Assembly: GCA_054600435.1 (NCBI GenBank)
Contig: BAAIJX010000023.1
Coordinates: forward strand, 1 to 64,000
Direction of reading: 5' to 3'
DNA from: Neophaeotheca triangularis
Lineage: Eukaryota
Length of the DNA stretch: 64,000 bases
In this document: positions 1 through 64,000 of the stretch, in pieces
Numbering within the stretch: the first letter of the stretch is position 1
Layout: each line of letters opens with the position of its first letter
The notes under the pieces: model-generated
Database searches by the model: none
What the model saw: the letters and a program-made list of their open reading frames with translations, nothing else
What the model was told of the DNA's origin: nothing
Made by a program: the position numbers and the translations under genes

Positions 1-920
1 GGGGGGGGTTTTGGGAGGAATGCGTAGAATGGGAGAGGATGAATGGCAAGGGGGTTGGCTTAGGGTCAGTGTTTGTGTTGTCATGTGACGCCATCTACAG
101 TTGATAGAATGAGCCATGGTCGTCCGTGTGGAGCCACGATTACAGTCTCTCATATCGGTGTCTATAACGCTGTCACTGCTCAGCGGTGTGCATTTGCTTT
201 TGTCGTCTCACGGTGTTTGGAATGCGGTAATGATCCAATACATTTCTGTGCATGCCATCTCGCGCGATACCCTTTCCTGGAGACAATGCTGGTCAGCCGA
301 CTCCTACGCACATAGAGAGATGAAAGAAGTGCCGTACCCAGCACGGTCACCCAACGACAGACGAGAAAAGAGAAGTAAACCACTCGTGGCAGATAGTTAT
401 ACACAAAACACTAGCACTACCCTCGCCCTCGGCATCAGCCTCAGCCTCAGCCTCGAGAGTCTCTAAGCTAGTAGTCTCAAGCCTTCCCAATCGTAATCTA
501 AGTAAATCGAGCATATACCCCAACCGAAGCAGCCAGCTGGACAAGCAATTACAGAAGAAACAACCTTGGTGCCTTCCTTCAACAGCGCACAAAGCGTCGA
601 TCCACAAGCTTCCATATGTTTCCCCGGGAGTAAAAAGGCCTCGTCGTGCTGCTGCTGGTTGTATGGGGAGTTGCTAGTAGCACACCCATCGTGTGCCGTT
701 TAACGCCGTTTTGTATGCATGCATCGCTCGCTGTGCAAAGCCTTCCCGTTGTCGTAGATGAGACTCCGAGAAAGAGAGAAAAGAAACCTCCCGCACGCCT
801 TCTATGCCTTTGAGTCGAACCGTAACCGAAGAAAGAAAAACTCCATGCCGACGCCGTCGCTCGAATGCTTAGACAAATGCCCTTCACCCACGCGTTCGTC
901 CTTGTTGACGATGCTGGGTC

Positions 921-2786
921 TCACTGCTGCGGACCTTGAGGTGGACCGCCCTGCTGAGGACCCTGATTACCGGCCTTGGCGTAGATCCTCGCCATCTGCG
1001 CCTGCATGTCGGTCTGCTGCTGCGGATGGCCGGGCGCCTGGCCGCCGTACTGCTGCACGTATTGCTGGCCGGTGGCTTGCTGGTTGGGCACACCGTCGTA
1101 GCTGCCGAGCTCGACGCGCTTGCGCCTCTCCTCCTCTTCCTTGCTGATGCTCGAGCCCTGGCCGCCGTCGCGGGCGTCGGCCCAGCGCTTGAGGTTCTGA
1201 CTTGCGGTCTGGGTGTACAAGTTCGTGGAGGACGCGCGTGCTTGGGCGACCTTGCGCTGTTCGTTGTAGCGAGGGTCCATGAGCTCGATCTTGACGTGCT
1301 CGTCGTAGTCGGCGTCGTTGATCCACTGCTTGCAGTTGGGGCAGATGGACTTGGGTACGTTGCCGCGCTGCTGGCGGGCTTGGGCTGCAGGGACGTAGTT
1401 CTGGCGGATGTTGACGGGTGGAGGAGCGCGAGCTTGCATCTGAGCGGCGCGGGCACGTTCGCGGTCGGCGGCAAGCTGAGCAGCGCGAGACTCGTCGGTA
1501 TGTCCAAAGTCGACCGGCGGCTGTCCCCACTGCTGCTGTTGCGGCTGCGGAGGTTGAGGACCGAAGCCCTGCTGGGGTCCGGGGGAGAATGCTTGTGGGC
1601 CTGGCGGAGCGAACGGCTGCTGAGGCTGTGGCGAGAACGACGGCGGCATCTGGGGACCTGGCATACCGTAGGGACCCTGGGGTGGCATTTGAGGTCCGGG
1701 AGGTCCCATGTACGGGGCCTGCTGTTGCTGTTGATGTTGAGGGGGTTGTGGTCCCATAGGAGGTGCTTGTGGTGGCTGGTACGCCTGTTGTGCTTGAGGC
1801 ATGACGCCCTCCATTTCGAACGGTACAGCCTCCTCGAGTCTGCGGTTGGGATCGATGCGCCTTGCCGCCTTCTGCTCGAGACTTTGATGCTGGAGATCGT
1901 TCTTGGTCGTGGGTGGTGGTAGCTCGGCTTCATCGTCGTCGGCATCGAACGTGATGGTGTCTTGGATGTTGAAGTCGTGCCAGTCAATCTCCATGTAGGC
2001 GATGCGCTCTTTCTCCTCCTCTTCCTGCTTGGCCACCTTTTGCCCCTCTTGATGTTTCGCATACTCGGCCCTGTCCTGGGCGCGCTCCAAGATCTTGCGC
2101 TTGCCACCTTTGCTAGTGGTGCCGTCGTCTTGGATACGAGCCTTGCTGACCATCTCCTCCAAGTCCTTGATCCGCTTCTCCTGAGCCGGGCCGCCTTGCA
2201 TGAGTGTTTCAAACTGCTCAGCGTGCCTCATGTAGAATTGGTAGAGAGAGTGATGAGGGCGCATGAAGTCGAACTCTGGGTTGCCCGCCTCTCTCTGGCT
2301 GAGCTGAATGCCCCAGGTCTTCCCATTGGCAGCGACAAGCTTAGCCGAGATCTTGATGGCATCTTCGTCCTTGGCGTTGATGATGGGCCTGCGCGCACTG
2401 AACTGGAAGTCTGGCGGCTTCGGTGGGCCTTGGCGAACTGCCCTGCCTTTGCCGCTGACACCTGTGGTGCCGCTCTCTTGCCCTTCTGCCTGACCCGACG
2501 CAGAGACGAGGGGTCGGCCAGCCTTCACTTCGGCGAGGCGCCATTCGAAGTAGGCGTTGTATTCGTGGTTTGGCTGGACGAAACCGAGCCTTGGATCGTT
2601 CTTCTCGCGGATCCTGGCGAGCAAAGAGAAGTTGCGATTGACACCATTGGCGGTCTTTTCGACAATGGTGCGGACGGGAGGTGGAGGGATGACGGTGCCG
2701 AGAGGCGCCGCCTTGAGGGTGGTGGCTTCCACCTCCCTCGCGCTCCCATCCTGCGCTGGCGCCTGCTGGGTCGCCAGTGAGGCCAT
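921..2786 (-). CDS. PRP21: Splicing factor 3A subunit 1 (Prp21/Sap114, U2 snRNP)
   Basis: Two SWAP/SURP repeats (VIPPPPVRTIVEKTA...HEYNAYFEWRL; ISAKLVAANG...EFDFMRPHHSLYQFY), the PRP21-like motif IDWHDF, and a C-terminal CPNCKQ...HVKIELMDP. ATG at 2786 (MASLATQQ) chosen within ORF 921..2981. Intronless. Confidence 0.9.
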   Translation of the reverse strand: MASLATQQAPAQDGSAREVEATTLKAAPLGTVIPPPPVRTIVEKTANGVNRNFSLLARIREKNDPRLGFVQPNHEYNAYFEWRLAEVKAGRPLVSASGQAEGQESGTTGVSGKGRAVRQGPPKPPDFQFSARRPIINAKDEDAIKISAKLVAANGKTWGIQLSQREAGNPEFDFMRPHHSLYQFYMRHAEQFETLMQGGPAQEKRIKDLEEMVSKARIQDDGTTSKGGKRKILERAQDRAEYAKHQEGQKVAKQEEEEKERIAYMEIDWHDFNIQDTITFDADDDEAELPPPTTKNDLQHQSLEQKAARRIDPNRRLEEAVPFEMEGVMPQAQQAYQPPQAPPMGPQPPQHQQQQQAPYMGPPGPQMPPQGPYGMPGPQMPPSFSPQPQQPFAPPGPQAFSPGPQQGFGPQPPQPQQQQWGQPPVDFGHTDESRAAQLAADRERARAAQMQARAPPPVNIRQNYVPAAQARQQRGNVPKSICPNCKQWINDADYDEHVKIELMDPRYNEQRKVAQARASSTNLYTQTASQNLKRWADARDGGQGSSISKEEEERRKRVELGSYDGVPNQQATGQQYVQQYGGQAPGHPQQQTDMQAQMARIYAKAGNQGPQQGGPPQGPQQ

Positions 2787-4678
2787 CTTTGCGAAACTGT
2801 TTGCTAGTAGCAGCTCATAGTCAGCCTCTGTAGGAGAGGAGTCGCGGAGTGGGGGTGTCATACTTGCGCCTGGTTCTTTCTGCGCGGTTGGTGTGAGGTG
2901 AGTAGTGAAGGGCTGTGAAGCTGAGTGACTAGTTAGTAAGTCGGTGGAAAGTGAATTATACTGTTCAAATGATGCGTACAAGGTGAGGGTGAGGGTGCGC
3001 TACGGTGGCGCGAAGGTGGAAGGGTGTGAGTGTGGAAGAGAGAGAGTAGAATGTTTAAACGCGCGCAAGTGATGAAAGTCAATGAAGCTTTTGGCGCGCA
3101 CGTGGGGAAGGAGCGACGGGGGAAGGTAAGCCGAGGAAACTGGAGGCCCGTGCTTCGAGATATTTACGGCTCTCGGCCAACATTCATGCTCCTCCTCTTA
3201 GACATTATGGGTGGAAGGCGGAGGGTCAATGCTCAGCCATCTTCTGAGAAAGACAGTTGCAAGGTGTTGTCTGAGTATGCATGGCGCCCGGAGCAAGCTC
3301 ATGAACTTTTACAACAGCAACGGTTAAAGGGTTAACCCCATTCCGGGCTACATTCTCGCTTCTGATTTGCACCGCTGAGAAGTAGAATAGGAGAGAGGAC
3401 CCAGGTATACCTATTATAGAGGAGCAGATGGGGTGCTGTCTCATAGCATGCGAGTTGCCCGGGGCAAGGAACTCAAGAATTTGTACGATAGAAACAAAAG
3501 GCTATCTGAGCAGCTTTCTGCTGCGGCTGCTAGCGAACGAAGTACTCGCGGCGAGGTTTGAGCGCTCCAATCTAGGCGCAAAATGTGACAGAGCAGCCGC
3601 GTCCAATGGATTATTCCTCAGATGATAGGGTGGGAGAATTGGGATACGTGTAGCAAGATCCTGCCCAAGCTACACCTATCGGAACGCCCTGCCACTGCTT
3701 ACTCGTGGCAGGTTTTGGGGATGATATGTAGTCCTGTTGCGGTGGGTTGGAAAGGGCTACACTGCCTACTTGGTTCGCATCTTGTCGAGTGTAGCACCTC
3801 GACTTGAAGGCCCGGTAGAGTTGGCTTGATATGGAGCGAGAGGTGAGATAACTAATAAAGCGCGGGTTGGCAGAGGTCTGAGTGGCTACTACGCTTCTCG
3901 GCGACTGTCCAACGATATTTCGTCGAGGATAAGCAACCTGATAGGCAAAGAGCCTGATAAGGCTGACGAGACAGGACAGCTTGACATGTTGAGCGGGAGG
4001 AAGTAGTTGTCAAGAAGCTGCATAGCGGGAAGACAAACCGGTGAACCGGTAGGTCAACCAGCGGGACAATGGTGAAAAGTGGTACTGGTTAGTGGTACCT
4101 AGCCTAGGTATAAGAAGTTATAGGCCACCGGTGGCATCCAAATCCGAGATGCACCGTTCACGAGCGTTTGGTTGTGGTGGAGAGGACAAGACCAGTGCGA
4201 CGGATCGCGGACGGGTACAGCCGCCGCCAACAGCTCTCCCGTCTCTCCCGATCGTCTCTCGGGGTCTCTCCTTGCTGCACGTCGTCGGGCAAGCTCGAAA
4301 TAGAAGAGGTACTCTGTAATTAACACGTATGTATGGCCAGGACGACCACGGGCAGCACCTCCCGATCATCAGCTGAACGAGCCGCCGCGATAATACTTGC
4401 ATCCTGTCCCTTTGCACATCCCACTCCTCCTTCACTTCGTGTCCTTCCTTTCTCAATGACAGCCACTTGTCTTTCCATCGCTAACCTTTAGACATCCACG
4501 AAGCACGCCCCGGCTTGCTTCTTGGCTGCAACGCAAAGCTTAGGGGGAGGTGTTTCCGAGCACTAAATCAAATCCACGCGAACAGATACCTACATACATT
4601 CGCAGTCCACAACAACCTCAAACACGATCCCCTCCCCTCCCCTCCGGAGACACTCTCCAACCACACGACTTCGCCAAC

Positions 4679-7672
4679 ATGGCGGCCGCAACGGCAAAGC
4701 CCGACGCGTCGGAAGAGAAGAAACAGCAAGCCAATGGCTCAGCCGCAAAGTCGCAGCTGTCCGCTGTTCCCCAAGCCTCGTACAACGACTACACCTCCGA
4801 TGGTGTCAAAAACAACAACCTCATAAACCTACCGTCAGGAGACTGGGAAGCCCTTGCACTGCTCACCCTGCTCGCCTTCTTTGTGCGCCTCTTCCGCATC
4901 TACCAGCCCACCAGCGTCGTCTTCGATGAAGTCCATTTCGGCGGCTTCGCCAGCAAATATATCAAGGGGAAGTTCTTCATGGATGTACACCCACCGCTCG
5001 CCAAACTGCTTCTTACACTGGCTGGATATGCTGCGGGCTTCGATGGGAATTTTGATTTCAAGGAAATTGGCAAGGACTACCTCGAGCCAGGGGTGCCCTA
5101 TGTGGCTATGCGATTGCTGCCAGCCATCTGCGGTGTCTTGACCGTACCTACCATGTTCTTGACGCTGAAGAGCTTTGGATGCAAGACCTTTACCGCGGTC
5201 ATGGGAGCTACACTGGTCATCTTCGAGAATGCCTTGGTGACGCAGTCCAGGCTGATTCTCCTGGACTCCCCATTGATCATCTTCACTGCCATGACCGCGC
5301 TCTCCTGGGTCTCTTTCCAGAACCAACACGAACTTGGTCCCTCCAATGAGTTCACCCCTTCCTGGTGGTTCTGGCTGGCCTGTAGCGGTCTCTGCTTGGG
5401 AGCAACTGTCAGCGTCAAGTGGGTTGGATTGTTCACGATTGCTTGGGTGGGGTCCATCACGGCTCTGCAGCTTTGGGTGTTGCTCGGTGACACTAAGCAC
5501 GTGACGATGAGGAGATGGTTCAAGCATCTTTTTGCGCGCATCTTCTGCTTGATTGTTATTCCTGTCGCCTTCTACATGGCCATGTTTGGCATCCACTTCC
5601 TCTGCCTCGTCAATCCAGGAGACGGAGACGGCTTCATGAGCAGCGAGTTTCAGTCTACTTTGAACAACAAGGGTATGGCTGACGTTCCCGCGGACGTCGT
5701 CTTTGGCTCAAGAGTCAGCCTGCGCCACCACAACACTCAAGGTGGCTACCTGCACTCTCACACCCACATGTTCCCCACAGGCAGCAAGCAGCAGCAGATC
5801 ACTCTTTACCCTCACAAGGACGAGAACAACGTCTGGCTTCTTGAAAACCAAACGCAGCCTATCGACTTCGCTAACGACCCTACTGGCAACACCTCCGTCA
5901 AAGGCCCTCTTGCGTGGGATGGTTTCGAGCCCCAGAACATCGTTGATGGCTCCCTGATTCGGCTGTACCATGTCGTGACTGACCGTCGTCTGCACTCGCA
6001 CGACCACCGGCCCCCGGTTACCGAAGCAGACTGGCAATACGAAGTCTCGGCATACGGCTACGAAGGGTTCGAGGGTGACGCCAACGATCTTTTCCGCGTC
6101 GACATCGTCAAGTCCATGTCAGACGGCGCAGAGGCCAAGCAGCGAATGCGCACTATCCAGACCAAATTTCGTCTGACCCATGTCATGACTGGCTGCACGC
6201 TCTTCTCACACAAGGTCAAGCTTCCGGAATGGGGCTTTGAACAACAGGAGGTTACTTGCGCGAGGGGCGGAACCCTACCAAATAGCCTTTGGTATGTCGA
6301 GAGTAACGCCTACCCACAGATGGCGCCGGAGGCCGAGAAGGTCAACTACCGTAACCCTGGCTTCTTCGGCAAATTTTGGGAACTCCAGAAAGTCATGTGG
6401 ACTACCAACGCAGGACTCGTGGACTCTCACGCCTGGGACTCGCGACCTCCAAGCTGGCCAGTTCTTCGGAGGGGTATCAACTTCTGGGGCCGCGAGAAGC
6501 GCCAGGTCTACCTTATTGGCAACCCTCTGATCTGGTGGGCTAGCACTGCCGCCATTGCAACCTACGTCTTGTTCAAAGCAATTGCCCTGCTTCGTTGGCA
6601 GCGATCTTGCAACGATTACAAGAACACGACCTTCAAACGCTTCGACTACGAACTTGGAATCACGGTTCTCGGATGGGCCTTTCATTATTTCCCCTTCTTC
6701 CTCATGCAGCGTCAATTGTTCTTGCACCACTACTTGCCTGCGCTGTACTTCGCAATCATGGCGTTCTGCCAGATCCACGACTTCGTCACGACCCGTATCA
6801 GTGGCATCAAACTGAAGGAGAACCCGATCATCGGTCGTAGCAGCATCGTCATCTTCCTCGTTGCCAGCATCGTTGTTTTCGGTTTGTACTCGCCTCTGGC
6901 CTACGGCAACCCCTGGACAAAGGCGGATTGCAAGCGTGTCAAGCTTTTCGACACTTGGGACTGGGACTGCAACAACTTCCACAACAGCGTAAGTTCTCCT
7001 TTTCCCTTGTTTTGTGTCTTCGCAGAAATGTGATCAATGTACAAAGTTATTGAAGTACCTTACTGACGTGGCCTCTTCTACTTTTAGTACTCTGACTACA
7101 CCGGAATCACACCAAGTGCCTCGAATGCGGCGGCTTCCACCAAGCCCGCAGCTGGGCCTGCACCGCCAAAAGCCGACGATCCAAAGGAAGAAGTTCACGT
7201 GACACCACAGGCTGAAGCCCCTGTCAACGCCGGCAATCCCCACGACGCAATGAGCAACGAAGCCGTCGTCGAGAAGGTTGAGTACCGCGACGAAGAGGGC
7301 AACCTTCTCGACGACGAGCAGGTTGCGGCGCTGCAAGGTTCAGTGTCTTTCTCCACGCGCTACGAAACGCGCACGAGACTTGTTGATCAGGATGGCAACG
7401 AGCTTGAGGAGGGCCCGCTCGACCCGAACGAGGAGTATGAGTACGAGTACGAAGGCGTTGTTGAGGGCGACGGAGCCGGTGTTGCGGGTACCTACGCCGA
7501 GGGTGAGGACCCCGACACGCAGATGCCGATTGCCGAGTCTGAGGCGCCGTCTGAGCCCCCGAATGCCTCTGTGGGCGACGATGTTCAGAAGGAGAGGAGC
7601 ATCGAGCAGAGTGTGGAGACTGCTGAGCCCGAGGGCGAGCTCGGCAGGGAGACCGGCAAGGATGAGCTCTAA
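4679..7672 (+). CDS. PMT1: Dolichyl-phosphate-mannose:protein O-mannosyltransferase, PMT1 subfamily; intron 6989..7087
   Basis: VVFDEVHFGGFASKYIKGKFFMDVHPPLAKL motif, MIR domains (GGYLHSH, RRLHSHD) and many TM segments. Intron GTAAGT...TACTGAC...TTTAG joins in frame to the acidic tail in ORF 7199..7672. Confidence 0.93.
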
Positions 7673-8297
7673 GCGTGCAAGGGGGGAGCGGGGGGAGGGC
7701 ATGAGGTGTATGATATGATAGGCGTTGGGAAAAGTAGGAAGAGAGGCAAACAGCGTTACTTGATGGCTTTTCCTTTTCCCGTCTGGTATCTCTTTTCGAT
7801 GGCAGGATGGAAGAGTGCGAGTGCAACGAGTGCCTGCTTATCGATAATGTTTTAGTTTTAGTTTCAAAGGCATCACCCAGCCACCCGTCGTGGAATGCGG
7901 ACGTTTCTTCTACCTCTTAGCAAACAATTCTACGCCCGAGTACCACCACGTACACACAGAAACAAACACACTCAACACAGCGTGAGGCCACTACTGTTGA
8001 CAATCGCTCGCGTTCTCTTCCACCTCCATCGTTCGAATACTGAGACTTTCGTTGCTGTTTCAATTGACCCTGCCAAAAGTCGCGGGACGGTGACAATAGG
8101 ACAGCTACAATAGGCCCCACTCGCGCGTGTTAAGCCGGCGCGTCGTCTCGACTTGGCTTGTTCCTCTCCACCTACAACTCGCCAACTCGTACTACGAAAC
8201 CCTTCCTTACCCACACCGCATTTACATACGATCAAATATCACGCGTCAGCAGCTTCAGGGAGCTCACTACGCGTTTCCGCCAATTGGTCCAGCAACC

Positions 8298-11096
8298 ATG
8301 GCACCGCATTCCCACGCCTCGGACTCGGCCAATTCCTCCACCTCTGCCGCTTCCCACATCACTGTGACTCCTTCCAAACAGGCGGCAAACGCGCTCCTGC
8401 TCGCCTCGGACTCGGTTTCTCCTTCTCCCTCACCAGCCAAGAGCGCTACCTCGACTCCCAACCGCGGACGTGCCGTGGCAGCTTCTACCCCTACAACCAG
8501 CTTACCAGAGAGCACTGAAAGCGCCGCGTGCTCGCAAGACAAACGCGAATCCACCGCTACTGCTGTCGGCATTATGGATGGTGAGGGCCGCAGGAGCAGG
8601 CGTGCCAGACCAAGCGTGGCGACGTATGACTTGAAGAAGCTGAGTGCCGCGCAGCTCGAGGAGAGGGAGGTGGAAGCGTCGAGGAGGAATGTTAGTGGCT
8701 TGACTGGGCGGACGCTGGTAGATGATGAGGAGGAGCAGACACAGGCCCCAGAGGCTATTAGGAAAGCCGAGGCGATGGACTGGGAGGCTACGGCTGAGGA
8801 GGATTTGGCAGCTATGGGCGCTCCTTCCAGCAAACTGTCGAGGAAACCGAGTGTCAAGGATCGCGTCAAAAAGGCTGCGAATAAGGTTGGAAGCGTGCTG
8901 GGGAAGCGTGGTAGGGAAGTTGTAGAGGCTGGGAAGAGCAAGTTGGGCATGAAGGAGGAGAGCAAGGCGGATCCTAGGAGTGAGAGATTGCTCAAGCAGC
9001 TTGATACGGGGCCAAAAGGCTACCTTGATGAGCTGGACCTGGACTCGATTGTGGAGGAGAAGGAGATGGCTCGTCCTGCGAAGAAGGCAAAGACCAATGG
9101 CAAGGAACCGCTGAAGGAGATCTCGCAACCCCCCGTGCCCGCATCACTGAAGAGGACTGCAAGCGGTAAGCCAGGCAAGAAATGGCTTTCCCACGGCTTA
9201 TTCATGGGTCAAGAGGCCGATGTCGACTTCACGGCAAAAGGCAGAGAGAAGAAGGGACAGAAAGGCAGGCCCGGCTCTTCTGCTTCAGCAGATGCGAATG
9301 ATGCGCAAGTCGGAAAGGCCCGGTTCCCACCGCTACCAATGTTCAACTACCTTGAGAAGACGCGCGACTTTCTCGTACCTTTCGACGTCTTCGCACCATC
9401 GTTCAAGAGAGGGGATGACAAACCCAAGGACTGGACAAGACTCAACCGCAATCGCCTCGTTGGCGAAGCCAAAGATTTGTGGGAGAAGGAAGAGAAGCTA
9501 CCGCAATCCATGTGTATCTGCCGGAAGCCCAAAGAAGGAGAAAAGGGTTGCGACGTAAACTGCTGGAATAGGGACATGGAGTACGAATGCAATGAGAGGA
9601 ACTGTGCCCTGCTTCCCTTTCAGTGCAGTAACCGCGCTTTCTCCGAGCTCACGGCACGTACCAAGAAAGGCGGAGCTTACGATGTCGGCGTCGAGGTCGT
9701 CAAGACTAACAACCGCGGCTTTGGCGTTCGATCCTGCCGTACCTTTGAACCTGGCCAGATCATCATGGAATACACAGGCGAGATTGTGTCCGAAGAGGAG
9801 TGCGAGAGGCGCATGCACGAGGAATACGCAGGCAAGGCGAACTACTATCTCATGGCGCTGCAGAGGGGTCTAATCATTGACGGAACGAAGGGTAGCATGG
9901 CTCGCTTCATCAACCACAGCTGCGCGCCAAATTGCACAGTCAAGATGGTCAAAGTCAATGGTACCCCGCGTATGGGTGTCTTTGCCGGCGAGGAAGGCAT
10001 CATGACAGGCGAGGAGCTGAGCTACGACTACAATTTTGACAACTTCGGCGAAAACCGTCAAGTCTGCTATTGCGGTGCGCCCAACTGCAGGGGCTTCTTG
10101 AGTAAGCGACTCAATGCTGCTGAAAAGAAGGCTGCCGAGAAAGAGGAGAGGGAAAGGCTGAAGAGGGAAGCTGAGGAGGAAGAGCGTAAGCGTGTTGAAG
10201 AGGAGCGAAAGAAGGCTGTCAAGACTGATAGAGGCAGTGGTTGGAGGGGCTGGGTGCCTGTCGCCGAAGTCAAGGAGATGCTTGTCGAAGAGAAGCGCAA
10301 GAAGGAGGAGCAGGAGAAGAATAGCACCCGTGCCAGGCGTCTTGCCGCTCGGCGTGGTGAAGCAGTCGCCGACGAGCCTACTCCCGCCCCAGAGCCAAGG
10401 GGCACCAAACGCAAGAGCGTCGAAATCACCAACGACACCACCACCAACACTTCAGCTGGTGCAGCAGAATCATCCAAGCCCGCCGTCAACGACACCTCCG
10501 AAGAGAAGAAACGCCCCAAGAAGCTGGCCAAGAAGAACCCACGTCCTTCAAACACCAAGCGCACCACCAGCGTCACCACAACTAAGACTACCGTAACGTT
10601 CCCTAACCTAACATCAAACGATATACCAATTTCTCACGACGAGTCGACTAACAGCACCGCAGAAGAAGCTGAGCAAGCCACTGTCCCTCCAGCAGCGTGC
10701 CACTCGAGCCCGAGCCAAGCTCCCCCTCCCGCTACGCACGTGGGCGCAGACGCAAACCCAACTGCTAGCGCGGGAGCTGAAGCAGGCGAAGACGAAGACG
10801 ACGGAGTCCAGCACCAGCAACTCCTCCACGAAGACCGGCCTTGCTCCAAGCACTCGCACCACTACCGCAAAGACTCGACCAAGTCCGCCGAAAGCGAGGC
10901 AAAGTCTGCTCACAAGGGCAAAGCGAGCGAAGGCGGTTTCTTCGCCGGTCTCGGCGAGTCGGTCAAGTCTGCTTTCGCTAAGAAGGGCGGCTTGGGTGGA
11001 AGCGGGGCTGAGACGGGGAAGCAGCAAAGGGAGGCCAAAGGCAAGGCCAAGGGTGAGCTTAGGCAGTCTACGCTTTCTTTTGGGAAGAGGGGGTAG
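8298..11096 (+). CDS. ASH1: SET-domain histone lysine methyltransferase, Ash1-like (H3K36)
   Basis: AWS Cys cluster (CICRKP...GCDVNCWNR...ECNERNC), SET motifs RGFGVR, ARFINHSCAPNC and GEELSYDYNF, and post-SET CYCGAPNCRG. No WW/SRI domains as in Set2. Confidence 0.85.
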   Translation: MAPHSHASDSANSSTSAASHITVTPSKQAANALLLASDSVSPSPSPAKSATSTPNRGRAVAASTPTTSLPESTESAACSQDKRESTATAVGIMDGEGRRSRRARPSVATYDLKKLSAAQLEEREVEASRRNVSGLTGRTLVDDEEEQTQAPEAIRKAEAMDWEATAEEDLAAMGAPSSKLSRKPSVKDRVKKAANKVGSVLGKRGREVVEAGKSKLGMKEESKADPRSERLLKQLDTGPKGYLDELDLDSIVEEKEMARPAKKAKTNGKEPLKEISQPPVPASLKRTASGKPGKKWLSHGLFMGQEADVDFTAKGREKKGQKGRPGSSASADANDAQVGKARFPPLPMFNYLEKTRDFLVPFDVFAPSFKRGDDKPKDWTRLNRNRLVGEAKDLWEKEEKLPQSMCICRKPKEGEKGCDVNCWNRDMEYECNERNCALLPFQCSNRAFSELTARTKKGGAYDVGVEVVKTNNRGFGVRSCRTFEPGQIIMEYTGEIVSEEECERRMHEEYAGKANYYLMALQRGLIIDGTKGSMARFINHSCAPNCTVKMVKVNGTPRMGVFAGEEGIMTGEELSYDYNFDNFGENRQVCYCGAPNCRGFLSKRLNAAEKKAAEKEERERLKREAEEEERKRVEEERKKAVKTDRGSGWRGWVPVAEVKEMLVEEKRKKEEQEKNSTRARRLAARRGEAVADEPTPAPEPRGTKRKSVEITNDTTTNTSAGAAESSKPAVNDTSEEKKRPKKLAKKNPRPSNTKRTTSVTTTKTTVTFPNLTSNDIPISHDESTNSTAEEAEQATVPPAACHSSPSQAPPPATHVGADANPTASAGAEAGEDEDDGVQHQQLLHEDRPCSKHSHHYRKDSTKSAESEAKSAHKGKASEGGFFAGLGESVKSAFAKKGGLGGSGAETGKQQREAKGKAKGELRQSTLSFGKRG

Positions 11097-11861
11097 AAGC
11101 TCGCTTGAAGTTCGAGAGGGTGGTGGGTGGGATAAGGGATGGTTGGGGGAGTTGACGGAGCGGATGCTGGGGCTGGGGGCAGATTTGGTTAGGGGAAGGG
11201 TGCCGGGTGGGTTTTGAGGGCGGTGTTGGGTTTGGTCTGCGCGCTATCGGTTGTGATTGCATCAAGTGGGGTGCCGGAGGCTATGCCTGCATTTTTTGGG
11301 GTTTCGCGTAGGGCAAGTCTCGATATACGAGGCCCACCTGCTTTGAGCAAATTGAAGAGCATGGCATTTCTCCGGGTTTCGTTTCGTGAGCAACGCGTAT
11401 AGCATTGCACTATCATTGTCGATTTTCGACAACATCCACTCCTCAGAGCGTCCGATGTCACAAGCTATCAAAGGTCCACAGGTGTTTATTGTTAGCTTTT
11501 GGCGGGGTTGTATACGAGCTGCTTTGAGTGACTCTTGCACCGATTTTGGACGAGTCGTCGAGCACATTCATAGGACATTCAGCCCGAAAGGCCGGGTAAT
11601 CGAGAGAAGCATACTGTAGGTATCTTGGTGGTTTATATAGTAAGTATAGTACTCTCGATTCTTGGCGCCTTGAATCCGACAACTAGCGCAGTAGCTGGAC
11701 AGCCAATTAGGCAAGCGTATGAGGCTCTGTCGCAACTTCACAGCATCGATCCAATGCTCCTATCTCTGTACTTTCCTTCAATAAACTCGCATACCATTTC
11801 AGATCGACTGTAGCAGACCGGTCGAGAATTAACTGTTCATTAACACAGACAGTTTCTATCG

Positions 11862-12887
11862 ATGCCATGTCGAGTACCCAATCTGGCTAAAACTTCCACC
11901 GCAATACTACGCAACACCACCCAAGCACACAATTTCCCATCAATCTACAGGCCCAAGACCAACCACGCTCACACCCGTTCCACCAGCACGATGGCAACCT
12001 CAACTCCCGAGCCTAGAAAGCTCAAAATCCTCATGCTCCACGGTTACACGCAATCAGGCCCGCTCTTCCACGCCAAAACGCGCGCCCTAGGCAAAAACCT
12101 CGAAAAACACTTCCCCCCGGCCCCCAAACCCGGCCATCTCCCCGACTACCCCGGCGGTGTGAGCCTCTCGTACCCCACCGCGCCGCTGAAATTGGAAACG
12201 ACGGATATCCCGGGCTACGACGTCGACGGCGGTGGCGATGGCGCGCTGGAAGCTTACGGCTGGTGGCGGCGCAAAGGCGACGGCGAGCCGTATCGATACG
12301 AGGGCATGGAAATGGGGCTGCAGAGGGTGGCCGAGGTCATGGAAGCCGAGGGGCCTTTTGATGGCGTGGTTGGGTTCTCGCAGGGCGGGGCGGCGGCGGG
12401 CATGATTGCCGCGTTGTTGGAGGACGGGAGGCGGGCGGCTTTTGAGGAAGCGCAGGTCAGGGGTGGGATGCGGTATCCGGATTCTTTTGTCAGGGACTCG
12501 GGTTTTATTGAGGAGGCTGTGCAGCCGCCTTTGAAGTTCGCGGTGAGTTATAGCGGGTTTGGTGCCAGTACTAATGAGCTGTATCGGGCGTTTTATGAGC
12601 CGATAATTCGGACGCCCATGTGTCATTTTTTGGGGAGCGTAGATACGGTTGTGGAGGAGAAGAGGAGTTTAAGGTTGGTGGAGGCTTGTGTCGATGGGAG
12701 GGGGAGGGAGGGCGGTGTGCAGCGGCTGGTTTATCATCCCGGTGGTCATTTCTTGCCGAGTAGTCAGAAGCAGTATGTTAATGCTTTGGTAGCTTTTATT
12801 AGGGAGGCTTTGGAGGAGGCTAAGGGGGGAGGGGTGGTGGCTGAGAAGAAGGAGGAGAGTGTCGAGGATATGGATGTTCCTTTTTGA
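11862..12887 (+). CDS. FSH1-family serine hydrolase (OVCA2-like); second in-frame ATG at 11991
   Basis: KILMLHGYTQSG, GPFDGVVGFSQGG nucleophile elbow, HFLGSVDTVV, and HPGGHFLP catalytic His. Confidence 0.88.
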   Translation: MPCRVPNLAKTSTAILRNTTQAHNFPSIYRPKTNHAHTRSTSTMATSTPEPRKLKILMLHGYTQSGPLFHAKTRALGKNLEKHFPPAPKPGHLPDYPGGVSLSYPTAPLKLETTDIPGYDVDGGGDGALEAYGWWRRKGDGEPYRYEGMEMGLQRVAEVMEAEGPFDGVVGFSQGGAAAGMIAALLEDGRRAAFEEAQVRGGMRYPDSFVRDSGFIEEAVQPPLKFAVSYSGFGASTNELYRAFYEPIIRTPMCHFLGSVDTVVEEKRSLRLVEACVDGRGREGGVQRLVYHPGGHFLPSSQKQYVNALVAFIREALEEAKGGGVVAEKKEESVEDMDVPF

Positions 12888-13402
12888 GGTAGTGGTATGC
12901 TTGTTCGAAGTGATGGTTGGTCTGGCATCAGCGCAGGCGTTTGCGGCATGTCTGAACGATACACGGGGCGCCTATAGCATAGGTATAGACGATCATGGAT
13001 GAAGTCCTTCTAGAAGGAGCCTTGGATGTAAGCAAGAAGCATGCCAGTAGTTTCACGCCGTCTTCTCCCGAAAAAAAAAAAAAAAGAGCATCACCCCTTG
13101 TGGTCCAGGCTACGAAAGCAATCTCGAATATTTCTTGGAGCACGCCAACCAACTATAAAAATGCAATGCCGTTCTTACTGTACACACTATATTACGCTCG
13201 GCGGCCGCGAGAGCAGCTATGGTATCTATACTGTACAAAAGCAACTCAACTACTTGCTGCTCATCCAATCGCTTCCGGCATGCATCCCAAAACCCAATAC
13301 CAAGAACTCCAAACCCATATGCTCTTAAACAGCAGCGCCATAAGCTTACACCCACATGAAAACTCTATGCAAGGGAGAAAGAGACAAGTCGAAGAAACTG
13401 CC

Positions 13403-15565
13403 TCACCTAGGCGTACTGTTCAGCGGACCACTGATACCGCCCGATCTTGACGACTCGATATTATCCGCGCCGGCCTGCTGGTGCGGCGACATCTGCTGCA
13501 TCTCGACACCCCTCTTCTCCTCATCCGCAGCGTTCTTAGCACCGCCGTTAGCAGCGACAGAGTACTTGCCCTTCAGCTGTGCCTTTCTCTGCTTCTTAGG
13601 CAGCGTGTGCCCCATTCTGAGATCGCCTTGCTGGTAACGCCTTTTAAACCCCATGTAACTCGGCGGTCGCGGTCTTACTAACACGGCGACCCAGTTGCGC
13701 AACCAGGAGGCTTGCGAGAAGGGACGGTGTCGGTCTTTCTTCATGAATTTGTGGGAATTGAGATACTCTCTTGTGCTCTCGCCGCGCGCCATAAGGAATA
13801 CGTGGTAGCCGAAGAGACTGCCCGGGTATGGCAGCGCTAGGACGGAGTAGATGAACATTGCGAAGCCCACGCGTTCTTCCGTTCTACCGCTCAAACTGCT
13901 TCGAAAGGACATGCCGTTTCGAGAGGCGTAGAGCGCGACGTGGACGAGGCTGAAAGTTATCAGGAGGATTGCAAGGAGCGTTGCGGATCCGACGAAGGCG
14001 AAGAAGTATCGATAATTGCGGCGGCCGACGCAGTTGTTGAGCCATACGCAGTGGTGGTCTTGTGTTTCGATGCAGGCGTCGCAGATGCGACAGTGGTGTC
14101 CTCGGGGCGGTCGCCAGATGTTGCAGGATTTGCAAAATTTGGTCGGTACTTCCATGGCCGTTGTGCCGGATGGCTCATCTAATGGAGAAGAGCCTGCTTT
14201 ATGGCTGCCAGGGAATGTCTTGATCATGACCCACTCTGTCAATGGTGGGCCTATTGTGAGAGGATCGCGATCTTCGGCTGGGTTTGGAGGGTGTGGATGT
14301 AGGTTGCGTGGTAGAATACCGGGATCCGAGAAGGCGGCGTGAACGAAGGAGGAAATTGTGACTAAGAATACATAGGCGAAAATGATGGGTATCGCTGGCG
14401 AAACATTCGTCCACAGCCAAGGTGCAGAGAAGCCGAAGAACAAGGCAGTAGGCAGAACAGCAAGAAGACACGTAGCGACATTGAGTGGTTTGGCTCTGGT
14501 ATTGAGCCAGCGGCCGCGGCCGAAGAAGAGGGTGTTACTAGCAGCGTACTCGTAGTTGCGGCCTTTACCTTTTGGTCCAGCGTTTGGGCTAGGCATGGGC
14601 GGTTTTTCCGTCGACCGAATTGGTGATGATGGTGCGGACTCGAGCTTTTCGTGTTGAGCTGGTGAGGGATGGAACTCGTTCAGCTGTCTGCTCTGCCGCC
14701 GCGATCCGAGTCGTAAAGACGCCCTTATCGAGTTCCTTGCCGATCGTGGCGACGCCACAGGAGGGTTTGTAGATTGATGGCTAGGAGGGTTGCGATCCAA
14801 TTTGAGGTGTGCAGGGGCGTTTCGGGTACGCAAAGGCACAGTGCTGTTGCCACTAGTGACACTCCCGGCAATATTGCGCTCCCATTCTTGCTTCTCTTCG
14901 GCATTGGTAGACGCTGTCCCTCTGCTCTGGGGTAATGGCGGCACATCATTGTCCCTGGTAGGCGGCCGATCTCGCATCGTATTAACAGAAGCATTACTAT
15001 GCCTGTGTCCATGCCGACCGCTTGCCGCATTGCTCTGGTCGCTCTTCTTCCTCCCATGTGCTGCGCTCGCAACATTCTGCGCCAGCGCACTCGGTGGTTT
15101 CTGCCCTCTCTGTACCTGCAGCTTCTGACTGCTCAGCGGGCGGAAGAAGCCTTGCGCCGTGAGAGATGGAACATGGGTCTTGCTAATAGATGTGCTCGGT
15201 CTGGATCCCAGGTCATCCGGAGATGTCGCGCCAGGTTTGTAGCTGCCTCCCTCGGGGATTAATGGCCCTCTTCTCGAGTTTGGGGGTTGGTGAGCGCTCG
15301 TCCGGCCGTTAGTGACTGCGCTCGCAGGTCGCGACGGTGGCAGGCCAGGCTCTCCTACTGGACCTGTGTTTGAAGGTATCGCAGATTGACGAGTGGTCGA
15401 TGATACATTGTCCGCTGCGTACTCGGAAGCGCCTTCGGTCGTTGCGCTTGTAGGCGACAAGGGCCTGTCGCGACGCTCGCTGGAAGGATATGGATCGTAG
15501 TCGAGGAAGGTAGGAAACGCGCTCGATTCGCCCTTGGGTCGTTGTTCCAGCCCGTCTTCAGCCAT
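13403..15565 (-). CDS. ERF2: DHHC palmitoyltransferase Erf2
   Basis: SDPGILPRNLH, KFCKSCNIWRPPRGHHCRICDACIETQDHHCVWLNNCVGRRNYRYF, four TM helices and a long disordered N-terminus. ATG at 15565 (MAEDGLEQ). Confidence 0.9.
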   Translation of the reverse strand: MAEDGLEQRPKGESSAFPTFLDYDPYPSSERRDRPLSPTSATTEGASEYAADNVSSTTRQSAIPSNTGPVGEPGLPPSRPASAVTNGRTSAHQPPNSRRGPLIPEGGSYKPGATSPDDLGSRPSTSISKTHVPSLTAQGFFRPLSSQKLQVQRGQKPPSALAQNVASAAHGRKKSDQSNAASGRHGHRHSNASVNTMRDRPPTRDNDVPPLPQSRGTASTNAEEKQEWERNIAGSVTSGNSTVPLRTRNAPAHLKLDRNPPSHQSTNPPVASPRSARNSIRASLRLGSRRQSRQLNEFHPSPAQHEKLESAPSSPIRSTEKPPMPSPNAGPKGKGRNYEYAASNTLFFGRGRWLNTRAKPLNVATCLLAVLPTALFFGFSAPWLWTNVSPAIPIIFAYVFLVTISSFVHAAFSDPGILPRNLHPHPPNPAEDRDPLTIGPPLTEWVMIKTFPGSHKAGSSPLDEPSGTTAMEVPTKFCKSCNIWRPPRGHHCRICDACIETQDHHCVWLNNCVGRRNYRYFFAFVGSATLLAILLITFSLVHVALYASRNGMSFRSSLSGRTEERVGFAMFIYSVLALPYPGSLFGYHVFLMARGESTREYLNSHKFMKKDRHRPFSQASWLRNWVAVLVRPRPPSYMGFKRRYQQGDLRMGHTLPKKQRKAQLKGKYSVAANGGAKNAADEEKRGVEMQQMSPHQQAGADNIESSRSGGISGPLNSTPR

Positions 15566-16033
15566 GACTATCTCTCGTGGCCAGACAGATTGGCGGGATG
15601 ATTGCGCTGGATAGAATAGCTCGTCGGCGTCACTCGCAGCGTTGTTCGGGAAGCGGACAGTGTATGATGCATCGTCTGTGTATCTCTCGGTGCGTTTCAA
15701 GGCGATTCCATGGGAGTATGTCTGTTGTGTTCGTCGTGTCACGCAGGTGTCGCATCTGTCGAGCCGGCTATCTGCAGTGCATTGCAGGATGTGCGACGGG
15801 GAGGCCGTCGGGAGTGGTCGCTGGTCGTGTAGGGGGTGTAGCCAAGCCTGCGCCGGCTCCTTCCGTCGAGCTTGCTTTCAGGAACAACGGACGGGAACGA
15901 CTTGCAGCTGCTTCACACGGCACGTCACACCACCAACGACTCTATCTCTACTGTATACCTGGTGTTCAAATAACCTCCAGTCACTCTCCACTCTCCACTC
16001 TTCACTCCACTCCCTACAACACCACCAGCCACC

Positions 16034-16542
16034 ATGTCCGCCATTGCCAGGAGGGCCGCCTTCCAGGCCACCCGCGCACCTCTGCGCCAAACCCCCCGCC
16101 GCTACGCTTCCGGAGTCAACTCGGGCGCCGGCGCCGCCGATGCGGAGGCCCAGCAGCAGCAGAACGTCTTGAAGAAGGGCGCAAAGAGGGATCCCGAGCT
16201 CTACGTACGCAGTACCTATAAGCATACCCACCCGCCTGGGCAACACCGCTAACGCCAAGCCAGATCCTCCTCACCATCATGTCCGGTGCCTTTGGCCTCG
16301 TCGGCTGGCACTTCTCCACCAACCCCACGAGCAGCAGCAGCACCAACACCGTCAGCCAAGCTGAGGACAGCGAGCCCTGGAAGACTGGAAGTGACGCCAA
16401 GTACCAATACCACCCCCACGGCGACAAGAGCAGGGGTCGCAAGGACGCCCCCAGCGCCCTGAACGAGGTTATCATCCCCAATGTCAACCTGCCAAAGTCA
16501 CTTCACGAGAGGTACAACAAGTGGGGCAAGGAGGGCTACTAG
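16034..16542 (+). CDS. Small mitochondrial single-pass membrane protein, probably MLRQ/NDUFA4(B12D)-like; intron 16205..16263
   Basis: Presequence-like N-terminus (MSAIARRAAF...RRYAS). RDPELY|ILLTIMSGAFGLVGWHF TM segment is joined across a GTACGC...GCTAAC...CAG intron. Family identity is from memory. Confidence 0.7.
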
Positions 16543-17074
16543 AGGTGTGTCTTGTCCTGGGGGGTATTGGAAGAGGCATGCTGCTGGAGGGCGATAGGGC
16601 GTTCGTGCTACCAATGTACACAATGCGACAATCTGAGTTGGTAGTCCTGTACCTTGTACAATCCCAGACCATGCACACCGGGAGATTCAGGGGATTGGGA
16701 CCGTTGACCACGGCGTTCTTCACATAAATCCAGCTTCTACGGGGTTTGTAGTTTATTACCAACGGTAGTAAGGTCCATGTCGGAGACAACGCCAGGCCCC
16801 AACAGCTTGTGTAGTCTGAGCAGTACGACGGTAGGCTCCAACTCTTCCGCGCCAAACACCCGCAAACACGGCTCCGGGAGTCCGCTCAGCACCAGAAAGC
16901 TATGCGGCCGCAACGACAGATTTGTGTTGACATCTATGCCTGTTAGAGTTGTGCCTGTAGCTGGGGGCAATCGGGGCGGATGTGGCCGGGTTTCTGTACT
17001 TGATGTTAGCCCGATACTTAGAACTTACACAAGTACCGTAGTTGAAACACGTACGCGGTCTTTTTGAAATTCCA

Positions 17075-17124
17075 CCACGCCCACCCCCATAACCTCCCCC
17101 ACGCCCACCACGCCCGCCACGCCC
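17075..17124. repeat. Cluster of four CCACGCCC octamers (three at 9-bp spacing)
   Basis: Copies start at 17075, 17099, 17108 and 17117. Confidence 0.8.
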
Positions 17125-17327
17125 ACCGCCATACGAGTCGTCATATGAAACTGTTAGCTGTGCCCGTTGTTACGCTAGTATTGCAGTGTCGATAGAAGCC
17201 ATCTGATGACGGCAGGTGGCTGTAAGGTTGCGGCCGCGCTTTAGTAGCGATGAGTGGAGTCGGGTCCTTGATCATCGTCAATTTGTATTCTCACAAGATA
17301 AGAGTTGATTGACCATACCCCATCAGG

Positions 17328-17723
17328 TTACACACCATCGTCTTTACTCGGTATTGTATAGTTTTTTGTATAACGAACTTGGGCTCGTACCGCCTGTGCG
17401 GACCTGTCAAGATCGTAGCCAATCTGCTTATACGTCTTTCCCTGCGCTCGAAGCTCTCGTACTTTTTGCACTTCTACTGGAGACCATCGACGTGGAAGTC
17501 GCAGAGTCTTCCAGACTCGGATCGCTGAGTCAGCAAAGCGACAATCTAAGATGGCTGAGACCACATTTTCCATGTTCACAGCGTGCCCGCTCGCAAGGAT
17601 GCACATCCAATGGGGCAGAAGGCTCAGCGCCGAACTCGAAATTCGCGACGTGAAATGTCTCTTGGGGAAGCCGTTCACCTTGCGTTCGTCAGCAGTGAAG
17701 CGTCCGAAACGCCAGTTTCTCAC
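17328..17723 (-). pseudogene. Degenerate or very short Myb/SANT-like HTH coding sequence
   Basis: RRWSPVEVQKVRELRAQGKTYKQIGYDLDRSAQAVR fits a Myb-like repeat, and a possible second remnant (WRFGRFTADERK) lies upstream. No convincing start or exon structure. Confidence 0.4.
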
Positions 17724-17781
17724 GACTACAAAGTATTCCAGGCGGCACTGCGCTGTGATGGTCGTGCTCCCAAGTTGCGAA

Positions 17782-17799
17782 AGAGAGAGAGAGAGAGAG
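17782..17799. repeat. (AG)9 microsatellite
   Basis: Direct read. Confidence 0.9.
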
Positions 17800-18086
17800 G
17801 AGAATGCCTCGGATGCGCTGTTGACGGTACTCTGTGCATCGTGGATATTCCAATCGTTTCACAAAGCTATGCTCTGCTGAGCTATAGATATGGGCATCGC
17901 TTCTTCGGTTTACTTAGCCCAACAACATCCAATGAACATGTTCATCAATCTGCGAAAGCCAGTATTGATCCATTAACTTCCTTCCCCACCTTCTACCGGC
18001 GGCGTCCCCGCGAATTGACGCCCGCCATTCAGCCGCTCCCTACAATCGGTGCCTCGTACAACCTCGAAACCATTTCCATCTCAAAC

Positions 18087-18853
18087 ATGCCAGGCAAAAC
18101 CCTCGTCGTCCTCGGCTCCGGGCCAGGCATCGGCGTCTCAGTAGCCAACACCTTCTCGGTCCGGGGCTTCACGCACGTCGCCCTCGTCGCGCGGAACAAG
18201 GAAAGACTCGACCAAGACTGGGACGCCGTACTCACTGCGATCCAAGAGCGAGGTTACACTTGCCAGGTCAAAAGATGGGCGTGCGATATCGGTGATTCGG
18301 AAGCTTTGCAGAAAGTTCTTGAAGAGATACAGGGGTTTGGAAGTCTGGAGTGTGTCTTCTTCAATGCGGCGAGGGTGGGTGGGAAGCCGCCGCTTGAGGA
18401 GGAGAGGGGGCAGATTGAAATTGATTTCAAGGTGAGCGTGGGTGGGGAGATTGTGGAGCTTTCTACGGTGTCTTGCGACTAATGCGGGAATGGCAGGTAA
18501 CGAATCTTGCGCTCTACCAGACAGCTCAATGGGCTATGCCTCTTCTCGAGGAGCGAGCTGGCACTGAAGGCGCGTCCCCCTCGTTCCTCGTGACCAGCAC
18601 GACGCAGCTCCACAAAGAACCTGTCGCAGACCTCGTGTCGCTGTCGATGGTGAAGTCTGCCCAGAGAGCTCTAGTGTTATCCCTGCATGCCAAATTCGGT
18701 GAGGAGGTGCATGTGGCGCTCGTAAGCGTGGGAGGTGTGGTTTCACCCGAGAGCAAGACGCTGAGTCCAGAGAACATTGCCGAGCAGACGTTCCAGCTTT
18801 ACAAGCAGCCGAAGGATAAGTGGACTAGGGAGATTGAGATAGTGGGAGAGTAG
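18087..18853 (+). CDS. Short-chain dehydrogenase/reductase (atypical SDR); intron 18432..18496
   Basis: Rossmann motif LVVLGSGPGIGVSVA, VFFNAARV, and SLSMVKSAQR in place of YxxxK. The GTGAGC...ACTAAT...CAG intron restores frame. Confidence 0.88.
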
Positions 18854-19720
18854 ATGTTGTCGATGCATACGAGCAGGCAGCAAATCTCTAGCAGATGTGC
18901 AAATGCGCCCGGCCATCCGATTGCCCCGCTCAACACTGCATTTTGGGGACTGTACACTCAGTGGAAAGATGCAAGAGCAAGAAGGGTACTGTGGCCATCA
19001 GACTGCCTTTTAATGCCGATGCGGTGCGCGAAGAGAGCGCTGCGCTATCCAGCCAGAACAGAGCCCACCCTTCAGAGCTCAGAAACGAAGTATCTCAGGC
19101 GCCAAAGGCGTCGAGATTCCGCCACGCATTCGGTGTGTTTGAAGAGGTCAAAGTCTGCTGGTTACCCTTTGTCCTGGACGAGTGTAAACGCCCACTGAGA
19201 GCTGATCGGTTGCCCGGGAGCTCTCACGTATACATTGGGTAGTTGACCACTTGGGCCTGTATTGCAATGTTTCACTGTCTGCTCAATGCTATATAAACAA
19301 CAAGACCATGGTATACATTTCGTAAAATTGCAGCCCAAGATTCCATCTAAAATCTAGATGGATGCAGGTGATTGACTTGCAACTTGTCACCGGCCCGCTT
19401 CAACGGGCGACTTCACCTAGAACTTGACCTCGTGGCACTATACCAGTATCCTACGTCACCAATGTAGATCCTGGATATTTATCAAAACGCCCGTTTACAC
19501 CATCACCATGTATGTCTAGGTAATGCTAAAACGTCCTTTATCTGCCGAGGGGCTTGCAGAACAAGGGTTTCGTCTAGTAATAACATCTATCCGCTCATAA
19601 CATATCAATCATCACTTCTTCATCAACCGTCACATGCGCTTTGGGAACAACCACTGGTTCCAGGAAATCCGATGATCCAAGGCTTCACGGACGTCTAACA
19701 CCAAGACCAGGTATTCAAAC

Positions 19721-21145
19721 ATGGCGAACATGATCAAGAAGAGCGTCTCCAAGGCCACCGGAGGCGACTCCGTCGACAGCAAGGAAGTGCGCGAAGAAGC
19801 GGAGAAGTACCGTCTACGGGTCACAGCCGGACCATCCTACGACATGGAAACACACAAGCCCGTCTACGTAAACACCGACACGGCAACCTACATTGAAAAT
19901 GACTTCGTCAAGGCGAAAATCAAGGTTCGGATTCGGGGGTACGAAGGGCTCCCGACGGGCTCCAAAAGCCACAGCCCCTACTTTGACGACCCGATCCATG
20001 GGAAGGATCAATACAGTCTAGGATTCAGCTTCGTTCCCAAGCAAGATCTCCCCTGCGAAGGAAGCGTATGGGGGAACGACTTCGACCATCCTGTCCGAGA
20101 TCGACTGCCACCGGGTTTCAACACTGCCTTTCGCATCGTCAAGGAATTCATTGACCCTGGGCTGAATTGCGATGCGTATAGCGATCAGCCGTGGCTCTAC
20201 GGCCCGAGCCTATCCTGCTGGTTCGCCTTCCGGATAGGCGAGCAAGTCAACGACGGCGACGACTTTCCCGCCCCTGACGAGCACCAAGTGATGCAAGACG
20301 GCGCCGACGGCAGCGGCCAAGCGATCCGCGAGAAGCTAGGCTTACCGGACAACAACGAGAAACGACGCAAGTTTTTCCTCGACAAGCGCAACCGCGAAGC
20401 TTTCACTTTCGAGCAGGGCCGGTGTTACCAGGGCGATTTCTACAACCCGTATATCGATTTCAGCAAATTCGCGCTCAAGTTGCCTGGGTTTAGTCTCGGG
20501 GTGCTCAAGTACATTGATGACAAGTCGCATCAATTGAGGTATGTGTTTAAGAACCAGGCGACGGGGGATGTATATTTGAATGTCAACTTTTCGTTGCTCT
20601 TTGGGGAGCAGCTTAAGGAGGCCATGGCTGCGGAGGAGGAGAGCGTCGGCGTGGCTGGGCGAGGGGAAAACAGGGTCGAGGCAAGCGATGGAGACGAGCC
20701 TGACGATAGTGTGCAAGAGGAGCAGAGAAATGAAGGCGTCAATGGCGAACCGTCGAGGGCCACGTCCAATGCGTCCGACACTGGCTTTCCGAAAACCGCC
20801 CAGCAAGCGATGCCAGACGGGAGCGGTGCAAGTAGTAGCAAGCAAAACCACACGGACGAAGAAAGCGCCGCCTCAGAACCGTCGCAAACCGAGAAGCCGA
20901 ATCCAATGCCCGATCAACACGAACCCGCCCCCCGAACCCCAAAACCACCGGAGAACCCAACCCAGATTTCAGAAACCCGCGAATCCGACTCCCGGCAAGC
21001 GCAACTACTCGAGGAGCGGCGACACACCGCTCACGTGGCCGAGATTAGTGACCTCCTCGAGGGCACTTCGACAAGCGATAAGCGGGGAAGCGAGCCTTTC
21101 CTGTTCGCGGATAGTAAGAAGCCGGCCGCTAAGTGGGCCGGTTAA
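19721..21145 (+). CDS. DUF1769-domain protein with disordered C-terminus
   Basis: KYRLRVTAGPSYD, WGNDFDHPVRDRLPPGFNTAFRIVKEFIDPGL and DFYNPYIDF are typical of fungal DUF1769 proteins. Confidence 0.8.
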   Translation: MANMIKKSVSKATGGDSVDSKEVREEAEKYRLRVTAGPSYDMETHKPVYVNTDTATYIENDFVKAKIKVRIRGYEGLPTGSKSHSPYFDDPIHGKDQYSLGFSFVPKQDLPCEGSVWGNDFDHPVRDRLPPGFNTAFRIVKEFIDPGLNCDAYSDQPWLYGPSLSCWFAFRIGEQVNDGDDFPAPDEHQVMQDGADGSGQAIREKLGLPDNNEKRRKFFLDKRNREAFTFEQGRCYQGDFYNPYIDFSKFALKLPGFSLGVLKYIDDKSHQLRYVFKNQATGDVYLNVNFSLLFGEQLKEAMAAEEESVGVAGRGENRVEASDGDEPDDSVQEEQRNEGVNGEPSRATSNASDTGFPKTAQQAMPDGSGASSSKQNHTDEESAASEPSQTEKPNPMPDQHEPAPRTPKPPENPTQISETRESDSRQAQLLEERRHTAHVAEISDLLEGTSTSDKRGSEPFLFADSKKPAAKWAG

Positions 21146-21738
21146 GGGCGTGCTTGAGAGATCTGCGAGTAAGGATAGTAAGTAAGATACAGAGGGATGC
21201 TTTTCTTCTCGAAAAGAGTGGGAAGGAGGGTCGAGCATAGGGGCTAGTCAACCCTCTTCAACCTCCACCTGATTTGAGCGCTTGGGCGGGGAGACTGGGC
21301 GTACTTGGCCACTGCAATGGAGCGAGAGGTGTATTGGAATGGTCGCGTCTGAAGCAGGAGTGCTTGATGTCGCGAATGGCCGGCCGCAATCTGCCATGTT
21401 GTCGAGCGAAAGGAGCTCAGTAGAGATACCCTTGGAATTTTGAGTGAATAATGCCATGTCGACAGCATCAATGCAAGGCAAGATCGCGCATATTTTCATT
21501 AAGCATGCCAGGCGTACCAACATTCGCGAGCGTAAAATCACGGCCCGCGCCACCCATATCTAGTGTACAAAACCCCCATCCGTAAAGCAAACTCCAGACG
21601 CGCCGTAGCAAAATGTAAAACAACACGCTCGCTCCCGTTTGTTCACTCGCTTTATGCATCGCACCTTACCTTTTACTCCCCGAAAAGCACCTCAATTTAA
21701 CGCTGACAATGCCGCTTGGCTCGAGATGTGAGCGCGGT

Positions 21739-23667
21739 TCAAACAGTCTCCTTCCCACTTGCCCTGGCAGCCTTCTCATCACTAGCCTCGTCTTGTCCCG
21801 GGTTGGCCATCTCATACTCAAGAATCTTGATGATGCGGTAGAAGATGTAGGCGACGACGGCGCCTGCTGCCGGACCGACCCCTGGGTGGTGTTAGCTAGG
21901 AAGTCGGGTATAGAAGTCGGGATCGGGACTCACAGTAAATCCAGTGTTCGGTGTCAAATTCTCCGGCGATGACGCAGGGGCCAAAGCTTCGTGCTGGGTT
22001 CAGCGAACCTCCTGTGTAGTAGACTCCTACTAGCTCGGCGACGAAGAGAGCGAGTCCTAAATAGGGTTAGTTGACTGGTGGTTCGTTCTGCTGTCCTTGA
22101 GATGGGACCTACCAATCGCCACAGGAGCAAGGAAAGTGCTCTTGAGATGGTGTCAGTATGGTACAAAGAAATAGTGTTATGAAGGGCCTGACTTACTCGA
22201 TGTTTCTCCTTGGCCATCATTAGGATAGTAAAGACCAATTCGGCCGTCAAGATAGCCTCTATGAAGACGCCTCGAACGAGAGAAGTGCCGTCAGAAAGGG
22301 TTGTGCGGAGGTTAGGCGCAGTCGGAAAGATGACGGACACGAGGAACGACGCGAAGATGCCGCCAACAATCTGGGCGAGAAGGAGCAGCCAACCTCGAAC
22401 CATTGGTATCGTGTGAGTCAAGACCATGGCGAGTGTGCATGCTGGGTTGAAGCTGTTGACCATGATGTTAGCGATGTGTTGGGGGCAGGGACATATACAA
22501 GGTTGTTGAACTCACAGGCCACCACTGATACGGAAAAAGATCCAGACATTGACCATCAGACTGAAGCCGAATGAGAGCGAGATGTACATGAGCACTTGAG
22601 GGCTGAACCCATTTTCAGCGTTGGTCGTGCTGTTGGCAGCTGCACCGCCGATGTTGGCCACCTGGGTACCAGCAAAAGCGAAGAAGAGGAACATTGTCTG
22701 GAATTACGAGTCAGCTCTGGGCGTCAGTACAGGTGGGATAGTGGTATTGCACTTACTGTGCCGACAAATTCACCCAGGAACGCCACTACAATCTCGTCAG
22801 CGTGGAACTTCACTAACACCTCATGAGGTATCGAAAACGCGGTTACTCACCGAAATGGTTCTTCGCGTTGGAATTCATCCACATGGTAAAGGGAAGCCGT
22901 AGCACATCTCCAGGCGGAGGCGTGTCGCCATTGTGACGCCAACTGCTTCGTGTCTGAACACTCCGGGGTCTAGGTTTGCGTGGAGACCCGGAGTCGCTCT
23001 CGTCATCTTCGGGAGGATCTTGAAACCGAGGGAGGGGTTTCCTACCCCCAGCTGGGGGAGGAGGCCCAGCAATTCCCCGAGGAGGGGTATCGCGCATGAT
23101 TGAGGCTTTGGTGTACGGTCGTTGAGGGGTGACTTGCATGTGGTACGGGTCTTCCATGCTAGGCCAGTAGTACTCGTTGGCGCGAGGGTATGGGTCGGCG
23201 CGTTGGTAGGGGTCAGCTCCAGTCCCAGGAGGCGGGTAGTCGTAAGAAACCCGGCCGTAGTAGCTGTGAGGCCTTTCATCGTAGTATTCGGACGTTGGTC
23301 TCGGGCGTCTTGCTACCTGGCGTGAAGGTACACGAGGCGGCGGTCCAGGCTCTTCATTAGCCGGCGTCTCGACTTCGGTTGGGTATTGAATGCTTGGTCC
23401 AGTAGTTGCTGAACCTTCCTGACCGTCGGCAACCGATGGCTGGCGGCGGTGGGTTTCTTTCTGGGCAGAATGCAACAGTTTCTGAGTGCTCTCGTACGAA
23501 GGGCGAACGTCTTCGCTTCGACGAATCGTATCGTGACGAGGTCGCATTGGCACGGCTTGTTGGGGAGGAGCAACCTGTGGGGGTTGAGAAGGTGCCGGAG
23601 TGTTGCTGGCAGATGGCGAGCTAATGCTTGCTGGTTCGATGGTGTTCATGTTGTAGGCGTTGGACAT
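21739..23667 (-). CDS. Aquaporin (MIP family), 7 exons, about 525 aa
   Basis: Introns 22786..22850, 22698..22756, 22453..22515, 22141..22196, 22057..22112 and 21882..21933 (all GT-AG with branch sites) give an open frame with GEFVGT, ISGGLFNPA, GGSLNPARSFGP and HWIYWVGP. Confidence 0.92.
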
Positions 23668-24885
23668 CTTGCTGGGCTGGCTTTCAAAAAGCCCTTTCCT
23701 TTATATACGAAAAACGGCAACGATAACTCAAGAGTGGAAGAATGCAAATAGCTACGAAGCAAGAGCCGCCCAAGATCACTCGAGCAACGAGAAAGTGCAG
23801 ATCACGGGTGTTACATAGGGAACGCAGAATACTTAAGTTAGGGTCTGGTCTGGACACGCACAGTGACGCTACGTGCTTGCCTCGCAATTTACCATAAGAC
23901 CAAGGCGTTGCTCGTGCCCATGAGCTTCGCCCATACGAAGCCCTGCGATCGTGAGCCAGAGATGCAGACCACATGGCGTACCAGGGTGGCGCCCGTATTG
24001 AGAGGGTGGACGTTCTGCATGTCATGCACGACCAGGGGAGGGTTCGACTCCGGATATCACCAACACGGACCTTTTGGGCGTGACGCGTCTCAGAGGGTAC
24101 ATGTCTTTTTCTGTTTCTCGAAGGAGCTGATGACGACGGGCTGAGCTGTGCGTCGTTGAATACAAAAATGAGGCTGCATGGCCAGCCGGGATGGATGGAT
24201 TTGACGACCCAAAGCACAGATTGCATGCAGCCGTTAGGTGTCAACAGGGATCCTGTGCGGCAACGTCGCGATCGAGTGTCAATCATCACGGCCAAGGTTG
24301 GCTGGCCTTTGTCGACGCCCCTCTACTTCAACTTTCAATGGCTCGTCGAATCGTCGTGCAGGAGTCTGAAGAGCCATTGCGGAAAGGAGAGACTCTGATG
24401 GGCGAACAACGAAGCCAGAGATGCCCGTTGCGCTTTGACAGTAGGTGTTTGGGATGCGTAGGCCATCCCGGCCCAACCGAGTCAGGAAGCGCTGTTGTCT
24501 GAAGTCTCGCTTGAGCCAATGTTTACTGATTCAGCGAACTGCAGCCGGGAGGGTCGAGGTCGCGAGTTTGATGAGCACCTGTGAGGCTCACTCAAGATCA
24601 AGTCTCGCGGCCACGGACATGTGCTTCACATTCTTTTCCGTCACTGTTGCAACGGCCGTTGCTTGTGTGAGTGAGGTGGTGAAGCGTGAGGTCTCCGTCG
24701 AGCTGGGCTAACCTGGACGCCGGGGACATTTCGGTACAATGGACGGGAGGTCGGTCATATAACGGCCGATGGTGATGTCAATCCTACCTGCTGGCTGCTG
24801 TCCCTGTAGTTACCTATACTTCCAGAGCTCTAATAAACAATTGGAACCTTAGACTGTTGACTCTCCCCATCAACTCTTGAAAAAC

Positions 24886-25834
24886 ATGGCTTCCGCTGTT
24901 AAGAAGAAGCTGGTAGTTTGCGGAGGCAATGGCTTCCTAGGATCGAGGATCTGCAAAGCCGCAGTCGCAAGAGAATGGGACGTAACATCGATCAGGTAGG
25001 TAAGGACACTCCAGCCTCGAACCATCTAATATGCTCGGCCGACGAGCTGACCGAAAATACTCAAGCCGCTCTGGTGAGCCCAGCTGGCCTTCCGTCTCCT
25101 CCCATCAAACCGCTCCACCGTGGTCCAAATCCGTCAAATGGCTCCCTCGAAACATCCTCGAACCCGAATCGTACAAGGACACGCTCGCCGGGGCGGATGC
25201 TGTAGTGCATAGCATGGGCATCTTGCTCGAAGCCGACTACAAGGGCGTGCTCACGGGCAAGGAATCACCCGTCTCTGGCTTGCGACGAGCCTTCTCCGGC
25301 ACCAAGAGCGGCGCCGACAGGAATCCCCTCGAGCGCGGGCAGAGCGAGGGTTTGAAGCCCGGGGAGAAAGACGGTCAATTGACGTACGAGCTCATGAACC
25401 GAGATTCGGCGATCACACTGGCCAGTGAAGCGAATGAAGCAGGCGTCGGAAGCTTCTGCTACATCTCTGCCGCCGCTGGCGCGCCTGTCTTGCCGCAGAG
25501 ATATATCACGACGAAGCGCGAGGCCGAGGACACCATTACAAGCCAATTCCCACGAATGCGCTCGTTATTCATACGGCCTGGGTTTCTGTATGACAACAGT
25601 CGGGGATTCACCATGCCCATGGCTGCGGTGACCTACGGCGGGTATCTGGTCAACTCGCTTACTGGTGGGAACCTGACGTGGCTTATGGGAGCGGGAGGCA
25701 GCAAGCCCTTGAAGGCGGACCTGGTCGCTGAAGCTGTCGTGGAAGGATTGGCAGATGATGGCGTCAAAGGTGCTGTGGAGACGACCGAAATCGAATCACT
25801 AGCAAACAGGGCCTGGAGAAGGGGCATGCTTTGA
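24886..25834 (+). CDS. COQ11: NAD(P)-binding atypical SDR/epimerase, Coq11-like; intron 24996..25065
   Basis: KLVVCGGNGFLGSRICKAA...S|RSG, AVVHSMGILLEADYK, TYELMNRDSA, RYITTKREAE and FIRPGFLYD. Confidence 0.82.
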
Positions 25835-25959
25835 TTCGGTTGAAGCTGCCCTCAGACGCCTTCCGCAACGTGAGCAACAAACGGAGGGTACGCGCTTGTA
25901 GACTAATAGCAGGCAGACGCTTGTGCAATACCTAAAACCAGCCTCTTAGAAGCATCATC

Positions 25960-26387
25960 TCACCACTTCGTCCAACCGTCATCGTCCTCCTCGTCCCCAA
26001 CCTCTGCCTCCTCCTCCACAACATCCCGATGCTCGATCCACTCATAATCAGCATCCTTCTCCTCCTCCGTATACACCCTTTCAAACCTCTTCTTGAAAAG
26101 AGAACCGAAACCCAGCATGCCACCACCGCTCTCCGGCTTGGCTTCCACTTTGGTCACCTCCGGAACTTTCGCCTTGCCGGTTTGCACCTCCTCTTCATGG
26201 CTTTCCGCTGCTTTCCGCTGCCTGTTGGCTTCCTTTGCAAGCTTCAACGGCGAATCAGTCGAGCGAAAGTGCAAATCCGTGGGGGCAGACTTACCCCTGA
26301 ATCCAGCCGCTCGTCACAAGTATCTGCGCCACCGCGCGCTCGGCCCCTGGCCATGGCCACCGGACTGACTCTTGGTGTTTGGTGCAT
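25960..26387 (-). CDS. Hypothetical small protein with acidic C-terminus; intron 26242..26294; start uncertain
   Basis: A GTAAGT...ACTGAT...AAG intron joins ...DERLDSG to LAKEANRQRK...EEDDDGWTKW in frame. Alternative upstream ATG at 26594 is interrupted by one in-frame TGA. Confidence 0.5.
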
Positions 26388-26984
26388 TCTTGAGATCCGT
26401 CTCTTGGGGTTCTTGGAGGTTTGGTGGATGGTTGTCGTTGTTGGTTTCCAGTCTTTTGATGGGGCTGCTTGGTGGTCAGGTTTGGATATGAGAGGGCCAA
26501 CTTTCACTCCCAGGTCTGCTCATCTTTGGTGCAGAGCTGTGACAACACTTTGCGGTTGGCAATCAAGGCGAGCAAACTCCTTCTGGCTGGTCATGGGGTC
26601 ATTGGGGCGTGTTGTGATTTCAGTGAAAGTTGCGCTGGAAATGAACAGTGACAGGTGATTCTCGAAAGTCGCTAGGCAAGGCGCGCCGGTGACTTTGTGG
26701 TTGAGAGTAGACTATGCAGGGTTTTCGGAGTACGTGAGCTACATTAGTCGATCTAGCAACTTGTTACTCTGAATGTAAAACCACATTGGCTTGCTTTGCG
26801 AGTATTGCAAATCCAGTTATGATTTTGATGGTACTTTAATACTCCTAGAGCAAGTACAGTGGGCGTACGACTTGCAGAAGCAGAACGGAGCTCGAGGCAA
26901 ACAGGCATGTCGCACTTAGCAAACCCAAACGCTTGAACTCGAGTTCAGACTGCTCCACCCTCCTCCTCGTAATGCCCATCAGGG

Positions 26985-27998
26985 CTACTGTCTGCAGCCA
27001 AGGGAGTCTCTCAGCTGGGCCTCGAAAATGCCCCTTAGCGCTTCGGGCTGCAGATTCCGGGAGTCACCACGAGTCGACGACCACCATCTATTGGCGTCTT
27101 TGGACTCGAGTTGTTTTAAGCTCAAAACCGCTATTCCAGCGTCCTTTGCACCGTGAGCATATCCGTACGTCTCGAGGAAGATGTGACCGTCTCTGTACAG
27201 TTGCTTGGCAAGTTTGCTTGGTTCGCCGTGGTGAACTACAGTGCAGTCGAAGTAGATGGTGCGGAGGTTCGTGCAATCGGCCAGAAGAGTGAGGGCGGCG
27301 TGATTTCCAGCTTTGGTACCGTAGCCTGCCAAATACTCCCTGAGGGTGACGTCTTTCAACAGCAGACGGTTCTTACGTCCAATGACGGCGAGGAAACTGT
27401 GTAGAGCGGTAACATCTGCCAAGATGAATGGATGCGAATAGAGCAAGTCGCTGGCTTCTTGATGGATTTGCTGGTTGACGCGTAGTAGTGCTGGAACGAG
27501 TTGTGGACGGACGTAGTCCTTGCTGCGGGCACGGGGAACACGTTGCCAGCTGCGAAAGCTGCGTGGCCGCACTTTCTCGTCACTGGCGCGAACGTCGTCC
27601 ATGCGGACCGTCCTGCGGTTTTTCGTGCGTGCTGAAACGAGCTGAATGCCGCCCTCCTCGGTCAAAGCGAAGCTGTAGATGATATTCCGCAGCTCTGGAG
27701 GCAAATCGAGGAAGCGGAACGCGGGTGGTGCCTTCTTCTTGCTTGCATTCTTCGACTTTTTGGTCTTCTTCTTAGCGGACGCACGAGAAGTTGATGCCGT
27801 CTGAAAAGCGTTAGCTGACTTAGTGGTCAAACCGAGAACGAGTCGGGGGATGGGATTCACCTGTTTCGACCCGTAAGAGCCAGATTCGTCATCGGACTGG
27901 TGGAGAACGGCATCCAGAGTCTCGCTCTCGGCGCCCTCATCTCCTTCAAAGTACGACACAACGGGCCTCTTGCGCTTGCCCAGCACGACTGAAGCCAT
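26985..27998 (-). CDS. F-box-like (LPxElRxxIY) domain protein; probable in-frame intron 27801..27860
   Basis: FRFLDLPPELRNIIYSFAL and ALLRVNQQIHQEASDLLYS, plus a basic NLS-like N-terminus. Intron GTGAAT...GCTAAC...CAG. Confidence 0.78.
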   Translation of the reverse strand: MASVVLGKRKRPVVSYFEGDEGAESETLDAVLHQSDDESGSYGSKQVNPIPRLVLGLTTKSANAFQTASTSRASAKKKTKKSKNASKKKAPPAFRFLDLPPELRNIIYSFALTEEGGIQLVSARTKNRRTVRMDDVRASDEKVRPRSFRSWQRVPRARSKDYVRPQLVPALLRVNQQIHQEASDLLYSHPFILADVTALHSFLAVIGRKNRLLLKDVTLREYLAGYGTKAGNHAALTLLADCTNLRTIYFDCTVVHHGEPSKLAKQLYRDGHIFLETYGYAHGAKDAGIAVLSLKQLESKDANRWWSSTRGDSRNLQPEALRGIFEAQLRDSLGCRQ

Positions 27999-28748
27999 GT
28001 CAAGGGCAGGTAGGAGATGGTAGGGTGGTTTGGAGAGTTTGCCGGAAGGGATTGAATTGGAAGGGAAGTGGGAGTTGAGGGTGAGGAAGGGAAGGTGGAA
28101 GTTGGCTGTTGCCTTGTGTATCCTCGTAGGTTGACTTGCCTTCTGGCAGTGTTGGATGGATAACTTGTGGCTCCACTGGGAAGGCACCTCAGGTAGACAA
28201 CACGCGCACGCTTCGTAGGCACCAGGCAGCCGCCGCACGTTATATAATGATTACAGGCAGCGGGAGAAGGCACGAAGGTATACTTATATTCACACGGTAT
28301 TGTATGATACGGTAAGGTAAGGTAGCTAAGGTATCATTTTGACGTGTTGTAGCCTGTGACTTAGGGCAAAGGACTGTGAAGCCCCGTCCAGGTATCTTGT
28401 TTGTCTGGTCTCCGAAGCCGGAGATGTTTGCCTTGCCCAGGTTGCCCAGGTTGGTTTGCCGAGAAAGCTCTCCCGTCGTGCCCGTCCCCCGCCCCGTCGT
28501 CGCCTGTCCACGCCCTCCGCAGCCTCCGCTGACCTCCAATAGCCGGTAGTTGCATCCGGGCGGCTTAAGGAGCTCGAACAGTAGGTAAAACAAACAGTAC
28601 ATGTGTCGGCGACTATTTAATCAAAAAACCTCGTGTTCATGTCCTCTCCTTTCCCCTCTACTCCACCACCTAAGGTATACATAGGTAACCTCCAGTGGGC
28701 TTCATACCTGTTGTCCTTAATAACAAACTTAGCTAAGCGTGAACGAGC

Positions 28749-30444
28749 ATGGACTTCACCTGCGCGCTGGCCTCCAAATTGGGAGGAGCAGCAGCTCATG
28801 CTCAAGTCCGCTTTACCCAAGCACCCATAGCAGCATGGCGGCTCTCGCAGCAATGCAACCAGGTGCGCAGCTTTCAGACTAGCACCTTCCTCAGAGATGC
28901 TCCGGGCGGTACTCCAGAGAAGATCCGTGGCGGATCCAAGGTCTTCGACTCTGTTGACGACGCTGTTGCGGACATTAAATCTGGATCGACCGTCTTGAGT
29001 GCTGGTTTTGGACTATGCGGAACGGCCGAGACCATCCTCGGGGCAATGCACAAGAGAGGCCCCGAATCGCTGCACTCCCTCACCGCCGTCTCCAACAACG
29101 CAGGCACCGCCATTGGAGGCGGTCTTTCGCCCTTGATCGAGGCCGGTCAGGTCAACCGTGCCATCTGCAGCTTCATCGGCGGAAACAAAGCCCTCGAGGC
29201 AAGATATCTCTCTGGCAAGATTGCCATCGAACTCACACCCCAAGGTACCTTGGCTGAAAAGCTTAGGTGTGGTGGTGCTGGTATCCCGGCTTTCTACACC
29301 CCTACTGGCGTTGACACCTTCATTCAAAGCGGCCAAATTCCCGCGAGACTAAACAAGAACGATGTGCTGGAAGCCGGTAAGCCACGCGAGACTAGAATCT
29401 TTGATGGACGAGTCTACAACATGGAGACGGCGATCAAGGGTGATGTCGCTGTGCTCCGTGCCTGGAAAGTCGACCAAGATGGCAACTGCAAGTTCCGCTA
29501 CACGACCAAACAATTTGCGCCTTTGATGGCGAAGGCCGCAAGCGTTGCCATCGTCGAGGCTGAGCACATTGTACCTACTGGCGAACTAAAGCCTGATGAA
29601 ATCGACCTGCCTGGTATCTTCGTTGACCGCGTGGTTCAAGCGACGGCGGAAAAGATCATCGAGATCAAGAAGCTTCGCCCCACTGAGAGTGTCGAGTCCG
29701 GCGAGAAAGAGTCCGACTCTGTTGTCCGTCGCAATCGCATTGCTAAACGAGCAGCAAAGGAGCTCTTGCCAGGCTACTACGTCAACTTGGGCGTCGGAAT
29801 GCCAACGCTTGCTCCTTCCTACTTGCCACCTGACTCCAAGGTCTGGATTCAATCCGAGAACGGTCTCCTCGGTATGGGCCCTTATCCCACTGAAGAGGAA
29901 GTGGACGCCGATGTCATCAACGCCGGCAAGGAGACTGTTACAATGGTCAGCGGAGCCAGCACTTTCGACTCATCTGAAAGCTTTGGCATGATTCGTGGCG
30001 GCCACGTCGATGTTTCCATGCTCGGTGCCCTTCAAGTCGGTGCCAACGGTGACTTGGCAAACTACATGATTCCCGGCAAGGTCAGTTACATGAATCCATA
30101 TAGGACGATTCAGTTCTAGCCAGAAACTAACCCATCAACAGGTCTTCAAGGGCATGGGCGGAGCGATGGACTTGGTCTCAAACCCCGACAACACCAAGAT
30201 TGTGGTCTTGACCGACCACGTGGCCAAGGACGGTTCCGCGAAAATCGTTCAACATACCACGCTCCCTCTCACCGGTGCCAGATGTGTCAGCACCATCATC
30301 ACCGATCTCTGTGTTTTCCAAGTGGACCGTACAAAGGGTACCCTGACATTGACAGAGCTCGCGCCAGGTGTCACCGTTGATGAAGTCAAGTCGAAGACGG
30401 ATGCGAAATTCGAAATCGCCGAGCCACTGGGCAGCATGGAGTGA
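28749..30444 (+). CDS. Succinyl-CoA:3-ketoacid CoA transferase (SCOT), mitochondrial; intron 30081..30141
   Basis: GGFG-like [42 protein letters not shown], active-site QSENG and [10 protein letters not shown]. Confidence 0.93.
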
Positions 30445-30618
30445 ATATGATGGAAAGTTTTTCCCAGAACTGCGACTATTTCTTGTAGATAACCCGACAA
30501 ATTGGCACATTTCTTTATGCCTGATGAGAATCGCCAGGCGCAATCTATATGACCCATCACATAAAGCATCTTTCCTTCAGAAGTGGGATTCATAATAACA
30601 ACATCACGCACCACAAGC

Positions 30619-31503
30619 TCAGAGTTTCGCCTTCAAATCCTTCTCCATACCCGGGGCGAATGTAGTGCCCCTCGCACCACCAATAGCCTCAACAATGCGA
30701 TCCACCGACTGCAAAAGCCACATACTCCCCTCATCACTCGCCAACCACTTGCCCCCCTCCACGCTCTGCTCAGCCACAGCACTCCCATCCTCAAACGCCT
30801 TCCGCAAGCCAAAAACATGGCTCACAACCTGCGGGCCCACGCCCGTCTGCGACCGCAAACAAGCCACGGCAATGACAGACGTCAGCACGCGTCCCACGGG
30901 CGCCGGATCGCGGCCCGCAGGCATGGGCGGATCCGAGAACAAGCAGCCGTACTCGGACTCGATGATGTGAACGGGCAGATCGGGATGCGACTGCGCGAGT
31001 TTCGCCGCCAGCTTCTCGCTGAAAGGGTGGTAGATGCTGTCCCACAAGCCGTGGCCGCGCTTCACCGCGGTCTCGACGTTCTGGGTGGTGAGATTCCGCC
31101 GCGGCTGCCGTTTCGCTAGCTCCTGTTGGATTTCCTGGGGCAGGGCCGAGTGGAAGGCACCCAGGCAGTTGATGGTTCGCGGGACGCCGTTGAAGCCGAT
31201 GCATTTGAGGCCGACTTCTCGCATCAGTTCTGCGGCGTAGAGGGAGTGGTTCGTGGAGTTGGTGGTGGTTTGCTGGGAAGAGGTTGCGAGGTTGTACAGG
31301 GCGAGCAGTGAGTCTGGGGAGTTCATGGTCATGGTTGCGGCCGTGGAGGCGCAAAGCCATGCTGGCAGACCGACTTGCTTGGAGCTGGCTTCGCTTGCTA
31401 TGCGTTCGTAAATTGAGGTTATGTTTCTAGGTGCTGGCACGGTGTTTGGGCGTGCGTGGCTGGCGTTTATGAAGGCTTTCAGTGGCTCGGATAGCTTCGA
31501 CAT
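30619..31503 (-). CDS. AhpD/carboxymuconolactone-decarboxylase-like protein (Pxp2-like) with PTS1 (-AKL)
   Basis: AELMREVGLKCIGFNGVPRTIN, RGHGLWDSIY and IAVACLRSQTGVGPQVVSHVFGL. C-terminus KAKL* is a canonical peroxisomal targeting signal. Confidence 0.75.
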   Translation of the reverse strand: MSKLSEPLKAFINASHARPNTVPAPRNITSIYERIASEASSKQVGLPAWLCASTAATMTMNSPDSLLALYNLATSSQQTTTNSTNHSLYAAELMREVGLKCIGFNGVPRTINCLGAFHSALPQEIQQELAKRQPRRNLTTQNVETAVKRGHGLWDSIYHPFSEKLAAKLAQSHPDLPVHIIESEYGCLFSDPPMPAGRDPAPVGRVLTSVIAVACLRSQTGVGPQVVSHVFGLRKAFEDGSAVAEQSVEGGKWLASDEGSMWLLQSVDRIVEAIGGARGTTFAPGMEKDLKAKL

Positions 31504-32122
31504 GATGTTTTGCAGTTGATGGGGAGGATTTGAGTTGGTTCAACTTGAAATTGCGAGGTTTATGGTCCGTGTCGAGTTTACGGATTCTGGCAACGATCTT
31601 GAAATGCTGTGCGTATGTATTATTGTTGTTGGGTCTGGTCTGTACATCCTACCTAGAGGCTACCTTGAGATGAGATACCAACATCGAGTCGGTCCATGAG
31701 GTCGCCGAAGTCGGCTATTGCGGCAGTCGCGAGCGCTGCGTTTCCGATAGCCGAGCACAGCATTTCCGCGTCTGGCGGATATCCCATCAACGTTGCTAGA
31801 GCCAAGCCCTCCTGAGCTCCCTCGGCGCTGCAGGGTCCGATCTCGGGATGCCTACATGTATAGGTACGGTAGCGTACACAGTGTTGACTTTTCACCAGCA
31901 CCCTCGAGCTCCATGACCACAGCGAAACCATTATTGCTGCGATGTTGGCCACAATCTGCGACAAGATATCACGCCTCTGCCTTCAGCTGACAGCTGGACT
32001 GTAAAGCAACGCCTGTGACCCTTTGAGAGCTCAAGCGTCGACTGAAGAGTGGGAGAACATGACAGCATATTGATTCTATCGGGCTTCATCCTGACGACAA
32101 TGACGGTCTCTTGGTCGTGACC

Positions 32123-32997
32123 TTACCAAGACAAGAGATTCTGCTTGAGCTGCTGCAGTTCCGTGTCGCTAAGGCCACACCTCTCTTGCATATACCGCTC
32201 CGGAGCACCATACTCCTGCCTCAACATATCAAGCGAGGCAAGCATGTTTTCCTTTTTGCTGCTTACCATGTTATTGATGCCCTCGAGATTGCCCTCCAGA
32301 GCCGGGTTCTTGAGAAGTCTCTCGATAAAGAGAGGCTTCAACGAAGCGAGCCCTTGATCTGTTAAGCTGTACTCCCGCGCGATTGTGTCGTCGTCGACAC
32401 CCGCAAGCATGAACAGCATGGCGACGAAAACCCCTGTGCGGTCTTTCCCAGCTGTGCAGTGGATGAGGCAGGGTTCTGGCGATTGCTTGGCGAGATGCTT
32501 GAAGATGGTCCCGTAGGCGTCCGGGGCGTTGGCTGTGATGTCTCTGTATGCCGAGACGAATCCGTCGGGGGTGGCGCGAGTGTAGTTTTTGTACCGCAAC
32601 GCTACTTGCTCAGGGCCGTAGTCCTGGTCGGCGAACACCGGAGTCCATACGCGAGTGATGCCATGTGGTTTAAAGGCATCGGTGGTGTCAACTTTTACAT
32701 CTGCCCATTCTGGTCCATCACGTTTGATCTCGGGCAAAGAACGCAAGTCGTAGATGAACTTGATACCTGCAACGGATTGTTAGATGTCCTGTGAGTTTGC
32801 CTCGACGGAGGAAGTCTCACCTTACCTAGAGTCTTGCTCATCGTTTGCAGGCCTTCTTCCGTAGCTTTGGAAGGGTCCGCGGCCCGGAAGAGCAGACCTT
32901 TGCGAATCGATTGGCCATTCGCAGTGGCGTAGCCCCCGATGTCTCTGAAGTTCGCGGTGCCAGGCACTTTGACAAACGGGGGTGGAAGATCAGCCAT
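32123..32997 (-). CDS. Tyrosine/dual-specificity phosphatase (Y_phosphatase3/IphP-like); intron 32767..32825
   Basis: NFRDIGGY, IYDLRS, P-loop IHCTAGKDRTG and IAREYSLT. Confidence 0.9.
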
Positions 32998-33330
32998 TGT
33001 CTCAGAGTGGACAGACAGATGTCAAAATGCGCTCAGGAGAAGTCGCTATGTCAACCAGCGGGGTATTCTGTCTTGTGGTGTTTTTGTGATAGTTCAGAGT
33101 ATGTGTTGGCCTGAGGGTGCGTGACTTTCTACAGCAAGTGATATCAGAGTGCGGAGCAGAAGATCCGGTTACTTTCTCAGGCTCTTTGGAGGGGCAGATG
33201 CCCAAGCTCCTCAGTACATACTGTAGTACTCGGCGACCACAACTCTTCAATCTCCCTTTCACTTCGTATGCGGCGATGACAATCATCGAATTGACTATAA
33301 ACCCCCATCGAGTCGATTTCCAATCTCATC

Positions 33331-34164
33331 ATGGACTTGTGTGGCCGAGTTGAGGAAAAAGCAAGCCTTCTGACGCTTCCAGCCGAGATACGCGCAACCA
33401 TCTTGGACCATGTCTTTGAGGACGATGCCCCCACAGCTGCATTCACAAACCAAAAGACCATCGACGGGACACAAACCACCGTCCTACAAGCAGAATATCG
33501 CGTATCGTCCAAGATGGCCCCACTATCCGTTTGCCGCCTGCTCTATCGCGAGGCCAGCCTACTAGCACTTTCACGAACGACCTTCGTTGCCTCGAGCCTC
33601 TTCTGCAACATCCCCCACCGCCTGCGAGTCTTGTGTCCCCAACAAACCGGAGCCCTGAGATCCATCGCCTTCGTCGCCGATGCACGGCATTTCGGCAAGC
33701 TACTGGCTTGGGGCGAGCACCCCTTCGGCGTCCCGGAACTGCGCCTCGACACTGTGACCATCGTGCTCCATCGCTCTAGCTACTTTCACTATCTCTACGA
33801 CTTCACCGCGGACATTGCCAAGCTGCTGAGGAGACTTGGGAATGTCAAGCGACTCGTTTTCGTCCGGAATGACGCTCGGGTCAAGGGCTCCTTTCTCGGC
33901 TGGTATAACCGTCTGGTCGCTCGCATTCTCAAGACTGATCATTACGAGAGGTTCGACGCTTCGCCGCCCAATCCTGAAGAAAGGTGGTGGCGATGGAGCT
34001 TCGATCACCAGGGACAGACTTGCTGCCTCTCAGTCGGACCTCCCAAACCTGCCATGGTTGAAGAGGAGTACATGGAATGGTTGAAGCCATTGCATTTGGA
34101 GTTGATGGCGAGTGTGGAGAACGAGCCATATAATGCGGACCCGAGAGTTCGCAATGGTGCTTGA
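33331..34164 (+). CDS. Hypothetical protein with N-terminal F-box-like motif
   Basis: 277-aa ORF with SLLTLPAEIRATILDHVF and PLSVCRLLYREAS; coding-like composition. Confidence 0.72.
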   Translation: MDLCGRVEEKASLLTLPAEIRATILDHVFEDDAPTAAFTNQKTIDGTQTTVLQAEYRVSSKMAPLSVCRLLYREASLLALSRTTFVASSLFCNIPHRLRVLCPQQTGALRSIAFVADARHFGKLLAWGEHPFGVPELRLDTVTIVLHRSSYFHYLYDFTADIAKLLRRLGNVKRLVFVRNDARVKGSFLGWYNRLVARILKTDHYERFDASPPNPEERWWRWSFDHQGQTCCLSVGPPKPAMVEEEYMEWLKPLHLELMASVENEPYNADPRVRNGA

Positions 34165-34211
34165 GACTCGTTGTACGCTTGATTCTTGGGTATACAATGT
34201 GCCTTGGTCAT

Positions 34212-36281
34212 CTAGAATACCCTCAGTCCAACGAAGTTTGCACCGTACGGCTGGACTCCTGCATCGCCATTGGCATTACCGACTACAATCGTGTCCTCAC
34301 CATCCCCGGGGCCCCAACCGTCTACCAACAGGCCAAGAGTAGCCGGGTCACCCCATCCATGCATCGGCGAATACAACTCCGAGCTCCTTCCAGAAAGCGG
34401 AGCATCTAGCCTCACATGCTGCGCACCGTTCACAGCAACAGTGATATTCCTCGTAGCCGTGCCGTTAGTCCATCCGGTGTCCTTGGGAACCTCATTATTG
34501 ATGTACGTAAGCTCCACGTAGCGAGGTCCCGGGTGGGTGCCGGGGACTGTGAGGCTGGCGCTGCCGTTCTGCGAGAGACCGGCGATCTTGGAGCCCACGG
34601 GTTGGCAGCGACCCTCGACGCAAGTGATGTGCGTGGCGTTGCCGCCCGAGACGACGAAGTCGGTGCTCGGGTAGAAGGTTCCTTGCGGTTGGGAGATCTG
34701 GATCGAAGAAATGGTGGTGTCGCCGGAGATGGAGATAGTGTTGTTGGCGCCGGCGGCGAGGGAGATGGGAGCTTTAATGTGGTCTGATCCCGCTGGGCAC
34801 ATGACGTGAATGACCGTGTCAGAGGCAGACGTCGAGATGTCAATGCCTTCGGGCGATGGTCCCTGTTCGCCGAAGTAGACGCTCAAGGTATAACGCTCGC
34901 TGCCAGTAATGCCATAGACGTTCCCGAAAGTGATGGAGTCGTTGGATTGAATTCCGAATCGCTCTATGCTATAAGTTCCCGCGGGGTTTGTATCGCTCAG
35001 TTCCATCAAGATGGTGCCATGAGCTTGTATCTCAGCCGAATACGATGTCAGCACATCTGACACGGTGACGTCGTTCCAGACATCGTAAAGGGAGCCAGCG
35101 CTCTGGATGCCCGCATCAGGCAGGTAAAAAGTGCCGTGGACAGTCTCATTCTTCCAATTGACAAAGGCCACAACGGTCCTGTCACCGCTCAAGGGTCCGG
35201 TCCAGACATCAAGACCTTGGTCCGAGTATCTCCTAGCCAGGCTCGCGGCAACACCCAAGCTATCCTGGTTGTAGCCTATGGCATGAGTGTTCTTGAGAAT
35301 GTCTAGCGAAAAGTCCGGAATGCTGGTGAAGGTGTCGTTGAGCGCGCAGCCAATGTACAGCGTACTCTTGGCTATAGCCCACAAGGAAAAATGCGTCTGC
35401 TCTTCCGCCTCGGTGAAGACTTGGTTCCCCACGAGCAACATGTCGAGGTCTGCCCATTGACCGGGAGCCGAGTAGCTGCTCGAAGGGACGAATTGGTTGG
35501 CTATCATGTAGACTGATCTGAACTCGGAGACTATGTCGTTGCTGATGCGCCAGCTGTTGCCCACGTCCGGGGCCCATTCGGAGGGGAAGTCAAGTCCCCA
35601 CTCACAGACCTGATAGACCATTGGTCTACCCGTGGCGTTCAGTGTGTCTCTGAAAGCCTCGAATCTGTGCCGGGGAGACGTAAGTGGGTAGTAGTCGACG
35701 TTGGGATAGCCGCGTTCCTTTATCGAATCACTGTTAGTGAAGCTGGTTCAGCCCAGGCATCAGAACAAAGCGGTCTCACATACCTCGGAGCTAAAACAAT
35801 TATCAATCTTGAGGATGTCCGCGCCCCAAGAAGCAAATGTATTCGCGTCCAATTCCTCATATCCCAGAGAGCCGTTCTGAGACGGCTCACCCGTCATACA
35901 CATCTTGATGCCCAGGTTGGAGTAGACGCCGAAACCGAGCCCCAGGCTGTGAATGAACTCGCCCAAAACGGGTAGTGTATCGGGAAAGCGTTGCGGGTTC
36001 GAAGGCAGCGTGCCGTCGTCGTTGCGTTCTGGCAGTGTCCATCCGCAATCAGTCGTGACATAGTAGTAGCCCAGATCGGCCAGACCAAGGTCGACTAGGG
36101 CTTGAGCGTTGGATTGCACGACGGATTGATTGGGTTGGCAGTTGTAGACGTTGTAGCTGTTCCAGCCCATGATGGGGGTCTGGGCGAGGCCATTGTCGAG
36201 GCGTTTCTCGAGTCTGTTCGGGTGGGCGAGAGTCCCAGCCCCGGAGAAAAACCATAGGGCAAGAATGTTACGGAGGGTCAT
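34212..36281 (-). CDS. Secreted GH27 alpha-galactosidase with C-terminal carbohydrate-binding-like domains; intron 35718..35783; about 667 aa
   Basis: Signal peptide plus EKR, LDNGLAQTPIMGWNSYN, TDCGW, WGADILKIDNC, SWRISNDI and WADLDML. Confidence 0.92.
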
Positions 36282-37176
36282 GCTCGTGGCTGTCTAAGCT
36301 ATACTGATGGCATGCTTGTGGTTTTGGGCGAAACGTCCATCATTCAATACTTAAGTCTCTGGCACTGCGTTCACCATTGCCTCGCGCACCTGATATCTCA
36401 TGACGGCTGACGGGCGGGGTAGAGGCAAAGGTCCACCTCGAGCATGCACAAACAACGCATCTACGATCCATGGAGTGCTGCTGGTAAACCCCAGCCAGTG
36501 TTTACTCCATGCACGACAATGCTGCGAGGCCTGCAAATCATATGCCTGCAAATCCGTCCGTAACCAACCCCTCTTTCGGCTCCACTTGGAAGATCAGACA
36601 CAACCTTTGAGATTTCTGCACAATGACCATGCGTACGTAGGTGTGGTTGTCGAGGACCATCGGACATACGCTCAACATGGGCGGAACATCGAGGGAGGAA
36701 GGTTGAGAAGGATGAGAAGCCTGCGCGAGGTGTCGTCTGGTGTGTGCCAAGCTTCCGAGCCGGCTTGTTGGGGTGATACAGTACCCATCTCTCTACTAGG
36801 TAGTCCCTTTTGCACCTTCCCGCTCGCCCCTGGCCTGCTACACCTCTACCGCTACTGAGCTCATGAACCAGAGAAACTTTAATGGTGACACTGAGAGTAC
36901 CTGTAAGGCAGCAATGGTGCTGTACTCGAATCCGCCTGATACCGCCGGGAGAAGGGGATGGAGGAGTATGTCACAACTGGATATAGTCGCCAGTTCCCGG
37001 ACGGGTCTTGATCGCTTCCACTTAGGGACTCACTCAGAAACAATATAGGATGAGGCAGCTAACCTGGGATAGCTACAAGGAATAGTCACTAGTATATAGC
37101 ATCAGCCCCTGACCAAAAGCCCGGGTCGTACACATAATTCATAACTCGTATCCATCCTCCTCCTACTTCTACCACT

Positions 37177-40100
37177 CTACACCAACCTCAACTGGAAGGT
37201 GAAATCAAACGGACCAGAGTAGCACCTGTACTGCTCAAAAGGCCTGGGTCCGACAGTCGCCGAGCCCAAACCGTTCGTGCAGTAATCCAAATCCAAAATC
37301 GTCTTGTTCAACGGGCTCAGCTCGTAAGGGTGACGGGCGTCGTCCAAGTCGTAGTCGGTGTAGTGCTTCGCGGTGAAACTGAAGGGTTCGCCGTCCATGC
37401 GCGCCTCCATGGTGACGTTCGACGCCGAGTCGGCCATGCGCAGCCAGCGCAAGTCTTCGCGGTTGCCGTTTTCTTGCGGGTAGTCGTAGTTGGTGAAGAG
37501 CTCCTCGACCGTGTGCGTGTATTGGCCGAAGCGGCCGGCTTGCTTGGAGTCTTGGTAGTTTTCGCCCGGGCCACGGCCGAACCAGGTGGCGCGGTTGAAG
37601 GTGTCGCTCATTTCGGCGTACAGGCCGATGCGAGGGAGGACTTCGGGGACGTTGCCGCCGACGAAGTCGCCCGAGACGTGGATGGTCATGGATTGCTGGC
37701 CGTGCGGGATCGTGTACTCGATGTCGGCTTCCGCGCCCCATTCGAGGACTGCCGGTGCCACGCGGACATTGAGACGAACGTGGAGAGCTTCGCCGTCGTC
37801 CTCCCAGAAGACGTCGCGGAGTTGAGTGCGCATCGAGTGGACCCAGAGGTCATCCCATTCGATGGCGTTACCGGATTGTCCGTTGTCGTTCTGGGTCATG
37901 GCGCGGTAGAAGTAGAGTTCTGGGCCACGCTGGAAGAGGTCGACACCGTTTGATTGCCATGTGACATTGCCACGGATCATGTCAAAGTCGATGGAGGATC
38001 CGGGGTTGTGGATGGTCAAGTGGTTGCCGTTCTGTGTCATGTTGACAGATTGACGGCTGACCAAGGGGTAAGACGACCTCTGCGAGAGCGTGCCGTTTGA
38101 GTGACCTGCCATTTGACCTGACATGTGGAGCTGGTCCCAAGCGACAACCCAGCCGGCTGGGGCCCACGGCGTAGCCTCCCTCAAGGCAAACTCGACAGTC
38201 AAGAAGGCCTCCGAGTCGAGCGAATTGCGGTCGAGGGGTAGGGGAACGCTGACAGACTCTCTGGCAGACGCCGAGATGTTCAGGGGTCGACGCTGAGTGG
38301 TGGGTCGGCCATCTTGCACGACGTGCCAGGTGGCCTGTAGGTGCGAAAGATCGACGAAGCCGTACCAGTTGGTGACGTTCATTTGGGTCTCGTCGTTGCT
38401 CCAGGTCACCGTGACGGGCTGGATTGCCTTGGTGTACTCGACAAGGCCAGGAGTGCTCGAGTGGTCGGAAAGTGTCAGCCCGTCCATCAAAAAGGCGTCA
38501 TCGTTCGGATAGTCACCAAAATCGCCTCCATAGCCGTAAAATTCGGTTCCATTGTCCTCCGTGAGGAGCCCATGGTTAGAAAATTCCCACACTAACCCCC
38601 CTTGTATTATTGAAGTGTTTCTGAACATCTCGATGTATTCTTTCAGACCACCAGGTCCATTGCCCCTGCCAAGATTTTAAGTCAAAATTTGGTCTTTTCC
38701 AAAACGGGAAGGAAGCAACAATCAACTTACATCGCATGTGCATATTCGCAGTAGAGATGAGGTAGATCATCTTCTTCCTGGACTCGCTGCTGCATTGCCC
38801 AGGGGTCGATGTACATGTGACTGTACATATCGACGGCAGTTGCATTGTCGTCAGGCTCGTAGTGCACGAGACGAGTAGGGTCCGTCTCCTGGATCCATTC
38901 GTACATAGCTCTGTGGTTCTGTGTCATTCATGCGGTTAGTGTTCCTCTAGCTCAACAGTATAATATGCCTTGAGACCAATAAGACTTACCTGGCCAATGT
39001 AGCACTCATTTCCAAGAGACCAGAAGATGATCGAAACGTGGTTCCTGAATCGATCTACGACTTGCTCCATTCTGTCGACGTAGGCGTGCTCCCAGTCGGT
39101 GTTGTTGGAAGTCCATTGGGAGGCTCCGTAGATGGTGTCGTTGATAACGTTAAACCCGTGGCATTCGAGGTCCGCCTCGGCGATAACGTAGAAGCCTAGC
39201 TCATCGCACAACTCGAAGAAGTCGGGATGATGGGGCTGATGAGCAGCTCGGATAGAGTTGATGTTGCTCTGCTTCATCTTGATCAAATCGGCCCGGAGCT
39301 CTTCGTAAGGGACAAATCTGCCGAAGTGGGCATCGTGCTCGTGGCGGTTCACACCGTAAATGATGATGGGCTCGCCATTGACCTATGCGCACTGATTAGT
39401 CATGCTTGATGGCCGGGTGTAAGCTGCTTACATACCAAGAAGTTGTTTCCGCTGAGTTCAATTCTGTGGAATCCAATCTTTTGGCTGACGTACTGGCCAC
39501 CGGCTTCCATGACAACGGTGTAGAGCGTTGGAACCTCTGCCGACCATAAGTGAAAGTCGTCGCCAGAGACCTGCATGGTAATGTTGTCGGAAGTAGGTCC
39601 TTGCCAGGTTTCCATCTCTTCCCCATTAGGTGCCAACAGCTTGATGTTGACGTCTGCAGGGCCCCCTTGAGTAGTGATGTTGAAGCTGAAGAATCCGGAT
39701 TGGAAATCATCGTCGACATGAGGCACAATCTGGAAATCTTCGATGGAAGATTCCGCAAAAGGCATCAGATAGACGTCTCTAAAAATTCCGGACAAATACC
39801 ATTGATCTTGGTCCTCGAGGTAAGATCCGTCGGTCCATTGGTAGACTTTGGCGTGGACCGAGTTCGTGCTACCGGGCTGAAGGTACGAGGTGATGTCGAA
39901 TTCGCTTGGGTTTCGAGCTCCCTGGCTGTATCCCACTTCTTCGCCATTGACAGCAACGTGGAAGCCGCTGTCAACACCCTCGAAGCGTAGATGAATCTGA
40001 CTTCCTTCCCAGTCCTCGGGGATATCGAATTCACGCCAGTAGGAACCGGTTGGGTTGATGTACGAGACGTTCGGGGGGCTCACAGGGTGAGGGTAGTTGA

Positions 40101-40407
40101 TGTTGGTGTAGTGAGGGCGACCGTAACCCTGACGCTGCCAGTTGCCAGGTACCTCGATGTCGACCCACGACGAAGTGTCGACGTTGTCCCAAGATGGTGC
40201 CTCGAAAGGCGATTGATCGTATTGGAACTTCCAAGGCCCATTGAGGCTCTGGTACAGGCTTTGGTTCCGGTAATCGAAAGAAAGAGCCTCAGGTTCAGAT
40301 CCATAAGTGTAGAACTGCGCTCTAGGAGGAACAGTGCCCCTATGGAGGACGTCCAGGTTACTCCAATCGGGGAGGAAGCCCGGAAAGGTCATACTTGATA
40401 CTGCCAT
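37177..40407 (-). CDS. GH2 beta-galactosidase (LacZ-type architecture); introns 39383..39435, 38919..38989, 38666..38730; about 1013 aa
   Basis: LRFEGVDS, YLEDQDQWYLSGIFRDV, GVNRHEH, WSLGNE (acid/base), CEYAHAMGNGPGG (nucleophile) and WFGRGPGENY. Confidence 0.93.
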
Positions 40408-41002
40408 GTTGGTGGAAGTGAAGGATGATGATGATCGATCAAAAGCAGCAAGGACGCCACCGTCGACTATTTTCTTTCGTCTTATATCCAGTGTAGCCAC
40501 ACATTTCTGAACAACATCGTCATTACAGCTCCATCATGAGACCGGGACCACATTGACTACACTCCACCGACCCCTCACACTTGTATCCTCCGCCCCTTGG
40601 CGTGCGTGACTTGGCAGACTCAATGCTCAAAGCTTTGTAGAACGTCGGTCCTCTGGGAGGTACCTTATGTATATCATCTCTAAATGAGAACTAAGAACTT
40701 GCACAAGGCGGGTCTATGCCGGGTCCGCATGAAGGGCTTGGGATGACGGTCTCCACATTGCCGACGGATGGCGGAGACGAGTGATGAGTAGTAGTACCTC
40801 CGTAGGTGCCATTGCGTTTATTATTCCAAGGTATGTGTTGCTGTCGAAGAATGATCCAGTCGTGGAACGTCTTAGGTTGCATCTTGTTATCCTGCCTAGA
40901 GGGGAGTTTGGGCAGTTTCCGGTACAGTCAGTAATATTTTCAACGTGCGAGACAGACCTCCAGAGGAAGGTACGATGCTGCCCATGCCTGCCCTAGTTAG
41001 GC

Positions 41003-41003
<1 letters not shown>

Positions 41004-41050
<47 letters not shown>
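41004..41050. repeat. (AAT)15 microsatellite
   Basis: Direct read. Confidence 0.95.
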
Positions 41051-41052
<2 letters not shown>

Positions 41053-42047
41053 GTAACATGCCACCGCGTGTTTCCGGCATGCCGCATGAATCAAGAATCA
41101 AGACCCCGGCTTACCCGGCGACGACGAGGATGAGGTGCGGGGAACAAGGACAAGAAGGTTGCCTTAGGTGAGGGTGCTCACTGCTGATCACTTTCCTACA
41201 AGGCAAAGCGCATGCGTAGAGTGGGATAATAAAGTGGGATACAGGTGGAGGTGAGCAGCGGACGCGCCGGGGTTGCTGTCTCGAATTTTCAAAGCCCGAC
41301 GAGGACAATAAATGATGGTGACCGAGACGAGACGAGATAGCTACGTAAGGTAGTTGGTATTATTGTCGGTGGCTGGGAGGCGATGAATTACAGGTAGTAC
41401 TGAAGTCTGCGGGACTACTAACTTGTCACTCGGCTTGAGATGATCCGCAGACCGACGACCTCGCTACAGACGGGACCTCACTTCTGCTTCTTCTTCTGAT
41501 CAGCAAGGAAGAATAAAGGCATGTTATATCAACCATCTCTCTCGACATGATCTGAGGCTCAGCACTACTTTAGTACTGTAGCATGCATACCTCATCTTAC
41601 CACCTGAACGTGAGGTCAGCACACTACTACTGAGCACAGCCACCATGTACCCAGATACCTTATTACGGAAGGTAGGTAGATTGCCCCGCACCACGACGCT
41701 ATTTCATACCCGTACCTTCCGCGTAGTTTCGATACATGGGCCATCTCTAAGCAACCACGCGAGTGAACCTTCCATCGGAACATTCTTACCTCAGCGACCA
41801 CAATACGTTAGTTAAGTTAACGATAACTACCTAGGTAGGTAAGGTACTGTATGGGCACACGAGGCGCAGTCGACTTCAGCTTGTTCACCCAGCAGTACTC
41901 CAGCTAGTGAGTCTACCTTCGTTCCTTTTACAGTACTTGTCATCCGGCTTCTCATTCACATACAAAATATCTTGACTCCTTTCCTACGCGCAACAAAGAC
42001 CTCCATCCTTCCACTTCGTATCCGGACATTGCACCTTTGCTGCGAGA

Positions 42048-43562
42048 ATGGCAGGATATCCCGGGCAGGGCTATCACCAATCCCGTGAGTTCATCTCAGC
42101 CTCTAAAGGGGCTATGCTGCCAGCTGTGTAGCTTCGGTACAGCCGAGATCATACGGTCAAGCTGAAATATATAGATTCGCCATACCCACCCCAGGGCCAG
42201 GGCCAGGGTGGCTACCCTCCACCTAATCAGTCTTACGGAGAGCAGAATTACGCCCAGCAACCTTACGGACAACAGCCCTACGGACAGCCACCTAACATGC
42301 AGGGTCAAGGATACGGCTACGCCCCGCCTTCAGGACCACCACCCGGGCAGGGTCAGTATGGAGCTCCGCCGGGACCGCCACCCGGCCAAGGACAGTACGG
42401 AGCTCCTCAAGGGCCGCCACCAGGCCAGGGACAATATGGCGCTCCCCATGGCCCCCCTCCAGGGCAAATGGGATACGGAGCCCCGCCAGGACCTCCACCT
42501 CCCCAAGGTGGGTATGGCCAGCAGCCTCCGATGCATCAGCAACAGCCACCGCCAGGAACGGGAGGCTATTATGGAGGTCAGCAGTCAGGACCACCCGCAC
42601 GGCCTTCTCCAGGATACAACCCGAACCAGATGGCTCAAATGGACATGGGACGCGCTGCAGATGACCTTAGAGCTGCGATGAAAGGCTTTGGCACTGACGA
42701 GAAGGCTCTTATTGGTATTCTTTCCAAGCTTGGTCCTCTTCAGATCAACAGCACGAAACAGGCCTTCCAACAACGCCACAAGCGTGACCTGATGAAAGAC
42801 GTCAAGTCGGAAACCTCGGGCTACTTTCGAGAGGGATTGCTTGCAATCTGCCGGGGACCTTTAGAGCAAGATTGCCACACACTCCAAGACGCCATCCAAG
42901 GCATCGGTACCAAAGAAGCTGCCCTGAACGAAGTCCTGCTTAACCGCTCCAATGCCGACATCAACGCAATCAAATCGCAGTATCAACAAATGTTCCGCAA
43001 ATCCCTCGAATCCGACGTTAAAGGCGATTTAAGCATGAAGACCGCCCGCCTCTTCGACATGATCCTCTCCGCACGTCGCAACGAAGAATCATCTCCCGTC
43101 ATCCCCCAACAAACCGACGCCGATGCAACGGAAATCTACAAAGCCACCGAAGGCACCCGCATGGGCGCCGACCAAGTGACGGTCTGCTCGATTCTAACAT
43201 CGCGCTCCGACGGCCAGATCCGCGCAATCTCGCAAGCCTACGGTCAAAAGTACCAAAAACCCCTGGACCAGGTCCTCAAAAGCGAGTTCTCGGGCCACAT
43301 GGAAGACGCACTGCTCTTCATCCTTCACGACGCCGAAGACCGCGCTAAGCACGACGCGCAGATGCTCGAGGAGAGCATGAAGGGCGCCGGCACAAAGGAC
43401 GAGATGCTCGTGCGCCGCATCATTCGTTTCCACTGGGAGCCGCAGCGTTTGCAGCAGTGCAAGGCTGCTTATCGCCACTTCTACAAGAGAGACCTGGCGG
43501 ACAGGATCAAGGGGGAGACGAGGGGTGATTATGAGAAGCTTATGGTGGCATGTATCGCCTAG
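42048..43562 (+). CDS. Annexin with long Gly/Pro/Gln/Tyr-rich N-terminus; intron 42085..42174
   Basis: Four annexin repeats (MKGFGTDE, IQGIGTKE, MGADQ, MKGAGTKDE...GDYEKLMVA). Exon 1 MAGYPGQGYHQS splices in frame. Confidence 0.92.
42301..42502 (+). repeat. Coding tandem repeat of about 39 bp (GQGQYGAPxGPPP, 4-5 copies) in the annexin N-terminus
   Basis: Visible in the translation of ORF 42297..43562. Confidence 0.85.
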
Positions 43563-44182
43563 TCCCCGGCGCTTGTCGAAGCGATCGACGATGCCTTTGC
43601 TGATTTTTTCGCGTGCGTGTTTTAGATGCTCGAGTAGATACTGTCGGAGCCGTTGGCACAGTGGGGTGGTACTCTGTCCTCGCGGACGGTTCCCGGGCGG
43701 CAGGCTGCGCTTTACGTATTTTGCGTTCCCCTTCCTAGTTCCGTCTCGGGACTCGGTTGGTACCTATGGGTATATACTGTATCTTACTACCTCTTTCGTG
43801 CTTTAGTTCCCAATTCACTATTCTACTGGCACGTTTTTAACGCCCCGGGCTTTAACTACGCCGCTACCCTTGGGATGTCGATACAGGTAGGGTTTAGGGG
43901 CGGAGATATTAGCGTAGAAAAAAATAAGGAGGATGTCCATGTAGACGTTAATATGGAGACAGATAGGGATACAGACGCGGACGCGAACGTAACGTTCGGC
44001 CGGATCAATCCGTAATTATTTATATGTACGGAGGTACGGGTGTAGATATACAAGTGAAAAGATTCTAGATACTAGATACTCAAGGCCTGCTTGTCTCTAT
44101 AAATTCTAGTTGTCCTAGTACTATACAAAGCCAGTTCTAACATCTAAAATTTGTCTTGAACTTCTAGCCTGGAGTGAGGAAC

Positions 44183-44202
44183 AAAAAAAAATTGAGCAAA
44201 AA
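44183..44202 (-). terminator. RNA polymerase III terminator T-runs downstream of tRNA-Trp
   Basis: T5 (44198..44202) and T9 (44183..44191) on the minus strand, 20-40 nt past the tRNA 3' end. Confidence 0.7.
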
Positions 44203-44223
44203 TTTTAAATCTTGATTTGAGAG

Positions 44224-44333
44224 TGAACCGTACCCGATTCGAACGGGTGACCTTCTGGAAGCTCCAGGATGCAAGGAAGATAATCCTTGTATCAGAACTG
44301 GAATCAGACGCGCTACCACTGCGCCAACAGTCC
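44224..44333 (-). tRNA. tRNA-Trp(CCA) with 38-nt intron (44260..44297)
   Basis: Minus strand: GGACTGT TG GCGC AGTGGTA GCGC G TCTGA TT CCA G [intron] T CCAGA AGGTC ACCCG TTCGAAT CGGGT ACGGTTC A. Full cloverleaf, A and B boxes, intron one base 3' of the anticodon. Confidence 0.95.
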
Positions 44334-44786
44334 TTGTTGGTGCTGCGGAAGTTGCAAAATTTATAATGCTTTTCTTATCAGAGAGCCACAGACCGCCCGC
44401 GGCGCCCGAAGACTAGAGGCGACAAAGGGTCCAAGTCGGGTCCGGTTTACCCCACACAGAGCTACGCAGACCAGTTCGTGGCGGGCACTGCAGGCACCTA
44501 GGCCAGCTGTTAAGGACAAACCTGAAGGTTGCTTCCCATTGGAAAAGTTTCGGCCAGAGCACACGACACGCTGGATTATTCTCCACACACCTCTCTTCTT
44601 TCCTCCCTCACATCTGCATTGGAACCTTTAGCACACATCTCTACAACTCTCTATTGCCTCACTTGGATACCTTAACCTCCCCCACAGCGACAAGGGGTTA
44701 TAGAACTTACAACTTACGAGCTTTCGTCACCGCTTACCGACTTCCACCTACCCAACTCATATCCAAACCCTACCTTCCCACCCACA

Positions 44787-47459
44787 ATGGCTCAGCGCAT
44801 GGAAGCAAAGGTCAAGTCTGTCCTATCCGGCGACACTTTGATCCTCCACAAGGTCGGCAACCCCAAGCAAGAGCGCACTCTCAGCCTAGCTTTCATCAAT
44901 GCCCCCCGCCTCAACAACGATGAGCCATGCTCCTTTGAGTCACGAGACTTCATCCGCAAGCTCGTCGTTGGTAAGGTCGTACGCTTCAATGTCCTGTACT
45001 CGATCCCTCAAAAGGTCGGCGGCTCGAGCAGGGAATATGGTACCGTTATGCTGCAGAACGGAATGCTACTGCCGGAAGCCATTGTGCAAGAGGGCTGGGC
45101 CAAAGTGAGAGATGATGCTAGCAAGAAGCTGGACGAGGCTGGACCTTCAGGACAAGAACTATTGGAAAAGCTAGAAGCGCTGGAGGCACACGCTAGGGCA
45201 GATGAGAAGGGACTGTACAGCAACAAGCCGCTTCGTATCGAGAACAAGCGCGAAATGCCGGACCCCCGGGCCTTTTCTGAAGCACAAAAGGGCAAATCAC
45301 TCGACGCCATTGTCGAGAGAGTGCTCAGTGGTGACAGGCTCATTTGCCGTTTGGTCGTCACACCCACGCAACACATTCAGACGACGGTGCTCATAGCTGG
45401 CATCAAAGCACCCACGACAGCAAGAACCAACCCTTCCGATGGAACGCAGCAACCTGCCGAGCCACACGGACCAGAGGCGCAACAATTCGTTGAGGAGCGT
45501 ATGCTGCAGCGCGGCGTCACTGTTCGCATACTCGGGGTTTCTCCGAACAACCTGCTTGTCGGTGAAGTGCGCCATCCCGTTGGCAACATCGCCGAGTTCT
45601 TGCTCAAGGAGGGTTTGGCGAGGTGTACCGACCACCACTCCACATGGCTTGGTTCTGAAATGGGCAAGCTCCGCCAAGCAGAGCGGTCCGCAAAGGAACA
45701 GCAAAAGGGTGTCTTCAAAGGTGCCGTGACCCAAGGTCAAAGGGGTGGAGAGTCCGAGGCCATCGTCAGTCGAGTCTTTTCCGCCGATACTTTGTTCATC
45801 CGCAATAAGGCAGGTGCGGAGAAGCGTATCAACCTCAGCAGTGTTCGTCAACCCAAGCCTTCCGACCCGAAGCAATCGCCTTTTGGAGCCGAAGCAAAAG
45901 AGTTCCTGCGCAAGCGGCTTATTGGCAAGCACGTCAAGGTGCAGACCGATGGCAAGAGGCCCGCGACCGAAGGATATGAAGAGCGGGAGATGGCTACTGT
46001 ATCACAAAACAACAACAACGTTGCGCTCATGCTCGTCGAGAACGGTTACGCTTCAGTGATCAGACATCGGATGGACGACACCGACCGAAGCCCACTCTAC
46101 GACGACTTGCTCGCAGCCGAGGAGGCTGCTCAGAAGGAGGGCAAGGGCATGTGGAACGCCAAGGCACCTAAGCCCGTTCAGTATGTCGACTACAGCGAAT
46201 CCCTTGAGAAGGCAAAGAGGCAAACAACTATGCTCTCTCGCCAGAAGAAGGTGCCAGCCATTGTGGACTTTGTCAAGAGTGGTAGTCGTTTCACTGTTCT
46301 GGTGCCTCGCGAAAATGCGAGGCTCACGTTTGTCCTCGGTGGTATCCGTGCACCTCGTAGTGCTCGCGGCCCCAATGAGCAAGGAGAGCCGTTTGGTCAA
46401 GAAGCCCACGAGTTTGCCGTCAAGCGATGCATGCAGCGTGACATCGAAATTGACGTGGAGGACAACGACAAAGTAGGCGGGTTCATTGGTACCATGTACG
46501 TCAACCGTGAAAGCTTCGCCAAACTGCTGGTCGAGGAGGGCCTTGCCTCTGTGCACGCCTATAGTGCCGAAAAATCGGGCAACGCAAACGAGCTCTTCGC
46601 CGCTGAGCAGAAAGCAAAGGACGCTCGCAAGGGCATGTGGCACGACTGGGACCCCTCGCAGGAAGTTGCCGAGAATGGCGACGACTACGATGCTGTACCT
46701 GAGACCAACGGCGACTCCGCTACCCTGCCAGCTCCCAAACGCGACTACAAGGATGTAACAGTCACCTATGTCGACCCTACCAACGCTCGCCTGAAGCTTC
46801 AGCTTCTCGGTGCAGGCAAGGCCAACCTCGACTCTCTTATGCGCGACCTCGCTTCCTTCCACCTCTCTCCTCAGAACTCGGCAGGCCTTCCCGACCCACC
46901 CAAAGCAGGCGACACGGTCTCTGCCAAGTTTAGCGAAGACGGAGTGTGGTACCGCGCACGCGTCCGCCGCAACGACCGTGACAACAAGACTGCCGAGGTC
47001 GTTTACATCGACTACGGCAACAGCGAGACCCAACCATGGAGCGCTCTACGCCCTCTTGACCAGGGACGCTTCGGCCAACAGAAACTCCGCCCGCAAGCCG
47101 TCGAGGCCCAACTCTCCTTCTGCCAATTCCCCACGGCCCCCGAATACCTCAACGAGTCGGTAAACATGCTCAACGAAGTCACCTTCGACCGCGAGCTCGT
47201 CGCCAACGTCGACCACACCGACACCAAGGACAACGGACTGATGCACATTACCCTCATGGACCCCAAGGTCGCTGGCGGTGACCCAAGACAAACCATCAAC
47301 GCTGAGGTCGTTAGCGAGGGTCTTGCCATGGTCGCCAGGAAACTCAGGCCGTTTGAGCGCGCTTCTGCCGACGTTGTCCAGGATTTGAAGGAGAAGGAGC
47401 AGGCGGCCAAGGATGAGAGGAGAGGCATGTGGGAGTACGGCGACCTCACTGAGGATTAG
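44787..47459 (+). CDS. SND1: Tudor staphylococcal nuclease (Tudor-SN/SND1)
   Basis: Four SNase repeats (VKSVLSGDTL, VERVLSGDRL, VSRVFSADTL, VDFVKSGSRF), a Tudor domain (AKFSEDGVWYRARV...YIDYGNSE) and a C-terminal RRGMWEYGD. Confidence 0.95.
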   Translation: MAQRMEAKVKSVLSGDTLILHKVGNPKQERTLSLAFINAPRLNNDEPCSFESRDFIRKLVVGKVVRFNVLYSIPQKVGGSSREYGTVMLQNGMLLPEAIVQEGWAKVRDDASKKLDEAGPSGQELLEKLEALEAHARADEKGLYSNKPLRIENKREMPDPRAFSEAQKGKSLDAIVERVLSGDRLICRLVVTPTQHIQTTVLIAGIKAPTTARTNPSDGTQQPAEPHGPEAQQFVEERMLQRGVTVRILGVSPNNLLVGEVRHPVGNIAEFLLKEGLARCTDHHSTWLGSEMGKLRQAERSAKEQQKGVFKGAVTQGQRGGESEAIVSRVFSADTLFIRNKAGAEKRINLSSVRQPKPSDPKQSPFGAEAKEFLRKRLIGKHVKVQTDGKRPATEGYEEREMATVSQNNNNVALMLVENGYASVIRHRMDDTDRSPLYDDLLAAEEAAQKEGKGMWNAKAPKPVQYVDYSESLEKAKRQTTMLSRQKKVPAIVDFVKSGSRFTVLVPRENARLTFVLGGIRAPRSARGPNEQGEPFGQEAHEFAVKRCMQRDIEIDVEDNDKVGGFIGTMYVNRESFAKLLVEEGLASVHAYSAEKSGNANELFAAEQKAKDARKGMWHDWDPSQEVAENGDDYDAVPETNGDSATLPAPKRDYKDVTVTYVDPTNARLKLQLLGAGKANLDSLMRDLASFHLSPQNSAGLPDPPKAGDTVSAKFSEDGVWYRARVRRNDRDNKTAEVVYIDYGNSETQPWSALRPLDQGRFGQQKLRPQAVEAQLSFCQFPTAPEYLNESVNMLNEVTFDRELVANVDHTDTKDNGLMHITLMDPKVAGGDPRQTINAEVVSEGLAMVARKLRPFERASADVVQDLKEKEQAAKDERRGMWEYGDLTED

Positions 47460-48208
47460 GAGACTTCTGTACGGAGGGGAGGCTCCAGCTTAGCTTGGCG
47501 AGGAAGCGTAGCTTTAGATCCGTGCTAGAAATTCCAAATGAAAGCTCTTGTGCATAGCGCGATGTATGTATCTCGAAAGAGACGCGACCTGGTCTTAATT
47601 CAGCCCTTTTCACATACCTATGGCCTGCGTTGCCTTTGTTCCTTCGTCGTCTCTATCTGTTGACTCGGCGGTTAGCGTTCCCCTACACTTTCTCATTGGC
47701 ATTCCTCTGGTATGAGGCTGAACTCTGCCCACAAGGCATCGCCATGGCTACGCGACGTCGAAGAGGGCAGCCAAAGCTTGTTGAAATGACCCTGTATGCA
47801 TGCAGCCCTACCGTTGCGATCACGCAGCGGACTCACGACTGAGATCTTGAGCCAAAAGGACGGTCTGTTCCCCTGCAATTAGCGCAACGAGCTGGGTCAA
47901 GACATCGAGGATCTAGGGCATGTACATGGAGCCTATCAGCAATCGCTGGCACGTCATATTGCCAGGACCACGTACACGCTCACGAGTCTTGCCAATGCGA
48001 GGTACAGAAGCTGCACACTTGCGTTGCTCTTTGCGGGAGGCTTGCGTTCGCTTGTCTGTTCCCTTCCGCACGACAGGCAGAAGTGCAGTGCTGACGCAAG
48101 ACAGAATAAAGACGCTAGTACAGTACGGAAGAAGACTCGCTCTTCCCAGGCTGGGAGAGTCCGGGGTGTATTCAACGATTTGCGGATCCTTTCTAGCTGG
48201 CTATGTGG

Positions 48209-49653
48209 CTACGAATACCTGCTGCGAAAAGCATTCCCGATACCACTGACCCTGCTCGCCAGGCTCGCGTTGCCCTGCATATTGCTCATCAGGGCATCTT
48301 CCAGCGCTGATCGCGTCACGCTTGCGTCTGGCTTGCGGGTTAGTAACAATGCTGGGAAGGAAAGCGTCGAGGTTGGGGGCAACGTACCGTCGAGATCGCT
48401 GAAACTGCTGCCCATGCTTGGCGTCCCTTCGCTGTCACCCTCGCGACGGTGTCTGGGACTCATCTGCTGTGCTAGCTTAGCTCTCTGCTTGGGGCTCAAT
48501 GGGCCCGGGGCTTTGCGGTCAGGGTCGCTGGTTGAGGGCGCTACTGGTTGTTGCGTCGAGCTTGCGGATGAGGCTGAGGAGTCACCTGGAATTTGGGTGG
48601 CGTGAGGGATGGGCGTGCGCTGCTGGCGTTTCGAGGAGTCCCTTAGGGTCGCTGTTGGGTCTGTGGTTGTTTTTGCGGTACCCTTGGAGATTTTAGAGCC
48701 CGCTGCAAAGGGGAGGAAACCGCCTGAAGATGAGGCTTCGTCGTCTTCGTCGTTGTCAAGGGAGCCGTCGTTTGATGAGATGGCTGAGCGGGAAGGTACT
48801 GATGGTCTCTTTCCTTCGAGGCGAGACTGTACTGGAGCTTTGCCGTCTGTTGCAATCTGGTCTTGGCCTTTACCTTCTTGCTTGCTGGACTCTATCTGCT
48901 CGTTCTCAGGATCATCCGGGGAGGAATCGCTCGGGTCCTTAACTGGCTGGCGTGGACGGCGTTGGTAACTGCCGGAAGACCTGAAATGACGACCGGTAGA
49001 TTGTTTCGATGTCGGTGTAAATACGCGGCTTTGTGTGACTGTATTTGTGGAAGCTGTGCGGGATAGTGGAGGAGCATCCACTTTCGGTGTACTCGGGGTT
49101 GATCCTACACCGCTGAGTGACAAGGGCGCTACTTTCTGGCTGGTGACGATAGGTTGAGGTTTTAGATCTGAGCGCACTCGATTAGGTACTCTCGTCAAGT
49201 TAAGGGATGGCTTGTGGCGGCCTACTTACCTTTCTTCTGCTCGCCATCAGCCTGCACGCCACCCGCAACACCCCCAAGCATAGCCATCTGCTTTCTGACT
49301 CCTTCGAAATGCCGCTCGTAAAGCCAAGCAGCCTGCATCATTAAAAAGCTCAAGTTCACTTCGAATTTCTCGCTAATCTTCTGCCAGTCTAGGTCTTTGG
49401 GGTTCGAACCCTTGCTAGAGATCAAAGACCACAGCGCGGCATCTTTGCTGGCATCCCATGACACTTGCTCGGGCTCTTGGAAGTCACCACGAGGGAATGG
49501 TAGACGTATTAGGGCTGTGTAGTGAACTTGAGCAACATCCTCGTCAAGGGCAGGTCTTATGGACTCAGATTCGGCAGTGTCCTGCACAGTTTTGGGCGAT
49601 CTGGCATATCTTTGGCTTGATTCCGCAACCGCCTCATCTGGTTGTTGAGGCAT
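48209..49653 (-). CDS. ATG29: Autophagy-related protein 29; introns 49168..49229 and 48328..48387
   Basis: N-terminal HYTALIRLPFPRGDFQEP...WDASKDAALW...FLMMQAAWLYERH and C-terminal SMGSSFSDLDDASVTRSALEDAL after splicing. Confidence 0.87.
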
Positions 49654-49978
49654 GCCAGAACGAGTGACTGTCAACTAGTGTTCGTGGCGCTGGCTAGAGG
49701 GGTTAGCAGGCAGGACGCTCATGAGATGAGGTTGTAGCTTCAGAGCTTGGCGTCACATGATGCAGAACTGACAACCTGCGCAATACTCCAGCATTCCAAG
49801 GTTGGCTACGAATCAATACGTGAAAGGTATACAAGACATTGACAATGCATCGCTTGTTCGTAGCTATGGAAAGGGTACTACTCGACGTACTCCCGCCTCG
49901 AACATGCCTTTGCGGCATCGCCGAACCTTGACGCTTTACCACAACTCCACGAACCATCCCCAATACACCATCACGCCC

Positions 49979-50720
49979 TTAGATGTGGGTGTCGTATGCG
50001 ATCGGTGCAATCGACTCGGGCTTGTTGTCCTTGGTGCTGACGGTCCTCTCCTCTCTAGGCTTGACGGGCTGCCTCTTGAGGTACATCTGCTCGCCGCTCT
50101 CCTTGGCCTTGCGCTTCTTGGCAGCGTTCTCCTTCACTCTGACCAAGAACTCCTCACGGGAACGGGAAAGACGGATGTGCTCGATGCGGACGTTGACGCG
50201 CTTCTCGATGTAGCGGTTGCGGACCTGCTTGTGGAGGATGACACCAACGGCGGACTTGGTGACGTTGTAGATGACACCGGTCTTGCCGTGGTAGACCTTG
50301 AAGGGCTGAAGTGGTGTTCTGTCAGTACCACGCCCTGCTATTCCTGTACCCGCCAATGGGTGATTCCGCTTACCATGCCCTTTTGGACGGCACCGTTCGT
50401 GACAATGTCAACGATGTCTCCGACCTTGTACTGGCGCAGGTAGGTGGAGAGGGGGATCATTCCCCTCTTCTTGAAGTCGCGGGAGTAGGCTGTGACGGAT
50501 GTTAGTTCATGAACGCTCTCCCCTGGTCCTTCAATAATCCAGTGCAATCTCATGCGCCATGCCCATGTCCATCTGCCTATGCATCTCCGTGTTTACACCA
50601 GCACCAGCATGCCATCGCAACCGCCTTTTTCCCCATTCCAATGCCCTTCGAAAAAACCCTCCGGTGTGCTCAAAACGTACCATAGCGAGTGCCCTTCCTG
50701 AGACCGTGCGAGTGACCCAT
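49979..50720 (-). CDS. RPL21: 60S ribosomal protein L21 (eL21); coding introns 50490..50680 and 50306..50373; 160 aa
   Basis: [42 protein letters not shown]...[13 protein letters not shown]. Confidence 0.97.
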
Positions 50721-50869
50721 TTTGAAGTTGTTTGCGGGCTGTGAGTTGGTTAGATGATGGCGACCGTATGCGGGTGAGTGTGGATGGTACGCACGTCCGG
50801 TTACTGTGTATTGTCGTTAGTAAAGTAGATCGATTGTAGCAAAGGCACGCGAAGACTAGGAAGACTCAC

Positions 50870-51095
50870 CAAGGTCGTTATGTTCGTCACTTGAACTTGC
50901 CGTCGTCGCAAAAGCCAGCCAGAGAGGATCAAGTGCGGGCTTCGAATTCGTGAAGCGCCAAGATTGTTGAATTCTCGCTTACGAGAAGTCTTGGCGGCGC
51001 TAACAAAGCCCACCTTCGCCGACCACCTTCGAATTTGTTGCAACTTCACGAGAGTCGAACGAGCAGACAGCGACAGTCGACAACCCACTGCAATA
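50870..51095. promoter_or_regulatory. Bidirectional RPL21/RPS9 promoter with dyad-symmetric elements
   Basis: Short region between divergent ribosomal protein genes. Inverted pairs CGCCAAGA/TCTTGGCG, TTCTCG/CGAGAA and TCGTGAAG/CTTCACGA. Confidence 0.65.
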
Positions 51096-52330
51096 ATGGC
51101 CCCGTAAGTATTCCCATGTACCATACTACAGATCAGTCAAAGCAGCAGTTCCAGCACAGGTGTGAGATGCGACCATGATGCCATACGATGCACACACGAG
51201 ACCGCCGCGCCCACCATCCAGGGATTGAACAGCATATCGCGCACACGAGCAGGGAATCATTGCGGCAGCAGTACAACAACTTAGATCAGATGGCAGTAGT
51301 ACGGAAGAACACGTTGGCAAATTGGCAGCATGGGCGCAGACGTATGCGTTGATCGCCCAGCAGCTGGATAGCTGGACGGGAAAGAGCCTTTTCCATGGTC
51401 TTCAGATCACACTACAACCTGCTTGACCGACCAGGTTACCACCACCACCTACACTGCGATCTGGACATGTCCCCAGTCACCGGACTCGACGCATCTGTTA
51501 CCAGCTGGAACTGCTGCTTTGATATTGAGCTGGTCTAGAATCCCACCATGTTCAAAACACTAACACCACAAAAGACGCAGTTACTCCAAGACCTACAAGG
51601 TCCCCCGTCGTCCCTTCGAGTCGGCTCGTCTGTAAGCGATATCCTGCCCAATGAGTGCGAGCTTGTCTCCGCTTAAGGCCATGGTCCTAACGATTTCCCA
51701 GCGACTCCGAGTTGAAGGTTGTCGGCGAGTACGGTCTTCGCAACAAGCGCGAGGTCTGGCGTGTCCAGCTCACTCTCTCCAAGATTCGTCGTGCTGCCCG
51801 GTGAGCTTAGAATACGCACCTAGCAGAAGCAAGTACAACGATCTAACTCAACCTAGTGAGCTCCTTACGCTCGATGAGAAGGACCCCAAGCGTCTCTTTG
51901 AAGGCAATGCCCTCATTCGCCGTCTGGTCCGTGTCGGTGTGCTCGATGAGTCCCGCATGAAGCTCGATTACGTCCTGGCCCTGAAGGTCGAGGACTTCTT
52001 GGAGCGCCGCCTCCAGACCTGTGTCTACAAGCTCGGTCTCGCCAAGTCCATCCACCACGCCCGTGTCCTGATCCGCCAGCGCCACATCCGGTACGTTATC
52101 GCATCCCTCATTTGACCGGAAGGTATTCTCATACTAACAAACTATACAGTGTCGGCAAGCAGATTGTCAACGTGCCGTCTTTCATCGTCCGTCTCGACAG
52201 CCAAAAGCACATCGACTTCGCCCTTACCTCGCCATTTGGTGGTGGACGTCCCGGCCGTGTCAGGAGAAAGAAGGCCAAGGCCGCTGAGAAGAAGGACGAG
52301 GGTGGTGATGAGGAGGAGGAGGAGGAGTAG
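51096..52330 (+). CDS. RPS9: 40S ribosomal protein S9 (uS4); introns 51104..51574, 51632..51701, 51801..51856, 52091..52149; 192 aa
   Basis: Spliced product [43 protein letters not shown]...[42 protein letters not shown]. Confidence 0.97.
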
Positions 52331-52772
52331 ATACTTCCTCGGCTTAGCGTCAACCTCTTGCCTTCATGGCCGCGCTGTAGCGATTGATTCTAGCGTAGTA
52401 GTAAGATCAAAAGCTTCGGCATGTTACTTCTCCAAAATCTTTACCTCCGAGTTGCAGGGGTCTTGTCCGGGTATGTAACTCCTTAATACTGAGAGGCCAG
52501 GATCCCCTGACTCAGTTTAAAAAAAAAATAGCTTGTCTACACAGACATTCCTTGTAAACTGCTGCCGCACGCATTGGAGGTGACAATCCGACATTGACAT
52601 TGGCTGCACCGTGCGGGAGCTCAACATCATAATGGTGCATATGGATTCGCCAACCTAAACGCTACGCAGCAGTTTTTGTGTCATACTACAGTAATGTACA
52701 TAATTCTATGGTGTCGAACATCTGTTAAGGTACAAAGTTCCCTCTAATCACCAGGACTAGGTAGTTTGCTCA

Positions 52773-53726
52773 TCACGATCTGTCAATCTTGCCCCTCCAG
52801 TCGGCAATGTGATCGTTGATGACCTTCGCAGCAGCATCTACGGTGAAGTTTCGTCCTATGGCCTCCACGAAGTCGCCTTCGGGGTCTGAAGAGTGCTTGT
52901 TAGTAAGACTGCCCAACACACGTCGAGGGAAAAGCATTCAGTAAAACTCACCCATCAGGTAGAAGTAGATGCTGTGGTCCACCAGATAATCCTGTCCAGG
53001 CTTGACATCCGGCGGCGTGCTGAAATACACGCGATACGCCTTGCATACATCCTTGACCTCCTGCCATGTACCTGTCATACCTAAGATGTCATCATGAAAC
53101 TCGGCCAAATACTTCCTGATAACCTCAGGCGTGTCCCTAGCCGGATCACAACTAATAAACACGGGCTTCAAAACGCCCTCGCCATGCTTCTCCTTGACCC
53201 GATCCAGCATGCCGGCCATCTTATCCAGCTCCTCGGGGCAAATGTCCGGGCAGTGCGTGAAACCAAAGTACACAAGGCTGTATTTGCCCTTGAGGTTCTG
53301 CTCGGTGAAGTCGTGGCCGTTTTGGTCGGTCAGGTGGAAGGGACCGCCGACGAGCGGTTTGCCTATGCCTTTGTTGGCTTCGGCGATGCGGGCCCGCGCC
53401 ATGCGCTCTTTCTCGTACCGGAAGTAGAAGGTAAGCCCGATTCCGGCTGTCAGGAAGAGCACGCCTGCTTGCCAGCTGAAGGGCCCGGAGCGGTAGCGAG
53501 ATTTGGCTTCTTGCACGGTTTTGTAGGTGCGTTTAGGGGTGTTCGAGAAGACATGGCGGCTGGGAAGGGTTGGTGCTTGCGCCAGCAGCGGTTGGGACCT
53601 TGTTGATGGCTGACGCTTGGGGGGTTGGAGGGAGGCGAAGGGCCTTCGGGAGGCTTGGGCGACGCATCGTTTGCTGAGACCGACCTCGAACAGTGGCAGT
53701 GGACGGGTCAGCAGGTTAGACGACAT
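52773..53726 (-). CDS. SCO1: Copper chaperone Sco1 (cytochrome c oxidase assembly); intron 52886..52951
   Basis: Mitochondrial presequence, single TM, YFGFTHCPDICPEEL (CxxxC) and DYLVDHSIYFYLM|DPEGDFV. Confidence 0.95.
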
Positions 53727-54290
53727 GCTGGTGGTTGCGCGGTTAATGTACAGCAGTTGTCATTCCTTGTGAGTCGAAGTTAAGGTAGGTAAGGTACAGA
53801 GCAATCCATGTCAATGCGCGTGCATGACATCGATGGATGGATTGCTTGGCGCATGTCGCATGGACGTCGGCATTCTGCGAGGCATACACCGACGGCGCCG
53901 GAGCCATACAAACAAAGCAACAAGGCGGCGGCAACGACGACCTTACTGCTACTGCAACACACGACTGCAACTGCAACTGCAACTGCCTATGGCTGGGACA
54001 CGATACCGAGAGATAGCCTATATCACGCACAACGACGTACTGCTTTGAGCGATTCGAGAAGCGACCGACTCCGACATTCGAACTCGTCACCTGCGGCCTG
54101 AGCATCAACAACCTAGAGGCAGCGACACTCGTTCACCTCACCTCACTCGATCTCACTTGCACACCTACACTTTACCCATGTGCGCTCGTCTAGGCAGGCA
54201 CTGTGCGACCTCGCTTCTCTTCACTTCTTGCTCTTCCCCTCGAAAACTTGCTTCGGCCACTTGATTGCGTTTGACCCTCGCACCCACATC

Positions 54291-56822
54291 ATGTCGCCAA
54301 ACGGCAGCATTGCTGCCTCCCAGCTACGGCAGCTCATATTCTACCACATCGACAATGATTTCCTCGACAATGCGAACTTCCTAGCCGGCCGCCTTCATGC
54401 CATGGAGCCACGCAACCCGGACGGTGCGCACCTGCTGGCCCTCACTTACTTGCGCCTTCGAAGGCACAAGGCTGCGTATGACGCCGCGCATAAGTACGGG
54501 TCAAATGGTAGACATCTAGGGTGCGCTTTTGTGTTTGCGCAAGCATGTCTGAATCTGAAGAGAAGTCTGGAGGGTGCTACGGCGCTGGACAAGGCTCGGG
54601 CGCAATGGCGGGCTAAGAACCACTTTGGCAAGCATTCGGATTCGACAAGGAGGCATTTACCGGACGCTGCAGCGGCCAACACGCTGCTGGGCAAGCTATG
54701 GGAAGCTCATGGGGATATGCGAAAGGCTGGCGATTGTTATATCGAGGCCCACAAGGCCAATCCGTTCATCTGGGATGCGTTTGATGGGCTATGCAAGATT
54801 GGCGCCGACTTGAACATACCGAACATGTTCAAAGCAACAGTGGAGTTGAGTCATACGACGTCGACATCTTTTGATTCCACAGTACCTGAAGTTCATTCGG
54901 GGGAGGCGCCCGCTACATTACAGCCACTCACCTCCAATACCAGCTTTACGAAACAGCCTCCTACGCGGACAGAGGATCCTTTTGCTCCGTCTAGGGAAGC
55001 TACGGAGGAGAGGGAGCAAGGACCTGGTTCGTTTGCACTTCCCAAAGTTAAGAGCAAGGGAACGTTGGCGAATACGGTCAGGTCTGAGTGGGACACGCCG
55101 ACTGGTAATAGCGCTCCATTCGGAGAGGACACAGCCATGGGAGGAGTCACAGCCGAAGATGTGTTCCAACCCCCACCAGCACCAGCGCGAAGAACTAGGA
55201 TGGGTCACCACTCTGAGGCGACCTCCGAAAGGCCCAGGAGACCAGACCTTCGCACTCATTCTCAAGCCAGCACAGATAACTCACATGATCAAGACAACTC
55301 TCAAAACCAGCGTATGCCCGGCGCTGCGATGCACAAGCGAACAGCCTCTGGCCAGGTCCAACAAGCTAATGCCAACACTGCCTCAGACCCGTCCGCTCCT
55401 CCAAGGAGAAGCAATCGCTTATTCGGTCAAGGAACGTCAACTAGGAGTACAAGGGCCACTGGCGATTCGACGGCTTCTATTGCAGGGCAGGCGGACAGAC
55501 AAGCGCGTGCAGCGAAACCAGCAACAGGCACTCGAGGGCGCATGGGGTCGACAGTAGGACGGGTGGTCAGCGGTAATCGAAAGGTTCTACCACCGGCCGA
55601 CAAGGAGAAGCCGACTCGAGCACCGAGCAGGAACAGCGAAAAGAGCGCTGCTGTGCCGAACCCGGCGGCGCAAAAGTACCCTGCTGCGCCGCTATATGAC
55701 TTTCGGGCAGAGCAAGAGGCTTTGGCTTCTCTACTCACGCTGTTCAAAACATTGGCACAGGGCTACTACAATTCGGTACGCTTTGATACAGCTTCTGCAA
55801 TCGCCACATTCCGAGGCCTGCCCACAGCTCAGCGCGACTCCCCATGGGTAATGCAGCAACTCGGCCGAGCTTACTACGAAGCCTCAGACTACCCAGCCGC
55901 ACGCGACGCCTTTGCACGATCCCTCAAACTCCAGCCCTCAGACCTAACCGACATGGAAATCTACTCGACCGTCCTCTGGCACCTCAAAGCCGAGACCCCC
56001 CTCGCATACCTCTGCCATCTCCTCCGCGACCAGGACTTCCTGGCGCCAGAGACTTGGTGTTCCCTCGGTAACGCTTTCTCCCTCTCCCGCGAACACGACC
56101 AAGCCATCTCAGCTTTCAAGCGCGCAACACAGCTGAACCCGAACTTCGCCTACGCCTACACGCTCATGGGCCACGAGCACATCGCCAACGAAGACTACGA
56201 CGCGGCGCTAACCTGCTTCCGGCAAACCGTCGCCCTCGACCGCCGCAGCTACGGCGGCTGGTACGGCCTCGGCAAGTCCTACGAACGCATGTCTAAGCTC
56301 GAGCAAGCCGAACACCACTACCGCATCGCTGCCGCGCTCAACCCCTCCAACGCCACCCTCCTCGTCTGCATCGGCGTCGTCCTTGAGCGCCAGCGCAACC
56401 GCAAAGCTGCTCTTACCCACTACACGCGAGCTCTCGAGATCAGCCCGTCGTCCGCGCTTGCGAGGTTCAAGAAGGCGCGTGTGCTCATGCATGTGCGTGC
56501 GTACGCCGAGGCTTTGGAGGAGCTCGAGCGCTTGCGCGACCAGGCGCCCGATGAGGCGAATGTCTGGTTCTTGCTGGGCAAGTGCTATAAGGGGTTGGGA
56601 GGGCGCAGTGAGGCTTTGCGCGCTTTTACTACCGCGTTGAATTTGGATGTTAAGGTGAGTTTTCCCTCTTTCTTCTCTCACTCCTTTCTGGTGCTTTGGT
56701 TGTGAAAGCTGTTGGTGTATGGGTGTGCTGACTTCTTGCTTTTTCAGGCTGCGCCGTTCATCAAAGAGGCCATGGAAGCGCTGGACGAGGACGACGAAGA
56801 GGCGAGCAGTGATGAGGAATGA
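54291..56822 (+). CDS. CDC27: Anaphase-promoting complex subunit Cdc27/APC3 (BimA); intron 56655..56747
   Basis: N-terminal QLRQLIFYHIDN...NANFLAGRL, long linker, and a C-terminal TPR array (MEIYSTVLWHL, PETWCSLGNAFSLSREHDQAI, FAYAYTLMGHE). Confidence 0.93.
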
Positions 56823-56950
56823 AGAGGCGAGCGAGCGATCATCTTTAAGCTTTTTGCAGTGCAAAGAGGGTACGGGATTTGCGGAAAAGACGTGCGTAGG
56901 AAGCCAGTACCTCTCTCTTTGATTTCTGCCCGTGACAGCATTGCGAGTGC

Positions 56951-56980
56951 GCTGGGCTGGGCTGGGCTGGGCTGGGCTGG
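56951..56980. repeat. (GCTGG)6 pentanucleotide repeat in the CDC27 3' region
   Basis: Direct read. Confidence 0.9.
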
Positions 56981-57611
56981 GCTTTTGCATTCTTGCTTTT
57001 GTTCTCTTGCGTTGGCATTTTTCGGAGCGGGTCATGGGTTGTGCTGTGCTGGTTTCTTTTTCTGTTACTTCTTTGCCCAGCACGAATGAGTATGAGCATG
57101 AGCATGCGGAAAGTGCCTTTTATTACGAGCGAGCCTCATGCATTTTAGCCAGTCAAGGAGGAGGGAATGCAACGAGAGGATTTGCAGTGGAATGGTTCCG
57201 TCTGATTAGTTGTGCACGATTCGTTCCGAGATACCACCACAAACCCAAACCACTTGAACCGCAACCCCTCCAGGCTCCTGGCCTTCATCTTCTCCCTGAA
57301 GCGAGCAAAGTGCCCTCCCTCTCCAGTCCGCTACCGCCTTCCCTCCCCATCCTGCGTATCTCATCGCTATGATGGCAGACGTGAGTGGGAACTGCATGCA
57401 ATACCTACTATATAGCTACGTTTTCACGGCATGGGGGCGCAGGCCTGGGTTGGCCCTTTCTCTGAGCAACGTGCAAGACGTGGGCGAAAGCTTTGGTGAG
57501 TGGCCAGCAGTAGACTCGGGAGCATGGGAAAGTGGTGACAGCATGTGATGGCATGGAAGCCCTCTCCGGTCAATGTCGTCGACGACGACAAGAGGAGGCA
57601 TACAGGACAGT

Positions 57612-57647
<36 letters not shown>
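57612..57647. repeat. (GTA)12 microsatellite
   Basis: Direct read. Confidence 0.95.
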
Positions 57648-57648
<1 letters not shown>

Positions 57649-58419
57649 GGTACCTCTTAGGGGAAGGGTTGAGGTTAAGTAGTACTGTACCTTGCTTTCA
57701 GCGGCAATCTTATCTTATCTTGTTGGAGCTGCTTTACCGACATCGCTCCGCCGGCAAAACGTCACCGACTCACCTGCCCACACTCCCGTCTCCGCCTGAA
57801 AGCCGGAGCGTGATGAATCCCGAACCCCCCCCTTTTGCAGCTCATCGCCTCGACCTTGATATCCTCTTGACATCCTCTTTTTTCCCTACCGACGTTGGGA
57901 CTTATCAAGATGGTCAAAGTCTGGACTTTCTTTCTCACCTTTGCGCTATTTGCCGTATTTTGCCAATGATCGACTCGAGCACCGAAACCAGCATTCGAGT
58001 GGACAAGATGCAGAAATGCAATATAATACCTTAGAATAGGTAGGTGAGCGGGCCCGTGCACCCAATTGTGCCCGCGCTTCTACTCGCGAGCATGCTGCTA
58101 TCCTCTCACACCACGACTCTACACGCTACTCTCATACCCTTCCCTTGCTGTACCTCATTATTCTCCTCTTCCTTTTACCTCAGAACCTCTCCCGTTGCAC
58201 CTGTAGCTCTAATCGGAGCTCTTCACCAGCTGCCAAACCTTCACTACCATTGATCTTCGACGCCTGCGCACTTCGCGCGCATTTCTTCGCCCAACTGCTT
58301 AGACGACCCCCCACCGCCCTATACCCTATCTCCATCCTTCCCTCGCCATTGCCAACCATCTCAACACTTGTGCGCTCTACAGAGCTCCGCAAGCGCACGT
58401 TGGTGTGCCTACCAACCCA

Positions 58420-60667
58420 ATGCCGGCAACACGAGCGGCTCAAGGGCCTCCGAAGCCTCCACCTGCCACCTCGACCAATTCCTCCTCCTCTCTATCCTCG
58501 CGACCGACACGCACGAATGGCACCAGGCATGCCTCTCCGCCAGCTAACGGCGACACGCCCCACTCACGTTCCTCCGAGGACAGCCAACCTCCAGCGCGCA
58601 GATCGCAGCGCGCTCAGACCAAAGCCCACGAGGAACCCGTCAAGCCAGCTATTGAGATTGATGAAGAAGCGGTAGATGAAGAAGAAGTGACACGATGCGT
58701 CTGCAGTCAGCAAGAGTACCCGGGTCCGCCGCTCAGCGAGGCCTTTGTTGGCACTGACGCACAGTCAGAGGACGCTGGTGGGCTATTCATACAATGCGAT
58801 GGCTGTAGTGTCTGGCAGCATGGAGGTTGTGTAGGCATTGTGGAAGAGAGTCAGAGTCCCGACAAATACTACTGCGAGGAGTGTCGGCCAAAGCAGCACG
58901 AGGTGCACACCGATCCGAGAGGGTAAGTTCCAATCACCCTTCACTCTGTGTTGGTTAGCGCTCAAAGCATGGCTTTTGCTGCATTGGGCAGCAGTGGCGC
59001 AAGCTCGAAGCTACTGTTGCAATGGGCTTCGGATTTGTGCGACCCGAGTGGCACATGATCATCAGCCTGTCTAGCAAGCAAAAGGCCATGCGATTCCGTC
59101 TCGCCTCGCTTTGCGATTATTGCCACAGGTCTAGCATGGCGCGTTACCATGATTGTCCTTCGAGGCCTACTGCAGAGAAATTCGCTGACCACTTTTTGAA
59201 TAGGCAAAAGTACTCACTCTACCTCCCGCTAACCTCGCGGAGTCACCGCAAAGGATCCATCAGCAAGCCAGATGAGAAGGCGAGGAAAGATCGTGAGAAT
59301 GCCATCTCGAGGGCGAGCGTTGACTCGGTACCCGGCAAGAGACGTCCGACCATCAGAAGTCGTGAGAATTACGAAGAAGAAGAGCAGTTCAGGCAGGCTA
59401 TCGAGGAGAGCAAGCGTGACAATGATACCGGTACGACGGGCAGGCGAAACGGCAAGCGTGCGAGAGAAGAAGGCGAAGAGTAAGTTCATGGCCGGCTGGA
59501 ATAAAACGGGCACTCGCTAATCGTTTTCTCAGTCCGAAGCAAGGTATCAAGCGGCAGCGAACTGCTTCCGAATCGTATCCCTCATACGCGTCCATAACTC
59601 ACGCAGCCTCAGTAGAAGATGACTCTGGGGACGAACCCGGCGCAACAAGCGCGAGCAGGGCGAAAAAGGCTAAAAGCGAAGCCACAGAGTCCGCCCGTCA
59701 GGCTGAGATGCGAGAGCGCGAAAAAGAGCGGGAGAGACTACGAGCCGAGCAAGCAGGTCGCCGACAAGCCCGTGCTGGTAGAAGGCGTGGCGATGGTATG
59801 GTCGTTGCTCTAAGACCTTCAAGAGTGCATGCTGATCCGCCTACAGAGTCCGAAGCCATCGAGGACACACCGAAACCCAGCAATAGCGCCAAACAATCAC
59901 CTCCCGCGCCCTCATCGCAGCCCCCTAGCCCTCCTCCATTAGCAGCCCCGCCGACCGAGAAGGTGTCCCACAAGAAGGGTGCCGGCAAGAAAACCAAGAA
60001 GCTCGGCAACAACCAATACACTAAAGCCCGCGATCTCGCGCAAGCCAACCAGGCAGCCCTCTCCCCTTACCATCGAAAGCGACAGCTCGCAAACACACAC
60101 GCCGACAGCGGTGACGAGCAACAAGCCAACGGTGAGACAGGCACGAGCAACAGCACCAGCAAGAACAGTCCCGGTCACCATGAAGGCAACGCCAACAACA
60201 ACAACACCAACGGCACTAGCACCTATGGTCCGGGGCCAGGCAAAGGCAAATTCGGCAAGGGCAAGGGCAAAGCCGGTGGCGTGAACGGGCAAAATACCAA
60301 GAACGCCCAAGAGCAGCCGGAAAAGAATCTAGCCAACATGACGCGAGCCGTCGACAGCATGACTGCCTTCATCGCGCGCGCGCAATCAGAAAACAGTGCC
60401 ACGCCGCCATCGCTCGCTGCACGCGGCGGCCAACAGGGCTTGGAAGACGCCGGGCTGCCGCCTTTACCTCCCTCTGCCAATGCTGGTTTCGTCGCTGGTG
60501 GCGCAGCTGTGGACCAGCGGGATTGGGGCGCTCCCGATGAATTGGGCTTGCTGAGGCCGCCAACTGAGGGTTTGAGTGCGGCGGAGATGGCGGAGCTGCT
60601 GAGACGGAATTTGCAGGGTTTTAGGACAAGATTCGGCTCTGGGGGAGGGGAAGGGCAGGTTGCTTGA
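58420..60667 (+). CDS. CTI6: PHD-finger Rpd3L histone deacetylase complex subunit Cti6; introns 58923..59203, 59480..59532, 59796..59846
   Basis: EEEVTRCVCSQQEYPGPP...FIQCDGCSVWQHGGCVGI...YYCEECRP, YEEEEQFRQAIEESKR and KKLGNNQYTK. Exon phases are consistent. Confidence 0.85.
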
Positions 60668-61724
60668 GGCGGGCCATGACTCTTACTGGCGGAGGAGCTA
60701 GGGCGGTGTGAGCGCCGTTGGCCTTGGGTGGCTGGCTTTCTATGCCTATATGTAGGCCGTAGCTTACGGTAACGATTTTGACGCAAGCTCTCACCCAGTG
60801 CTCGCCATGGCCGTCAGTCTTTGGCCATACCTCCCGCCCAGGCCAGGCCCAGCACTTCCACCTTCCTTGAAAGCCGGGCTGCCAGCGAATTTGGCCAGCT
60901 CAGCGATTTTTGCAGTCCGCCGCATGTTCCAAAGCCAGAACATGTGGTAACACAACTTGCCGGTGCTGAGCAAGCAGTGGAGCTTTTTGCGACGTTCAGT
61001 TGGTTGTAGCTTTTTTGATAAGAGTCCGCGCGTGGCTAGGGTCAGAGTTGTTGTTGTCGACCATCTCAGTGCGGACGTTGCTGTTATCGACAAGTATATA
61101 GATATAGGTATAGATATAGATAAATATCTGTTGTTGCTGCCCCTTGAGTACTCCTTGGCTGTGCTCACCTACAACGCTTAAAGTACAGCTTAGCCTGTAA
61201 CTTTGAGCAACTCCAAAGGAAGAAAGTGGTTATTATTAGTGATAGAAGGACTTCTCTACTCTGAAAGAAGAAGGGCAAAACTAGATTGGAAGGCCGTCAA
61301 GTTGTAGTAGCGAAGAGCTGCGATTATCTGACGGGTAGGCCTTGGTGTTAGTAGCAAGGTAGTGGTTACATGGTTGAAAATTGCGCCAATGGTGGACTTT
61401 GGCCTACTACGGGTACCTACAAGTACATACATACAGTAGTAGTAGTACCTTACCTTCTACCAGGTATACTATGTAATGAGTTGGTATTATTCTTCCTTTA
61501 CCCCGCACCCTACGCCTGTCTACTGCAGTAAGGTACATGGCCTACCTGCTATATTGATCTAAAAGCTCCGATTCTTCCTAATCAACTCCGCATCGTCAGT
61601 AAAGTTATTAGTGCTTACCCACAATTCGCTGCGTTGCCGGAGGACGGTGCCGAGTTTGTTGCTGGCCCTCGCCAACTTCACTCAACACTTCAAACTTTGG
61701 CACTTGGCTTTGTTGAAGAATATT

Positions 61725-61754
61725 ATCATTATCATTATCATTATCATTATCATT
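61725..61754. repeat. (ATCATT)5 repeat
   Basis: Direct read. Confidence 0.9.
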
Positions 61755-61974
61755 GCCTGTGTTGCAAGTGAGCAAAATACCTACCTTGGATTGTAACCTA
61801 CCGAGGCCGTCTATACCTTGGGCAAAGATAGAAGGAAGGGGCATCGCGCCCGGCTCAGCGAACCACCGAAGCGACCACCGAGTGGCGCGCCTGCTACAAA
61901 AAGCGGAAAGAAAGCTGATTACCCAGCAAGCTGAAGAATAAGCAAAGCGACTGCGATCCTTCATCATCCTTCAT

Positions 61975-62001
61975 CCTCCTCCTCCTCCTCCTCCTCCTCC
62001 T
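61975..62001. repeat. (CCT)9 microsatellite
   Basis: Direct read. Confidence 0.9.
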
Positions 62002-62322
62002 GCTGCTACTATTACCGTCGACGACCTCAGCCTTGCGCTCTTTATTGTCTGCTTTCCTCCTTTCATCAACAACAGCAAGCATCTTCCGTCAACACCTCAG
62101 TCTCGGTTTAAACTCGCCGCCGATTGCACAGGATACAAAGTACACGAAGCGGGTGCCCACTTGCTGATCCTTCGGCTGGCCGAGACTGCGAAATAAGTTC
62201 GCGCACTCCGCAACCATGAAAACCCCAACATGTCTCGCCGCTAACCATGGACGCAGAATACATACAGCAGACGAGTGTAGAACGCAAAATTAGCCAAAAC
62301 ATCCTCCCGAAAGGGGCTTGCT

Positions 62323-64000
62323 ATGGCACTTCTCAAGCGGGAATCCATCAGCCAGCAGACTCAGCCGCATGCAATGGCTTCTCCAGACGTAAAGAAGTCC
62401 AATCGCCGGAGCGTTGGCGCATACTTGAAACGAAGATTGACTCGCGATGGAGGCAATACGACGAGTTCGAATTCGAGCACCAACGCTTCCTCCCCGGATG
62501 CTCCTGGTACCCCTCGATTGAAAATCTCCCCGCCACCGCAAGAGGTTCGACCAGCACCGACATCGCTTCAGTCAACCCTCTCGACCAATGGGAATTTCAC
62601 CTCGGATGCTCCTTACAAGTCCCCTGAGCTTACTTTGCTCGCTTCGAATGAAAATAGGAGCGACGATGATCCGGATCAAGCGATTTCTAACGGTGCCAAT
62701 GACTCCGGCGACGATCTAGAGAAGACCCTTTCTGCCACTTCCAGAGGTGGCGGTCTGAGATGGGCAGAGGGCACGCAGCCAGCCGGGCCCTCTCGACAGT
62801 TGAGCAGTGCCAACGTGCGCCGGTCGTCAATCTACTCCCGGCACTCGGAGGGTGGTTTTATGGCTGGCGCTAATACGGGTGTCGGGTCCAAGGCCAGAAG
62901 GCTTTCTGTAGATATCCCTGACGAACTCCAAGTGGACGAATGCCAGTTGAATGACCACTTCAGCGTCCTCGCCAGAACTGGCAAGAAGACGATTGGCGAA
63001 GGTGGCGCGGCAATGGTGCAGCTTATGAAGAGCAAGACGGCCGGCGATGGCAAGTACAAAGACAAACTCTTCGCCGTGAAAGAGTTTAGACCATGGGAGA
63101 AAGACGAGGAGAGTGAGGAGGACTACGTGCGCAAGATCAAGAGCGAGTACGCAATCTCCAAATCTCTGGACCACCCCAACATCGTCGAAACTTTCCGCCT
63201 TTGCACTTCCGATAAACGCTGGTTCCACGTCATGGAGTACTGCGAGCCTGGTGACCTCCATGATCTAATCGGCAAACAATACTTCAAACCGGTCGATCGG
63301 AATTGCATGTTCAAACAACTCTTACGCGGCGTCGATTATTTGCACAGCCACGGCATAGCGCATCGAGATCTCAAATCCGAAAACCTCCTCCTGAGCAAAG
63401 ACGGCTGTGTCAAAATCGCCGACTTCGGCACAGGCGAGGTCTTCACCGGCGTGCACCCCGGCCTCCGACGGTGTCGAAAACAAAGCGCGTGCGACGATAA
63501 ATGCGACATCAAGCTCTGCGCACCGGGACTCTGCGGCAGCAGGCCGTACATGGCGCCCGAGATTATCGAGCATAAAATCGACTACGATCCACGCGCCGTT
63601 GACGTCTGGAGCTGCGCCATCCTCTACATCAGCATGTGTCTTCACTCCCTGCCCTGGGAGGCGGCGACACCCGACATCAATAATTTCAACATTTACTGCC
63701 ACAGCTGGGAACGCTGGCTCGAGAGCCATCCTGGTGACGGCGGCGACAGCGAAGGCCGCATTCTCTCCCCCGTCGACATGCCCGATTTCGCTTTCAGCCC
63801 GCAGTTCCGCAAGCTCGACGACATGCCTACCCGCAAGCTGATATTGAGCATGTTGCACTTGGATCCCGCTAAGCGGCTTACGATTAGGGAGGCTCTGGAC
63901 TCAAAGGTCGTCAAGGAGTATGCTTGCTGTCAGCAGGAGGGCTACAGCGATGATATCCGCAACCGCGAGCGCAAGGCGCTGCACAACCACTTGCCGCCCA
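62323..64000 (+). CDS. Ser/Thr protein kinase, HAL/NPR (Ptk2-like) family; 3' end beyond window
   Basis: Missing from the ORF track because it has no stop in the window. Frame is open from ATG 62323: IGEGGAAMV, FAVKEF, IKSEYAISKSLDHPNIV, IAHRDLKSENLLL, KIADFG, GLCGSRPYMAPE and VDVWS. Confidence 0.9.
   Translation, partial: MALLKRESISQQTQPHAMASPDVKKSNRRSVGAYLKRRLTRDGGNTTSSNSSTNASSPDAPGTPRLKISPPPQEVRPAPTSLQSTLSTNGNFTSDAPYKSPELTLLASNENRSDDDPDQAISNGANDSGDDLEKTLSATSRGGGLRWAEGTQPAGPSRQLSSANVRRSSIYSRHSEGGFMAGANTGVGSKARRLSVDIPDELQVDECQLNDHFSVLARTGKKTIGEGGAAMVQLMKSKTAGDGKYKDKLFAVKEFRPWEKDEESEEDYVRKIKSEYAISKSLDHPNIVETFRLCTSDKRWFHVMEYCEPGDLHDLIGKQYFKPVDRNCMFKQLLRGVDYLHSHGIAHRDLKSENLLLSKDGCVKIADFGTGEVFTGVHPGLRRCRKQSACDDKCDIKLCAPGLCGSRPYMAPEIIEHKIDYDPRAVDVWSCAILYISMCLHSLPWEAATPDINNFNIYCHSWERWLESHPGDGGDSEGRILSPVDMPDFAFSPQFRKLDDMPTRKLILSMLHLDPAKRLTIREALDSKVVKEYACCQQEGYSDDIRNRERKALHNHLPP

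Follow-up and report, generated by a model that had tools for sequence, protein, structure and literature searches.

The RPS9 gene and splicing of its first intron

The region 51096-52330 on the forward (+) strand of the window, by which we mean the whole stretch of 64,000 nt of DNA that was analysed, was read from its sequence as the gene for the ribosomal protein uS4/RPS9, with the ATG at 51096. The 5' part of this gene is organized as follows, with all positions being those of the window:

51096..51103, + strand: exon 1, ATGGCCCC, 8 nt, encoding Met-Ala and two bases of a Pro codon; the X12 RNA contig covers 51065-51103 and joins to 51575
51104..51574, + strand: intron 1, 471 nt, GT..AG, phase 2, from the X12 joint 51103 to 51575 and from the sequence
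51560..51564, + strand: branch-point motif CTAAC, with the branch A at 51563, the only CTRAY in intron 1
51575..51631, + strand: exon 2, from the pieces and joints of the X12 RNA contig

A 735-nt RNA contig of the same species, from run X12, joins 51103 exactly to 51575 and skips 471 nt. Because of this joint, intron 1 can be taken as real and spliced at these sites, and the boundaries that the preliminary description of this DNA had given to it are confirmed. The same contig also lacks introns 2 and 3 of the gene, of 70 and 56 nt, and intron 4 is 59 nt long according to the sequence reading. Intron 1 is thus seven to eight times the length of the neighbouring introns of the gene. It begins with GTAAGT and ends with the AG at 51573-51574, and the distance from the first base of CTAAC to the last base of the intron is 14 nt. 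The assignment of the branch to this motif in the preliminary description agrees with its being the sole CTRAY. A nested (twin) intron was also considered and was rejected, since intron 1 has no second branch motif and the RNA contig contains a single direct joint. If intron 1 is retained, the reading frame stops at once, at CCG TAA, after three codons.

Two further observations concern the surroundings of the gene and its transcripts. Run X7, listed with some doubt as DNA of another organism, contains a 163-nt contig that matches exons 2-3 perfectly but lacks intron 2 (window 51575-51800); the presence of spliced RPS9 sequence in what is supposed to be a DNA run may reflect carry-over or a mislabelled library. 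On the 3' side of RPS9 lies a long open frame (54117-56705, + strand), for which the nearest protein-atlas clusters are the TPR proteins BimA/CDC27 (anaphase-promoting complex subunit 3), commonest in Ascomycota.

The closing stem and the looped-out interior

Intron 1 had been described as a large folded RNA closed by a perfect 19-bp long-range stem, with further helices on both sides of that stem and in the interior. Folding of the intron gave these elements:

51136..51155, + strand: 5' arm of the main stem, paired perfectly over 19 nt and closed by a G.U at 51136; pair probabilities 0.98-1.0
51159..51171, + strand: 5' side of the inner continuation, GGUG at 51159-51162 and AGAUGCG at 51165-51171; pair probability 0.73-0.99
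51172..51489, + strand: looped-out interior of about 320 nt, unconserved and folding no better than chance
51490..51502, + strand: 3' side of the inner continuation, CGCAUCU at 51490-51496 and UACC at 51499-51502; pair probability 0.73-0.99
51504..51523, + strand: 3' arm of the main stem, with the perfect 19-nt inverted repeat; pair probabilities 0.98-1.0
51527..51553, + strand: local hairpin between the stem and the branch point, 51527-51534 with 51545-51553; p 0.89-0.97, present in the minimum-energy fold

The 19-bp stem itself was borne out by the complementarity of its arms and by their pair probabilities. The arms at 51137-51155 and 51504-51522 are 19 nt long, 100% complementary and have 348 nt between them. 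The core of the stem comprises 24 bp interrupted by no more than 5 bulged nt, its cofold energy is -40.5 kcal/mol, and up to about 37 long-range pairs can be formed. No inverted repeat within 900 nt in the 64-kb window is longer than this 19-bp repeat. When the arm sequence was searched in the window allowing at most 3 mismatches, the only matches were the two arm sites themselves, with a chance expectation of 0.04, and none of 100 shuffles reached these two matches. The second-best inverted repeat in the window is a perfect 17-bp hairpin with a 19-nt loop (7264-7280/7300-7316), which sits just 3' of a long open frame ending at 7033.

The extensions that had been proposed for the stem did not hold. 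The outward helix AGAUCAG/CUGGUCU has a pairing probability of only about 0.02, because its CUGGU sits in the local hairpin between the stem and the branch point. The inward one, ACAGGUGU/GCAUCUGU, has a probability of about 0.006, the actual continuation being GGUG/UACC and AGAUGCG/CGCAUCU, whose pairs have probabilities of 0.92-0.99 with one wobble pair at 0.73.

The whole intron folds with a z of -3.08 on the sense strand, a value reached by none of 100 shuffles, and of -0.93 on the antisense strand. For the segment 51170-51490 the minimum free energy is -87.4 kcal/mol versus -89.2 +/- 5.1 kcal/mol in shuffles (z +0.35); among 100 dinucleotide shuffles, 64 fold as well as or better than it. 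Therefore, the z of the whole intron derives from the closing stem. All the short interior motifs listed in the preliminary description are present where it placed them, but their pairing is at the chance level expressed by this z. With an interior that has no more structure than chance gives and is not conserved between relatives, the large folded RNA cannot be maintained as a description of the intron. What intron 1 contains is a closing stem that is real, strongly non-random and evolutionarily maintained, and not a large folded RNA.

Orthologous introns and the maintenance of the stem

Metagenome contigs were scanned with exon 4 (77 aa); 575 stretches matched, of which 455 proved to be relatives, and the analysis used the best 80 of these 455. 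At least 44 of the 80 loci have no intron at the MAP|R site and read MAPR.., and in some of the 80 an intron lies immediately before Val12 instead. Short introns of 50, 52, 73, 77, 98 (twice, identical), 100 and 149 nt occupy the identical phase-2 site after ATGGCNCC in several lineages, and five long ones were also found there; loci L016, L008, L007 and L023 are incomplete contigs with parts of such introns. The five long introns and their folding z, from 40 dinucleotide shuffles, are:

L034: 451 nt; z sense -2.31, antisense +0.07
L055: 411 nt; z sense -3.43, antisense -1.47
L057: 373 nt; z sense -6.93, antisense -6.63
L049: 531 nt; z sense -5.96, antisense -4.28
L026: 178 nt; z sense -3.81, antisense -4.38

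Every one of these long orthologous introns folds with a long-range closing stem. Counting the window, z favours the sense strand in four of six lineages, being about equal on both strands in L057 and slightly reversed in L026. The strength of the stems was compared with real-sequence controls, that is, random segments of the same length from the window, L049, L055 and L057, using the most stable duplex that any 30-nt stretch of the 5' part forms with the last 140 nt at the 3' end. This value is -47.9 kcal/mol for the intron of the window and -46.0, -40.4, -45.3 and -43.5 kcal/mol for the four orthologues of 373-531 nt, and in none of these five cases was it reached by any of 300 controls. The stem of the 178-nt intron L026 is weaker (-37.5 kcal/mol, reached by 8 of 300 controls). 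Two coarser metrics discriminated poorly: the whole-arm duplex energy of the window intron was matched by 30 of 200 real-sequence controls, and an end-to-end count of at least 37 pairs was reached by 6 of 60. In the minimum-energy fold of L055, CUGUGG at 3316-3321 is also paired with CCACAG at 3710-3715, including the AG of the 3' splice site, which may be due to chance.

The intron sequences are almost unalignable. In local BLAST among the long introns the best match was between the 3' arm of the window and L034, with an E of 0.084, and no interior block shared among the long introns was detected by k-mer or local BLAST comparison. Two anchors, GCAG..TTC and AGAUGC, recur in the 5' arm of the window, L055 and L034 at a distance of 15-16 nt from each other, with their partners CUGC and GCAUCU in the 3' arm; AGAUGC is invariant in the three sequences. 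L057 has the same GCAG/CUGC and GAUG/CAUC boxes. Whole-intron MAFFT alignments of 7 and 3 sequences misplaced the arms and for this reason were not used for pair counts; instead, the minimum-energy pairs of each of the three sequences were read in register from the anchors.

In the resulting pair tables for the window, L055 and L034, six columns hold pairing through two-sided changes. Four of them follow TTC (C:G/G:C/G.U, A:U/A:U/G:C, G:C/G:C/U.G and C:G/G.U/U:A, the pairs of the three sequences being separated by slashes) and two follow AGAUGC (G:C/A:U/A:U and unpaired/A:U/G:C). The preliminary description had held that a lack of conservation or covariation in orthologous introns would speak against its proposal; in the long introns the stem is instead preserved and shows compensating changes. 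Between the closely related L049 and L016, identity amounts to 83% and 77% in the two arms versus 61% in the loop, which also has 48 gaps, and among 60 long-range pairs 46 are unchanged, 4 have one-sided changes that keep pairing, 7 are broken and 3 fall in a gap, with no two-sided change.

It had also been argued that the G:U pairs of the stem work only on the transcribed strand. When each 5' arm was aligned to the reverse complement of its own 3' arm in six lineages (L016 was omitted as kin of L049), the transition mismatches between arms were 14 of the G.U type versus 11 of the A.C type, with no sense-strand bias. Thus, the argument from G:U pairs does not generalise to the orthologues. Single mismatches are tolerated by long helices.

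The relationships among the RPS9 loci were not resolved by the DNA identity of exon 4, since third positions are highly identical throughout this strongly expressed gene. Among the 80 loci, the upstream neighbour of RPS9 (48209-49225, - strand) has relatives in L055 (52% identity) and L049 (42%) only. Therefore, the long-intron loci with enough flank, L055 and L049, belong with the window to one fairly deep clade, which fits a single origin of the long intron form. An unconstrained inverted repeat would not be expected to outlast such divergence.

Variation within the species was observed in X2, another sample of the same organism, in which the whole region lies in one contig and intron 1 is kept. 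X2 differs from the window by 12 substitutions and one 1-nt insertion in intron 1 and by 4 substitutions in the other 730 nt; 8 of the 13 intron 1 differences fall in the looped-out interior. The sole substitution within the 19-bp stem, 51505 C>T, lies opposite G51154 and turns a G:C pair into G.U. Two other changes are 51136 G>T, which abolishes the closing G.U wobble pair, and 51134 C>T, located in the improbable outer helix. With about 3 changes in about 78 nt of stem regions versus 8 in about 329 nt of loop, the stem is not visibly less variable than the loop in this comparison, but the counts are very low. The alignment of X21, a more distant contig, begins only at 51587 and its intron end cannot be aligned, so that it is uninformative for intron 1; the spliced X7 fragment likewise gives no information on this intron.

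Possible roles and origin of the stem

To our knowledge, zipper stems have been characterised almost solely in budding yeast. The folding and comparative data make it reasonably probable that the stem of intron 1 is a conserved zipper stem. Pairing between a stretch located about 20-35 nt past the 5' splice site and another lying about 30-40 nt ahead of the branch point would loop out about 320 nt of unconstrained sequence; most likely, the stem draws the two splicing signals together, and the intron is spliced as a short one would be despite its length. We infer that the stem forms in vivo, that it is needed for efficient splicing and that it has been maintained by selection for splicing.

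The geometry of the stem can be compared with the definition of zipper stems that was modelled for S. cerevisiae and is given in the available part of its source (PMC12350175), which includes a linker sum of 42-85 nt. In the window the stem base starts at intron nt 33 and in the five orthologues L034, L055, L057, L049 and L026 at nt 17-20, in agreement with the start that the available text of this source describes (PMC12350175). The end of the stem lies 40 nt before the branch A in the window and 32-35 nt before it in the same five orthologues, where that text asks for at least 20 nt (PMC12350175). Compared with the stable stem of 6 bp or more, with no more than 5 bulged nt, that is defined there (PMC12350175), the core in the window has its 24 bp and -40.5 kcal/mol. 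The linker sum of the window, 26+34 = 60 nt, is within the S. cerevisiae-derived range as it appears in the accessible text (PMC12350175). When weak outermost pairs are counted, the sums are 42 nt in L049 and L026, 40 in L055, 38 in L057 and 36 in L034, so that the last three are just under the minimum of 42 nt modelled for S. cerevisiae in the same portion of that work (PMC12350175). The spacing of the splicing signals in the zipped form is about the size of the short introns found at the same site in other fungi.

In S. cerevisiae, introns with zipper stems include those of RPS17B, RPL7A, RPL7B and others, as listed in the part of the study available (PMC12350175). The RPS9 stem resembles them in lying in the long first intron of a ribosomal protein gene and in having a linker sum within range. 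It differs from them in its host, a filamentous-type ascomycete in which the other introns of the gene have 56-70 nt, and in being far longer, with its 24-bp core and up to about 37 long-range pairs. Moreover, the yeast stems are described, in the sections available, as showing little conservation between species and as difficult to support through covariation (PMC12350175), whereas the RPS9 stem is conserved with covariation across diverged lineages. A limited literature search found no description of such an RPS9 intron structure in filamentous fungi. The intron would represent a very strong zipper stem in a short-intron fungus, with its geometry kept, its pairs compensated and its loop drifting freely, and would lend itself naturally to testing whether RNA structure enables long introns to act as short ones.

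It is possible, but somewhat unlikely, that the stem, alone or besides its role as a zipper, is the operator of a feedback loop in which uS4 controls the splicing of intron 1. In such a loop, excess uS4 would bind GCAG/CUGC, the internal loop and AGAUGC/GCAUCU and alter splicing, and the unspliced RNA would halt translation after three codons. The family has a record of this kind of control: in the part of PMC3315480 that was available, the introns of RPS9A/B mediate cross-regulation in S. cerevisiae, where RPS9 is autoregulated via its intron, and RpS9 of Drosophila regulates its own splicing via alternative splicing. In the yeast introns, long-range structures join the intron ends, and an internal two-way junction in the upper stem inhibits RPS9A splicing and promotes the association of Rps9B, which associates with the RPS9A intron when a helical element is present (PMC4856989, available portion). 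A related feedback involving a zipper stem is reported for RPL7B in the accessible part of PMC12311795.

The RPS9 intron studied here is similar to those of S. cerevisiae RPS9A/RPS9B in belonging to the same gene family and in being a long intron directly behind the start codon. As in the part of the yeast work available (PMC4856989), long-range pairing would bring the intron ends together. Retention leads to a premature stop in both, here an immediate one in frame. Furthermore, two stretches of the stem are invariant in sequence in three lineages while the adjacent pairs covary; however, the invariant boxes may simply reflect limited divergence among the three sequences. Against the likeness stands the position of the element, since the inhibitory one of S. 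cerevisiae is the internal upper-stem junction, according to the same available text, and here the interior is unstructured and unconserved and the only conserved helices lie in the closing stem.

The cDNA-like contigs L016 (1-1233) and L023 (1-1610) also bear on feedback. In both, the RPS9 frame is open from exon 2 to the stop (189-190 aa), and introns 2-4 are therefore absent, while intron-1 sequence with the branch motif and AG is kept directly upstream of exon 2. They look like transcripts that retain intron 1 alone, which would fit a slow or regulated removal of this intron; however, they could be genomic copies without introns 2-4, and the RNA contig of the window's own species is fully spliced.

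A more specific proposal, that the invariant GCAG/CUGC and AGAUGC/GCAUCU around the small internal loop form a uS4 operator in a clade of filamentous ascomycetes, with the zipper doubling as the binding site, we regard as unlikely. If it were true, a splicing enhancer would underlie a eukaryotic equivalent of bacterial S4 repression, and L016 and L023, contigs otherwise fully spliced that keep intron 1, would be the footprint of uS4 control. RPS9 is the one ribosomal protein gene for which splicing feedback has been reported in yeast as well as in animals, and the intron is therefore well suited to the question of whether one helix can serve both as splicing enhancer and as feedback operator. 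The zipper stem is the simpler reading and accounts for everything seen.

With regard to the origin of the intron, it is decidedly unlikely that intron 1 is, or descends from, an introner-like element or a foldback/MITE-type insertion, of which the stem would be the terminal inverted repeat, a by-product of this origin and not a feature selected for RPS9 splicing. Fungal introner-like elements and the symmetrical sister (stw)introns of Pezizomycotina are described, in the available parts of PMC3609843 and PMC8469720, as longer than regular introns and multi-copy, with stable symmetrical, hairpin or inverted-repeat structures and compensating mutations. Intron 1 shares this architecture: it has 471 nt versus the 56-70 nt of the other introns, a stable structure (z -3.08) and a perfect 19-bp inverted repeat around an unconstrained interior, and the mismatches between its arms show no strand bias.

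However, the elements in question are recent gains at new positions that decay fast (PMC3609843, PMC8469720, parts available), their quick degeneration being reported in the accessible part of PMC3609843. The RPS9 intron lies at an old phase-2 site, which in relatives is occupied by short introns and by the five diverged, long and structured ones, whose arms differ and still pair. Neither the arms nor the intron have a second copy in 445,977 bases (the window and the 80 loci), and no comparable inverted repeat exists elsewhere in the 64-kb window. Of the marks of a MITE or foldback element the inverted repeat is present and the target-site duplication is absent (..CAG | arm ... arm | TAT..), as no direct repeat of at least 2 nt flanks the arms. 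As an account of the origin, an ancient insertion of introner type that has since been kept because its arms zip it out of the way is still reasonable. The zipper model leaves the retention of the loop unexplained.

It is highly improbable that intron 1 hosts a stable non-coding RNA, a snoRNA or other, with the stem as its processing or terminal helix, a possibility that the preliminary description had raised. Introns of ribosomal-protein genes often host snoRNAs and intron 1 is unusually long, but Rfam at E<=10 on both strands of 50900-52500 gave no match in it, a motif search for C/D boxes found no CUGA D box and no RUGAUGA C box on its sense strand, and its interior folds no better than chance and is unconserved among orthologues, the close pair L049/L016 included. 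The C/D boxes, conserved body and Rfam family match of an intron-hosted snoRNA are thus all absent from intron 1. At gathering score, Rfam has no match in intron 1 and a sole match in the whole 64-kb window, a tRNA gene at 44224-44333 on the - strand (RF00005, 47.2 bits), which probably has an intron, because it spans 110 nt versus the 71 positions of the model.
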